Assembly (NCBI GenBank): GCA_001643675.2
Contig: LSRY02000074.1
Span: forward strand, 47,511-111,510
Direction: 5' to 3'
Length of the DNA stretch: 64,000 nt
Source of the DNA: Monocercomonoides exilis PA203
Taxonomy: Eukaryota > Protista > Preaxostyla
The notes under the pieces were generated by a model. It made no database searches, was not told where the DNA came from, and saw only the letters and a list, made by a program, of their open reading frames with translations. Below are positions 1 to 64,000 of this stretch, piece after piece. Positions within the stretch are counted from its first letter, which is position 1; each line of letters begins with the position of its first letter. Position numbers and translations under genes: made by a program.

Positions 1-265
1 ATGAGAAGAAGATGAGGAAGAAAGAGAGGAAGAAGATGTTGATGAAATAGCATTATGCAATGGATCCACAGTGAATGCAGCGTATGAGGAAGACGAAAGA
101 GCATCTGCACTTCCCTTTGGAATTGAAGCAGAAAGGCCGTTTTTGTTGATGATTGCCTGCATCTGCTCAATCTGCACCACAAGAAATGCTATTTGTGACT
201 GGAAACGCTGCTTCACATCATCCAGCTCTTCCTTCAGACAGCGCAGTTCTCGCTGTATTGATGAA

Positions 266-296
<31 letters not shown>

Positions 297-3200
297 GAGA
301 AAGAGAGAGGGAAAGAGAAAGAGAGGGAAAAGATGGAAGTAAGGTTGGAAGAATTGATAGTGATGAGAAGAATAAATTGAAAAGAGGAGTAAAAATAGAA
401 GGAGTATTAACAAAAGAATAGAAAATGAAAAATTGTCATAGAAAATTTGATAAAGGAAAAATAACTTTCTTAAATTCAATTTCATAAAAACTCTCCTTTT
501 CAGGACAAATATATATGTATCACAAAATAATGCTCTCTCTAACATTTATTTATTTTTCTTACACAAACCTCTCTTTCCCCCAGCATCACAATAGCTGTCT
601 CCATTCTCTTCTGTGCCTTCATTCTCTCCTCCTTCTCCTTCTCCCATTTTTCTGCTTTCCTTTCTGCCTCTGCCAGTTGTGTGTGAGTTGAAGCTAGTTC
701 ATTCTGAAGAGTCTGTCGTGTGTTTAATAGATCAACCAGACGAGACTCAAGAATCTGATTGGAGGGAGAGGAATGAGAAGAGAAGGAGGAGGAAGAAGGA
801 AAAGAGGAAGAAGAGGGAGAGAAGGAGAAAGAAGAAGAAGAAGAAGAAGGTTTGGAGAGAGAGAAGATGGAAGAAGAATTAGAAGAAGAAGAGGAGGAGG
901 AGGAAGATGATGAAGATGAATGAGCGAATAGAGTGGGAGGAGTAAGAGCAGAGGCAGAAGTGGCAGAGCGAAGGGAGTTAGAAGAGTCCTGCCGATGGAC
1001 AAGAGGAGGAGAACGTTGGCTGTGAATGGAATGAGATTGAGACTGAGATTGAGACTGAGATTGAGAAGAGAATGAATGCTGTGAAGAAGTCTGGGTGAGT
1101 GTGTGAGAAGGAGAAGGAGAAGAGGAGGAAGAGGAAGAGGAAGGAATTGATGGAGGCATTGGAATCTGAGAGAATGAAAGAACATCAACAGGAGAAGAAG
1201 GGGAAGAAGAGGAGGAGGAGGAAGAAGAAGAAGAATCAGAGAGAAGAGGAGAAGGAGGAGGGGAAGCAGAAGAAGGTGGAGGAGAAGAGGGAGGAGTGGT
1301 TGAGTTTGGAGAAGAGGAAGAGGAAGAAGAAGAAGAAGATGATGATGATGATGGCGACGAAGAAGAAGAAGAGGAAGAGGAAGTAGAAGGAGAAGAAGCA
1401 CCGAAGGGAGTGGGAGAGAATGGATGATATGGAATGAGTCCTGTCAGAAGACGTGTCTCTAATTCGAGTGTGCGCTGCTCAGATGAATACTTAAAGAGGA
1501 AGAGAAGATGGAGAAAATGAAAAGAAAGAAAAGAAATGACGTAAATAAATTAAATAAAGAAAATATAATTAAGAAAGAAAAATAAAGAAAATGGATAAAT
1601 CAAAATAAGATGGAATTTGGATTGAATTTTTGAATGGGATTACAAATATATAAATAAAATAAAATAAAACAAAACAAAAAAAATGTGAAAAGAATTCATA
1701 AAGAGGACATTAAATAAATGGATGAATGAACAAATGATATTATTCAATGAAATAAAAATGGAGATTAATAAAAGTTAAATCTCATCCATACCAAAGAATC
1801 CTTCAATTCCTGTATTTGTTTGGTGAGTGAGTTGATAATGTCATCTTTCTTGTCTGTCTCAGAAAGAGAAAGTGAAGGAGAAGGAGAAGGAGAAGGAGAA
1901 GGAGAAGAAGAAGAAGATGATGATGAAGTGTTTTCTTCTTTTGTGGTGAAATCTGTTGAATTAACTGATTTAGATGGAGTTGATGGAAATGTCTAACAAA
2001 TACGACAGAAGTTTCATAAACACAAAGAAATCATAAGAAATGATAAAATAAGAAGAGAAAGCAGATTATTATTGTTATTATAAATAATTATAAACAGATG
2101 TTGAATAAAAAAATAAGATATGAGAAGATAAAAAGAATTAGATTCATTCAATACAAATGCATACAGTTCCTTCTTCTTTTGCTTCAACAAATGACTTTGC
2201 TTCTTCTGTCTCTTTTTGAATAAAATCGTCTTCTTTCATTGATTTCTCTTTCTCTCCTTCTCCTTCCTTCTCCTTCTCCTTCTCTTTCTCTTTCTCTTCT
2301 TTCTCTCTTTCTCTCTCTCCCCTCTCCTTCTCCCTCTCCTCCTCCATCTCTTTGCATTTCTTTTCCATTTCCTCTGCTTTCTTCTTCACATTCTTCAGTT
2401 CCATTTCTATTTCTCCTTTTTCTTCATTCAACTTTGCTATTTCTTCCTCTTTGCTCTCAACTTCTCCTGTCAGCCGCATCACCTCCATTGCCAATCCGAT
2501 CTCACTCCTCTTCTCTTCTTCTTCTTCTAATTCTTCTCCTTCTTCTTTCTCTTCTCTCTCTTCTTCCTCTTCTCCTTTTTTCTTTTCTTTCTTCGTTCTT
2601 TTGTCACTTTCAAAATCTGCTTTTTCTTCTTCAACTTTTCCATTTTTTGCATGAGTTTTTTGTTCTTCCTCTAATAAACCTTGCATTTCTTCTTCTTCTT
2701 CTTCTTTCTTTTCTCCTCTTTCCATGCTTTCATATTCTTTCTGTAGAGAATTTTTCTTTATTCCTCCATTTCCTCCATTTCCTCTTCTTCCTTCTCTTCC
2801 TTCTCTTCCTCTTCCTCCTCCTTCTTGTTTCTCTTCCCTCTCTTCCAACTCTTCCATTCTCCTCTCCATCCTCTTCTTCTCTCTTTCCCATTCAAACGAC
2901 CGCTCCAAATGCTCTGCACGCTCTTTGCTGATCTGTTGGCTCAGCCGGCGCGCTTCGGCCTTGCTGCTCCTCTGATTGAACAAGCAATGAGCATGTTTTA
3001 ATATCACAAAATACAAAAAGAAGTCAAATATATAAATGATATTTCAAATTTTTATATTTGGATAAAAGATTAATTCGAAATAATATTTTTTTTTCCAAAC
3101 AAAAATGGGTAAATGAAAAGAGCAATCGAAAGAAGAAATAACAACAAAAGTGCAAATGACAAAATATTTTTACAAACATGATCACTTTCCATTTTCTCCA

Positions 3201-3887
3201 ACTTCAGTCTCAGTATTTCTATTTCTTCAGAAAGGGAATTCTTTTCTGAAATTAATTTTTGGATAGTGTTTTTAAGTTCTTCCTTTTCTTGACTTTCGTG
3301 CTTCAGTTCTTCGCGCTTCAGCAATTTTTGTTCTTCTTTTTCTTGTTCCGATTTTCGTAAACGCTCTGTAACCTCGCGTGCAACATCAATTGATTCACGC
3401 AATTTCTTTCTTTGTTCGTTCAATTCCTTTTGTAGCTGTTCGTTTTGTTTTTCTTCATTCATTAGCTTTGATTGACAATCAGCAAGAGAGTTATTAGTTT
3501 TCTGAAGGAGTTCTCGTTCTTTCAAAAGCAAGGCAATCTTTTTCTGCTCTTCACCTAATCTTCCACTAAACTCCTTTCGAAGTTCTTCAAATTTTTTCTG
3601 TGTTTCTTCCGCTACAGGAGCATGTGCAAGTTTCTCTTGGCAAATTGACAAAGAAGACCTTTCCAGAAAAATAAATCATGATTTTTTTCATTAAAAAAAC
3701 TAAAAGCTAAATACTGCAATTCCTGTTTCTCTTTTTGAAGTGCTTCAACGTTGGATTCTGCCTTTGACAAGTCAGAAGATATTTTTTTAATTTGTTCTTC
3801 TCTTTGCCGAAGCTCTGATGTAAGACGAGAAAATACCGTAGAATTTATATTTATTGTAGCTTGTTGTGGAGGGGACTTTTCTGACAT
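1..3887 (-). CDS. TMF1/Sgm1-like golgin-type coiled-coil protein, multi-exon, runs off the window start
   Basis: Hand-spliced GT-AG exons ~3887-3715, 3658-~3179, ~2972-2165, 1992-1792, ~1490-569 and 252-<1 join in frame where checked. The protein is mostly coiled coil with Ser-rich linkers. The spliced C-terminus METAIVMLGERE|RELRCLKEELDDVKQRFQSQI resembles the TMF_TATA_bd motif (LGEK.EEVEEL..D..DLK.MY..Q). Confidence 0.55.
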
Positions 3888-4086
3888 ATTTGTCTTTGAT
3901 TTTAAAATAAAAACTACACAAAAAAGATAAAAAAATAACCGATCTTTTCTCTAATAAAAATTGTAAAGGTTCTAATAACACAAAAACTTGTAAAAAAAAA
4001 TAAACTCTAAAATCACTAATAAATATTTGTAATTAAACAGGCATCTCATGATGACTTTCGCTTGTATTAATTGGTTTGTATTCATT

Positions 4087-5057
4087 CTGCTTTAAGTGGC
4101 AACTAAATTGTCTGTAAGAATAAGCAATGCAAAATTGTGCTTTAAAAACGATAAATTTCAAAAAAAACAGCTGCAATAAGAGTGTACAAACCAGCATAAT
4201 ATGTGATCATAACAATGTAGCTTCTAAGTGCTACTCCTTTTGGCAGGCACATGCCAAAAACAAGAACAGTGTCAGAAATATAAAAAAGTAATGATCCAAA
4301 AACTCCAATTGATCGACAAGTTCTATCACAACGCAAACAAGAAAATGTTTTGAAATAAAAATTTAGCAAATACAAACTGACATCGTGCAGGCTCATTGGG
4401 AATCAGCATCATTGTCATTACCAATCCACCTTCAACAATAAAATATATAATGACAAATGGAATAAACAAGGCAGGTTGTTTAAAATATCTGAGGTTGATG
4501 AACATTTGAATTACAGCAAATGACACAACGGCAATAGCACCAAGAATAATTTTGTGGATATGAGGAAAAGGTTTTGTTGGGAAGAATGCAATAATATAAA
4601 ATACATGTCCCGTCAAAAAGGAAACTGTTCCAAAGCCAAGGAAAATAATTCCTTCAAAAAGAAGCAAGATGTCACCAAGAGCTCCAAATGCTATACCAAG
4701 TAATATCAATGCTTTGAAAAATTGAAAAAAATTAACAATTAAAAAAAGAAGAAAAAGAAGAATTCAAACGTTTAAATCTCTTTGGTTGGGCTGTTTGCTG
4801 CACAGGGCAAGGAAGGAGCTTGTCCCATAAAAACCAAACAAGAGGTATCAATAATAACAGCGGTATTGCTTTTGTCGCTGCGCGAAGAGCAAAAATATTC
4901 AATTCCGCACCAACAAGATAGCAAACTTCAAAAGAAAAGAGAACTTTCATAAAAATATGATTAAATTTTTAATAATAAAACTTGCTAAAATAAGTTGAAC
5001 AGCATAGATTACAACAGTTATCACAAAATATTGTTTTTTATTTTGATCGATTGTCAT
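4087..5057 (-). CDS. YhhN/TMEM86 (lysoplasmalogenase-like) membrane protein, multi-exon
   Basis: Family motifs ATKAIP, FGALGDILLL, SFLTGHVFYI, GSLLFYISDTVL and ITYYAG are present. ATG at 5057 plus intron 4981-4944 extends the ORF. A GTTTGT...ATAG intron joins ORFs 4326-4709 and 4142-4396. The 3' end is approximate. Confidence 0.8.
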
Positions 5058-6469
5058 GTTTTCAGTTATATATTTGATCAATTATTTTTTTTCGACTGTC
5101 AAAAAATGATTGTTGTGATATACGAACATCATTTGTTGTGATTATTCTCTCTCTTTCTCTCTCTTTAAACTTCTGTTATTGAATTATGATTATTATTTTT
5201 GAATTCGACCTCAAAGTGTTTTGAGTTTTGTTTTTTTTAATTTGATTCGGAAATAATATTCTCAAAAAAATGAAATAGAAAATGAAAATGGGTTAATTTT
5301 ATCAGCTTAGTGATTGAAAATAGAATAATAAAGTATCGAACATATTCAAAGATTTGTAACAAATTTTTTATTAAAAAGTATCATTACCAACAGAGAACAC
5401 GTTACGCAAAACGAATACTAGAGAAAAACACTTAAATATTTGTGACAAATTGCAGAGTGCGAAAGCATTAATCAACCCGTAAAATAAAAAAAACAAACAA
5501 AATCAACAATAAACACATTATTTTTATTAATTTTATTTTGATTTTTATTTTGATTTTGATTATTATTATTTCGAAAACATTTATGAAACAGATGAAAGTG
5601 GAAAAAAAAATAAATTTATACCAAACTTTTTAACAAAATTTCCAAAAACTTCCAAAAAATGGTGAAATTATTGCATCATATGCTAAAAAAAATCGCAAAC
5701 AGCAAAACTTTGATGCTAATCTATAAAATTCCTTTCTTTTTGTCAAAAGAAATTTTAAATTCAAAAAAAAAGAAAAGAAAAAAAGAAATTAAAAAAAGAA
5801 ATTATTTTTTTTTCTCAGATTATTTAACCAACAAGAAGAATAATTGACAAATCAAACAGAAAGAATAAAATAATAAGAAGATTGCAGAATAATGAAAACA
5901 GTTATCAAAAAAAAAAAAAAAAAAAAAAAAATAAATAATGTGTAAATATTTAAATATTAACTTAAGAAAATACATCCAAAACAAATAATATGTAATTGAA
6001 AGGAAAAAGAAAAATTTTATTTTAACTTTTTTTTAATTTTATTATTCGAATTTCAGAAATAAATAAAAATTTAATTAAATTCAAACAAAACAAAATGAAA
6101 TAAAAAAGAAAAAAAAAATGAAATAATTTTGTGAGAGTTGATTTAAATGACTTTGACAAAGCAACAAAGAAAGAGTAAAAAGATAATGCAACAGATAATA
6201 TTTGTCATTCAACATACAAAACAAGAATTAAAGAACATAAAAAGAAAGAGAGAAAGAATAAAGAGAAAGAGAAAGAATAAAGAGAAAGAGAAAAGAAAAG
6301 TAAAAATCAAACAATAATAGAAGAAGAAGAAGAAGAAGAAGAAAATAATGATGATGCAGAAGAAGAAATAGAAGAAGAAATAGAAATTTGATGTTAACAT
6401 TATTTCTTTCACACAAACTATCTCAATCCCCAAAAAAATTAAACACATAAAAAAATTAAAAAAAAGAAA

Positions 6470-6470
<1 letters not shown>

Positions 6471-6500
<30 letters not shown>

Positions 6501-6568
6501 AAGAAGAAGAAGAAGAAGAAGAAGAAGAAGAAGAAGAAGAAGAAGAAGAAGAAGAAGAAGAAGAAGAT
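6471..6568. repeat. (GAA)n microsatellite
   Basis: About 32 uninterrupted GAA units, seen directly. Confidence 0.95.
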
Positions 6569-6892
6569 AAAAAGAAATAAGATATTCCAAATATTCAATG
6601 AACATATTTGCATCATCATTATCATCATAATCATAACCATCATAATCAGAAGACATCATTAACAATAATATTTCTATTACTCCATTCATAAAACATGCTT
6701 TCCAAATTGATTCAGAGCAGAAAGAAAGAAAGAAAGGCAATGATAAAATGTAATGATGATGAATGATTAATAAACCATAATTAACAATTCATAATTAGCA
6801 ACCAATAATTCATAATTCATAATTCTAAATTCATAATCCAAATAATACTCCATTCAAAAAAAATTTATAAAAAAATCTCTTCAACAAAAATG

Positions 6893-6986
6893 AGAGAGAA
6901 AGAGAAAGAGAAAGAGAGAAAGAGAGAAAGAGAGAAAGAGAGAAAGAGAGAAAGAGAGAAAGAGAGAAAGAGAGAAAGAGAGAAAG
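6893..6986. repeat. (AGAGAGAA)n purine tandem repeat
   Basis: 8-mer tandem array downstream of the kinase. A related 12-mer array lies in a kinase intron at ~10209-10310. Confidence 0.85.
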
Positions 6987-7257
6987 AAATAGAAATGTTC
7001 CAATAAAACTATTTCGTTTCATTCAACAATTGATGCAATTCTAACATTTTCTCCCTTTCCTTTTTCGTCCAATATAAAATCCATCATGTTTATTTGACAA
7101 TATGTTAATATGAATATGAATATTGTATTTATTTCATTGTATTTTATTTTATTTAACCTCTGATAATGCAATATTCATTTAATTATCATTCTTCTCCATC
7201 TTCTCTTCTCTTTTCTTCTTCTTCTTCTTTCTCTTTCTCTTTCTCTTTCTCTTTCTC

Positions 7258-11519
<4,262 letters not shown>

Positions 11520-12548
11520 CTTTTATTTTGAAAGAGACGCCGAAAGTATCAAATGAGTGATCCAACTTCCATTATTGTTTAAAATCTTTATTGTTTTTGT
11601 TTCAAGACGTTTCTTATTTTTTTTTTCCTTTTCTTTTCAATTGCGATTTGAAAGCCTACAAAAAACGTTGATGAAAATTGTTTGCGTTCATGACTTTTGA
11701 ATTTTATTTCTTTGAAAGAAAAACAACTTTTTTTGTAGAAGAATGTTTTTCACAATAAAATAAAAAGTAAAACATAACAAATATTTCGAATAAAATATTA
11801 AATTGACCTTTCAGTTCAAAATAATCATCAGACGAATATTTTTTTTTGTTATTTAAAACATATTTAGGAAAATACTTCCATATTGAAAATTTAAAATCCT
11901 ATCTCATTCTTCTCTCCAATTCTCCGCTCTCTCAATAAACTCGTTGCTCCTCATCAACGCTCCTGCAGAAAAAAAAAGGCAAAACTCTTGATTTTATCCA
12001 TGGATTCAACTGGAATGCAAACATTTCCCACTTCATCCATTTCTTTGTTCTTCAATCATCTTTTTGAAATGCACTTGTACCATCTCTTCAAACTCCTCAT
12101 TTTTTGGAAGAAGCATTTTGATTGTTTTCTTACAAAAATAATTTTAATAAGAAAAAAAAAAATTGATAAAAAATGTTTGATTTGCTTCAATACAGTTTTA
12201 TATTTTGACGTGAAACGTTTCAATGAATATGAAATTCCAATGGCTCCAAACGTGCTTTCGAACGAACTGCTCCAAAATGCTCGCACACAAACACCTCCCT
12301 CTCTTCACCTCTTTCTTTCTTGCAGCTCAACAAAGCACTCAATAACAACAGAATGATGGACTCTTTGTCAAAAGCACACAACAGTCAAATAAAGAAAAGA
12401 TAAAAGAATGCACTATATAATTTCTTCTTAATAAAAAAAGAAAGAAAAAAGGATGTTGAAGAAGAAGAAGAAGAAGAAGAAAACAAAAACAAAAACAAAA
12501 ATGAAATAGATATTCCATTCTTGCTGTTTTGCATCTTCCATCTTGCAC

Positions 12549-15500
12549 TTAGTTCATCTTCTTCTCCATCACAAACATCTGCAGCATCCGGTGTGTCACA
12601 ATGAACCCACCAAACACGTTGATCGACGCCAGGAACACTGACACCGCCCCAACACAGAAGCACACCCCCAGGAACGGCGCTGTCAGCTCCACAATTCCTC
12701 CGCAGATGATGATCCCAGACACCGCATTCGTCACCGACATCAGCGGCGTGTGCAGCGACGGCGTCACATTCCAGATCACCATGAACCCAATGTAGATCGC
12801 AAACACAAAGATCACAATCAGGTTCAGCATCTCCGTCGTCATGAACACCGCCAGAATCAGAATCCCCACCACAAACACCACAAACAGCGTCCACTTGAAG
12901 TAGAAGAACCATCCCTTCGACTTCTTCTCCTCTTCTCCTCCTGCTGGCGCATGCAATGATTGCTCCTCTTTCTTCTCTGTTGTTGTTGCTGCTGCTGCCA
13001 CTGGTGCTGCTGGTGTGGCTGGCTTTGCTGCTCCTGCTGCTGCTGCTCCGGCTGGCTTCTTCTGTGCCGTCACCGAAACTGGCTTCCTGTTCGGATCCCA
13101 TCGGATCTTCCCCTGGATCACACACAGCGACCCATAGATGATCTCGTTCTTCTCATCCACCGAGAAGTTCTGCGCCTTCCCCATCTCGTCCAGCAGGTGG
13201 CACAGGTTGTTCGAGTACATCGTCGATGCCTGCGTCGCCATCTTCCCCACCAGATCGGTCTCTCCCACAATCTTCACGCCGTTCGACACATCAATCGTCT
13301 TCCCAGGCACTGTCAGCTCGCAGTTCCCTCCCGTCTCTGCCGCCAGATCCACAATCACCGACCCTGCCTTCATCTTCGACACCGCCTCTGCCGTCACCAG
13401 CACCGGCGCCTTCTTGTTCGGGATCTGCGCCGTCGTGATGATGATGTCCACCTCTTCCGCCTGCCGCGTGAACAGCGCTATCTCCTCACGCACATACGCC
13501 TCCGACATCGCCTTCGAGTATCCTCCCGCCACTTCTCCGTCCTCCTTCACACTCACCGTCAGGAACTCTCCCCCCATCGACTCTATCTGCTCCTGCACCG
13601 CCACACGCGAGTCAAACGCCCGCACAATCGCTCCCAGCCCCTTCGCTGCTCCAATCGCTGCCAGCCCAGCCACACCCGCCCCAACAATCAGCACCTTCGC
13701 CGGCTTCACCGACCCCGCTGCCGTGATCTGCCCTGTCATGTACCGCGGGAAATACGACGCCGCCTCAATCACTGCTCGGTATCCCGAGATCCCGGCCATC
13801 GACGACAGCACATCGCACTTCTGCGCACGCGAGATACGCGGAATCTGGTCCATCGCAATCGCCGTCACCCCTGCCTTCTCCATCTCCTTCATCACCTCCC
13901 CATTCCGCGCCGGGTACAGGTACGACAGAATCACTGTCCCCTGCCGCATCAGCTGGCACTCGTTCACCTTGTACACCGGGTGCTCCTGCGGCGGACGCAC
14001 CTTCAGCACAATCTCTGCCTTCTTGTACAGCTCCTCCGCATTCGGGCAGATCGTCGCCCCAACCTTCACATAGTCCTCGTCGCTGAACCGCGAGTGCTCT
14101 CCTGCCCCGCTCTCAATGTACACTCCAAAGCCCATCTTCCTCATCCACACAACAGACTCCGGCGTCGCTGCCACACGCCTCTCCCCTCCAAACACCTCCT
14201 TCGGCACCCCCACAAAGTGCACCGGATCAGGGAACTTCTCCTGCGTCTGGTATCCTGCCTTCTCCTCCTGCTTCAGCGGCGTCGTCTCGTCCACCTTCGG
14301 CGCTGCTGCTGCCACCGCCGACGAGTCTCCCAGGATCCCCGTCAGGTTCGCCAGCATCTTCTCGCACACCGCCAGCGCATTCCCATACAGCATCCGCGTG
14401 TTCTCTTTGTAGAACAGCGGGTTCTCCACACCCGCATATCCTGTTCCCTTCCCTCTCTTGATCACTATCACGTTCTTCGCCTTCCAGCACTCCACCACCG
14501 GCATCCCTGCAATCGGCGAGTTCGGGTCGTCCAGCGCTGACGGGTTCACAATGTCGTTCGCTCCAAGCACAATCGCCAGATCTGTCGACGGGAAGTCGGG
14601 GTTGATCTTCTCCATCTCCATCACAATGTCATACGGCACACGCGCCTCTGCCAGCAGCACATTCATGTGCCCCGGCAGACGCCCGGCCACTGGATGCACT
14701 GCAAACCGCAGGTTGCACCCGTGCTTCCTCATCAGCTTCGTGATCGCTGCCACTGCATGCTGCGCCTTTCCCGCTGCCATCCCATACCCCGGCACAATGA
14801 TAATCGACTTCGACTTCGCCACCAGCTGCGCTGCATCCATCGGCTGGATCTCCTTCATCTCTCCCTCCACTGCTGCTGCCGCCGCTGCTCCTCCTGCCCC
14901 TTCTCCAAACCCGCCCAGAATCACAGAGATGAACGACCGGTTCATCGCCCGGCACATGATGTACGACAGGATCGCACCCGACGACCCCACCAGCGCCCCC
15001 GTCACCACCATCACCATGTTGCTCAGCATCAGCCCCGACATCGCCGTCGCCCACCCGCTGTACGAGTTCAGCATCGATATCACCACCGGCATGTCTGCTC
15101 CCCCGATCGCCATGATCAGCACCACCCCCAGCACCAGAGACAGCACCGTCCCCACCGTCAGGTTCATCAGGTCCCACCCCCACGACAGCCCATACATGTA
15201 CAGCATCATGCACACCAAAGAGATCCCAATGATGCCCCCGTTGATCCACATCCGGTACTTCCCCCCAAACATGTACGGCTTCGACGGCACCTTCCCGTTC
15301 AGCTTCCCAAACGCAATCAGCGACCCCGTGAACGTCACTGCCCCAATGAAGATCCCCAGGAAGCACTCCAGCCGCTGCAGCCCCACGTTGAACGTCCCTT
15401 CCGCATGCTCGTCGTTGAAGAAGCTCCCGTACCCAATCAGCGTCGCCGCCAGCCCCACAAACGAGTGCAGGCACGCAATCAGCTCCGGCATCGCCGTCAT

Positions 15501-16161
15501 CACCACACGCAGCGCCACATACACCCCGATCGACGCTCCCGGGATAATCATCAGCACAATCGTCCCCAGAATCTTCCAGATGTCTGCCCCCTTCGCTGTC
15601 GCATCGTGCCACGCATCAACCGTCGCCAGCGCCACGCCAAACATCATCCCAATCACGCCGTACCAGTTTCCTTTCTTCGCACTCTCCTGGTTGCTCAATC
15701 CGCTGAATTGAACCATTCACCATTTTTTTTCATTAACATTGTTCGTGTTTCGTGTTTCGTGTGTCCAGATGCAGAACAGCCCACACGTGCAAATCGTTCG
15801 CAGGATGCGTTTGTTTCGCCAGGTTCGTCGATTGAAGGAGGCGTTTTTATCATTTGTTGGTTGTTTGGTTGTTTGTTCGAGTCGCCACAAAAGTCAGCAC
15901 AGAACACAAACCACAGCCGCGCCGCACGCCACACCACCCCCAAGCGCAAGCACACAAGAAAAGACACAAAAAACAACAAAATGAATTTCAGCCCAAACAC
16001 GCCCCCACCAGCCCCAAAGAGCTGCCGAAGGCGCTAAACACCACAGCCACACACCTCAGCGTCATGATGAAAAACAGCGCCGCAATCATGTACCCTGCCA
16101 TGATCACGTTGCCGTAGTTCCACTCTTGCTCCGCCGTTTCTGCCAATACTTGTGCAAGCAT
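12549..16161 (-). CDS. NNT: Proton-translocating NAD(P)+ transhydrogenase, single-chain beta-linker-alpha fusion; 2 exons (16161-16055, 15702-12549)
   Basis: Beta motifs VPGYGMAAGKAQH and HPVAGRLPGHMNVLLAEA. Alpha motifs GERRVAATP, RISRAQKCDVLSSM, GAGVAGLAAIG and LHTPLMSVTNAVSG. Removing GTGTGT...CAG intron 16054-15703 gives YMIAALFFIMTLSGLSNQESAKKGN, matching the PntB first helix. Confidence 0.95.
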
Positions 16162-17608
16162 TTTGATCCTTTCAAACAAAGATCCAAACAATTTCGCCCC
16201 TTCCGCCCCGCCCCTCCCATACTCCAACTCCTTCATCCAATATTTTTTTCTGTTTTTTCTGTTCCACCATATCCTGTTAACTGAGCATGCCGCACAGCCT
16301 GTGCTGCTTCTTGTGGTGTTGTGAGTGTTTTGTGTTTTGTTGGGAACAATTGCACGTGAGTGTGGGCGTGATGATCATTCTGATCAAGAGAACAAAAGAA
16401 AATGGACTTTTCTCGATATGCGATGGCTGACGGGTGCAGAAAGTGTGGTGGCACCTTTTTTGTTAATTTATGAGTGGAATGGAAGGGACAAGGGAATTGT
16501 GAAATTTGAGGAGAAAAGGAAGAGTGAATTATTGTTGTTCATGAAAAAGGCGCAGCACTTTGTTTGGTGGGCAGGCAATTGCATTTTCTTAGAGCCCGTA
16601 GATGTCGCGAATCAGCCTCGTTTGCCAAGCTGCGCACTTTTCAGTGCTTTTCGTCTTATTGAAGAAGATGGCCTTGCATCGACAAAGGGCATCGGCGAGT
16701 TTGAGCCATCAAGCAAATAAGTTGGAGGATCGTGGGGAAAGGCAAAGAAGCCCTTTTCGATGGAGTATTAAAGTCAAGCTTTGTGGGAAACAAACAAACG
16801 TTTTCTTGGCCACTTCATCTGTTCTCAGACAGCCAAGTCGTTATTCCGTGCGAATGAAGAGCAAACGATTTTGTTGGATATGAAAACAAAGTGGCATCGG
16901 AACAACGGACATTTGAGGAATGGTTAGTGCTCCAGTTGCAGTGCAAGGCAAGGAAAGGCAAGGCAAGAAGAGCATCAATGAAAAGAGGAAAAAGGAGAAA
17001 AGCATAAATAGAGATGGAAAGAGATCGGTGGAGGCAGCAGAGCAATTATGAAACGTCCTTGACAAATGAAACGATCAGTATTTGTGTGAAAGCGAAGGAG
17101 AAACAGAAGAAACAGGGAAAAAAAAAGAGGGGATAACAAGGAAATATGGCATGCTTGGATGCGAGAGTTGGAGGGGAACTGGTGATTGACGGGTTTGGAA
17201 GGAGCGAGAGAGGATCATCTTCGGCTTCTTCTGCGATGGGGAAAGGGTGTGAGAGCAAGAGCGATGAAAGAGAAGGGAAAGGGGGCAATTTGAGTGAAAA
17301 GGGAAGGATGGACTTTGCGATGTGATGGATGAAGCAGACGCCCCCACGCAACTTGAGGAGGCAAAGGCAATGAACAGGAAGGCGAAGGATGATCGCAGCA
17401 AAGAGGAAGAAGAGAGCAAGAGGAGCTTTTTGGTTGGTGATTGGAAGGCAGGCAGATGCGAAAAGATGAGGGAGAGCAGCGAGTCGTGATTTGTCTCTGT
17501 TCTTCTGTGAGCATTCTGAATTTGTTGACTTGAATCTTTGGCATCCTCGGTGCATTTGCTGTTGTATTCTGCGCATGAAATGCTGGCCAAGGGATTCAAC
17601 AGCAAACC

Positions 17609-17690
17609 CTTCTCCTTCACCTTCTCCTTCTCCTTCTCCTTCTCCTTCTCCTTCTCCTTCTCCTTCTCCTTCTCCTTCACCTTCACCTTC
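17609..17690. repeat. (CCTTCT)n hexamer tandem repeat
   Basis: Seen directly; it produces the spurious GE/EK/SP ORFs in this region. Confidence 0.85.
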
Positions 17691-18150
17691 ACATTTGCCT
17701 CCTCTTGCCAAGATGTTGAGATTTGCATGGGATGGAGGGAAACAGAGTAATCAGCAGAAAACGAGCGGATTGGCGCAAACGAACAAATCAGAAGAATGGT
17801 TTACGAAAAGCACTGACAGAAGGGAAGAATGGTGAATTTTTGGTGGAGCCTTTTCGAATTGAAGGGAAGAGACAAGCCAAACAATGAAGATGCTTTGTGA
17901 AGAAAAGAAACCACTTGAGCAGATTTTTTTTTTTTTCAGCATCAATTTTGTTTCAAATTTTTCATTTCATTTTCTTTTCCATGTTAATGATCAAGAGATT
18001 TTGAAATGAAAATTGAACAATAAAAACATTTTCAAAATAACACAAGAATGCCAAAATTTTTAACAGAAAGTCAAATTCTTTAAAAAACAACAAAAAACAA
18101 GAATTATAATTAAAAATTCTGACTAAATCAAAATAAACAGATTGGTATTT

Positions 18151-18638
18151 GGGGGAAAATACTAACTTTCAAGCTTTTTTTGCACAAAGTATGGAAAAAT
18201 TGCTTCTCTCATAACTTTATCAAACGTTATCAGATTTCAAAATCTAATGATTTATCATGTCAGAATACAAACTTCATTTATGCTGCAACAAAATGTTTTG
18301 TAACTTTAATAGTATTCCAAAAAATGAACACATTTTTATTGCATTTTTTGATTTCAAAAAAGTAAATGAAAAGTGCATAATTTTACAGTGAAAAAGCCTG
18401 AAGAGAAATATTTAACCACATTTCATCAAAAAATATGAAAAGAAACAGGTAAAATTGAGAATTTTTATGAAAAGCATGTGAGGTCACAAAAAATTATTTG
18501 TAATCATGTTAACGTTGCCTGTTCACAGTAATAAAAAATCCTATTTATTTAGAAATCTGATTAATTTTTAAAAGTTATGTATAAAATAAAGTTTTGCAGC
18601 TTTGTGCTAAAAAAGCAACAAAGTCTGTACTATCCCCC
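18151..18638. mobile_element. MITE with GGGGG...CCCCC termini and ~45-bp imperfect TIRs
   Basis: Left end GGGGGAAAATACTAACTTTCAAGCTTTTTTTGCACAAAG versus reverse complement of right end GGGGGATAGTACAGACTTTGTTGCTTTTTTAGCACAAAG. Flanks are ATTT/ATAT. Confidence 0.7.
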
Positions 18639-18649
18639 ATATGTAATAT

Positions 18650-18669
18650 GGGTGATTATTTTTGAAATC
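18650..18669 (+). repeat. Additional left terminus of the GGGTG TIR family
   Basis: GGGTGATTATTTTTGAAATC is identical to the first 20 bp of the TIR at 21685. Confidence 0.75.
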
Positions 18670-19124
18670 CAAATTATTCCATCAAAAAATTCAGAAAGAT
18701 AATTAGCATTGTGTGTGTATAAATGAACTCAGAAAATCATTCTCCTATTTATTTATAAATTTGCATTGAAATAATCTAAAAACATTGGCTCATGAAAGGA
18801 ATTATGAACATTTTTCATTTGAAAGAAATATTACCTATCATTATAAATAAATAAATAAAATGGCTGATCCTTTATGAAATCAGACTTTCGTTCGAGTTTT
18901 AATCAAAATTTTGTTTTCAATGGGATTTGTATGAAATTTTGTTTTTGCAATAGCAATTAAACATCTGCGTCAAATGCCTTCTGGCTTGAACATTTTTGGA
19001 GTGACGTGATGTGAAGAAAAAAATATTTTATTCACTTATTTTTAATATTTTTCTATTGTTTGAAATTGAAATAATGAAAATTAATTGATATGTGTTTTAT
19101 ATTAATGAAATATAATAAAGATGG

Positions 19125-19397
19125 AGAAAATTATAATTTGTCAAAATATTTTTGAAAAGTTCCTTTTGTTTAATTTTCAAATAAAATGAAAATTACATAT
19201 TTCAATCAATTTTCTGTTCTCCCTCATGAAACTTCACAAAAATAGAAATAATACCAATGCCAAGATTTTGTGTTCATGACAGAGAAATTTGGTGAGCGGA
19301 AACAGAAATTTGATCGAAATATAAAATTTTTTCTTTATTTGAAAATTTAACAACAGGAACTTTTCAAAAAAAAAATTTGACATATTATATTTTTTTC
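19125..19397. repeat. Foldback (long inverted-repeat) element; second copy at ~62008-62232
   Basis: Arm 19139-19226 (TGTCAAAATATTTTTGAAAAGTTCCTTTTGTTTAATTTTCAAAT...) matches the reverse complement of 19293-19382. The same arm recurs at 62008. Confidence 0.75.
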
Positions 19398-19534
19398 TTA
19401 ATTTTTCTAATATTTTTTTCTCATTCATTCAAATTATTAGAGCTTGTTTTTCTCAAAAAGCTGTAACAAACCAATGAGATACTTATTAAAACATAAACAG
19501 TTGTTGGAGATTTGAGTCCAAGTGAAAGAAGCGA

Positions 19535-20750
19535 ATGTTTGTTCGGTTGAAGGTGGAGTTTTCATCTTCTTTAATGGGGATCAGGACAAAGCGGTTAGCG
19601 TGCAAGGCGCTGGCATTTGCTGCGGAGCATCTGGACAACGACGTGGAGAAGATATATCATGCGGCGTTGTGTCCTCTGATATTTACGATTGGGAGCTGGA
19701 TGCCGGGAAAGCAAAAGAAGCTTTTATTGGTGGCTCAGGAGTGCGTTATGATGGGGACAGAGCAGAGCAAGAGCGAGTCGGATGCGATTAGGGGGTGAGA
19801 GTGCATGTGGAGAGGAAGAGTGTGGGGGCAACAGATGTTTTCAGTCTGACCGTGCAGAGCTGTCAGATAGATCAGTGGTGGGAATATACAGCTTGAGTTC
19901 GTATGGAGGGAGCTGCGCTGTGCTGTTTTCACTTCCTAAAACCTGTGTATGGAAAAAAGTACGGAGAGCGGATTATGACATACCGTTTTGATCACGCAAG
20001 GTGGATCACCGAGAGTCAGGGAAACAGGAGGATCGTGCAGGAGGTGATAGAAAAGAGCGCAGCAGAAGAGGAGGTGGTGAAGCGGGCTGGAGGAAAAGGT
20101 GAAGAAGGGAAGGCAGGGGAGGAGAAAGAGGAAGGATGAAAGTTTCATGAGGCATCAGCGATTGTGCCGAAGGGAAAAGGGGAAGGGGTAGGCAGGAGGC
20201 AGAGTCTGCATGAAAGGTGTTGGTTTCCGAACATCCTGTTAATGGGGATGAGTGCGGTGGGGGTGGTGGTGCTGCTGGTGACTGTGGAGTGCTGTGTGTG
20301 GAAGCGGCATCTGGTGGAGTCGTGGGAGATGGTGCTGGGGTTGAACTTGGAGACATAGGAGGCGGAGTTTGAGTTGATGATGCGGAATGCGGTGGTGGTG
20401 GTGTGTGCTGCTGAGTGCGCTGATGCAGGACAAGGAGGCAGCAGTGGCAGACCTGAAGAGCAAAGCTGAGAGTGAAGGCGTTGAAGGCAGAGATGGAGAA
20501 GTCAGTGGAAATGAATCAAAGGAGATTCACGGTGGCAATGAAAGAAAAAAGGAAGGAGGAAGAGATGGTGAGGAAAATAATCAAAACATTGAGAATAAAA
20601 GAAGAGATGGAGGATGAGAAGATGGAGAGGAGAAAGAGAGGGAGATGGGAGGAGAGGAGAAAGTGGAATTTGAAATTTTAAGAAGGAAGGAAATGGTAAT
20701 GAGGATGAGGGAGGAGAAGAGCGTGTAGTGGGATTCGAAAGAAAAATGAA
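19535..20750 (+). pseudogene. Degenerate MULE-domain transposase
   Basis: Broken frames give HLDND...CPLIFTIGSWMPGK, VMMGTEQS...DAI and GAALCCFHFLKPVY, resembling the MULE D...D-x-E/Q...CxFH pattern. Several stops and frameshifts. Confidence 0.55.
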
Positions 20751-21684
20751 GATCACGTGAATAGATGCGTGAGCCAGTTTTAAACTGTGATAGCGGATGA
20801 AGGAAACACTCTGACTTGGCTACTGAACTGAGTGAATGTGTCGGGAAGAGGAGAAGGTGAAGAAGCAGAGTGAGGGCATATGGAAAATTTGCAGCAGAGG
20901 TGATTTTTTATAACATAATCTTAAAAAATGAGTTTTTATTCATACTCATTGTTGATAATTCTCTGCCGTCAATGCTTTGCAATGTGACTTATCAAATAAA
21001 AATATTTTTTTTTGAAAAAATATCCTATTGTTAATAAAAATGAACAAATTTTGTATTGTTAATTTAATTAAAAAACAATATTGAAATCATGAAAATTGTG
21101 TCTCATAAAGTAAAAATTTGTTTGCCACAAAAAAACACTCACATTTTTTGCTTTTTGAAAATGAATTATAATAACAATTTGAAACAGAAAATCATTCTTC
21201 AAAAACACTAACAAATAAATGAAAGAAACTAGTTGAATATTCGAGGTGCATGATATAACTTTTTTCAAAGATGAAAATTGAATAGTCACTGCAGAAATAT
21301 TTAAATAAGGTTTACTGAAGGAAATTGATATTTTTTATATATTTTGATATATTCTTTCATTTTGGAAAGTTATTTATTGTTAATGTGTTTTTATTAAAAA
21401 ATTGCTTATTCCTTCCACAAAAAAAAAAAAAAAAAATAAAATAAAAAATAAAATTAAAAAATAAAAAAAAAAAGTGACGGACACTGACTGACGTGTCCTC
21501 AATATTTCCAATGTGACGCAGATGTTAAATAGCAATATCATAAACAATAAGTATTCCCTGTTTCAACTCATTTTTTTCAAAATTCCATTGTGATAAAAAT
21601 TCTGAACAAAGCTCGAACGAAAGTCTGATTTCAAAAAGGATCAGCCAAATAAAAAAAAAGGAAGGAAAAAAATAAATATATTAT

Positions 21685-21940
21685 GGGTGATTATTTTTGA
21701 AATCATAACTTTTTTCGGGGTGTCGGTTTTCAAAAATTGTTTGTTTTATAAAAGAAAATATTTGTTCAAAAGTGAAAAAGCATGATAATTGTTTTTAAAT
21801 ACAAATGGTCTTTCGGAATCAACGACTAAAATGAATTCAAAAAGCCTTTTCACTTTTCAATGTTCATCTGAGAGTATTCAAGATCATTTTCAGAACCAAA
21901 AATTTTGTCTGAAATAATATGATTTCAAAAATAATCACCC
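21685..21940. mobile_element. 256-bp MITE of the GGGTG...CACCC family
   Basis: Perfect 23-bp TIR GGGTGATTATTTTTGAAATCATA, flanked by ATTAT on both sides. Confidence 0.9.
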
Positions 21941-22029
21941 ATTATCAATACACATAATAAAGTTATTATTACTAAAAAATAATGAAGCATACACAAAAAA
22001 ATTATCAAAAAAAAGCAAAAATGCATATA

Positions 22030-22360
22030 GCACAGAATTGAAATGTATTCACATCTTAATTATAGTAGGATGTCTGGGTTTGCCGAGAATTTTGCAAGAG
22101 ACAATCGGTGAAAAAAAAATACATACATTTTTCAAAGTGTGCTTCCAATATATGTCATTTTATTTGTTATCCCGTTTAGGTGGAATGGTGTCAGTTATAA
22201 TTTTTGTTCGGAAATGTTTGGAATACATAGGAACTTTGTGGCATATTAATTATCTATTATGAGGTGTTGAGCGATGGACATTATAAATCAAAATGAAACA
22301 ATTCTTGAAGGCGAAAACATTATTGTTGAAATTGATAAATGCGCATTTTGGAAAAGAAAA
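22030..22360 (+). pseudogene. Outer Merlin/IS1595-like transposase (element A), 5' half
   Basis: Reads ...ILFVIPFRWNG...MDIINQNETILEGENIIVEIDKCAFWKRK with stops. Continues in frame at 33847 once the insert and one TSD copy are removed. Confidence 0.8.
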
Positions 22361-22789
22361 GGCATAGGTGTAAATTGTACCACTTTCAGTTTGAATTTTT
22401 TCAAAATTTGAATATCATAGCGTTAATCTGCATAATTTAACTGAGCGATTCAAGGAGGGAAATTGCGAAATTCGATCATGAAAATTTACTCGATTTTTAT
22501 GATTGATCAAAAATCCCATAATTTATTTTCTCATTTTTGATCTAAAACATTATTTATATTTAAATTTCCGAGAATGTCAAAATATGCATATTCTTATAAA
22601 TATAGTTTGTGGAAACGCATGTTAAGTTGAAATCAATATAAATGACATTAATACAACAAAGAGAGCTATGTTGCGGTGCAGATCATTAATATAAGGAGAG
22701 GATTTCATGCTATTAAAGTTGACAAACAAAACAAGAAAGATATTCATTTTTTCACAAAAGGAACAAATATTTTATCGCAATTGCAATTG

Positions 22790-25700
22790 CTGTTGAAATG
22801 GTGGCGGGATAAAGCTGTATCTGGATGATAACTCACACGACTTCTCAATTGTTTCTGTCGACTTTTCACGGTGCGAAGCAAATTCTGGCGGAAATTATGT
22901 GTTTGTAAATGGGAGCGATCCTGCAAGCTGGAAAAGAAGCTCCACAACGCTGAATGTCCAACATGATAGTAAAAAATTCAACGAGTTGGTGGGATATGAT
23001 CGGAACGATGAAGAAATGGGACAATTCACGCTGAATATCTTTTTGGACACAATATCCGGTGCGGCACATGTTGGGAAGGCAAAGAATAATCCGGGGGGAT
23101 ACAATTCGTGGTTTTGCGGGCTCGATTATTATCCGTGTGCAACAATCACTTACACTGGCCAGACACGATATTCGGGCAAGGACAAAAACATCGAATTGGA
23201 TTCAGGATTCGAGCTTACCGAAGAGGTGTCCATGACAGATGTTGACAAAGAATGGCTGATCTCTTGCGCCACAAAGGTGATGAATGTGAAAGTGATTCGC
23301 CCGAGTTCCATAAGTTCTGATTAGCTGATCAATGCGCAGAGTACATGCAAAATAGAAAATATCACCTTTTCACTGCCAACAGAGCTTGCAGACGTGACAT
23401 CGCTGATTTTGGCCAACTCCACATCCCTCACACTCACAAGCTGCTCGATCACAAATTTTGCACTGATTCCTTCTGGTACATTTTTTGCATACAGTTTTGT
23501 AAAAGCTATTTCAGGGAAACTCAATGTGGTGCAGTTAGTCATTGAAAAAACATTGCTATTTGGAGATCACTCGTTGGTCAAGGTTGAATCAGGGGTGAAT
23601 GTTGTGCACTTCAAAGATTGCATTATTAACTCGATTGACAAGAAAAGTGGAAATGTAGGGTTCCTGGAAGGAGCAGTTGGAGAAGACTTTGGGGAAGGAC
23701 CGATAGGAATTGTTGTGATTGAATCATGCGTAATGAAGAACTGCAAATGCCGGAGAAAAGACGGAAAAGACGGAAAAGGAGGAGGAATATGCATGAGTGT
23801 GAAAGGAAAAGGAAGCGTTGTGGTGAATGGGACGAGCGAGTTGGATGGGTGCGAGGCATACAAAGGGGAAGATGCTGAAGGGAGAGGCGGAGGAATAATG
23901 CTGGAGATGCTGAGCTCGAAAAGAAAGTTGGAGATTGCATCAGAAGTAAAATTTTTGGTCGATACGGCAAACAAAGCTAAATACGGGAAGGATGTGTTTG
24001 TCAGTTGCGGTTCGGGAATATTGCTGGAAACAAAAATAGATGCAACAACATTTGGGTTTTTTGATTCAAGCGAAATGCCAACAGATGTGCTGAAGTTGTG
24101 CGGGAGCGAGGATGGGAACGGAGAGAAAGTGATTCCGCTGTTTATATACTTGCAATCAGTCATATCAAAGTTGACTGTTGATGTGAACAAAGAAGGCTCA
24201 TTAAATCACAATTACTGCGGATTCGAGAATTTTGGGTGCAAGTCAGTTGAATATTGCGTGAACAAAAGAGTGAACAGTAGCATTCATGAAATCGAAGTTG
24301 TTTCAGAATCTTCAACATCAGATGAAATAAAAGTGGAAACAATTGAGGTGAGTATATCAGGGAAGGCAGCAACAGCAGCAAACGGAATGATGAGAATTAA
24401 CGTGAAGGATATTGGATCTAAAACCGGTAATTATCTTGTAAATTGCAAATTGCCATTTAGCATGAATAATTTGTTGTTTGTGATGTTCAGCGAAATAAAT
24501 ACAAAAAGAAACGCATTTATCTATTCCATGTCAACACTCACGATCACAAGCTGTTCTGTCTCGTTTGCAGACGATGGATCAGCCAGCGAAAAGATTGCAT
24601 ACAACATACTGAACGTTGATGGAGGAACTCTGACCTTCGACGGATTTGTGATGGAAAAAACAGTAACAATGAATAAGGTGTCACCAATAACAATTTCAAA
24701 TGGAGTGAAGCTGGAGATAAAGAACAGCAGGGTGAGTGGATTGACGGTGGAAGGCGGGAGCGGAGAAGGAAGAGGTTGCATTGATGCTGCGATAAAAGAA
24801 GGAGGAAGCGCAGTTGTGGATAACTGCAGCATTTCAACAATATGCACAGGTGGAAGTGGGATGAAAGGAGGAGGGATGATGATTTCAGTTGAGTGTGGAG
24901 GAAGTTTGCAGATTCAAACTGTTACATTCACAGGATGCCAGGTTTCAACAGAGGATAACTTTCATAAAGGAAGAGGAATTGGTGGAGGGATGTTTGTGAG
25001 TTTGGTGAGATGATTGAATCATTTTCGTTGGGGAGCGTGATATTTGAAAGATGCAATGCTTGGAAAGGGAAGAACATGTTTGTTTCTGGATGGAATCTGA
25101 GTGAAATTGTGAACAAGAAGCACCTGAAATGGGAGATGGATTCAGAAGAGTTAGGATCATTGGATGAGCTGTGTGGATGGGAGAGGAAGGCGAAAGGAGA
25201 GGAGGGATATATGATTCCACTAGTTGTGTATTTGTGGAATAATTGGAGTGGGGATGGGTTTGTTTCGAGAGAGAAAGGAGGAGACTTCAGCGGGTGTGGG
25301 TTTTCTGAAGCACCATGCTCATCGATTGACCACTTGATATCACTGAGATATGAGCCACTTGAAAAAGGCGAAACACACATCAACATTGTGGGATCAGGGT
25401 TGCTGAGCCGTTCCATTTCATTTTCATTTTCTTCATCATCAATTTCAGATTCACCAAAAGTGGTGATTGAAGGGACAATGAAAGGGACAGGAGTGACGAT
25501 CAGTGATGAGTGTGAGAATGATTTGGGTGATGGTTCAATGATATCGTCGAATGTGAGTCTGTCATTCTTCAATGTGTCATTCACCAAACCCAGCATAACC
25601 ACCCACCATGAAGTATTTATTGAATCTTCAGGAACAAGTTCATTATTGTCAGTTGCTGATTGTTCATTTGGGTCATCGAGTGGGACGGTTGAAAGTTTTG

Positions 25701-27121
25701 CATATTGCGTGATAAAAGTGAACGGAGTGAGCATATCAATTCAGAGCAGCACGTTGAATAAGATCAACGAATTGAAAGGGTTCATTGATTTCAGCCCAAG
25801 TGCGAGCCAGGTGACGATTCAGAATGTGAACATTTCATCAGCCACTTTGACAGCAAACAGCCTGATTTCGATGACAGAAGAGGAAAACCAGATGAATGGA
25901 AATGAAAACACTCATTTGAATGGCAACAAGCCTGTGTTGAAAGTTGTGTTCTGTTCGCTTGAAAACATCAAGAACGAAGGAAGCAGTGCAAGCGTCTTTG
26001 AATTGGGATCGTTTGAGAATGCGATAGGTTGCTCGATCGAAGACTGCACAATGTCCACGTGCAGGAGCGATTTGAACACAGAAGGAGGAGGAATGAAATT
26101 GGTGCTGAAGAGTGAAGAATCGGTTTTGAAGGTGAATGGGAGCACGTTTTCGACATGCAGATGCTCGATGGAGTCAGGGCGCGGCGGAGGGTTGTTTATC
26201 GATGGAGCCGATCCAAATATCAGTTATGCTGATGAAAGTCAGATTCCATCTCTGAATTTCAAGATTGTGAATATCTTGTTCAGGCTGAACGACGCATTTG
26301 TTGGGAAAGACATATTCATCAAATGCCATTCAATTGAGCACCAGATCAACGAAACACTGTTCTCGCTGAACTACAACCAGGAATCATTGGCCACAAACAA
26401 CTCCATCTGCGGGAGCGATCTTAAAGGGAATATTGACATGGATGTTATTCCTCGGATCACATTCTTCAAAGGGCTTCAAGTATTTTTGAATGGGTCGGGG
26501 GATGATGGCAGACGATGAGGAGCTCAGAGCAACCCATGTAGCAGCATCAACGAAGCGATTGAACACATTGAGCAAGGAGTGATGAATGCGATTCTGATTG
26601 ATGGAGAAGGAATTGTTTCTGGCGAATGCACCATCGGGGATCTGAATGTGAATTCATACAAAAAGACACAGGCGATTGTGAAGCTGAAATCTAAGATTGA
26701 GAAATCGGCAGAGAAGGATTGCATCATGGAGTTTATAAACGAAAGCGCTGTGGAGAGGTGCTCATTCGAGTTTGAAGATACCTTTGAGGCTTCTCACAGC
26801 TACATCCTGAAAGTGAAGAACGGGTCAATGGAGATCCAAAAATGCGAGTTCTACTCATCAGCAACAACGGTTGATATGAAGCTGAACAGTTCGGTTGTGG
26901 GCGTGGAAAGTGGAGAGATGAAGATATTTGATTCAGCATTTAGAGATTTGCATTCAGCAGGATCGGTGCTATTATTCAACAGAGAATCGAATGTGACGCT
27001 GCTTGAAACGAGCATTTCAAATATCAAAAGTGATGGAGATGCTGTGAGTGTTTGGGGAAAAGCGAAGGTTGTGATGAAGATCATGATAATTGAGAATGTG
27101 ACTGTTTGTTCAGAAAGATGA
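22790..27121 (+). pseudogene. Captured fragment of a large Cys/Gly-repeat (pectin-lyase/beta-helix-like) host protein family
   Basis: Collinear ORFs 22899-23324, 23394-25013, 25010-26518 and 26579-27121 are broken by an in-frame TAG (23322), a frameshift (~25010) and a TGA (26516). Recurring GxGGG-hydrophobic, A..GKD(V/I)F and CG...PC.SI units. No start or signal peptide, and no C-terminus. Confidence 0.8.
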
Positions 27122-27539
27122 GTTGTTGTGAAAGAAGATATTGAACAATAGGCAAAATGGTGTATATCATTTAATGAAGACAGGCATCCTTTTTTAAATG
27201 ATACTATGGTGATTAATAAAAATGAAACCGTCTTTAAAGATGAAGAAAATTTAGAAGTAAAGTTGAGAAAAGAAATTGCAAATGGATTTACATGGTGCAC
27301 TTTGATAGTTACTGTTTTTTCATCTTCCTAATTATTTAAATGGAAGAGGGTTTTTGATGTAATTGGAAAAGTTAAACAATCTATTGATTATTCAGCGTGA
27401 TGTGATAAATGTTGTTTGATAAGAAAACAATGGAAAAAGAAAATTACAATGTTATCGGTTTTGTTGTTGTGCCAATGCTTTTTGACTTCAGCAAGCTTCG
27501 AAGCATTCGCCTTTGAGTCAACTGTCTCAATTGTCTCAA

Positions 27540-28165
27540 TTATCTTTCATATTTTTGTTTCATTGTTTTCAATCGTTGCTCAATATAGAATTCTGTGTTT
27601 TCTTTGCACATGTGAATTCCATGTGTCTCAATGTTCGAAAGAGATAATTGCTTTGTTGAGTATTTTCTTTTTCGTTTCTTTCTGAGAGAATTATCTTCAT
27701 CATTATCATCTTCTTCTTCTTCTTCGTCTTCCTTTTTCTCATCATCATCCTCCTCCTCCTCCTCCTCATCTTTCTCATCTTCATCGTCTTCATCATCATC
27801 GTTGTCGCAAAAGTTTTCAAGGTTGGATGCATTTGTTGGATCATAACTTGAATCATCATCCATTGTTTCACTTTTTTGTCAGTTTCATCAATTCTTTTGC
27901 GCTTTTGTTTTTTGCATATCATTTCTAAATCAGATGCATCGAACATTTCGATTGGTATTTACTCTTTTTGCGTTATTTCCTTTTTCTTTTCATATAATTC
28001 TTTTCCTTTGTCTTTTTCTTCCTTTAAGAGTGAAGATATTCTGCCTTCACACTTCTCATATGTGTATATGAACGCCTGTAATTCTTTTGTGTTGATTTTG
28101 GAGAGGTCACTCATCATTTTCTGAAGATCATTCGAATTATTGAACCTATAAACATATGCATATAT
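27540..28165 (-). pseudogene. Merlin B transposase, 3' part (YRFN motif and acidic tail)
   Basis: After removing the 28166-32766 insert and one ATAT, the frame reads KEYIYAYVYRFNNSNDLQKM. In-frame TAA near 27959, then an acidic/basic tail. Confidence 0.8.
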
Positions 28166-28849
28166 GGGTGATTTTTTTTTACATCATAAAAAAAGATCAA
28201 AAATCTAAAAAATAAAATCAATTGTGGCATTTTTTGATCAAAGAGTTAAATCAATTTTTATACAAGCATTTAGCTTTTATTTCTGTAGTATATATTTGTT
28301 TTATTTCCTTATGCAAAAAACATACCTCTTTTATGTTTTTTAATGAAAGAGAATTTTTTGATCAAGTTTAATAAAAATTAACTTAAAATAAATGTATAAA
28401 ACTTCAGAAAAAAAATAGAAGATTCAGGACTAACTTTACAATACTGATAATAGGAAAATAAAAACAAAATACATTGGAAAAGTTTGATATTAGAAAAAAA
28501 ATTATTTTTTTGACTTTCAAAAAAAGAGAACTGTTCGATATCTTTAATTTCTTTGGATTTAACATCACAAAATCATCATTCCAGCTTTGTAGCTCAGCTT
28601 CAATAGTAAAATAAAATTTAAAACTGTGGAAAAGGAAATGTTTCTAAGAATAACAATTGATTTAAATTCGTTATCTCTTTCTATTCACCTGATTATTTGG
28701 CGTTCAAACTTTCTTCTCCATCCCCTTTGTTCTTCATCCAAAAATTTCCATTATTGTTTCTTTCACATTCTCATTCCACATACACCCTCTGTCGCTCCTT
28801 AATCGCCAAAAAAATTCATTCCACTCATCCTGCACTAACACTTTCTTCT

Positions 28850-29450
28850 TCTTTTATTTCTTCGTTAATTGCCACTTTCCCTACCCTCTCCCTCTCCATC
28901 ACCAACTGCACCATCACCAACATCAACACAGCTCCACAACACCAACAGACTGCCGCCGATGGCGGGTGCATCTCATTCGCCTCATCTGCCTCTGCCAACA
29001 CATTTTCTGTGAGCAACACCATCTTCTCCAGCTGCTCTGTCAGCGAGGATACAAGTTCTGGAGGAAGAGGCGGTGCTCTCATGATCGAGTTCAACCAAGG
29101 CTCACAAGTGTCAGCATCTACATTTTCCATCACCAATATCGTGTTTTCAGCCAACAAGGCGAGTGTCGGAAGAGATGTGTATTTTGTGTGCGAATCATTT
29201 GTCGCTTCTGTGAAAGAGCCATTGTTCGCCTTCATGGGAAACATCACTCAGAAAGACAACTCGGTTGTTGGACACGATAGAACGCAAATGTTTAACGATT
29301 GAGATGTTGACTTATTTATATTTCTCAGTTGACAATATGCAAACACAGTAGATATTAGTGGCGTGTCTGGTGTCAAGGAAGTGAATCGTGGTTTGGAGAA
29401 AGGATCATGTTTAAATGAGAACGACGGGATTGGGCTCCTGAAAAATGCGC
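28850..29450 (+). pseudogene. Fragment of the same Cys/Gly-repeat host family
   Basis: DGGCISF...SGGRGGALMI...FSANKASVGRDVYFVC...NSVVG motifs, as in the 22.8-27.1 kb cargo. Confidence 0.7.
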
Positions 29451-30299
29451 AGAAAAATGTGGCAATGACGAAGATAAAGGAGAAGATAAAATAAGCAGAA
29501 GATGAAGATGAAGACGCTGTTGTAGCAACAGAATTGCCTGTCTGTTTGTTTGCGTGTGCGTTTCTTGAAAAGTGAAAAGTCTAAAAAGGAAGTTAAAAAT
29601 ATTTAATTCTATTCATTCTTTTTCTTTCACTTTCTCTCTCCATCTCCTTCTCTTCCTCTCTCCTGGTTTTATTTTTCCTCTCTCTATCCCATTCTCCAGC
29701 CTCTATTCCCTTCGCTGCTTCTTTTCTATCTCAAGATTCCCTCCTTTCTTCAACTCTTTCACTTTCGTATTCTCACTGAACATGTCGTGAGAAGGCGCAA
29801 AAGAAAAAATTGGTACGCAGATTCGGCTGGCGGTGTGTTTTTATACGGCCGAATGCAAAAGTGGCGGAGTTGAAGAGGAGGTTAATGCAAGAAAGAAGAG
29901 AGGATTTCTGTTTCTGGTGATGTGAGCTTGGCTGACTAGAATAGCGAAGCTTCAAAGCTGTCGGTGGAGGTATATCTGAGAAGGAAGAAGTATACGAGAA
30001 GGAAGATGTGAAGGAGAAGCAGTTACAAAAGAAGGAGATACTGATAATAAAAAAGCTCTTTTGTTGATTTTGCAGAAATGAAGAATAAGAATAAGAAGAA
30101 GAAGAGGGATTACAGATGGTATTGAGAAGAACAACGCTGTCAGCTGCAACGGCGAGATCATTGTTGTTGAGATGCTCGATGGAGGAGCTTGAGCCATAGC
30201 CGAACACGAGCAGGGAAGAGGAAACACTGAGAGCGGAGAGGTTGGGGTGGGAGATAAAGAATGAAGAAATGTGAAGAGAACGAAGAGTGGGGCAGGAGA

Positions 30300-30960
30300 G
30301 GTGGACGAATTTTTAAAAGAAGATTGATAGAAGAAGTTTTCTCATGAAAACACAAAAAAGTGTGGAGTTGAGGTGTACATTCTTGTCGGCTGCAGAAAAG
30401 AGGGAAGAGGATGCAGTGAGGGATCTGTCGAGAGGAGAAGAGGGAAGAGTGTGCAGATGCAAAGGAAGAGTGAAAAGAAATATTGCAGAAGGTGAGGATG
30501 CAGTTGTTGAGAAAAGCGACAATAGCAATGAGAAAGTTGTGGCGAAGAAAACAAGTACAAGATTTCCCGAGGTTAAACGAATTGGATGAAAGCAAGGGAG
30601 ATCGGTGTATCGAAGGAGGAGGCGAAGATTCAGAAGGCATTGCAGATGGCGCGGGAGATATGGAGTGCAAATGTGGAGAGTAAAGCGCAGGGGGCAAGCA
30701 GTACTGGTAAGAAGAGGAGTCAGTATATAATTCGACGAATATCTGGTGGGTGTGGAAGAAGGTGATGAAGGGGAGGAGGAGAGATCAAGGACGGGGACGG
30801 TGTTGGTGTGTGAGGAGTCGGAGCAGCTGATGGAGGTGTTTGTGGCGAGGGAAGACTGGGTGAAATCGAGGGAAAAGAGGTGCTCGTTGATTTGGTAGTG
30901 GATGCTGGAGCACTGGAGAAAGGCATCCTCATCCACGAAGGCGTCGTTCAATGCACAGCA
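30300..30960 (-). pseudogene. Second, inverted fragment of the same host family
   Basis: LNDAFVDEDAFLQCSSIHYQINEHLFSLDFTQSSLATNTSISCSD aligns by eye with LNDAFVGKDIFIKCHSIEHQINETLFSLNYNQESLATNNSICGSD at ~26285-26420. Confidence 0.8.
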
Positions 30961-32766
30961 GTGGTTAAAGATAGGGAAATGGATAGAGTATTTTCGAACT
31001 CGGTGCAGTCGACAAACATCTCGCTGCCTCTGACAGTTAAGCCGGAGCAGATGCATTATGTGAGGATTTATGATAATATGCCCAACAGCTACTCCAGGTA
31101 AAATGGAATGAAGTATCTCCTAATATTGTTCAGCCGAATGCCCACTTGCGAGGAAATCGAAGCCCATGTCCTCTTTCACAAATGCCTTGTTGACCATGAT
31201 TGCCCAGAAATACTCACAAGAGAGATCGAGCGAGATGAATCAGCTATGTCCAACTCAAATCCGTTAAGCTTATTGAGAAAGCTCAAGTTTGTACAGAACT
31301 TGATCCTGTTTAAATGGCTTATATCCACCACAGCCTGAAGCATGCTACATATTGTCAACTTCTATTTGTCCTTCCTCGTATCGCATCCAGTTAACATCAC
31401 ATGCACAAGGGCAAACAACCTGATGGCATCAGCTGCATCCAAGAACATTTCGCCACCCAAGCCATGGCTCTGTACCTCACTTCTCATGGATAAGGCGGTA
31501 CACTCTCAAAGGATGAGCCGTTTATCAGCAGGACAGCCCCTGTCGCCAGCTCAGCTGTAACATTACCTCCTTTGGACTTCGTTTGGTTCCTCATTTCCTG
31601 CACTGCCTCGCCTCTTCAAACCCCTGCCATATTCACCTGCCTGCCATCTCAACTCCACTTCGGCACACGCTCAGAAATCAATTTTCTTCATTGAACAGCA
31701 TTGCTGCCTTCATGCTGTATTTATAAAAACAAACTGCATGTCATATTTTATTGCATTTCGAAGTCGCTCGGGATCGGCCTTTCAGAGCTTAATAATATCT
31801 GCCTGATAAATGGTCTTTCCACATCTCAAAGTTTCCAGGTGCAACATAAGTTACGCTGTTGGTATGGCCAGTTGTATTGGAAGCTGCACAAGTGGTAGAA
31901 TGCACCAAAAGCTATCAAACTTCTGACTCAAACGATAAGTCAGAAAGATTTTAATTATCACTTGATGCAGAGTTGTCAGTAAATATAGAAGTTTAGCAAA
32001 CAGGCAGATCAGCTATCGCAGCAAAGCATTGAACGATGTTGAGATCCAGATAACAGAAGGAAGCATAAAAAAAAAGGAAGCGGAAGAAGGATTGTCAGAG
32101 AGGAAGATGAGGGAAAAGAAGTGTGGATGTCTGTAAGGAAGTTGCAAAAACGCTTAGGGAGCTTTTGATTTGTCTGAAGAAAAACTTCCTGAATTGCATA
32201 GATTCTTATCTTAACATTTTTTCTTTAATAATTTTTCCATAACTTTTTTGGATCAAATTTTTAAATCAATATTTTATTGAGAAACATTTGTATATATATA
32301 AAAAAAAGAAACTTTCTATTGCTAATATGATAATGCATTTGTTGTTTAATCATTTTCAATGAAAACTGCTTTTTATATATAGAGTTTATTATAAATAATA
32401 ACTGCTTAAAAAAAAACCAATAAGATTATAATACCTCAATAACCAACAACACCGCATTTCTTTTTAAAAAAATAGTTTTATTTGTCATGAAAATTATACC
32501 AGATATGTTTAATAATCGATTGAACGCGTGTTAAGTTCTCTTTATTAAAGTTTTACAATTTAAATGAAAATTTTTAAATTTTCTTTGAAAACTGAAAAAA
32601 ACAAATATTAAATAATTAATATCTATAAATGAATAATAATAATAATAATATTTTTAGCCGTATTATCGCATAATTTTTCTTAATTTTTTCTTATCAGCCC
32701 AACCCTTAATGAAATATATATTTGATCAAACTTCGGAATTTTTTATGATATCAAAAAAAATCACCC

Positions 32767-33596
32767 ATATGTATTCTTTTTTTATTTGATATGTTCTTCC
32801 TCTTCTTGGTATGTGAGCTTTCACATGCGACCACATGCATTCAATAGTTTGTGTGTGAATTTTTCTATTTATTTTATTCACAAAGCTTGTTGAGTGGTTT
32901 ACACTTTGAAGTTTGTAACCTTTTTTTTTCTATAATGTTGTAAGCAGACCACATGTCTGAATTTACAGTTGCTGATTTGTCTATGTTTCTTTCAATAAAT
33001 TTCAAAAGTGACTGTTCATTTCTATTTGGAAGAAATTCAAGTTTGAGTTTCTGTTTCTGTCCTTCTGTTTTTCTTTCTATTGCACCCCAAAGCCATTGCT
33101 GTTCTTTTACTCTTCCCACGTTATTTTTGCTTTTTGAAATAAGAGTTTCGTCCATTTCTATTGTTTTGTTGATGCCTATTTTGTCTGAGCAATTCAGTTC
33201 AAAATAGGCACAAATTCTTCTCATCAATTGATTGAATTTTAAAATTGTTTTATTTGATAAATTTGTTTCTTTTATCGTTTCATTTATCTCGTGCCGATAC
33301 CAGTAATGGTACAACAAGCACATTGTAGAAAATGGTGATATTTTGTGTCCATTAAATATTGTTTTGTAATTCCAAAAATATTCCTTTTTGCATCTCATGC
33401 ATCGAAATGAGTAATTGCTTTTAACAATTCTCCATTTTTTAAGTAACATGTTGACACCGCACTTATGACATTTAATATTTTTGTTCAAAATGCCATATTC
33501 TTCAAACAGTGAAAGGGAATACTCGTCGCTCCCTGATGAATTAATTAAAAACTGTGTAAATGTTGGAAATTTGCTCTTTTCTGATTCCTCTTGCAT
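32767..33596 (-). pseudogene. Merlin B ISXO2-like DDE transposase, 5' part
   Basis: Zn-ribbon CHKC...CMRC, KIG...EMDET, WLWGAIER and NSDMWSAY. After an extra A in the A9 run (32921-32929) the frame continues VNHS...HTQTIECMWSHVK. Confidence 0.9.
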
Positions 33597-33838
33597 GGAT
33601 TTGATGAGTATTCAAAAATTTTAAAAGTTCAAATTTGATTATTTAATTATGTTTTAGATCAAAAATGAAAAAATAAATTATGGGATTTTTGATCAATCAT
33701 AAAAATCGAGTAAATTTTCATGATCGAATTTCGCAATTTCCCTCCTTGAATCGCTCAGTTAAATTATGCAGATTAACGCTATGATATTCAAATTTTGAAA
33801 AAATTCAAACTGAAAGTGGTACAATTTACACCTATGCC

Positions 33839-34446
33839 AAAGAAAATATAACAGATGAAGAAGAAAGAAACAAATGTGGGTCTTTGGTGCAGTGGAGCGA
33901 AAGAAAGATAAAATGGATGAAACAAGGAATTTTTTTGAAATGATTGCGCCAGACAGTTCTGCTTCAACGTTGATTTCTATCATTCAAAAGCACATTCTTC
34001 CGCATTCAACAATAATGTCAGATGAATGGAAGGCATACTCATCTCTTTCTCGTTTAGGATACAATCATCTAACAGTTTGCCATAAGAGAAAATTTTATGA
34101 TGAAGAAACTCATGCACACACAAATACAATCGAAGGATTATGGAGCCATATGAGAAGATTTTTTCCTCCCCATGGCATTCGAGAAAAATATGTAGCTGAT
34201 CAACTTGCTTTTTGGATAATTAATAAGAGAAAGATTGTGAGATTTGAAGAATTTGTATCAAAAATTATTTTCTACACAGAAAAACAAACAGAAGAAGTTG
34301 AAGAAACAGAAGAAACAGAAGAAAATGAAGAAGAAATACCTGAATTAGATGATTTTCTTATTTCTAATGACAGCAAAACAAGTGAAACCGACAATATTGA
34401 AGTAGGCGATGGTTTATCTGCCTCTGAGTATTCAGAAAACTCATAA
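33839..34446 (+). pseudogene. Outer Merlin A transposase, 3' half
   Basis: YNR*RRKKQMWVFGAVER, IMSDEWKAY, HLTVCH and HTNTIEGLWSHMR are canonical IS1595/Merlin motifs. Confidence 0.9.
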
Positions 34447-34976
34447 AGTGAAACTTTTTTTATTATTTTTTATTTTTTATAACTGATTTTTTTTTCATTT
34501 TTTAAAAAATTTTTGACACATTTTCAAAATTTTTGAAATATTAAAATTATGTTTTTACGAACTTTCGCATGTTTTTATTTACTCAAAACATCACAAATGA
34601 TGTTTATAAACTATAAACAAACGAAATATGCAAGAATTAGAAATTGCTGTTAAGTGTGCAATTCAAGATTAAAAACTATCAAGATTTCCACTTTTAATGT
34701 ATGTTTTGAAGAATAAAAAATATCTTTCCACAAATTACTAAACTTTAAACAGTATCAATGTTTTTTCACAAGTATTTATACAATGAAAGATGAAATTCTA
34801 AATTCATTATTCTGTTTTAACTATTCCATTAAAACTTTAATTCATCATATTCACTTTAAAAAATAAAAAGTTTTTTATTCCTCTTCGCTTTGTTTGGATT
34901 GACATTAAATTCAAAACAAACAAAGGACACATATTCAATAAAAAATCAAACTTAAAACTTTAAAAATAACATTCCT

Positions 34977-35822
34977 CTAACATTTTGGAACACCAAGAGT
35001 AACATAAGATTCAATTTCGCAGTGATTTGATCCACGAAGAATCTTGAAGAATCCTTTCTCTCCCCATGCAGGTCCCCAAGAGTTTTGAACAAGCCAGTAT
35101 GGAAGACCATTCTCAACACCCCATCCGCAAAGAAGAACAGCGTGTCCTCCCTCAAAATATCCAGATTTGTGTTGATACACACCGCTTCTGTAGTTCATGA
35201 AATCGGAATATACCATGAATCCGCAAGACAGTGGTCCGTATTCCATCAAAGCTTGCATGATCTCACTTGGTTCAACGCTTTTCCATGATTGCAACTTGTA
35301 TCTGATGATTTGTGATCCATTGTCGCATTTGCTGGGGCATGCAGGAACGCGACCTGATCCAGAAACATATTTAACACATGCCTCTGTTGTGATTCCTGTC
35401 TTCACCAAATATTCTTGAGCTTTTTTCATATCTCCTCCATTGCATGCGCTGTCGGTCTTGTCGCAAGAAACAAGATCCTGAACAGACATTGCTCCACGAG
35501 GGCATCCAGCAATGTTCTGTGCATCGCCCATTGCTTCTGCAACTGAGTGAGCCCAGCAAGATCCGCATGAAGCTTGATCGCGAACTGGGAGAATCTTTCC
35601 TGGCCATTGCTCACGAGCATCAAATTCCGTTGGTTCACTGAGGGACAATGGTTGAACATAAGGCATATGTGGGCCCAACTCAGCTCCTAACATTGCACGG
35701 AATTTGGCAACATTGATAACAGAGCGGGGATACTCTGCTGCAACCCAAGTCGATGTTGGATCGTTATTAATTGTTTCAACAATAGATTCAGCAACTACCG
35801 AAGCAAATAAGAAAAAGAACAT
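34977..35822 (-). CDS. Cathepsin B-like papain-family (C1A) cysteine protease, intronless
   Basis: Signal peptide, propeptide, DQASCGSCWA, GGHAV and QNSWG; 281 aa, no His-containing occluding loop. Confidence 0.95.
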   Translation of the reverse strand: MFFFLFASVVAESIVETINNDPTSTWVAAEYPRSVINVAKFRAMLGAELGPHMPYVQPLSLSEPTEFDAREQWPGKILPVRDQASCGSCWAHSVAEAMGDAQNIAGCPRGAMSVQDLVSCDKTDSACNGGDMKKAQEYLVKTGITTEACVKYVSGSGRVPACPSKCDNGSQIIRYKLQSWKSVEPSEIMQALMEYGPLSCGFMVYSDFMNYRSGVYQHKSGYFEGGHAVLLCGWGVENGLPYWLVQNSWGPAWGEKGFFKILRGSNHCEIESYVTLGVPKC

Positions 35823-36166
35823 GTTTCCTAAAAAATTCTTCTTTTAATTTTGATGCAGAAATGCGGAATTAAGATAACCATATTAAGTTCCATTCATTTT
35901 TTAATTATAGATATGATCAAAGAAAAATTGACTTGAAGCTGCTTATAAAAATATGTTTTTTTGAAAAGAGTTCCATTGATACTCGAATCATTGAGAATTT
36001 TATTTAGAAAATTAAATTAAAATTAAGGAAAAATTATCACATTAAAGAACGTAAAAGTATACTTTTAAACCATTTTGAATGTTTGATTTTAACATTTTTT
36101 TAATAGATTTGTTTAATTATTGCACATTTTCCCCTCAGTTTCAAACTCATTTTTTTTGAATCATGC

Positions 36167-38486
36167 ATGTTGAGCGTAGATATTGATGAACATTTTGGCT
36201 CATACAATACATTCTTTGAAAGCTCAAATACGAGGATAAGAGAATCCATGAGCTATGGAGAGTTTTTGAGCTTAGGGCACAGAATGGACAAGATGGCGAA
36301 CTTGAGTGAAGGGAGAACGTGCTTCAGCGGAGATAGAACGCAGTCGAACGCGAAGGAGTCTTCCACGCCTTTTGGATGGGGAGAGCTCGGGCGCTGGAAC
36401 GCAAAAGAAACACAAACAGAGGATTTTCCTGAACAGAGCAGCTTGCGGAGCGGAGGAACTGAAAAGGATCGACGACTGGGGATGCAAAGCTGGAAGAGTG
36501 CGAAGGAGGCGGCACGGCTGGGCAGCGGAGCAGAACTGCAATGGGAAAGCGGAAGCATCTTCGAAGGGAAGGCAAGGATGGGAGAAAGGATGGATGCCTG
36601 TGGAAAAGGGGAATATGGGAAGAATGAAGCTCAAATGGCAAAGAGAGTCACAGAACTTCAAATGGATGAGAAGGTGGAGAAAGATGAAGATAAAGATAAA
36701 GAAAATGAAAAAGATGATAATGAGGAGGACGAGGAAGCAAGGGAGGCGGGCGAAGTTGTGGAGAGGATTCTGGGGTGGGAGATGCCGCACACGATGCGGG
36801 GGAGGGTGGCAGCGGAGGTGGCAGTGGTGGTTGATGGAAGGAAGCAGAGTGGGCTGAGAGAGGCAGAGCGAGTGGCGCTGGAGGAGAAGTGGAGAGAAGA
36901 GGACAAGAAGATGTTGGATTCACTGGGATGGACAGGAAGAACAGGAAGTGCGGAAGAAGAGGAGGAAGAAGAAGAAGGAACAGAGAGAAGAAGGAGAAGA
37001 AGAAGGAAAAGAAGAAATCAGGCGGAGAATGTTGAGAGAAGAGAGTGGGAGAAGAAGCGAAGGCGGCTGGTTCAGGAGCAGATATTGGAGGCAGAGAAGT
37101 TTGAGAGAGTGTTTGGAGTGTGGGTGCGGAAGAGGTGGGCTGCAGACGAGGCGGAAGAAGAGATGTGGGACAGAGCAGAGGAGAAGCTGAAGGAGAAGAA
37201 GCTGAAGGAGGATGCAGTGATTGGGGAAGTGGAGGAGGCGGGAGAGGCGAACGAGATGGGTGTGGAGAGGAAGTGGAGAGAGAAGTGGAGGGGAGCAACA
37301 GCAGAAGAGCTGGAAAATGGAGTGAGGGAATGCACAGGCAGATGGGCTGGAGAGATTGGGAATGCTGAAGAATACAGCATAGGAAGAAGTGAAAGAGAAA
37401 GAGAAAGAGAAAGAGAGAAGGAAAGAGAGGAGGAGGCGAAAGCGCTGCAGCAGATGTTGAAGGAAGTGAGAAGGAAAGAGGCAGAGGTAGAAGAGGAGAA
37501 AAGGAAGTCAGAAGCAGACAGATATTTTGGAGGGGATAAGAAAGGAGAAGGAGAAGGAGAAGGAGAAGGAGAAGGAGAAGGAGTGGATGTGGATGTGGTG
37601 GTGGCGTTTGGGTGGGCAAGAAGGGGGGTGAGAGGGGTGGAGGAGTTTGTGGAGACGAGGAAGAGCGGAAGAGCGGAGAGCGGTGCAGAGAGAGGAGAAG
37701 GGACGGGAGCGAGAAATGGAAGGAAGGGAAGACAGACAGAGGGAAGAAGCGAAATGGCAGATGGGAAAACGAAGAAAGCGAGTGTTGGGAACAAGAAAGA
37801 AAGCTGTAAGTGCGAATGGGGAAGAAGAAGAAAAGAAGAAGAAGAAGAAGAAGAATCAGAAGGGAGAGAAAGGGAGAGGGAGAGGAAAGAGAAAAGAAAC
37901 ACAAGGAGAGTGGGCAGAGCGAATCAGAGACCCGTTTTGGGACAAATGGAGCAGCACCAATGGCTTTGGAGAGGGCAGTGGACTGGAAGTGCCAGCATAT
38001 GTGTGGGACACAGGAGGAAAGGGAATGAGAATGGGAACAGAATGTGGAGAATGTGGAGAGCACGAGGATGTGAATGGAAATGGAAATGGAAATGGGAACG
38101 AGGAAGATGTGAGATGTGGAGTAGTTGTGCCGCTGTGCGTGTGCAGCGGGAGAAGGAGAAGAAGCAGGCAGATGGAAGAAGAGAGAAGGAGGAGGAGAAA
38201 GAGGTTGGCGTTCGAGCGGGAGAAGGCAAAAGCAGAGCGGCTGAAGAAGTCGCCGCCAGGTGTGTTCTATTTGTGGGTGTATGATGTGATCGACCTCCGA
38301 CTGCGGAAGGCGCGGAAAAGAGGGCCAGGGAAGAGAAAAGGGAAAGGAATGGGAAAGAGGTGGATGGGGTGGAACGAGAAGGAGGACAGTTGGCAGACAG
38401 AGGAGGAGGAGGCAGAAGAAGAGGAGACGAGGAGAAAGAAGGAAGCAGACGCTGCTGAGCGTGGAAGGGCGATTGAGGGACAGTGA
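36167..38486 (+). CDS. Hypothetical charged/low-complexity protein (probable frameshift or intron near 37650-37800)
   Basis: Long purine-rich ORF 36167-38284 overlaps ORF 37647-38486, which carries the more protein-like C-terminus. No recognisable domain. Confidence 0.5.
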
Positions 38487-38716
38487 AAGCACCACTGGAG
38501 ATGAATTGGAGAATGGAAATAAAATGTATTTGTGAAAAGCTTTTTATTGTTTTCTTGGTAATGTTATTCAACTTCACTTCATTTCATTTCACTTCATTTC
38601 AGACCACTTCACCTCAATACATTTCACGCAATTTCTTTCAAGTTTATCCTCAGAAGAAGAAGAAGAAGATAAAAATATAATATTTTTCATTTTTTATTGT
38701 TCCCAGAATAAAAAGC

Positions 38717-41006
38717 ATGGAAATCAGTTTTGGTGTTTTTGCGGTGCTTGTGGGGAGCATTGGGGTGCTGGGGCTGTTTGTGGTGTATCTGTGCGGCGGC
38801 ACGCTGGGGTGCCGGTCGGGGGTGTGGGGGCGAGCGTTCAAGTGGCTGACGTGCGGAAGCTTTGAAAAACGCGCAGAAAGCGCTCCAGCGCCGCCATCGA
38901 AGGATGAGGGGCGGAGAACCTGCGGGAAGATGGTGCACTACTTGGTGGCGGAAAGGAATCCGATTGTTCAGGTGTGTGCCCCGCAGCATTGAAGGAAAAG
39001 ACGAATAAATGGAAGATTTTTATGCTCTTTTTTTGTTTCAATTTTTGCTTCAATTTTTGCTTCAATTGGGTGCGGTGCGTTGGCTGGGCGGGAAGACAGA
39101 TCTTCTATGTTCTTGTTGCAGGAGGGATGATCGGCGGGTGGGCAGTGTTTGTGTGCCCGCACGTGCCGAACTTCTTCTGGGACAGCGTGCAGAAGTATGC
39201 GAGTTGTTTTTCGAGTATTTTTTTGTTTGGGCTGAACTTGCAGGATCTTTGGCTGACTGTGTGGCTCTTGCGGGTGTGAGTGCGTTCTGCGGGCTGTTTG
39301 CTGTGCTGGCGGTTGTCCTGTTTTTCGTGACGTGCTATTCAGACCCAGGGTTTGTGACGGCTGGGAACGTGGAGGACCTGTTCCGGTGCTTCCCGTACGA
39401 TAATGTGATCTACAGCGAAGAGAAGATGTGTCCCGTGTGCAAGCTGCCTCGGTGTGAATCAGCCTTCGACGAAGTCTTTTTTCGTTCATTTTTTCAAATT
39501 AATATTTATAATTGCTTTCTTATTTTTATTTTTATTTTTCATTTCTTTTTCTGGTGGGGCTCGTGGCTGGAACGAGCAGGCCACCGCGGTCGCAGCACTG
39601 CTCAATGTGTGGGAGGTGTGTGTCGAAGCGGGACCACCACTGCCCGTGGTTCAACACATGCATCGGAGAGTGGAACTTCCGGTATTTTCTGCTGTTCCTG
39701 TTTGTGAACGGGGTGGCAGCGATGTGCATGGGAATCAGCAGCATGGGGGTGATTGGGGCGTGGCTGGTGGACCGGCGGCTGTGGGTGCCGGCGAGGCTGC
39801 GGGTGCTGGGGGTGCGGAGCAGCGGGATGGGGTGGAGCAAGCTGCTGCAGATTGTGGTGGGGGAGAAGACGGGGTGTGTGGCGCTTGGGCTCTACGGGAT
39901 CATTCTGGGGCTGTTTGTGTTTGGGTTTCTGGCAGTACAGATTGTGTCGATGGTGACGAACAGGACAACAGCAGAAGAGGGAAAGGTGTGGGGCAGGAAG
40001 AATGGAGAGAGGGATAGAGAGAGGAAGAGAGTGAGAATCTGAGATGAGTTTTATGTTCATGTTTTTATCTCCGAACAATTGACCCTATTTTTGACATGGA
40101 TTTTGTATGTGCCTGCTTTTCTTTTTCTTTTTTCCCTTTTTCCCCACCTGTCAGATGGATCGGCTGAAGAGCCTGCGGCGAGTGGCAGAGTATCTTTTGT
40201 CTCTGAATGGAGGGAGAACAGCAGCGGCCAAAGAAGAAGAAGAAGATGGTGAAGAAGAAGAAAAGGGAAAAAGAGGAGGGGAAGGAGAAGAGGAAAGATG
40301 GGCTGGGTGGGTGAGCGAGGGGAGGAGGAAGGAGCTGGAGAGTGATGTTGGTGTGGCGCTTGTGAACAAATACTCGAAAGGAGTGTGGGAGAATGCGATG
40401 GAGGTGTGCTTGCCTCTGTCGCTGAGAGAAAGGCCGCCTGTGTTTGGGAAGGGAAGTGCGCTCAACACGTGGGAGGAGGGAGAGGCAGGCAGGGAAGGAG
40501 AGAAAGAGGAGAGAAAAGAGGAGAGAAAAGAAGAGAAGAGCAGCATGCAGAGGACAGAAGAAATGCATTCCCAGTCTTCAACGACTGCAAGAGCAGCCTC
40601 AGCAGAAGAGGAGCAGCCAACCACAGGCAGAAGCAGGGCAAAGAAGGCGGTGCAGTCGAGAGTGTGGACAGGCAGCGCAAGAGACCGGCCACCGCTGCCA
40701 CGAGGGTTTTTGGGGCGGGGTCTTTTCCGGCGAGCGGAAGAGGCGCTGAAAAGAAAGAAGGAAGAGGAAGCAAAGCGAAGAGAAGAGGAAGCGAAAGCGA
40801 AGGAGCTGAGGAGAGGGAGGATGGGGTGGGGCTGGGGCTGGGGCAGGGACAAGGAAGGGAGCGGAAGAGGCGCAAAGGAACAAGAGAAAGGGAAGGAGAA
40901 GGAAGTGATGGAGGGGAAAAGGAAAAGAAGAGAAAAGGGAACAGCAGTGGAGGAGAGGTTGAAAAGGCTGGCCAAAAGCAGAGGAATTGGAAGAAAGGTG
41001 CGATGA
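38717..41006 (+). CDS. DHHC palmitoyltransferase (Swf1/ZDHHC4-like), multi-exon
   Basis: RNPIVQ|[23 protein letters not shown]|[41 protein letters not shown] and [10 protein letters not shown]; TM helices. Confidence 0.92.
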
Positions 41007-41537
41007 GGAACGAGGGGAGGAGAAGGAAGCGTGAATGGAGGACGCAGCTGTGCCGGACGAGATGTTCGAGCAGGGCTTTTCCAGCGAACAGCAAAATGGC
41101 AAATGCCCTGATTGAAAAATTCGGGAAGATGGAAAAGAAGTGAAATAGAAATGTTTCTCAATCATCAATTTGCTTTTTGTTCACGTTTTGTGACCTTTTA
41201 TAATTATTCTTTGTTATTATTATTATTATTATTTTTTGTTTGAGTTGAAGAATTTTAAGCATTAACCGAGCGAGAAGAGAGTGAACACGAAAAAATGAAA
41301 AAATGGAAAAAAAATAAATGGATCTTCTACCCATAGGAAAATAAGAGGAGAGAAGAAAAGAAATGAAACGAGCTGTAGAAGGCGAGGGGAGAGGCTTCGC
41401 AGGGCGGAGAGGGGGCGAGTGATGGGAGAAAAGGATTGTTTTGGGATTGTGAAAAACCGATTTTTCTTTCTTTTTTTTGTGCTGAGGCAACTGCGTGTGC
41501 AACTCAGAATTGAAAAAGCGAGATTGCAGAAAAGAAA

Positions 41538-44500
41538 ATGAAGGGACTTATCATGGCAGTGATTGCCGTGGTGCTTGGGGCAGAAACGGGGGTTGTTGAC
41601 CACGGGCTGTGGAAGGAGCGGGTGCTGCGGAGCAGGGGGATGCCAGAAAAGCCGTTTATGAAAATGTGGGCGGAGGACAACAGCGAGGCTGTGCTGAGTG
41701 CGGAGAGGCCGGCAAACAAGTATGTTGTCGAAAGGCTGCCTGAAAGCTACGACCCGCGGGAGAGGCACCCAGAGTGCATTCTGCGAGCATCGAACCAGCT
41801 GTCTTGCGGAAGGTGTGTGAATGTGCGTGGAGGTGGGTGCGAAGCGAGGATCCCTGGAACAAGAAAGGAGACCATATGCGCTGTTGTTTTTATAGAATTT
41901 GTTTTTCGAATTGTTTTGCATTTTTTTTTATTTGTCCATTTGATGATTTGCAGTTGCTGGGCAGAGTCTGTGACGAAGGCGCTTGGGGAGCGACTGTGCC
42001 GAGCAACAGGCGGGCTGTTCCGCGGGGAGCTGTCGACGCAGAGCCTGGTGGACTGCAACCGAGACGGGAGCAGCTGCGAGGGCGGGCGGGCAGCAGAGGC
42101 GTGGGTGGAGACGATGGAGGATGGAGTGCCGCTGGGTGTGTGCCAGCCGTATCGCGGGCGGCAGGGGCAGTGCCAGAGGGGATGTGTGAATGCGCTGGGG
42201 AGCGGGGTGGTGTTTTCGGAGAGCGTTCACTGGGCAGACGCGGAGGGGAAGAGCGGGAGGGAGCGGGTGAAAGAGGAGCTTGTTGTGTTTGGGCCGGTGA
42301 CAGGGACGATTGTGGTGCGGGAAGACTTCACGAAGTACAAAGAGGGGATTTACGTGGAGCAGACGGGAGAGTGGCAGACTCCGCATTCAGTGCGGATAGT
42401 GGGGTATGGGAAGGAGCGGGTGGGGAGGAAGGCAGCGCTGGCAGTGAAGAAGGCAGAGGCAGAGGCGAGGAAAAGAGATGCCGAATGGAGGCAGAGCAAC
42501 AGGAGCAAAAGCAGCAGGATCGAGGTGGGTGTGGTGGATGAGATGAGCAATGATGAAGACGGAGATGGAAACGGGGCAGAGGACGAGACGGAGGAGATTG
42601 GGTACTGGCTGTGCGTGAATTCGTGGGGGAAGCAGTGGGGAGACGAAGGGTTTTTCAAGATCCGAGAAGGGGCAGTGAAGAAGGTGCAGTTTGGATACCC
42701 GCGCGTGAGTGTGGAGGATTCTGTGCAGATGCCGCAATGGGCTGTCGAAGGGGGAAAGACAAGGAGCAAGGCAGGCGGAGCTCGAGGAGATGGGGTGATG
42801 GTGCCTGTGTTTGGGAGGGTGCAGATTGGATCGGTGTTTCCAGACAGGATCTCGGTGGATGTGGTGGAGCAGCGTCGGGGCAGAGGAGAAAGAGAGTGTG
42901 GAGATGTGAAGGCGCGGTTTGCAGTGAAGGGAGCAAACATGTTTAAGACGCCTCATCTGCAGTGCCGGCTGGACAATGTGATGTCTTCGGGGGTGGAATG
43001 GGTGTCGCCATCAGAGATTGTCTGTGTGTTCTCATCACTGAAAGACAGCTGGGTGCTGTGTGGAGCAGGAAAAGGTGTGCAGAAAGAGAGAAGATGATTT
43101 TGCCAATGAGTTGTTTCTTTTCTTTTTTATTTTTATTTTTATTTTTTATTTTTGTTTTTGTTTTATCATATTTTTGTATTTGATGTTATTCTGTGACATG
43201 CTGCGAATTATTGAATGTTTGCCTTGTGTCTTGCTGTGATATGCTGTGTGGGCTGCAGAGAGAGAAAAGTGTGGCTGAGTGTGTCTGTGGATGGAGTGAT
43301 CTGGGCCAATGGGATTGGAATAGAGGCAACACGAGACTTCTGCTTGATCAAAGAAGAAGAAAGAGAAGAAGAAGAAGGAGGAGGAGGAGAAAGAGAAAGA
43401 GAAGAGAGAAGCAGAATTCGGCTGTCGAACTGCTCGTCAGGGGTGTTTGGATGCGGAAGGGCAACAGAGCTATCGCCAGCGGAGTGCCAATGCGGTGGAC
43501 AGAGAGGCGGACGAGAATGCGAATGGGAAGACGGGCGGTGCAGCCGGAACTCGGATTGTGGGAATGGAGGAAGGTGTGTGTCCGTGAAGAAGAGGCACTT
43601 CACAAGCAGAAGAGATTGGGATGGAGACGAGGGGAGAGAAAAAGAGGAAGAAAGAGACAAGAAAGTGTGTGTGTGCAAAAGAGGATTTGAAGGGGCATAT
43701 TGTGGAGATGCTGTGGAAGCGGAGAGGAGGAAGCGAGGGCAAATGGGAGGAGAAAGAGGAAAAGAAGGGGAGAGAAAGAAGACGGGGAGAGGAAAAATGG
43801 AGAAGATGGAGAAGATGGAGTTATGAGAGAAGAAGAGAATGAGGATGGGTGGTTGAGGAGAAGCGAGAAGGCGATGGAGTGGGTGGGGTGTGTGTTTGGG
43901 GTGTGTGTGCTTGCAAGCGTGCTTGGAGTTGGAGTGGTTGTGTGTGAAGGAGAAAGCAAAAGAGAGTGGCTGATGGAGGAGCTTCAGGAAGAGGCTGCGA
44001 AGGAAGAAGAAGAAGTTGAAGAAGAAGAAAAGGAAGAGAGGAAATTAGAAGATTGTGAAAAGAAGGATGATGAAAGAGAGAAAAGCGAAGAAAGCGAAGA
44101 AAAGAGAAGGAGAAAGAGGAGGAATGAAAGAGAAATGAAGACGATACAGATGGGTGCAAATGGAAAGAGGGAAGAAGAAGAAGAAGAAGAGGAGGAGGAG
44201 GAAGAAGAAGAAACAATGAAGAAAGAAGAAGGAGAGAGAAGGGTTCCGAATGTGAGAGAAGTGTCAACGCCAAATTTGTGGGAGAATGAAAGCAGAAGGG
44301 AAGAGGAGAAGCCAGAAAGAGGGGAACATGAAATGAATGAGGAGGAAACAGATGAGGATGATGAAGAGGAAGAGGAAAGAACAGAAACGAAAGGGGAGAA
44401 AGATGAGAGGTGGAGAAAGAGGGGAACAGAGATTGCATTGGGAAGAGGAAAAGGGATTGGACGAGATGCACACTCGCCGAAGCTGTCAACAGGGTTCACT

Positions 44501-46940
44501 TCACCTCAAAACACCTCAATCATTTCAGTCACAATCCACAAAATGTTCAACACACACAACACGCATTTCACACTCTTCATTCGCTTCTTTTGCTTCTTTC
44601 ACTCCATTCAATCAAAGCACTTCATGCGCATCATCCTCGTTGCCAGCATCGCCTTTCCCGCCGGCATCTACTCCAATGAGCACAGCAGTTGCAGCAACCA
44701 CAGATGGAGCAAAAACAGCTTCGTCTCTTTCGCCAGATTCAACTCCATCACATCTTGCAGCCACATCATTTGCTATCTCTCCAACTTTTGCATCTTCATC
44801 ATCATCATCTTCTTCTTCTTCTTCGTCTTCATCGGCATTATCATCATCACGATCATCTCTTTCATTTCACTCATCTTCTGTGCACGCTCCGCTGAGGAAG
44901 AGCTATGTGAGCTTGGAAGAACAAGGAGTGGCATTGGCAGTGGCAGAGGAGGGGGAGACGAAGCAGATGATGAGTGAGGAACTCAAAAAAGAAGAGAAGG
45001 CGGAACAAAGAGTTAAAAGAAGAGGAAGAAAGGAGGAAATATTGACAAGGCTGAAAGGGGTGGATGTTGGGATGAGGAGGTGTGTGGCGCTGGGTGGGCT
45101 GTGTGTGCACATGGCGCGTGTGGTGTGTGTGCTGTCGCTGTGCAAATACAGCGAGATGCCGGTTGTGATTGGGATGTTCATGCGGCGGTGTGGCGGAGCG
45201 CTGTTTGGGATGGATGTGCCAGTGGTGTCTGGGGTGTGGAAAGGGTTTGTGGGAAGAGGAAGAGGAGGAGAAGGAGGAGGAGGAGGATTGGAGATGTGGT
45301 TGGGGAAGGAGGGGGGAAGGGTTGTGGAGGAGAGAGGAGGGAGATGGGGTGGATGGGATGGAAGGGGTGGATGGGAGGGAGAGAGGAAAAGGAGGACGTG
45401 GGAGAGGATTGTGGATTGGGTGACGCTGAAGGGGAAAGGCGTGGGAGCGGAAATGGTTGTTGGGGAGAAGAGGTGGGGGGTGTGTGGAGAATGGTGTGTG
45501 GCGGAGAACAAGGAGATGGCATCATTTGTGGGGTCGATTTCGGATGGGGAGGTTGATGTGTGGAGCGTGGGGGTGTATGGGGCTTGTGTTGGGGCGACGG
45601 TGTGTGTGTTGTTGTGGTGTGCGGTGGGGCTGTGGCTGTGTGGTGGGAGTTGTGGGTGGGGAGAGGCAGGGGAGAGGGAGAAAAAAGAGGATGAAGAGGA
45701 GAGAGTTGAAGAAAAGAAGAAGCGAAGAGGCTGCCGGAGAGGGAGACAGGGAGAAGAAGAAAGGAAAAGGAACAAGGAAGAAGGGCATGAGATGTCAGGG
45801 AGGTGCGGGATGCGTGTTGGGATATGGATGACGATGGTTGTGTGGGAAGGGGTGTGGTTTGTGTGTGTGTTTGGGTGTGTTGGGGCTGTTGGGGAGTATG
45901 TGGGGAGGGGGAGGTGGGAGAGGTGGGGAGTTGCAGAGCGTGTGGGGCGAGTGTGTGCGGGCTGTGTGTGGCAGCAGCAGTTGTGTGGGAGGGGGTGCGC
46001 GGGGTGTGCTGTGCGTGGTGGGAGTGGCAGGGGAAGCAGAGGAAGGGGAGGAAGGAAGGAGAAGGGGGCGGATTTGGGGGTGTGATGAGGCATGTGCTGG
46101 GTGGAGAGGCAGATGAGCTGGGGGCGTTGGGGCTGGATCTGGGGCTGCCGCTGGGAGTTGAGGGTGGATGGGAACAGAGGAGCGGCAGCACACAAGACGA
46201 GGAATGCTGCAGTTGCACAAGAGAGAAGGGGAAGGGAGAGAAAGAGAGAAAGCAACAAAGAAATGATGAAGATGAAGAAGAAAATGAAGATGAAGATGAA
46301 GATGAAGAGAAGGAGAAGGAAGGAGGGTCTGCTGAAGTGGATGGAGTGGGTGGGGATGGGGAGCGAGTGTGTTGGAGTGAGCGTGTGCATGCGTGTGCTG
46401 GAGGTGTGTGTGTGTCTGTTTGTGGGGATGGGAAGCGACAATGTTGCGCTGAGCAGCATTGTGCTCCTGTTTGGTGAATTTGCGAGTGGGCTGCTGCTTT
46501 GTCTTGTGCTGCCTTGGAAGGTGTGCTTCATGTTTGATAACTTTCATTTTTGTTTTCTTTGCGAGAAAGAAGAAAAAGGAAGAAAGTATTGATTTTTGCA
46601 TTCTTCGGAATGCTAATGAACGTTCATATCATTTTATTTTATTTTATTTTATTTTATATTTTTTCAAATTTCTTTTTATTGAAATTTTTGTTGTTCTGCT
46701 TTGATGTGTTGGCATTGACATGCTTCGAAACCATTTCTGGTGTGGGTGCAGACACTGCTGATAGGGGTGACAGCAGCGTTTCTGTGCTGGGTGGGAGGAT
46801 TTGCAGTGGTGATGGATGTGCTGGGAGGGTATGTGGGGAAGACGCAGCGCTGTGGATCGGGATGGTGTTCTGCGTTGGGGTGGCAGCGCTTGAAGTTGTT
46901 GCGCTCGGAGGCGGAGTGTTTGAGCGCGTGCAGCGTGTGT
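41538..46940 (+). CDS. Cathepsin B-like protease fused to TIG/IPT-like, EGF-like and multi-TM regions; multi-exon, 3' structure uncertain
   Basis: Signal peptide. Removing intron 41813-41953 gives NQLSCGSCWA; PHSVRIVGYG and VNSWG follow. Then SVFP...VKGANM...LQCR...WVSPSEIVC...VSVDG (TIG-like), CSRNSDCGNGGRC...CVCKRGFEGAYC (EGF-like) and several hydrophobic segments. Confidence 0.65.
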
Positions 46941-47544
46941 GAGAAGAAGAAAGAAGAGCACAGGATTTTTGCATATTTTTTTCCCATTTCCATTTCCATT
47001 TCTTTTTTCTGTCTTTTTCCCCCAGGCTTTAAAGGAATAGAAACGAATGAATGTGTCCGAAAGTGAACTCCCACTGAAAGGGCAATTGCTTGTTGTTGCC
47101 AGAGATAAATACAGTTGAGCCTTGAGTGAAGTTTTACAAACAAACAAAAAAAGCCCAAACAAAAGGAAAAGGAAAAAGAAAAAAGCAAACACAAACACAA
47201 ACATAGACCAGGCACACTTCTGCTTGAATGCCTTCGGAAAATTACAGATGTTTTTGTAAAAATAAAAAGAATAAACACTCACACTTACAAAGTGCGAAAA
47301 ACAAGAAAATAACACAAAAACAAATAAACATGCAAACAAACAAACGAGAAAGAAAGAAATAAAGATACAAAAATACTTTTCCAGAAACAACTGAAATGCA
47401 ACTCCAGTAGTGGAACCAATTGTAAAAATATTGCAATCAAAACGCTTGCAAATAAAGACTTATGAAAAAGAAAAATAAACGTCCAAAACACTCGAATGTC
47501 CATGCCATTTCATGATGCCTTGTTTGCTGAAATTCCCCATCAAT

Positions 47545-50500
47545 CACTCTTTATCCAGCATCTAATTCGCGACATTGAAAAGGAAAACCATGCGGTAATT
47601 CGCCTGGCGAAAAGCCTCGGGATCAGGAGCAGACAAAGGATCCGAGGGAATCGGCACGAACTCTGCATATGGCAGTCCCTCCACATCGGACACTTTCCCG
47701 CGAGAATAGAGCGACACCTGCTGCACCCGGTTTTTCGAGGGCAGGCTCCCCGAGCACCGCCAGAACAGCTGCACATCATTGTGCTGCGGCGTGGCCTCCA
47801 CACAGTCGCGAATCCCACGCTCTTCAATCGTATCATCCACCAAACGCAGCAGCACAACCCCAACATCCTCCCCCTTCTTCCCCTTCTCCCCCTTCTCCCC
47901 CTTCTCCCCCTTCTCCCCCCTTCTCCCCCCCTTCTCCCCCTTCTCCCCCTTCTCCCCTTCTCCCCTTCTCCAACTTCTCCAACTTCTTTCCCTTCTCCAA
48001 CTTCTCCAAGCAACCCACCTGCTTCCACCTGCTGCCATGTTTTGTGGAGTCGGCTGCAAAGCATTGCCCATACACTCCCCAGCACATATTTGCGCCAATC
48101 ACAGAAACAAGCTCAAACGGAGCAATTTGAAGGAAGACCCGCCTCCCTGCTGCCTCCTTCCCTTCTCCATGCCTGTTCCACTCAGCAATGCTCGCGTTCA
48201 ACACCCCAGCTGCCTTCACCCTCGCTTCTCGGTCTGCCCTCATGAACGCAATGCACGTCTCCCGGATGACCTGCACAGCCACATACAGCGCGTGGCTGTT
48301 CAGCTCCATGCTCCCAGCCAGCCGCCCAAACAGAGCACCAACATACCCTCCTCAAACACAAACCCCAGCTCTTTCTCCACATTCGTCAGCACCTCCAGCG
48401 CAAACAGGTCGATCGTGCTCTGCACAGACTCCAGCGAGTGCTGCTGGTATGCGACACTCGACAGCGACCCCACCCCAAAAGGCACCTGAAGCGCAAAAGG
48501 GCGCACCAGCCGCCCAACAAGCCTCCTGAAGAACGGCCGCGTCACCACATCGTCGCTGCTCGCATCTTGCGCAGCACACGTTGCAGCAATACAGCTCAGC
48601 GTGTGGTTGAAGCGCAGCGCTGCCCACGAGCTGTGCTGCCTCCGCACCGACACCAGGTTTCTGTTGACCCACCGGCCGTGCAACCAGCCCAATCTGCTGC
48701 AACAGAACACCGACGACATGTCTGACTGCAGCGTCCGTCTCTCCAGAAAAGACATTCTCAGCAGTTGCATCTTGTCCAGCGTGTAATCAGCAACCGACTC
48801 GTACTCCCCAACCACTGGCTCCCGGATGGAGCTGAACGGCGCTTCTTCCCAGATGGACCGCATGTACTCCTGGGAATAGATGTTTATGTACTCCTCGCTG
48901 TCTGCCCCTCCACCCCCAGCCTCTGCCGCTTTCTCCATCTCCATCTCCACCTCATCCAATTCCTCCATCAGCCGCTGCTCAAACACTCCGCCATACAGCC
49001 GCTTCATCTGCTGCCGATACAACATGCAGATGCTTTCAAGGCAGTGACTCGACATTCTGAAGAACAGTTTGTCCGGAAACCTGCTCGAGGGCAGTTACAG
49101 AAAGAAAAAAGAAAAGAAAAATCGAAATTGCAATTTGACAGTGGGGCATGCCTGTTCAGCCGCAACAGCTTGTTCACAATTGCTTCCAGCTGTTCATCAG
49201 GCATCGCCTCAGCCTTGCGCACTGTCCCGCAATAATACTTCGTGTCTGAATAAACATGCCTCAACAAAATCATAACACAACACAACACAACACAAGCAAG
49301 TCAAACCCCAGTCAGAAAACAAAACATTCAGGCAATAAATGCAATTGTAGATGTGGGGAATGTTCAGCTTGCTCTCCAACACTCCCTCTGCTTCGCCATC
49401 ACCACCGTCTCTTTCCCTGATGTTGACATCCATCTCGCTGCCCTCCCTCTTCAATCTGCTCTTTTCACTCTCCATAAGCTTTTGCTTTCGCTTCACGTAT
49501 TCTGCTTCTGCTCCTTCGGGAAGCGCAATGCCCTCAGCCAGCACGCCTGCCAGCTTCTTCACAGGCAAATTGAATCTGTAATGATCCTTCTCCCACAAAA
49601 CTGCACACGCCGCCTCCAAACGCACACAAAATGGGAGACGCTGTTCTTTTCGCTGCACTTCTGCCACTCTCCCCTCCTCTTGCTTCCTTTTCCCTCCCTT
49701 CTGCTTCCACTTCGCCTTGAGACGTTCCTTCTCCTTTGCTGCACTTTTCCCCCCTTTCCTCTTCTGTTCCCTTTGCCTCCTGTTCGCTCCCTCTTTGCTC
49801 TCCCTTTCTCTCCTTTGCTTTCCTCTGTGCCCCTGCCGCTGTCTGCTGCCTGCTCTGTCACGGACTCCCCATCATCCAGCTTTCCCACATCCTCCTCCTC
49901 GAACCTCTCACGCCCCTCTTCGAGCTCCACATCCACCACCCTTTCGTAATACGGAGCTCTCAGATTTATCTTTTCCCGCGCAACCCCTCGGCTCTTGTTC
50001 CCCACCGCAATCTCCGTCAGCACCCCCTCGAAGCAGTGCTCTTCAAATGCCTTCCCCCACCCATTGGACGCCATCAGGGTGATGTTTGTCCTGGCAGCGA
50101 ACACCAGCTGCAGCGCTTCGACCGCATCAATCAGCCCTGCCCTCTCCTGGCACCGCATCAGAATCGTGTCGATCCCGTCCAGAATGTGCTGCCCCACCAT
50201 CGCCGCAAGCCCCGCCTGGTCTGCGATCCTCACAAACCCCAACACCACCTTGGCCAGCGCACTCAGCGCCTCCTCGCTTTCTGCTGCGTGGATCCGCTCC
50301 ACAACTGCCGGAACCACTTCCCCATCAAAAATCACCTCTTGCAGCAGCGGCGACCCTACAACATCCGACGTCAAAACCGTCTTCGTCTGCTGCTTCTCCT
50401 TCCCGCGCGGTGATTTCACGTGCCTTTTTTCTTGCGCCGTCAGCTGGACCTCCTCCAACCTCAGCCTCCGGTGCTGCACTGGATACGACCTCACATCCAC

Positions 50501-51128
50501 AACAAGCGCCATTGCACGCACATAGCTGGCTGCCACCCTGTCGTCCGCTCCCGCGCTCAGCACCACCTTCCCGCAGTGCAGCACGTTGCGCAGAATATAC
50601 GCCGGAACACTCTCCATCCTTCCGACACATCGCCACAGCAAATCACACATCTCCTTCGAAATGCCAGCCAGCTCGCCTGCCCCAAACTTCCGCCCTCTGA
50701 AAACTCGCCATGAACAAACACAAAAACACAAATACTGAAGCTTTTCTGTCAGCCTCTCCAGCGCGTTAATCGCTGCACCAAAAAAATAAACATTGAAATG
50801 AAAAAGGCTCAAAGCTCAAAATCCGATTCTTTCCTGCAAAACAAGCAAACTCTCGTCTCTCACTTCTTCCACTTTTGCATCCTGCATCGCGTTCCCCATG
50901 CAGCATTTCCGTTGCACAGCAGCCCCACCCACAGCAAGAGCATCAACAAAACACAAAATCATCCAGTTTTGCACCATCAGCCAGCCCCCAAGTTGCACAA
51001 AAATAAAAACAAAGAAGAAAATGAGAATCACGTCTGAGCCAGCAGCAAACACCTTGAATATCGGAGGCGCTGTCTTGTTGTTCCTTCTTGTTGATCTCAT
51101 TTCCAGCAGCCAAATAAATATTACTCAT
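47545..51128 (-). CDS. Hypothetical multi-exon protein, partly alpha-helical repeat-like
   Basis: Chain of purine-rich minus-strand ORFs (49559-50812, 49209-49667, 48300-49055, 47833-48309, 47562-48098) separated by AT-rich GT-AG segments. No family recognised; ends approximate. Confidence 0.5.
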
Positions 51129-52794
51129 CAATAAACAAGATCAGACATTTTTTTTTATTTTTGAGCGAAAGATGGAACGAAAGAGACGACACAAAGAACA
51201 TTGCGCTGGAGGATTTTCTCACGAAAAATGATTGCAAAATAAAAAACTGAAATTGTTCACTTTTAATTCCCTTTCGAATATTTAGAGTCTTTTGTGTTTG
51301 TCTTTTTCTGTATTCTTATGAATCAGAAAAAGACAAGTGTTTGTGCTTGCTTGATGTTTCAGGATTGCGCTCTGTTGAATGATGAAAAGTGAGGGAAAAA
51401 TTGATTGTGAAAGAAAAAGGAATTTCACTTTCTCCTTGGCTGTCTTTTTGAGTAAGAGAGAGAAAAACAAAGATATTTTGTGGAGCGGGCATGACTTTGC
51501 AATGAAGGTAAAAAAATGAAAGAAAAAGAAAAAAACGAGTTGTTGCTGGTGAGACAGGGATATGGTGGGAAATGGCATTGTTGCTGTGTGATTGCGTTGG
51601 GCAGGCAAAGCACAGATAAATGAGGATGCAGTTGAGCTGGTGTGCGGGGGGTGCAAAGGAGGGCTGAAAGCGTGTTTTGCCAGCACGAGTCTGCGCTTCA
51701 CTCAGCATCATTTTCAAATGATTTGTTTCTGATTTTTATTCATTCTTGCTTTTTTTGTGTTCGTTTCCATGAGCAGTGTGAAGACAAAAGGAAGACAGAT
51801 GGAGGATGAGGCCGAAATGCTGAAGTGCCAGCAGGGGCATCTGAGCGTGATGGGATTTGTCCATCGGTCAGGGAGAATGCGTTTGTGATGATGAGGCTGC
51901 ACGAAGAGAAGGGATGCGGAGGAGAGGTTTTTGGTGAAACTGGGAATCTGCTGGGAAGGCAGCACAGGAACTGGAAGAAGCATCGAGAAGGGAGGGATGG
52001 AAGAAGAAGAAGAAGAATGTGAAATGCACAAGGGAGAGAGAGAGAGACATATGAATATTGCATGGGGATGGCTGGTGACTGTTTGGAGGTGTTTTGAAGG
52101 CTTTGTCATCTTGTGGATGATGTGCGAGAGGCGGTTTGGGAGCATTGAGCAGCCGCACCACAAGCAAAGGGAGGGAAGGAGCATGTTTGCAGCAGGAGTG
52201 TTCTGGCTTTTGCGAGAGGTTTTGTGCACGGGAAGCGCGATGATAGCAGTTGATTTTGCGATTGGGGAAATCGGGAAAGGTATGCAGAAGAAAGGGCTAA
52301 TGAGAAACAGTCTTGTTGTGCAACTTGCAGCCATGAGAGAATCGCGGCCAAAGACACCAAAAAAATGGAGATGCCCGGAAGGACGGATGCTGATGGATTG
52401 TCGTGGGGGGTGTGTGTGGTTTTTCTTTTGATTATCAGAGGATGATGAGAAAAGGCGAACTTGGGGGCGAAGAGCAAGCTTCTGTCGATGCAGCTGCAGT
52501 GCTTGGTCGCACAAAGCAGTGCACCAATGGCTCATCTCTGCTGCATGCGGACCTCCTATTTCTCCAAACATGCTTTATTTTATTTTTCTTTATTGTGAAG
52601 TTATTCACAATCGAAAACAAAAACAAGGCCTGCACAATTACATGGTGCAGAAAAATGGAAGGAAAATTGAAAAGTGTGGCAAGGGAGATTTGCACTTCAA
52701 CAAAATTATTATTCAAATATTTTCTTCATTTTTTGCGTCACTTGCCCATAAAAATATATCAAGCGATTCAGCAAAGAGAATTTTCTGCAGCAGG

Positions 52795-55700
52795 ATGTAT
52801 TTGGCGTTGGTGTGGCTGGCAGCCGCAGTGCAGTGCCGCTACTGCGACATCAATGCGACAGAGTTTGTGGCGGCGTCGTACCTGGCGGAGTGCCTGGACA
52901 ACTATCCGGTTTGTGTTCTATTTTTTTGAGTTTTTGGTTTGTGGCTGTTCAGCGGGAAGTGTGTCTGCTGTCTGATGCACCAAAATGGATGTTTGCGGCG
53001 CGCTGTGCTGTGTGCAGGTGGAGGAGCTCGGGGAGCTGGTGGAGACGGTGAAGAAGTATCTGGAGGGATATGCGCTGCGGGACCGGGTGCTGGCGCTGCC
53101 GGCGCCGTACAGCGGGCTGTCGTTCGACGTGGTGGGGGAGCTGGAGCGGATCGGGGAGGTGCAGTACCGGAGCGGGTACAAGAAGCACATGGATGTTGGG
53201 GCAGCGCTGTCGCGGCTGAAGGATCCGCACACGATGTACACGATGCCGTGCTACAACTACTACGGGTACTTCAGCCCGTACTCGTTTGAGATTGCGTATG
53301 AGGAGGAGACGGGGCAGCCGCGGGCGGTGTATGCGGTGCCGGGGGCGATGGAGTCGCTGTTTGAGGCGTGCCTGTATCGGGGGCTGGTGGAGGACATCCG
53401 GGACTGCGCGGTTGTGAACATCTCGTACGACGGGGCAGGGTACAGGGCGGAGGAGCCGTGGGAGACGATCGCGCGGTGGGCAGACGAGAACGTGATGATG
53501 TCGCGGAGCCGGGCAGCGCGGGTGAATGCAGCGCTGCAGATGTATTTCTCGTATCGGCTGGCGGGGCTGTTCAGGAGGCCGGAGTCGGACACGATCCGGG
53601 TGCGGTATGTGGAGGGGGCGGTGCGGGAGACGAGCTGGATGATGTACGGGATGTCGGGGGCGGACATCTACGACATCACGCGGCTGTGCCCGCTGAAGGA
53701 GAGTGCGAACGGGACAGACACGCAGGGCGGAGGCAGCAAGCAGGCAGCAGCCTTGTCGAATTGGGGTGCGCAGCACAGGGGCAGGGGAGAGCGGGGCTGC
53801 AAGGGCAGTTGTTGGGGAAAGCGAGCGGAGGCAGCAGAGGAAGCTGCGGGAGATCACGCGGCAGACGCTGATGGGGCATGCGTTTGGCAGGCTGAACTTC
53901 ACGAGGAGTCAGGCTCAGCAGGGCCACAGAGGCCGGGGAGCGACTAACGCAGCAGCGAACGTGCGGTTTTCCGAGAAAGTGCTTTTGGAGCAGGGAAGCG
54001 TGGGGCGCAGGCGTTTGGGCACAGCAGCACTGCGGGACTGCGGCAGCACAGGGGAAGGGCGCAGAACCATCTGAACACCACGCAGTTTGGGGAAGGCGGA
54101 GGATCAGCGCTTGTCATCAAGGAGCGGAGGAGCGGAGGCTGGGGAACAGGGAGCAACGGGAAATACAGGGTGACGAAGCAGCGACTGCCCCGGCTGAGGA
54201 TCAGGCGAGGAGGCAACGAGCATGCGCTACTGAACATTTCAGGTGAAGGGCGAGAGGCAGGAGCAGGAGGCAAGAGGAGGAGCGTTGGGGAGCAGAGAGA
54301 TGGCATTGGATTGGTGTGGAAAAGAGGGGAAAATGCAGCAGGTGGAGGCAGTGAGGCGGAAGAGGAGGATGTGACAGTGCTGTATGAGAGCGAGGCGTTC
54401 AGCGCATATTATGTTGAATCGGAGCGGATTGGGGTGTTGAATGTGGACTCGTTCAGCCCTGAAGACGAGAAGCAGTTTGTGGCGAGTGTGTTTGAGACTC
54501 TGCGGTGGCTGCGGGAGGAAGGGGAGAAGGGGGAGAAGGGGGAGAAAAGGGAAGGAGAGGCAGGGAAGGTGCGTGTTGTGGTGGATGTGCGCGGGAACAC
54601 GGGGTCAGCAGGGCTGGGGCGGGGGCTGCTGCATGTGCTGTTTCCGGGGGAGTATCCGCTGTATGGGCGGGAGAGGTTTGTGAAGAGCATGGGGAACATG
54701 CTTGTGGCAGAGGGGCTGGCAGGAGACGGCGGGGTGGAGGCGGTGGAGTATGAGACGCAGAAGAAGAAAGAGAAGTGGCTGAGCGAGGAGGAGGTGCGGG
54801 AGGAGGGGAGTGGAGACGGGGCGGTGCGGCGGGAGCGTGTGTGGACGCGGGTGTATGCGCTGAACAGGGAGGAGAGCGACCTGTTTGGGAAGTGGGCGGC
54901 GTCGGTGGAGTGGGGCGGGGAGAGGCTGTTTGATGCGGAGCATGTGATGGTGGTGAGCGACGGGCTTTGCGGAGGGGTATGTGGGCAGTTTGTGAAGCAC
55001 ATTGCGGAGCGGCACCTGGCGAAGGTGGCGGTGATAGGGGCAGACCCGACAGATGCAGAGGGGGATGTGGATGTGGGGTCGTTCAGCGGAGGGGGAGCGG
55101 TGGACGAGGAGGAGGTGCGGGCGCTTGCAGCAGCGAAGTATGGGGAGAACGCGGAGGGGATGCTGCCGGCGAGGCTGCTGCGGGAGGGGCAGACGGTGTC
55201 GTGGGGATGGAGGACACGCTGAGCTTTGGGGTTGGGGAAGAGGCAGAGTCGCTGGAGCTGAAGGTGTGTGGGGCGGATGTGGTGGTGCTGTGTTCAGTGA
55301 CGCCTTTGGCGATGGAGGTGGATGAGCGGCTGCGGGTGGCGGTGGGGGTGGGGCAGGGGATGGAGCGGCTGGCGAGGTGGGAGGTGCGAGAGACAGCAGA
55401 ATGCGCAGCCGGGCGGCTTGGCAGAGGCAGAGGCAGCGGCAGAGGAGGAGGAGGAGGAGAGGCAGCACATCAAGCACACTTCACGCAACTCAATTCATCC
55501 ACTTCATCCACTTCATTTTCATCGTTGACGGCACAATCGACTTCGGTGTGCGAGAGATGAGAGCAGAAGGGAGGCGCACCGGGTGCTGGGGCGCGGGGTG
55601 GACGAGGCGACGGGGAGTTCTGCGAGACAGGGTGCGTGTCGGCGGGGTGCGAGTCGGGGTATTACGAGAACTCGCGAGGGTTGTGCAGCCGGATTCCGAG

Positions 55701-56276
55701 TGTGAAGAGTCCGCTGTGCTTTGTGCCGGAGAGCGAGGAAGAGGCGGCAGCAGAACAGCAGCTGGCGCGGAACAAGTGTGTGGGCAACAGCACGAACAGC
55801 ACGAACAGCACAAATGGCACAAGCAGCAATGAAGCACAGGGCGCAGCAGGCAGCGGGGAGCAGGTGATGTGGCGTTTGTGCTGGTGCCGATTGTGTGCGG
55901 GGCGTGTGTGGTGGGGTGGCAGTGGTGTTTGGGGTGTGGTGGAGGCGGCGGGGGTGCAGATGGAGAGGCGGTATGCGAAGGCGGCGGATGGCGGGGTTCG
56001 TCGCTGGCAGCAGCACCGGCGCTGCTTGGGGCAGAACACCCGGGAGGCGAGAGGAAGGAGAAGGAGAAGGAAATGGAAGAGATGAGGGAAGAGGGAGCGA
56101 CAGAAGAAAAGCAGAGCAGAGGGGAAGGCGGGGTGGATTTGAGCTCTCCATGGGTTGGGAGCGGAAGCAGCAGGAGCAGACAGGGCATTGATGATGGAGG
56201 AGGAGGAGGAAGAGAAGAAGAAGAAGGAGGAGGAGGAGGAGGAGAAGAGGACTTTGGGGAAGAAAGAAAAGGGTGA
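52795..56276 (+). CDS. Secreted/membrane-anchored peptidase S41-like protein, probably catalytically inactive
   Basis: Signal peptide MYLALVWLAAAVQC; LSRLKDPHT, IGVLNVDSF, VVVDVRGNTG and VVSDGLCGGVC; Cys-rich segment and C-terminal hydrophobic stretch. Introns plus at least one apparent frameshift. Confidence 0.7.
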
Positions 56277-56627
56277 TTTGAAAGAGGGAAGAGGAGAGAA
56301 GGGAGAATTTCAGAAGTCGTGTTTTTCGCGCAAGCAGAGAAAGTGCTGTGCTTTGTCGAGTGGCGCCAGCAGGCGTTTCTCTGAACTGTCTTCATATTAG
56401 AATTTTGAGTTGCCTTCCATGCTTTGCTTTTGTTTTTAGCATTTGCAGAAATCCCATTTGATTTGAAGGCATTTTAGGAAAAGAAAACATAAAAATGCAG
56501 ATATTTCTTTTCTTTTCTTTTCATTTTTTTTCACTTTTTGTTTTGGCAGATGCCCTGCAACAAAAATACAAATGCAAAAATGCAAAAATAAAAAAATATA
56601 AACAGAATAAAAACACATTCGAAATGC

Positions 56628-59600
56628 TCACTTGCTTCGCTCCAACCCAACCATTCTGCCCACAACACTCAGATCTCCAGCACCCTGTGCATTGGCCAGC
56701 GGCAGTATCGACGACGAAGAAGGCGAAAGCGAAGGGGAAGAAAGCGTTTTGAGAAGACTGTGCGAGGGGTGCGGAGAAGCTGGCGCATCTGAATGAGCGG
56801 TGGAACCCGGCACACCTCGTCTGCAAGCAGGTGCAAGCTGCTTGGCCCCTTTCTTCCAGGTGTCTGCGATCCGGTTTGCTTCGTCTGCTTCGCCCGCTTC
56901 TGCCGATCAGCTGTGCCCAGAGCAGACACAGGACAAGCTGCCTTTCTATCTCCCATTCCTCTCACCCTGCTCTGCCCTTCTACTTCTCCTCCTCCTCTTT
57001 CTCCTCCTCTCTCTTCTCCAAATGCTCCCACTTCCAGAACGCGCTCTTCACCGCAGCCTGTCACGCACAGATGTTGCTCACCAAATGCACCTGCATCCGC
57101 AGCTGAGCCGCTTTTCTCCACCAGTGAAGCAAATGATGACTGCTGAAAGCTGCTCGAAGCATGCTCCCCTTTGGCGAATTGTTAGACGAGGCCAGACATC
57201 CAGCTCCTGCTTCCGCTCCAATTGCTTCGCCAGCGTTGTGCAACACAGCATCCACACCCTGCACCGTGTGCTGCATCAGTGGCAGAACACTCTCCGACTC
57301 GCCAGCCCCATCCCCACTCAGCCTGGCCAATCCGAGTCCTGCTCTCGCGCCCTCGCTCAAGCACCCTTCTCTCCCATCGCTTTCTTCCACAACAACCGAG
57401 TCTCCATCGTCTGCCTTGCTCCATTCTCTGTGCCCCAACGGCAATACCTCAGATCTTTCTCTCTCTCCTCCTCCTCTTCCAATCTCTCCTTCCTCTTTCC
57501 CCTCCTTTTCCTTCTTTCGCTCCAAAGTCCCCTCCTCCTTCCTCCTTCCACAACATCTCCATCCCATCCTCCACTTCTTCCACTGGAGTTGTGGCCGGCG
57601 CGCCTGGCCCAGTTGATGCTGCCAGCATGCTGCTCCCCAACCCTCCCCTTCTTCGCTGAGGCATCTGTGCTGTCTGTGTGCCGGAGCAGAAGCTCCCATC
57701 TCCCGACTCCTCCACTTGCACTTCCATTCTCCTGCGCCCATCCTTCCTGCCAGCAACAGGCCCATGCTGTGCTGATGAGATGTCGGGCAATAAATGCGGC
57801 GGTGCCTCAGCTTGCGCGTCATGCAATGGAGCACAAACCAAAGAACGCTCACCCACAGCAGCACCTGCGGAATTCAAGGCTGCCAAGCTGGAAGGCGTCG
57901 ACCATGGCAGTGCCGACCTGTTTCGGGGCAAGCCACGAAGCCACCGCAGCGGCCGGCCTCCTCCACCCAACCGTTCTCCCACCCCACCCATTGGCCTCTC
58001 CTTGCCATGCTCTGCATCCACCCCATCAATCGCCACACTCCCGCTTTCCTCCCACAGACCCGCATCCCCTGCGATTTCGGCCGCTTCCATGCTCTTTCTG
58101 CCTCTTTCCCTCTCTTCTGCTCTGCACCGCCCAGCCATTGTCTCTGCTGCATGCTTCCTCCAACAAATGCACTCTCTCCGCCGCAATGCAACTGCACTGT
58201 CCTGCCCTGCCGGATCTGGCCGTGCTGCCCCTCAAAACCCCACTCTCCCTCATCCTGCCCCAAACACCTCTCCACCTTTGGCCGCTTCCCTCCAGACTCA
58301 CCACATCCACCCAAACCACCCAAGCAGGCCTCCAGCTCCCGCCTTTTGCCTGCCTGGGCTTCTTCCTGATATCCTTCCTCAGACGACTTTCCAAACGGCA
58401 ATGGAAAGGGAGCAGCTGTCACTGCTGTCGATGCTCCTTCCTCTTTCCTCTCCTTTCTGTGCTCACACTTTCCTGCTTCAACAATTATGCTCTGCCTGTC
58501 TTTTCTCCATCCTCCTCCCCAACCATCTCCTTCTCCCACATTCACATCAATCTCCTCTTCATTCTCTTCTTCAATCTCTTCTTCTTTCTTTCTTCTGCTG
58601 GCTTTCTCTCTCCTCTCCTCCCTCAAAGCCTTCTCCCCTTCTTCCTCTCCCTTCCTTCTGCTCTCCCCTTTCCTCTCCCCTCGCACCTTCCCATCCCGCC
58701 CTCGCTGCTTTCCCAACAAAAAGTGGAACAATCCCCGAATAATCGCCGGAGACATTTCTGTCTGCATGCTGCTCAGCTTCCTGACATCCCCCTTTCCCCT
58801 GTCCGTCTTCGCCCTGCCCAGCTCCCTCTCCTCCACCACCGTCCCTGCCTTTTGCTCTTTCAACCCCCTCCTTTCAACCCCTCTTTCAGTTCTCCCTGAT
58901 CCACCCACTCCATCAATACCGCTCGGCAAGCCCTTCAACGCCCCAACACCCTGTTTCGCTGTCGGTGCAGGGCTCCACCCTGAGCACCCCAGTCTTGTGC
59001 TCCTCGGAGTGCTCAGCAACCGCACAGCAGGCACTGTGCTCCTCGGCTCGTCTTTCCCATTGCCAAACGGAGAAATGGTTGCTCCTTCTTGGACCCCGGA
59101 GCCTGACTCCTGCTGCTCCACTTCCCTGCTCCTCCCTTCCAGTCTCCTGCCTCTCCTTTCCCCTGCCCTTCAATCAGCCTGCCTCGCAACAAAAGCCCAA
59201 TTCCTTGCTGCTTTGCTTTTCCAAATGCCCTGCTTTCAATCCCAACCTCTTCAAACCTCTTCTTCTGCTTCTGCTTTTGCTTCTGTTTCTTCTTCCTCTT
59301 CTTCTCTTCCCCCTTTCTGCTCTCTGAGTGCCTCTCCTGATCCTTCTTTTCTCTCCCCACTCCATGCCCTGCTCCTTTTTCCTCTTCTTCCTCCTCCTCT
59401 TCCTCTTTCATTTCTCTCCTTCCTCCTCCTCCTCCTTCTCCTCTTCCATCTCCTCCTCCCTCTTCTCTTTCATCCACTTTTCCACCATCTCTTGCCAGCT
59501 CTCCCCTTTCCCCTGCTGTCTCCTCCATTTCCCCTTCCAATCCTTTCTTTTCTTCTCGTGCCACTCCTCCCATTCTGTTCTGTGCACCTCCAAATCTCCC

Positions 59601-61536
59601 CTTTCCACACGATCCTGTGCCACCACGCGTATTGCCCCACCTCTTTTCTGCGCTTCCCTTCCTTTCCTCTGCTTTCCCTTTTGATTCATATCCAACACCT
59701 GCCCCCTTCCTTCCTTTCCTCCTCTTTTCTCTGCTCCTGCTCCTGCTTCGGCTCCTGCTTCGGCTCCTGCTTCGGCCTTTGCTCCCATCTCTCTCCGCTC
59801 CTGCGCCTTCCAGCCTCTTCTCCCGCCTGCCTGCTCAGCGTCCATCCCTTTGCCACCTTCCCTTTCGGTGCCTGCTTCACGCACACACCCTGCCTCACCC
59901 TCGCCCAAACACATCCCGCCGTGCCAGAAATGGGTCGCGCAGGGCAAGTGCAGACGATGGCGGAAACAGCTCAAAAGAGTGCGAGAACAAAGATGAAAGA
60001 GAAGGCGACGTCGAAGGCGACGAAGATGGCGAAGAAGGCACCGAGTCCGCCAGCAGTGCTGGGTCCACCAAAGTGCCTCCCCTTCCACCATCCCACACGC
60101 CGCTCCACTCGCCTTCAGATGCCTCCTGCAGCGCTGATGACGTGCCTGCCAGAGACATTGATGAACCCCCAGGGATTATCCGAGGCAGACTGCTGCTGCC
60201 CCATCCTCTCGATTGCGGATGCTGCACAAACACTGCCTGTTGCTGCTCGCTCATCCCTTCTTCTTCTCCTCCTCCTCCTCCTTTGCTCCAATCAGCTGCG
60301 CCTGCGCCCTTCCCTTTCCCTGCCCCCACCATCACTTGCGCTTCGGCTGCTGCTCTCTCCAAGATGGCTGTATTCGATCGCTGCTTCGTGGTCCATCGGG
60401 CATTCGTCCCGCACCATCAGCCTCCGGTCAATGCACTCCGAGTGGAACACATGGCCGCACGCCAGCTGCCGCAGCGATGCCCCTTCCTTCCCGCTTCCTC
60501 TGCTTTCCCTCCCGCTCCCCCTTTCCCCAAGAGCGCCTGCCGGCACAGCATGCACTCGTCCCGCACCCCGCTTGGCAAAGCTCGCGTGTCTGACGACGGC
60601 GCCTGCGTCTCGTCCGACGGCGGCGGATGCACATAGTCAAACACCTTCGAAATCAGCTCTGCTGTCAGCGGAAATGCCCGCTCCGGCCCTGCCCCTCTCC
60701 CCTTCCCTTTCGCTGCCTCAATCACCCGCGCCTCGCCCTCTGCCCAGTCCCGGCACAAAAGCGTGTGCTGCCCGTGCGCCCCGCTTTTGAAGCACGGCAC
60801 ACACATCCCAAACCCCGGCACACACTGCACCTCAGCTCCGGCCCTTTGATCGGCGCCATCCCGCACACACTGCACCTCGTGTTTCCATGCACAAACGGCG
60901 ACGGCCCACCCCGCGCTGCCTTCTTCTCATACGGATCCCACGCTGCCCCGCAGTACGGGCAGCACACAGCAAGCCCTGCCCCTTTGTGGAAGCACTGCCA
61001 CAACAAAATGCACCCCCAATGGACACTCAGCCCGCACCCATACCGGCAGAAGCTCAGCCGCTGCCTCCGCTCAAGCCGCTGCTGGCACAGGATGCACACA
61101 GTCGTTTCGCTCAGCGCCTGCTGCTGCACCTCTCCCAATTCCTCCTTTTCTCCTCGCCCCAAACTGCCTACCGGCTGCATCTTCTGCGCCAAATACCCGT
61201 CCACCACCGCTGCCAGCTCGCCCTGTGAACCCCGCTGCCACGACAGGGGGTTGAAGCACGGCACCCGGCACAGCCGCGTGATGACAAATGAAAGGTGAAT
61301 GCAAAACTCCCTCTCCCCACCCTGCACGTGCACCGGTTCAGACACCCGAGCGTGGCGGTGTTTGCTTTCCCGGACGCGTCCCGCACCACAAAAGAAAATG
61401 GCGGAATCACACAGACCAGCGTGAGCCGAGAATGCTCAGCAAGCGCTTGAATCGTGCTCACTGCTTCGTCTTTCTCCCCGACCCACGCCGCCTCCCGCCG
61501 TTCCGCTGCGCACTCCTTCTGCCCTGCCTGCAGCAT
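56628..61536 (-). CDS. ZSWIM2-like E3 ubiquitin ligase (SWIM-RING-ZZ-RING) with long disordered tail
   Basis: SWIM CTC...FCIHLSFVI; RING CILC...CRYGCGLSVHWGC...CPYC; ZZ HGNTRCSVC...PIKG...RCSVC...CVPCF...H..H; RING CMLC...LACGHVFHSEC...CPMD. Needs three single-base frame corrections; 3' end approximate. Confidence 0.8.
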
Positions 61537-61967
61537 CCCTGATGCACTCTGTCCAAGATAAGCCCGCTTCAAATACTCCAGATATATTGTTATGGGCTCT
61601 CTTTTTCTTCTTCAATTTACAAACACACACTTATTTGCGCGCAAACAAGCATAATACGGATGTCTTAGAGCGTTCAAATTTGAATAATTATTTTATAATG
61701 TTATTTATATTATAGATATATTTTTTGTATTTAAAATTGCTGAAATGTTTTGGTGGTGTAATTTCTTTAAAAAATTTTATTGATTGAAAACAAATTTTTG
61801 AATTTTTATTGAAAACGTGACAGAATTGTTTTTAAAAGCTTAGAAAATATGAAAAAACATATTAAAATGATATTATTCAAATAAGAAAAATATCTAAGGC
61901 TCATATTCAAAAGCGCTTGCCCAATCTCCTGCTCCAAAATCTTCATCAGATTCAATATAGTTATCTT

Positions 61968-62006
61968 ATTAATCACATTTTCCATATTATGGAAAATGTG
62001 ATTAAT
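61968..62006. repeat. Perfect 19-bp-arm palindrome
   Basis: ATTAATCACATTTTCCATA-T-TATGGAAAATGTGATTAAT. Confidence 0.95.
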
Positions 62007-62007
62007 T

Positions 62008-62232
62008 AAAGTTCCTTTTGTTTAATTTTCAAATAGAATAAAAATTTCATATTTCAATCAATTTTCTTTTCCCAATCACTTGATTTCGATGTTATGAAAA
62101 CAATATTTCAACAATGTTTATATTTCCATTTTAGTTAAGTTTCGTGAGTGTGAACAGAAATGTGATAGAAAAATAAAATTTTAATTTGATTTGAAAATGA
62201 AACAAAGGAACTTTTCATAAAAATTTTGACAA
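62008..62232. repeat. Second copy of the foldback element at 19125-19397
   Basis: AAAGTTCCTTTTGTTTAATTTTCAAAT...ATTTCAATCAATTTTCT is shared with 19157-19215. The right arm ends GGAACTTTTCATAAAAATTTTGACA. Confidence 0.75.
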
Positions 62233-63199
62233 ATCAAAATAAAAGAATACTCAATTTTTAACTTTGTTATTTTTCAATTCTGTTTTTCCAAAAATTAACA
62301 ATAACTGATCTAAAAATGAAATGAGGGAATTCTGTTAAAAAATAAATAAATAAATATATGCAGGAAGAAGAAGATTGCATATCTAACCAAACTGACGAGT
62401 AAGAAATGTTAATAAGGTCAGTTATGAATAGCTATGAAGATGAAAAATGAAAACTTTTTTTTATCTTTATAAATAATTAATCTTCTTTTCCTTTTTGTTT
62501 TCATTTACATAAAGTGAAAGAATCGTATGAAATTATATATGACGATGCAGATGGCGAATATGACATGATCCCTCATGCCACGATTCAGGATACCAATAAA
62601 ATAGTAAAGGAAGCGTGGCTAGGAGAATTGTCGACAAAAGTTAAACGTGTTGACAATGACCATTCAGTCTTTGTCTCAGAAATGGAAGAAGGAACGAGCA
62701 GCGAAGAAGAAAGCGAAAATGAAAGCACAAAGAAGGAAGAGAGAAAAGGATTCATTTAAGAATGCGGACTCAAACGAAGAAAAGTGGAAGATGAAAGTGA
62801 AGAAGAAAAAGAAGAAGATAAAAAAATGAATAGTCGAAAATATTTGGATGATGATGATGTGGATTCGGAAATCACATGCCAAAAGATTTTTGTTTTATCA
62901 CGCATCACACGCAAATATTACGAAACTTGTTCATTTTTTCTGAGAAAAAAAAATATCAATTATCTCAAGGAATTCTTTGTTTTTTAAAAATGAAATGAAA
63001 AAAACTGAAGATTTAAAACAAAAGATGAATTTTTTTAAAAAAAAAGAAAGAAAATGAGACATAAAATTTTATCAACATATCAAAAGAACTGGAGGAACAA
63101 AACATATCACTCAGCAGAGTCAAAATGCGTCCTGCTTTTCTAGAAAGAGGTTTAAATGGGATTCAAATCGAAAAAATTCATCAATATATGGTGGAACCT

Positions 63200-64000
63200 C
63201 GTCACTATTCTTCATCGACTTTAAAAAGCACACACAGGAAATCAGAATTTATTTTACTTACGATGAAACTCTGTATTTCCGTCCATTTCCAATGAATGTC
63301 GAGTGCATAAGAGGATTTCTTCGTTTCGAAGGAATGGATTGTGAGTAATTTGTGGGTTCAATTGAGTGTATCGTAGTTCCTTCTCCAAAGAGGATTCAAA
63401 ATTAGATGTTTAAGAAGCCATTTGATCCAGATTTAAACTCAGAAATGAAAGCCATTGTGCAAGAAATGGGGATAGATGAATCTTTGAGACAAACTGGAGA
63501 AGGAAAAACAAAAGGATTCAATGCAGCTATCTGACGGTCATGATGAAGAGAATGAATATTCATTCAAATTGAATCTTTAAAGCTCCTTGTTTTGGAATTG
63601 AAGCATGTAAGATACAGTTTGTTTGACTATTCAAGAGTGTCAAACTTGTATGAAGAAACGAAACAAATAACATCTGAAGGTTGTGAAAAGATTTCTAGTC
63701 CAGCACTCACACCGATAGTTAATCGTGCTGTGAATGAATGAGATACAATGAGGAAGATCAAATCCTTGTCGGCTGAAGAACTTTATGTATTTAATGAGCT
63801 AAGTGCTATTTCCTACGAATCAACCCTCAAAAGACATGAATGGGTTCTAAAAGTTTATGAAGCATTTTGCGAAATTAAAGGAAATGAAGCTATTCCGTTG
63901 GACGATAAGAACGTCACTTCATTTTTGCGTTTCGACTACAGAAGCAGAATTTATACTCGAGATACGGTGGATAATGTTTTCGCATTAAGTTTGAAGCGTA
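63200..64000 (+). pseudogene. Decayed ORF with two tandem tyrosine-recombinase core-binding-like units; runs off the window end
   Basis: Unit 1: STLK..EIRIY...RPFPMNVECIRGFLRF...SIECIVVPSPKR. Unit 2: STLKRHEWVLKVYEAFC...AIPLDDKNVTSFLRF...TVDNVFALSLKR. Several in-frame stops. Confidence 0.45.

Follow-up and report, generated by a model that had tools for sequence, protein, structure and literature searches.

How did a Merlin transposon come to enclose more than four kilobases of a host surface-protein gene, and has it carried this piece along while transposing? The question is raised by positions 22361-33838 of the window, i.e., the whole 64,000-nucleotide stretch of Monocercomonoides exilis PA203 DNA analysed here. 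This interval is a Merlin (IS1595-type) DNA transposon, element B, in its copy at locus C74 (called W below). The TSD AAAGAAAA stands on its left (22353-22360) and right (33839-33846). The left TIR (22361-22554, plus strand) begins with GGCATAGG, measures 194 nt and is 99% complementary to the right TIR (33645-33838, minus strand). Between the TIR and the cargo lies a linker (22555-22781, plus strand) that was found at B loci only and has no host homolog. It is followed by the cargo in two parts (22782-27152 and 27158-27394, both plus strand), so that roughly two thirds of B are host-derived, and by a transposase gene on the minus strand. A later nested insertion of 4.6 kb (28166-32766; termini GGGTG...CACCC, TSD ATAT) splits the transposase gene into two parts. 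The 3' part (27447-28165) encodes aa ~277-518, including an acidic tail, and has a single frame change around aa 377. The 5' part (32767-33611) encodes aa 1-286, has its start codon at 33596 and likewise a single frame change, around aa 228-230. The nested element is missing in the C40 and C27 copies. Without it, W has 6,873 bp, and insert-free copies elsewhere have 6,874 and 6,868 bp. The unusually large Merlin of ~6.9 kb that an earlier note had described is thus confirmed, with TIRs of 194 nt where the note gave 190 bp.

Merlins have TIRs of 24-462 bp with a 5'-GG start, and those of Monocercomonoides combine a GG-starting TIR with an 8-bp TSD (PMC8101967). B agrees in both respects: against the 8- or 9-bp TSD of Merlins it has AAAGAAAA in the window and CACAAGAA at C40, and the length and start of its TIRs fall within the range. 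The intact C40 transposase matched PF12762 (DDE_Tnp_IS1595) with an E value of 4e-15 over profile positions 6-148 of 153. The transposase of W, 94% identical to it at the amino acid level, matched with E 2e-7, the nested insert confining the match to the N-terminal part. Judged by domain, TSD and TIR, B belongs to the Merlin superfamily (eukaryotic IS1595/IS1016-like). It is also autonomous in type, as it encodes a transposase whose frame of 518 codons is open in the 6,874-bp C40 copy. W itself certainly is dead, with its transposase split by the insert and marked by frame changes.

Inside B lies sequence with homology to a host gene that is not part of a transposon and occurs elsewhere in the genome, a feature typical of Pack elements. 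Homology to the host ORF spans 22782-27152, equivalent to residues ~783-2251 of a protein of 2,830 aa; with an open frame of 2,893 codons on C8, nucleotide identity is 80.6% across 4,387 bp. Hundreds of paralogs exist, and the donor family consists of single-pass membrane, beta-helix-like proteins of ~2,500-3,100 aa. When the genome was searched with the cargo, 85 matches were scored out of 4,699 candidates, mostly open frames of this length. The full-length comparison took in one host paralog, and the others entered via identity tables from genome searches. In the best-matching host gene a single TM is located at aa 2547-2565. A Pfam profile search of the host protein gave no match, a Beta_helix match to a host-type protein stayed below threshold, and the language-model neighbours of the host protein, of beta-helix/Chlam_PMP type, serve as leads only. 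Neither C8 nor other host loci were among the 40 scored matches to the B TIR in the genome.

Missing from the cargo are the N-terminus of the host protein and its cytoplasmic tail of 265 aa. Some 243 codons are deleted internally, and the cargo then resumes with 82 codons (27158-27394), a degenerate remnant of the juxtamembrane and transmembrane region (host aa ~2494-2570) that is co-linear with two 2,659-aa host ORFs (E 7e-4 and 1.4e-3). Its frame crosses a TM-like segment and ends at a stop common to W, C40, C27 and C7. The cargo is hence not simply 3'-truncated but reaches the host transmembrane segment past an internal deletion, which is new in this work. The earlier note had placed a stop-interrupted piece, truncated at both ends, at 22790-27121; the host homology and the stops hold, whereas the proposed end at 27121 has to be moved, as the remnant continues to 27394. 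In W we found in-frame stops at 23322 and 26516, a frameshift caused by a 1-bp deletion near 25006, and a boundary TGA at 22794 that W shares with C40 and C7. Every internal stop, in contrast, is private to a single copy. Between the junction regions, no inverted or direct repeat exceeded the length expected by chance (≤10 nt), in agreement with the claim that the cargo has no TIR or TSD pair of its own. With borders of this kind and a sequence co-linear with the host ORF interior, the cargo as a nested independent insertion was ruled out.

Linker and spacer specific to B occur at seven loci: C74 (the window), C40, C7, C27, C37, C45 and C21. C45 is derived by deletion and keeps the first ~450 bp of the cargo, and C21 is a recombinant with a chimeric TIR-cargo-host gene. 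The left cargo junction is identical at all seven loci and the right one in the five full-length copies W, C40, C27, C7 and C37, which thus have both junctions in common to the base. Also the host breakpoints located by blastx were the same among B copies (aa ~783-803 and 2251). Flanks of the B loci are unrelated. Perfect TSDs were seen in two copies only, and these differ, AAAGAAAA in the window and CACAAGAA at C40; those of C27 and C37 are degenerate, and none was seen at C7. From the shared junctions and the different perfect TSDs it follows that the B lineage captured its cargo once and that transposition then mobilised it to at least seven loci. The earlier note had proposed to look for one cargo recurring at several loci next to different TSDs, and its idea that Merlin transduplicates host genes in this genome is supported here. 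Segmental duplication is ruled out as the source of the copies by their unrelated flanks, and a separate capture for each B copy by the identical junctions. The note had also considered that all other B copies might be free of cargo; among TIR, linker or spacer matches, no B relative turned up in which linker and spacer are contiguous and the cargo is missing. In a brief look, an extra insert of 4.6 kb was seen in the C7 copy, and C37 carries inserts too.

A mis-join could in principle place host-like sequence between Merlin ends, in particular in a genome with 46% repeats that was assembled from Nanopore reads (PMC8767320). However, the junctions are identical to the base and the same architecture recurs at seven loci on different contigs. 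Furthermore, short-read-derived contigs from independent RNA libraries, as well as DNA runs, bridge both cargo junctions with 0-1 mismatch. We hence regard the probability of a chimeric contig as negligible.

While the junctions point to one event, the cargo sequence has a more complex history. W and C40 share 96-99% identity on the transposase side of the backbone (93% for the TIR window) and also at 23295-24591, but only 65-82% in the cargo at 22781-23000, 24735-25440 and 26171-26620. With the C8 host gene, W shares 92-93% identity at 22781-23000 and 90-97% in the greater part of 25571-27152; for its tract 26100-27150, identity with five host genes is 91-92%, compared with only 82% for C40. 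Informative sites are clustered, with 231 runs observed against 673 ± 15 in shuffles, and cargo divergence (dS 0.4-1.0) lies far above that of the backbone. These patterns show a recombination mosaic in the cargo, likewise new here, in which further genes of the host family have probably replaced patches of the original sequence. Patchy overwriting would explain why cargo tracts can resemble host genes more than they resemble the sister element. As none of the donor tracts is more than 97% identical, conversion events are not assignable to a named donor. We infer that most conversions ran from host to cargo, and part of the mosaicism could stem from recombination between divergent B lineages instead.

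Does the cargo serve the element as a second gene? It might encode a membrane-anchored beta-helix protein under selection in active master elements, with the copies seen here being their dead offspring. In agreement with this, all internal stops are private, and the ancestor of W and C40 could have had ~1,530 open codons. The cargo was also retained in C37 and C45, although their transposases have diverged to ~50% amino acid identity, and a parallel arrangement exists in a second Merlin at C10, whose transposase is 45% identical to that of B. The frame moreover passes the TM-like segment to the common stop, and RNA-library contigs bridge both junctions, although as contigs with unassigned strand and without a silent control stretch they cannot prove transcription. 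Between cargo copies, dN/dS was 0.34-0.61, and 0.34 for the host gene compared with family sequences at C10 and C21. However, tracts imported from intact host genes explain both a dN/dS below 1 and open frames without selection, and in the element-only tract of W and C40 the value of 0.49, based on 25 differences, is indistinguishable from 1. Among the copies we found neither a conserved start codon nor a signal peptide for the cargo frame, which TGA 22794 closes in W, C40 and C7. An ATG in the linker (22708) is largely conserved among B copies, yet without a conserved open frame; reading from it, stops or frame changes occur in the linker of every copy, and trial splicing of a short intron in the linker did not restore the cargo frame. 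No intact cargo copy is present in the assembly. A selected second gene thus is quite improbable, and the cargo is better understood as a captured fragment that decays.

B is not the only Merlin with such cargo. The C10 element carries a different piece from this host family, as does a 4-kb family of non-autonomous elements, for which at least 22 interior matches, no transposase and five perfect 8-bp TSDs were found. The cargo-free Merlin at C13, in contrast, measures ~2.85 kb compared with 6.9 kb for B. Since B encodes a transposase, the classic definition of a 'Pack' element does not fit it, and of the label 'Pack-Merlin' in the earlier note only the captured cargo applies to B: strictly, Pack-MULEs lack a transposase, and the truly Pack-like elements here are those of the 4-kb family. 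As shown by B and the 4-kb family, capture of host genes is a recurrent property of Merlins in the M. exilis genome.

Instead of several captures, one older acquisition might underlie all these cargos. A common Merlin ancestor of B, the C10 element and the 4-kb family would have taken up a longer piece or the whole gene, which was trimmed differently in each lineage and is recognisable only through continual conversion by host genes. The TIR termini of B and the C10 element are indeed related (GGCATAGGTGTAAATTG vs GACATAGGTCTAAATTG), over its first 131 bp the B TIR is ~90% identical to that of the 4-kb family, and B and the C10 element are alike in the position of the cargo and its tail-to-tail orientation with the transposase. 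All three cargos are pieces of one and the same host family, and placed side by side they tile most of it (aa 120-~610, 652-2304 and 783-2251). However, B and the C10 element differ at both junctions, and their linkers and spacers have no detectable similarity. The 4-kb family contains host upstream sequence and another repeat, both absent from B. With a host family this abundant (4,699 first-look candidates), independent captures are expected by chance, and a host gene adjoins even the cargo-free Merlin at C13. Common descent of the cargos therefore seems unlikely, though it is a serious possibility, and we favour a capture by the B lineage itself.

For this history as a whole, i.e., one capture by a Merlin lineage followed by mobilisation and patchy overwriting, we estimate a probability of about 80%. 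An ancestor of a small Merlin lineage acquired the host gene piece in a single event, and the piece came to lie between the left subterminal region and the transposase 3' end. Template switching in gap repair after excision is the capture route that we infer. Because the element kept its transposase, ordinary cut-and-paste with 8-bp TSDs then spread the cargo to at least seven loci as the lineage diversified. Within each inserted copy the cargo would decay, with private internal stops arising. Its homology to hundreds of host genes would at the same time have exposed it to repeated overwriting in patches, for which ectopic gene conversion and a switch of template in double-strand-gap repair are the two candidate routes.

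That Mutator-like, CACTA and Helitron elements transduplicate host genes is well established, for the most part in plants. Plant Pack-MULEs reportedly are TIR/TSD elements that amplify host gene fragments, often transcribed and mostly pseudogene-like (Jiang et al. 2004). They resemble the 4-kb family, which has no transposase, pieces from more than one source and its multiple interior matches, but belong to the Mutator superfamily, whereas B is a Merlin that encodes its own transposase. Also unlike Pack-MULEs, the Merlins studied here drew their cargo repeatedly from one giant gene family, with which it is in sequence exchange. CACTA elements and Helitrons (soybean Tgm, Ipomoea Tpn1, maize Helitrons) hold internal host gene fragments without termini of their own, as B does, and mobilise them inside a DNA transposon; their transposition chemistries and end structures are different, and none is a Merlin. 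Of the same transposase superfamily as B are bacterial IS1595-family elements, which are said to carry extra non-transposition genes between their inverted repeats (Siguier et al. 2009). Those passengers are whole functional genes, in contrast to the internal, non-functional eukaryotic gene fragment in B. In the literature searched, we found no report of host-gene capture by the Merlin superfamily. A survey of Monocercomonoides sp. PA203 based on a fragmented 454 assembly described several co-existing Merlin families with more than 100 copies, an IS1595-type DDE transposase and TIRs of mostly 23-29 bp, and mentions neither captured host sequence nor non-autonomous derivatives (PLoS One 2021, PMC8101967). 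B agrees with these published Merlins in genome, transposase type and 8-bp TSD and differs from most of them in its 194-bp TIRs.

An autonomous Merlin thus took a gene fragment of 4.6 kb along during a long diversification. Its patchwork identity provides a natural experiment on ectopic gene conversion, in which the backbone dates the copies and the cargo reveals pace and tract sizes of exchange in a large surface-protein family. For annotation, part of the ~35% of the genome listed as 'unclassified repeat' (PMC8767320) may be gene-family sequence moved by transposons. We may further speculate, although we hold this to be rather unlikely, that Merlins are long-term mobile members of a recombination network of the protist's largest surface-protein family, with pieces in at least three lineages being continually refreshed from host genes. 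Cargo pieces may then donate tracts back to host genes or seed rearrangements like the C21 chimera. If so, transposition would help to shuffle and spread variable ectodomain modules, and the cargo, convergent with the transposase, could feed RNA-based regulation of the family.

Transposition of B into another Merlin is seen in the window itself. W landed inside Merlin 'A', whose transposase remnant (C-terminal part, 33874-34446, plus strand; PF12762, E 1e-19) follows the right TSD.

Our analyses support transduplication of a host gene piece by an autonomous Merlin transposon, Merlin B. In the window (C74:47511–111510), B is bounded by terminal inverted repeats (TIRs) of 194 nt each (22361–22554 and 33645–33838, 99% complementary), both bordered by the target site duplication (TSD) AAAGAAAA (22353–22360 and 33839–33846). 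It was inserted within the transposase gene of another Merlin, seen as a PF12762 match (E 1e-19) in the ORF at 33874–34446. The IS1595/Merlin transposase of B (PF12762) lies on the minus strand, with its N-terminal part in the ORF 32874–33596 and the remainder at 27447–28177 (94% protein identity to the intact copy on contig C40). It is split by a nested element of 4,601 bp (28166–32766) with the termini GGGTG...CACCC and the TSD ATAT, whose empty site is kept in another B copy. Subtracting this insert leaves 6,873 bp, in line with the ~6.9 kb of the earlier note. B is unusually large for this genome, because a cargo-free Merlin on contig C13 (C13:364449–367300, L054 3950–6801) measures ~2.85 kb. 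The C13 element has TIRs that are perfect over at least 51 bp, and its transposase frame is open for 520 codons; the 3' part of a gene of the host family is found ~0.9 kb away.

Further B copies were collected by a genome search with the TIR and pairing of ends in an assembly of 82.3 Mb and 101 contigs; the published Nanopore assembly of M. exilis PA203 is described with 82 Mbp, 101 contigs and an N50 of 1,379,369 bp (PMC8767320). The C40 copy (C40:833747–840620, 6,874 bp, TSD CACAAGAA) has an open 518-codon transposase frame and a cargo frame of 1,536 codons with just two stops. Other copies are found on C27 (6,868 bp), on C7 (C7:1625522–1636938, L032+L048, 11.4 kb) and C37 (11.9 kb), which hold one and several other inserts, respectively, and on C45, an internal-deletion derivative of 3.6 kb. 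On C21 (L046+L050, C21:141000–158434), one TIR (C21:153435–153628) is followed by linker and cargo. The left cargo junction is base-identical at all seven loci and the right one in the five full-length copies; C21 instead follows host sequence beyond the usual 3' junction, for the ~700 codons that complete a host-type gene, and looks like a chimera that arose by recombination of B cargo with a host paralog. The 227-bp linker between left TIR and cargo and the spacer after the cargo did not occur outside B loci in the genome search. Flanks are unrelated among the loci, and TSDs are perfect only in the window and C40 copies, being degenerate or absent in the others. The same cargo thus sits at several loci with unrelated flanks, and two of the copies have different perfect TSDs. 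This was the test proposed in the earlier note, and its inference that Merlin transduplicates host genes is supported: there was one capture, followed by transposition of the cargo-bearing B. Outside the TIR on C21, as in the window, part of a different Merlin transposase is found (31% identity). The C7 copy has no recognizable TSD. An additional 4.6 kb of sequence, in which there is a distant host-family piece (aa 187–363), lies next to one of its TIRs on the inner side; the copy may represent two elements joined by recombination.

The cargo (22782–27152) aligned with 80.6% identity over 4,387 bp to a 2,893-codon open frame on contig C8, which from its first ATG encodes a 2,830-aa protein with a single strong hydrophobic segment (aa 2547–2565) and a charged tail of 265 aa. 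A profile search found no Pfam domain in this protein; its language-model neighbours are right-handed beta-helix or Chlam_PMP-type proteins, a kinship we treat as a lead only. The host family is very large: a search of the genome with a 502-aa cargo piece gave 4,699 first-look candidates and, among these, 85 scored matches, which lie mostly in open frames of 2,500–3,100 aa. The cargo corresponds to host aa ~783–2251. Stops interrupt its frame at 23322 and 26516, a TGA lies at its boundary (22794), and 1 bp is missing near 25006. No repeat above chance borders it at its two junctions. A truncated, stop-interrupted gene piece sharing B with the transposase and lacking TIRs or TSDs of its own, as previously described, is therefore confirmed, except for its proposed end at ~27121, since host-derived sequence goes on past the junction. 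There, the cargo frame stays open for another 82 codons in the best copy, encoding a hydrophobic stretch and then basic residues. Against the six-frame genome, these codons matched two 2,659-aa host ORFs (E 7e-4 and 1.4e-3; others weaker) in their juxtamembrane/transmembrane region, ~243 codons beyond the position that corresponds to the junction, and within the C8 protein it is again this region (aa 2494–2553) to which they align best. From this match it follows that the captured segment reached through the transmembrane segment and lost ~243 codons internally, at capture or later. The cargo ends ~50 bp from the transposase stop.

Divergence between the window and C40 copies is distributed unevenly. 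Identity is 96–99% on the transposase side, 93% in the TIR window and 95–99% in the cargo at 23295–24591, but only 65–82% at 22781–23000, 24735–25440 and 26171–26620. In the tract 22781–23000, the window copy is 92–93% identical to the C8 host gene, and C40 groups with C7 (88–95%). At 26100–27150, it matches five host genes with 91–92% identity versus 82% for C40, and at 24720–25500 it is closest to two host genes (87%). For the triplet of window copy, C40 and C8, informative sites fall in 231 runs, compared with 673 ± 15 in shuffles. Between cargo copies, dS is 0.4–1.0 and dN/dS 0.34–0.61, although the backbones differ by a few per cent only; dN/dS between the host gene and family sequences on C10 and C21 (0.34) is near these values. 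Most of the divergence of the cargo is explained most simply as an import from host paralogs evolving under constraint, through either gene conversion or a switch of template in the course of gap repair. Individual conversion events are unassignable to a donor because no donor tract exceeds 97% identity, and part of the mosaic may stem from recombination of divergent B lineages with one another. Ongoing sequence exchange of the cargo with its parental gene family is supported.

All internal cargo stops are private to a single copy, and this, together with dN/dS below 1, might also be indicative of a functional second gene maintained in an active Merlin lineage. We regard this as improbable, as conversion from intact host genes accounts for both features, a TGA common to three copies shuts the frame at its 5' end, the cargo copies compared have no conserved start codon and the linker is non-coding. 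RNA-seq contigs from three libraries of one study, with 0–1 mismatch to the window copy, cover 22585/22595–23236 and 27004–27438 and so span both cargo junctions; depth in the TIR bin was 0 in RNA libraries versus 1,049 in a DNA run. This suggests a transcript starting just inside the TIR, with the proviso that the contigs carry neither strand nor start and may include DNA carry-over. Another RNA-library contig runs past 28166 into empty-site sequence and hence stems from a B copy that lacks the nested element.

Passenger genes are known from bacterial IS1595-family elements. For Merlin, the literature we searched held no report of host-gene capture, transduplication or Pack-MULE-type behaviour. 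Merlins of M. exilis were described with more than 100 copies, at least seven families and 8-bp TSDs, with no mention of captured host sequence or non-autonomous derivatives (PMC8101967).

Two relatives of B carry other pieces of the host family. An 8.45-kb Merlin on C10 (C10:773399–781851, L052+L055 600–9052; TIRs 180 bp, 95%; imperfect TSD, 6/8) encodes a transposase 45% identical to that of B, tail-to-tail with a longer cargo (host aa 652–2304) whose junctions differ from those of B on both sides. A ~4-kb non-autonomous family without transposase (L036–L045, e.g. C35:707141–711139) has TIRs of ~315 bp, of which the first 131 bp are ~90% identical to the B TIR. Five of ten copies examined have a perfect 8-bp TSD, and at least 22 loci match the family's interior. 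Its cargo covers host aa 120 to ~610, joined by a 270-bp piece repeated on C42 and by ~620 bp that occur upstream in host-gene arrays on C80 and C53; the latter piece is 85–89% identical to many loci, often inverted pairs, on C80, C53 and C71. Copies whose TIRs share as much as 98% identity have interiors of ~85% identity. The host pieces in B, C10 and the ~4-kb family may have been captured separately or may all go back to a single, older capture.

The nested 4.6-kb element at 28166–32766 also contains short host-protein-like pieces (aa ~1635–1765), and a related 266-bp sequence that shares its termini is found at 21680–21945. The stretches 19500–21000 and 36000–38000 have a GC content of ~0.45–0.52, compared with ~0.25 in spacers, and are very strongly skewed towards G over C (skew up to 0.69); they presumably are coding regions of repeat-rich host genes.
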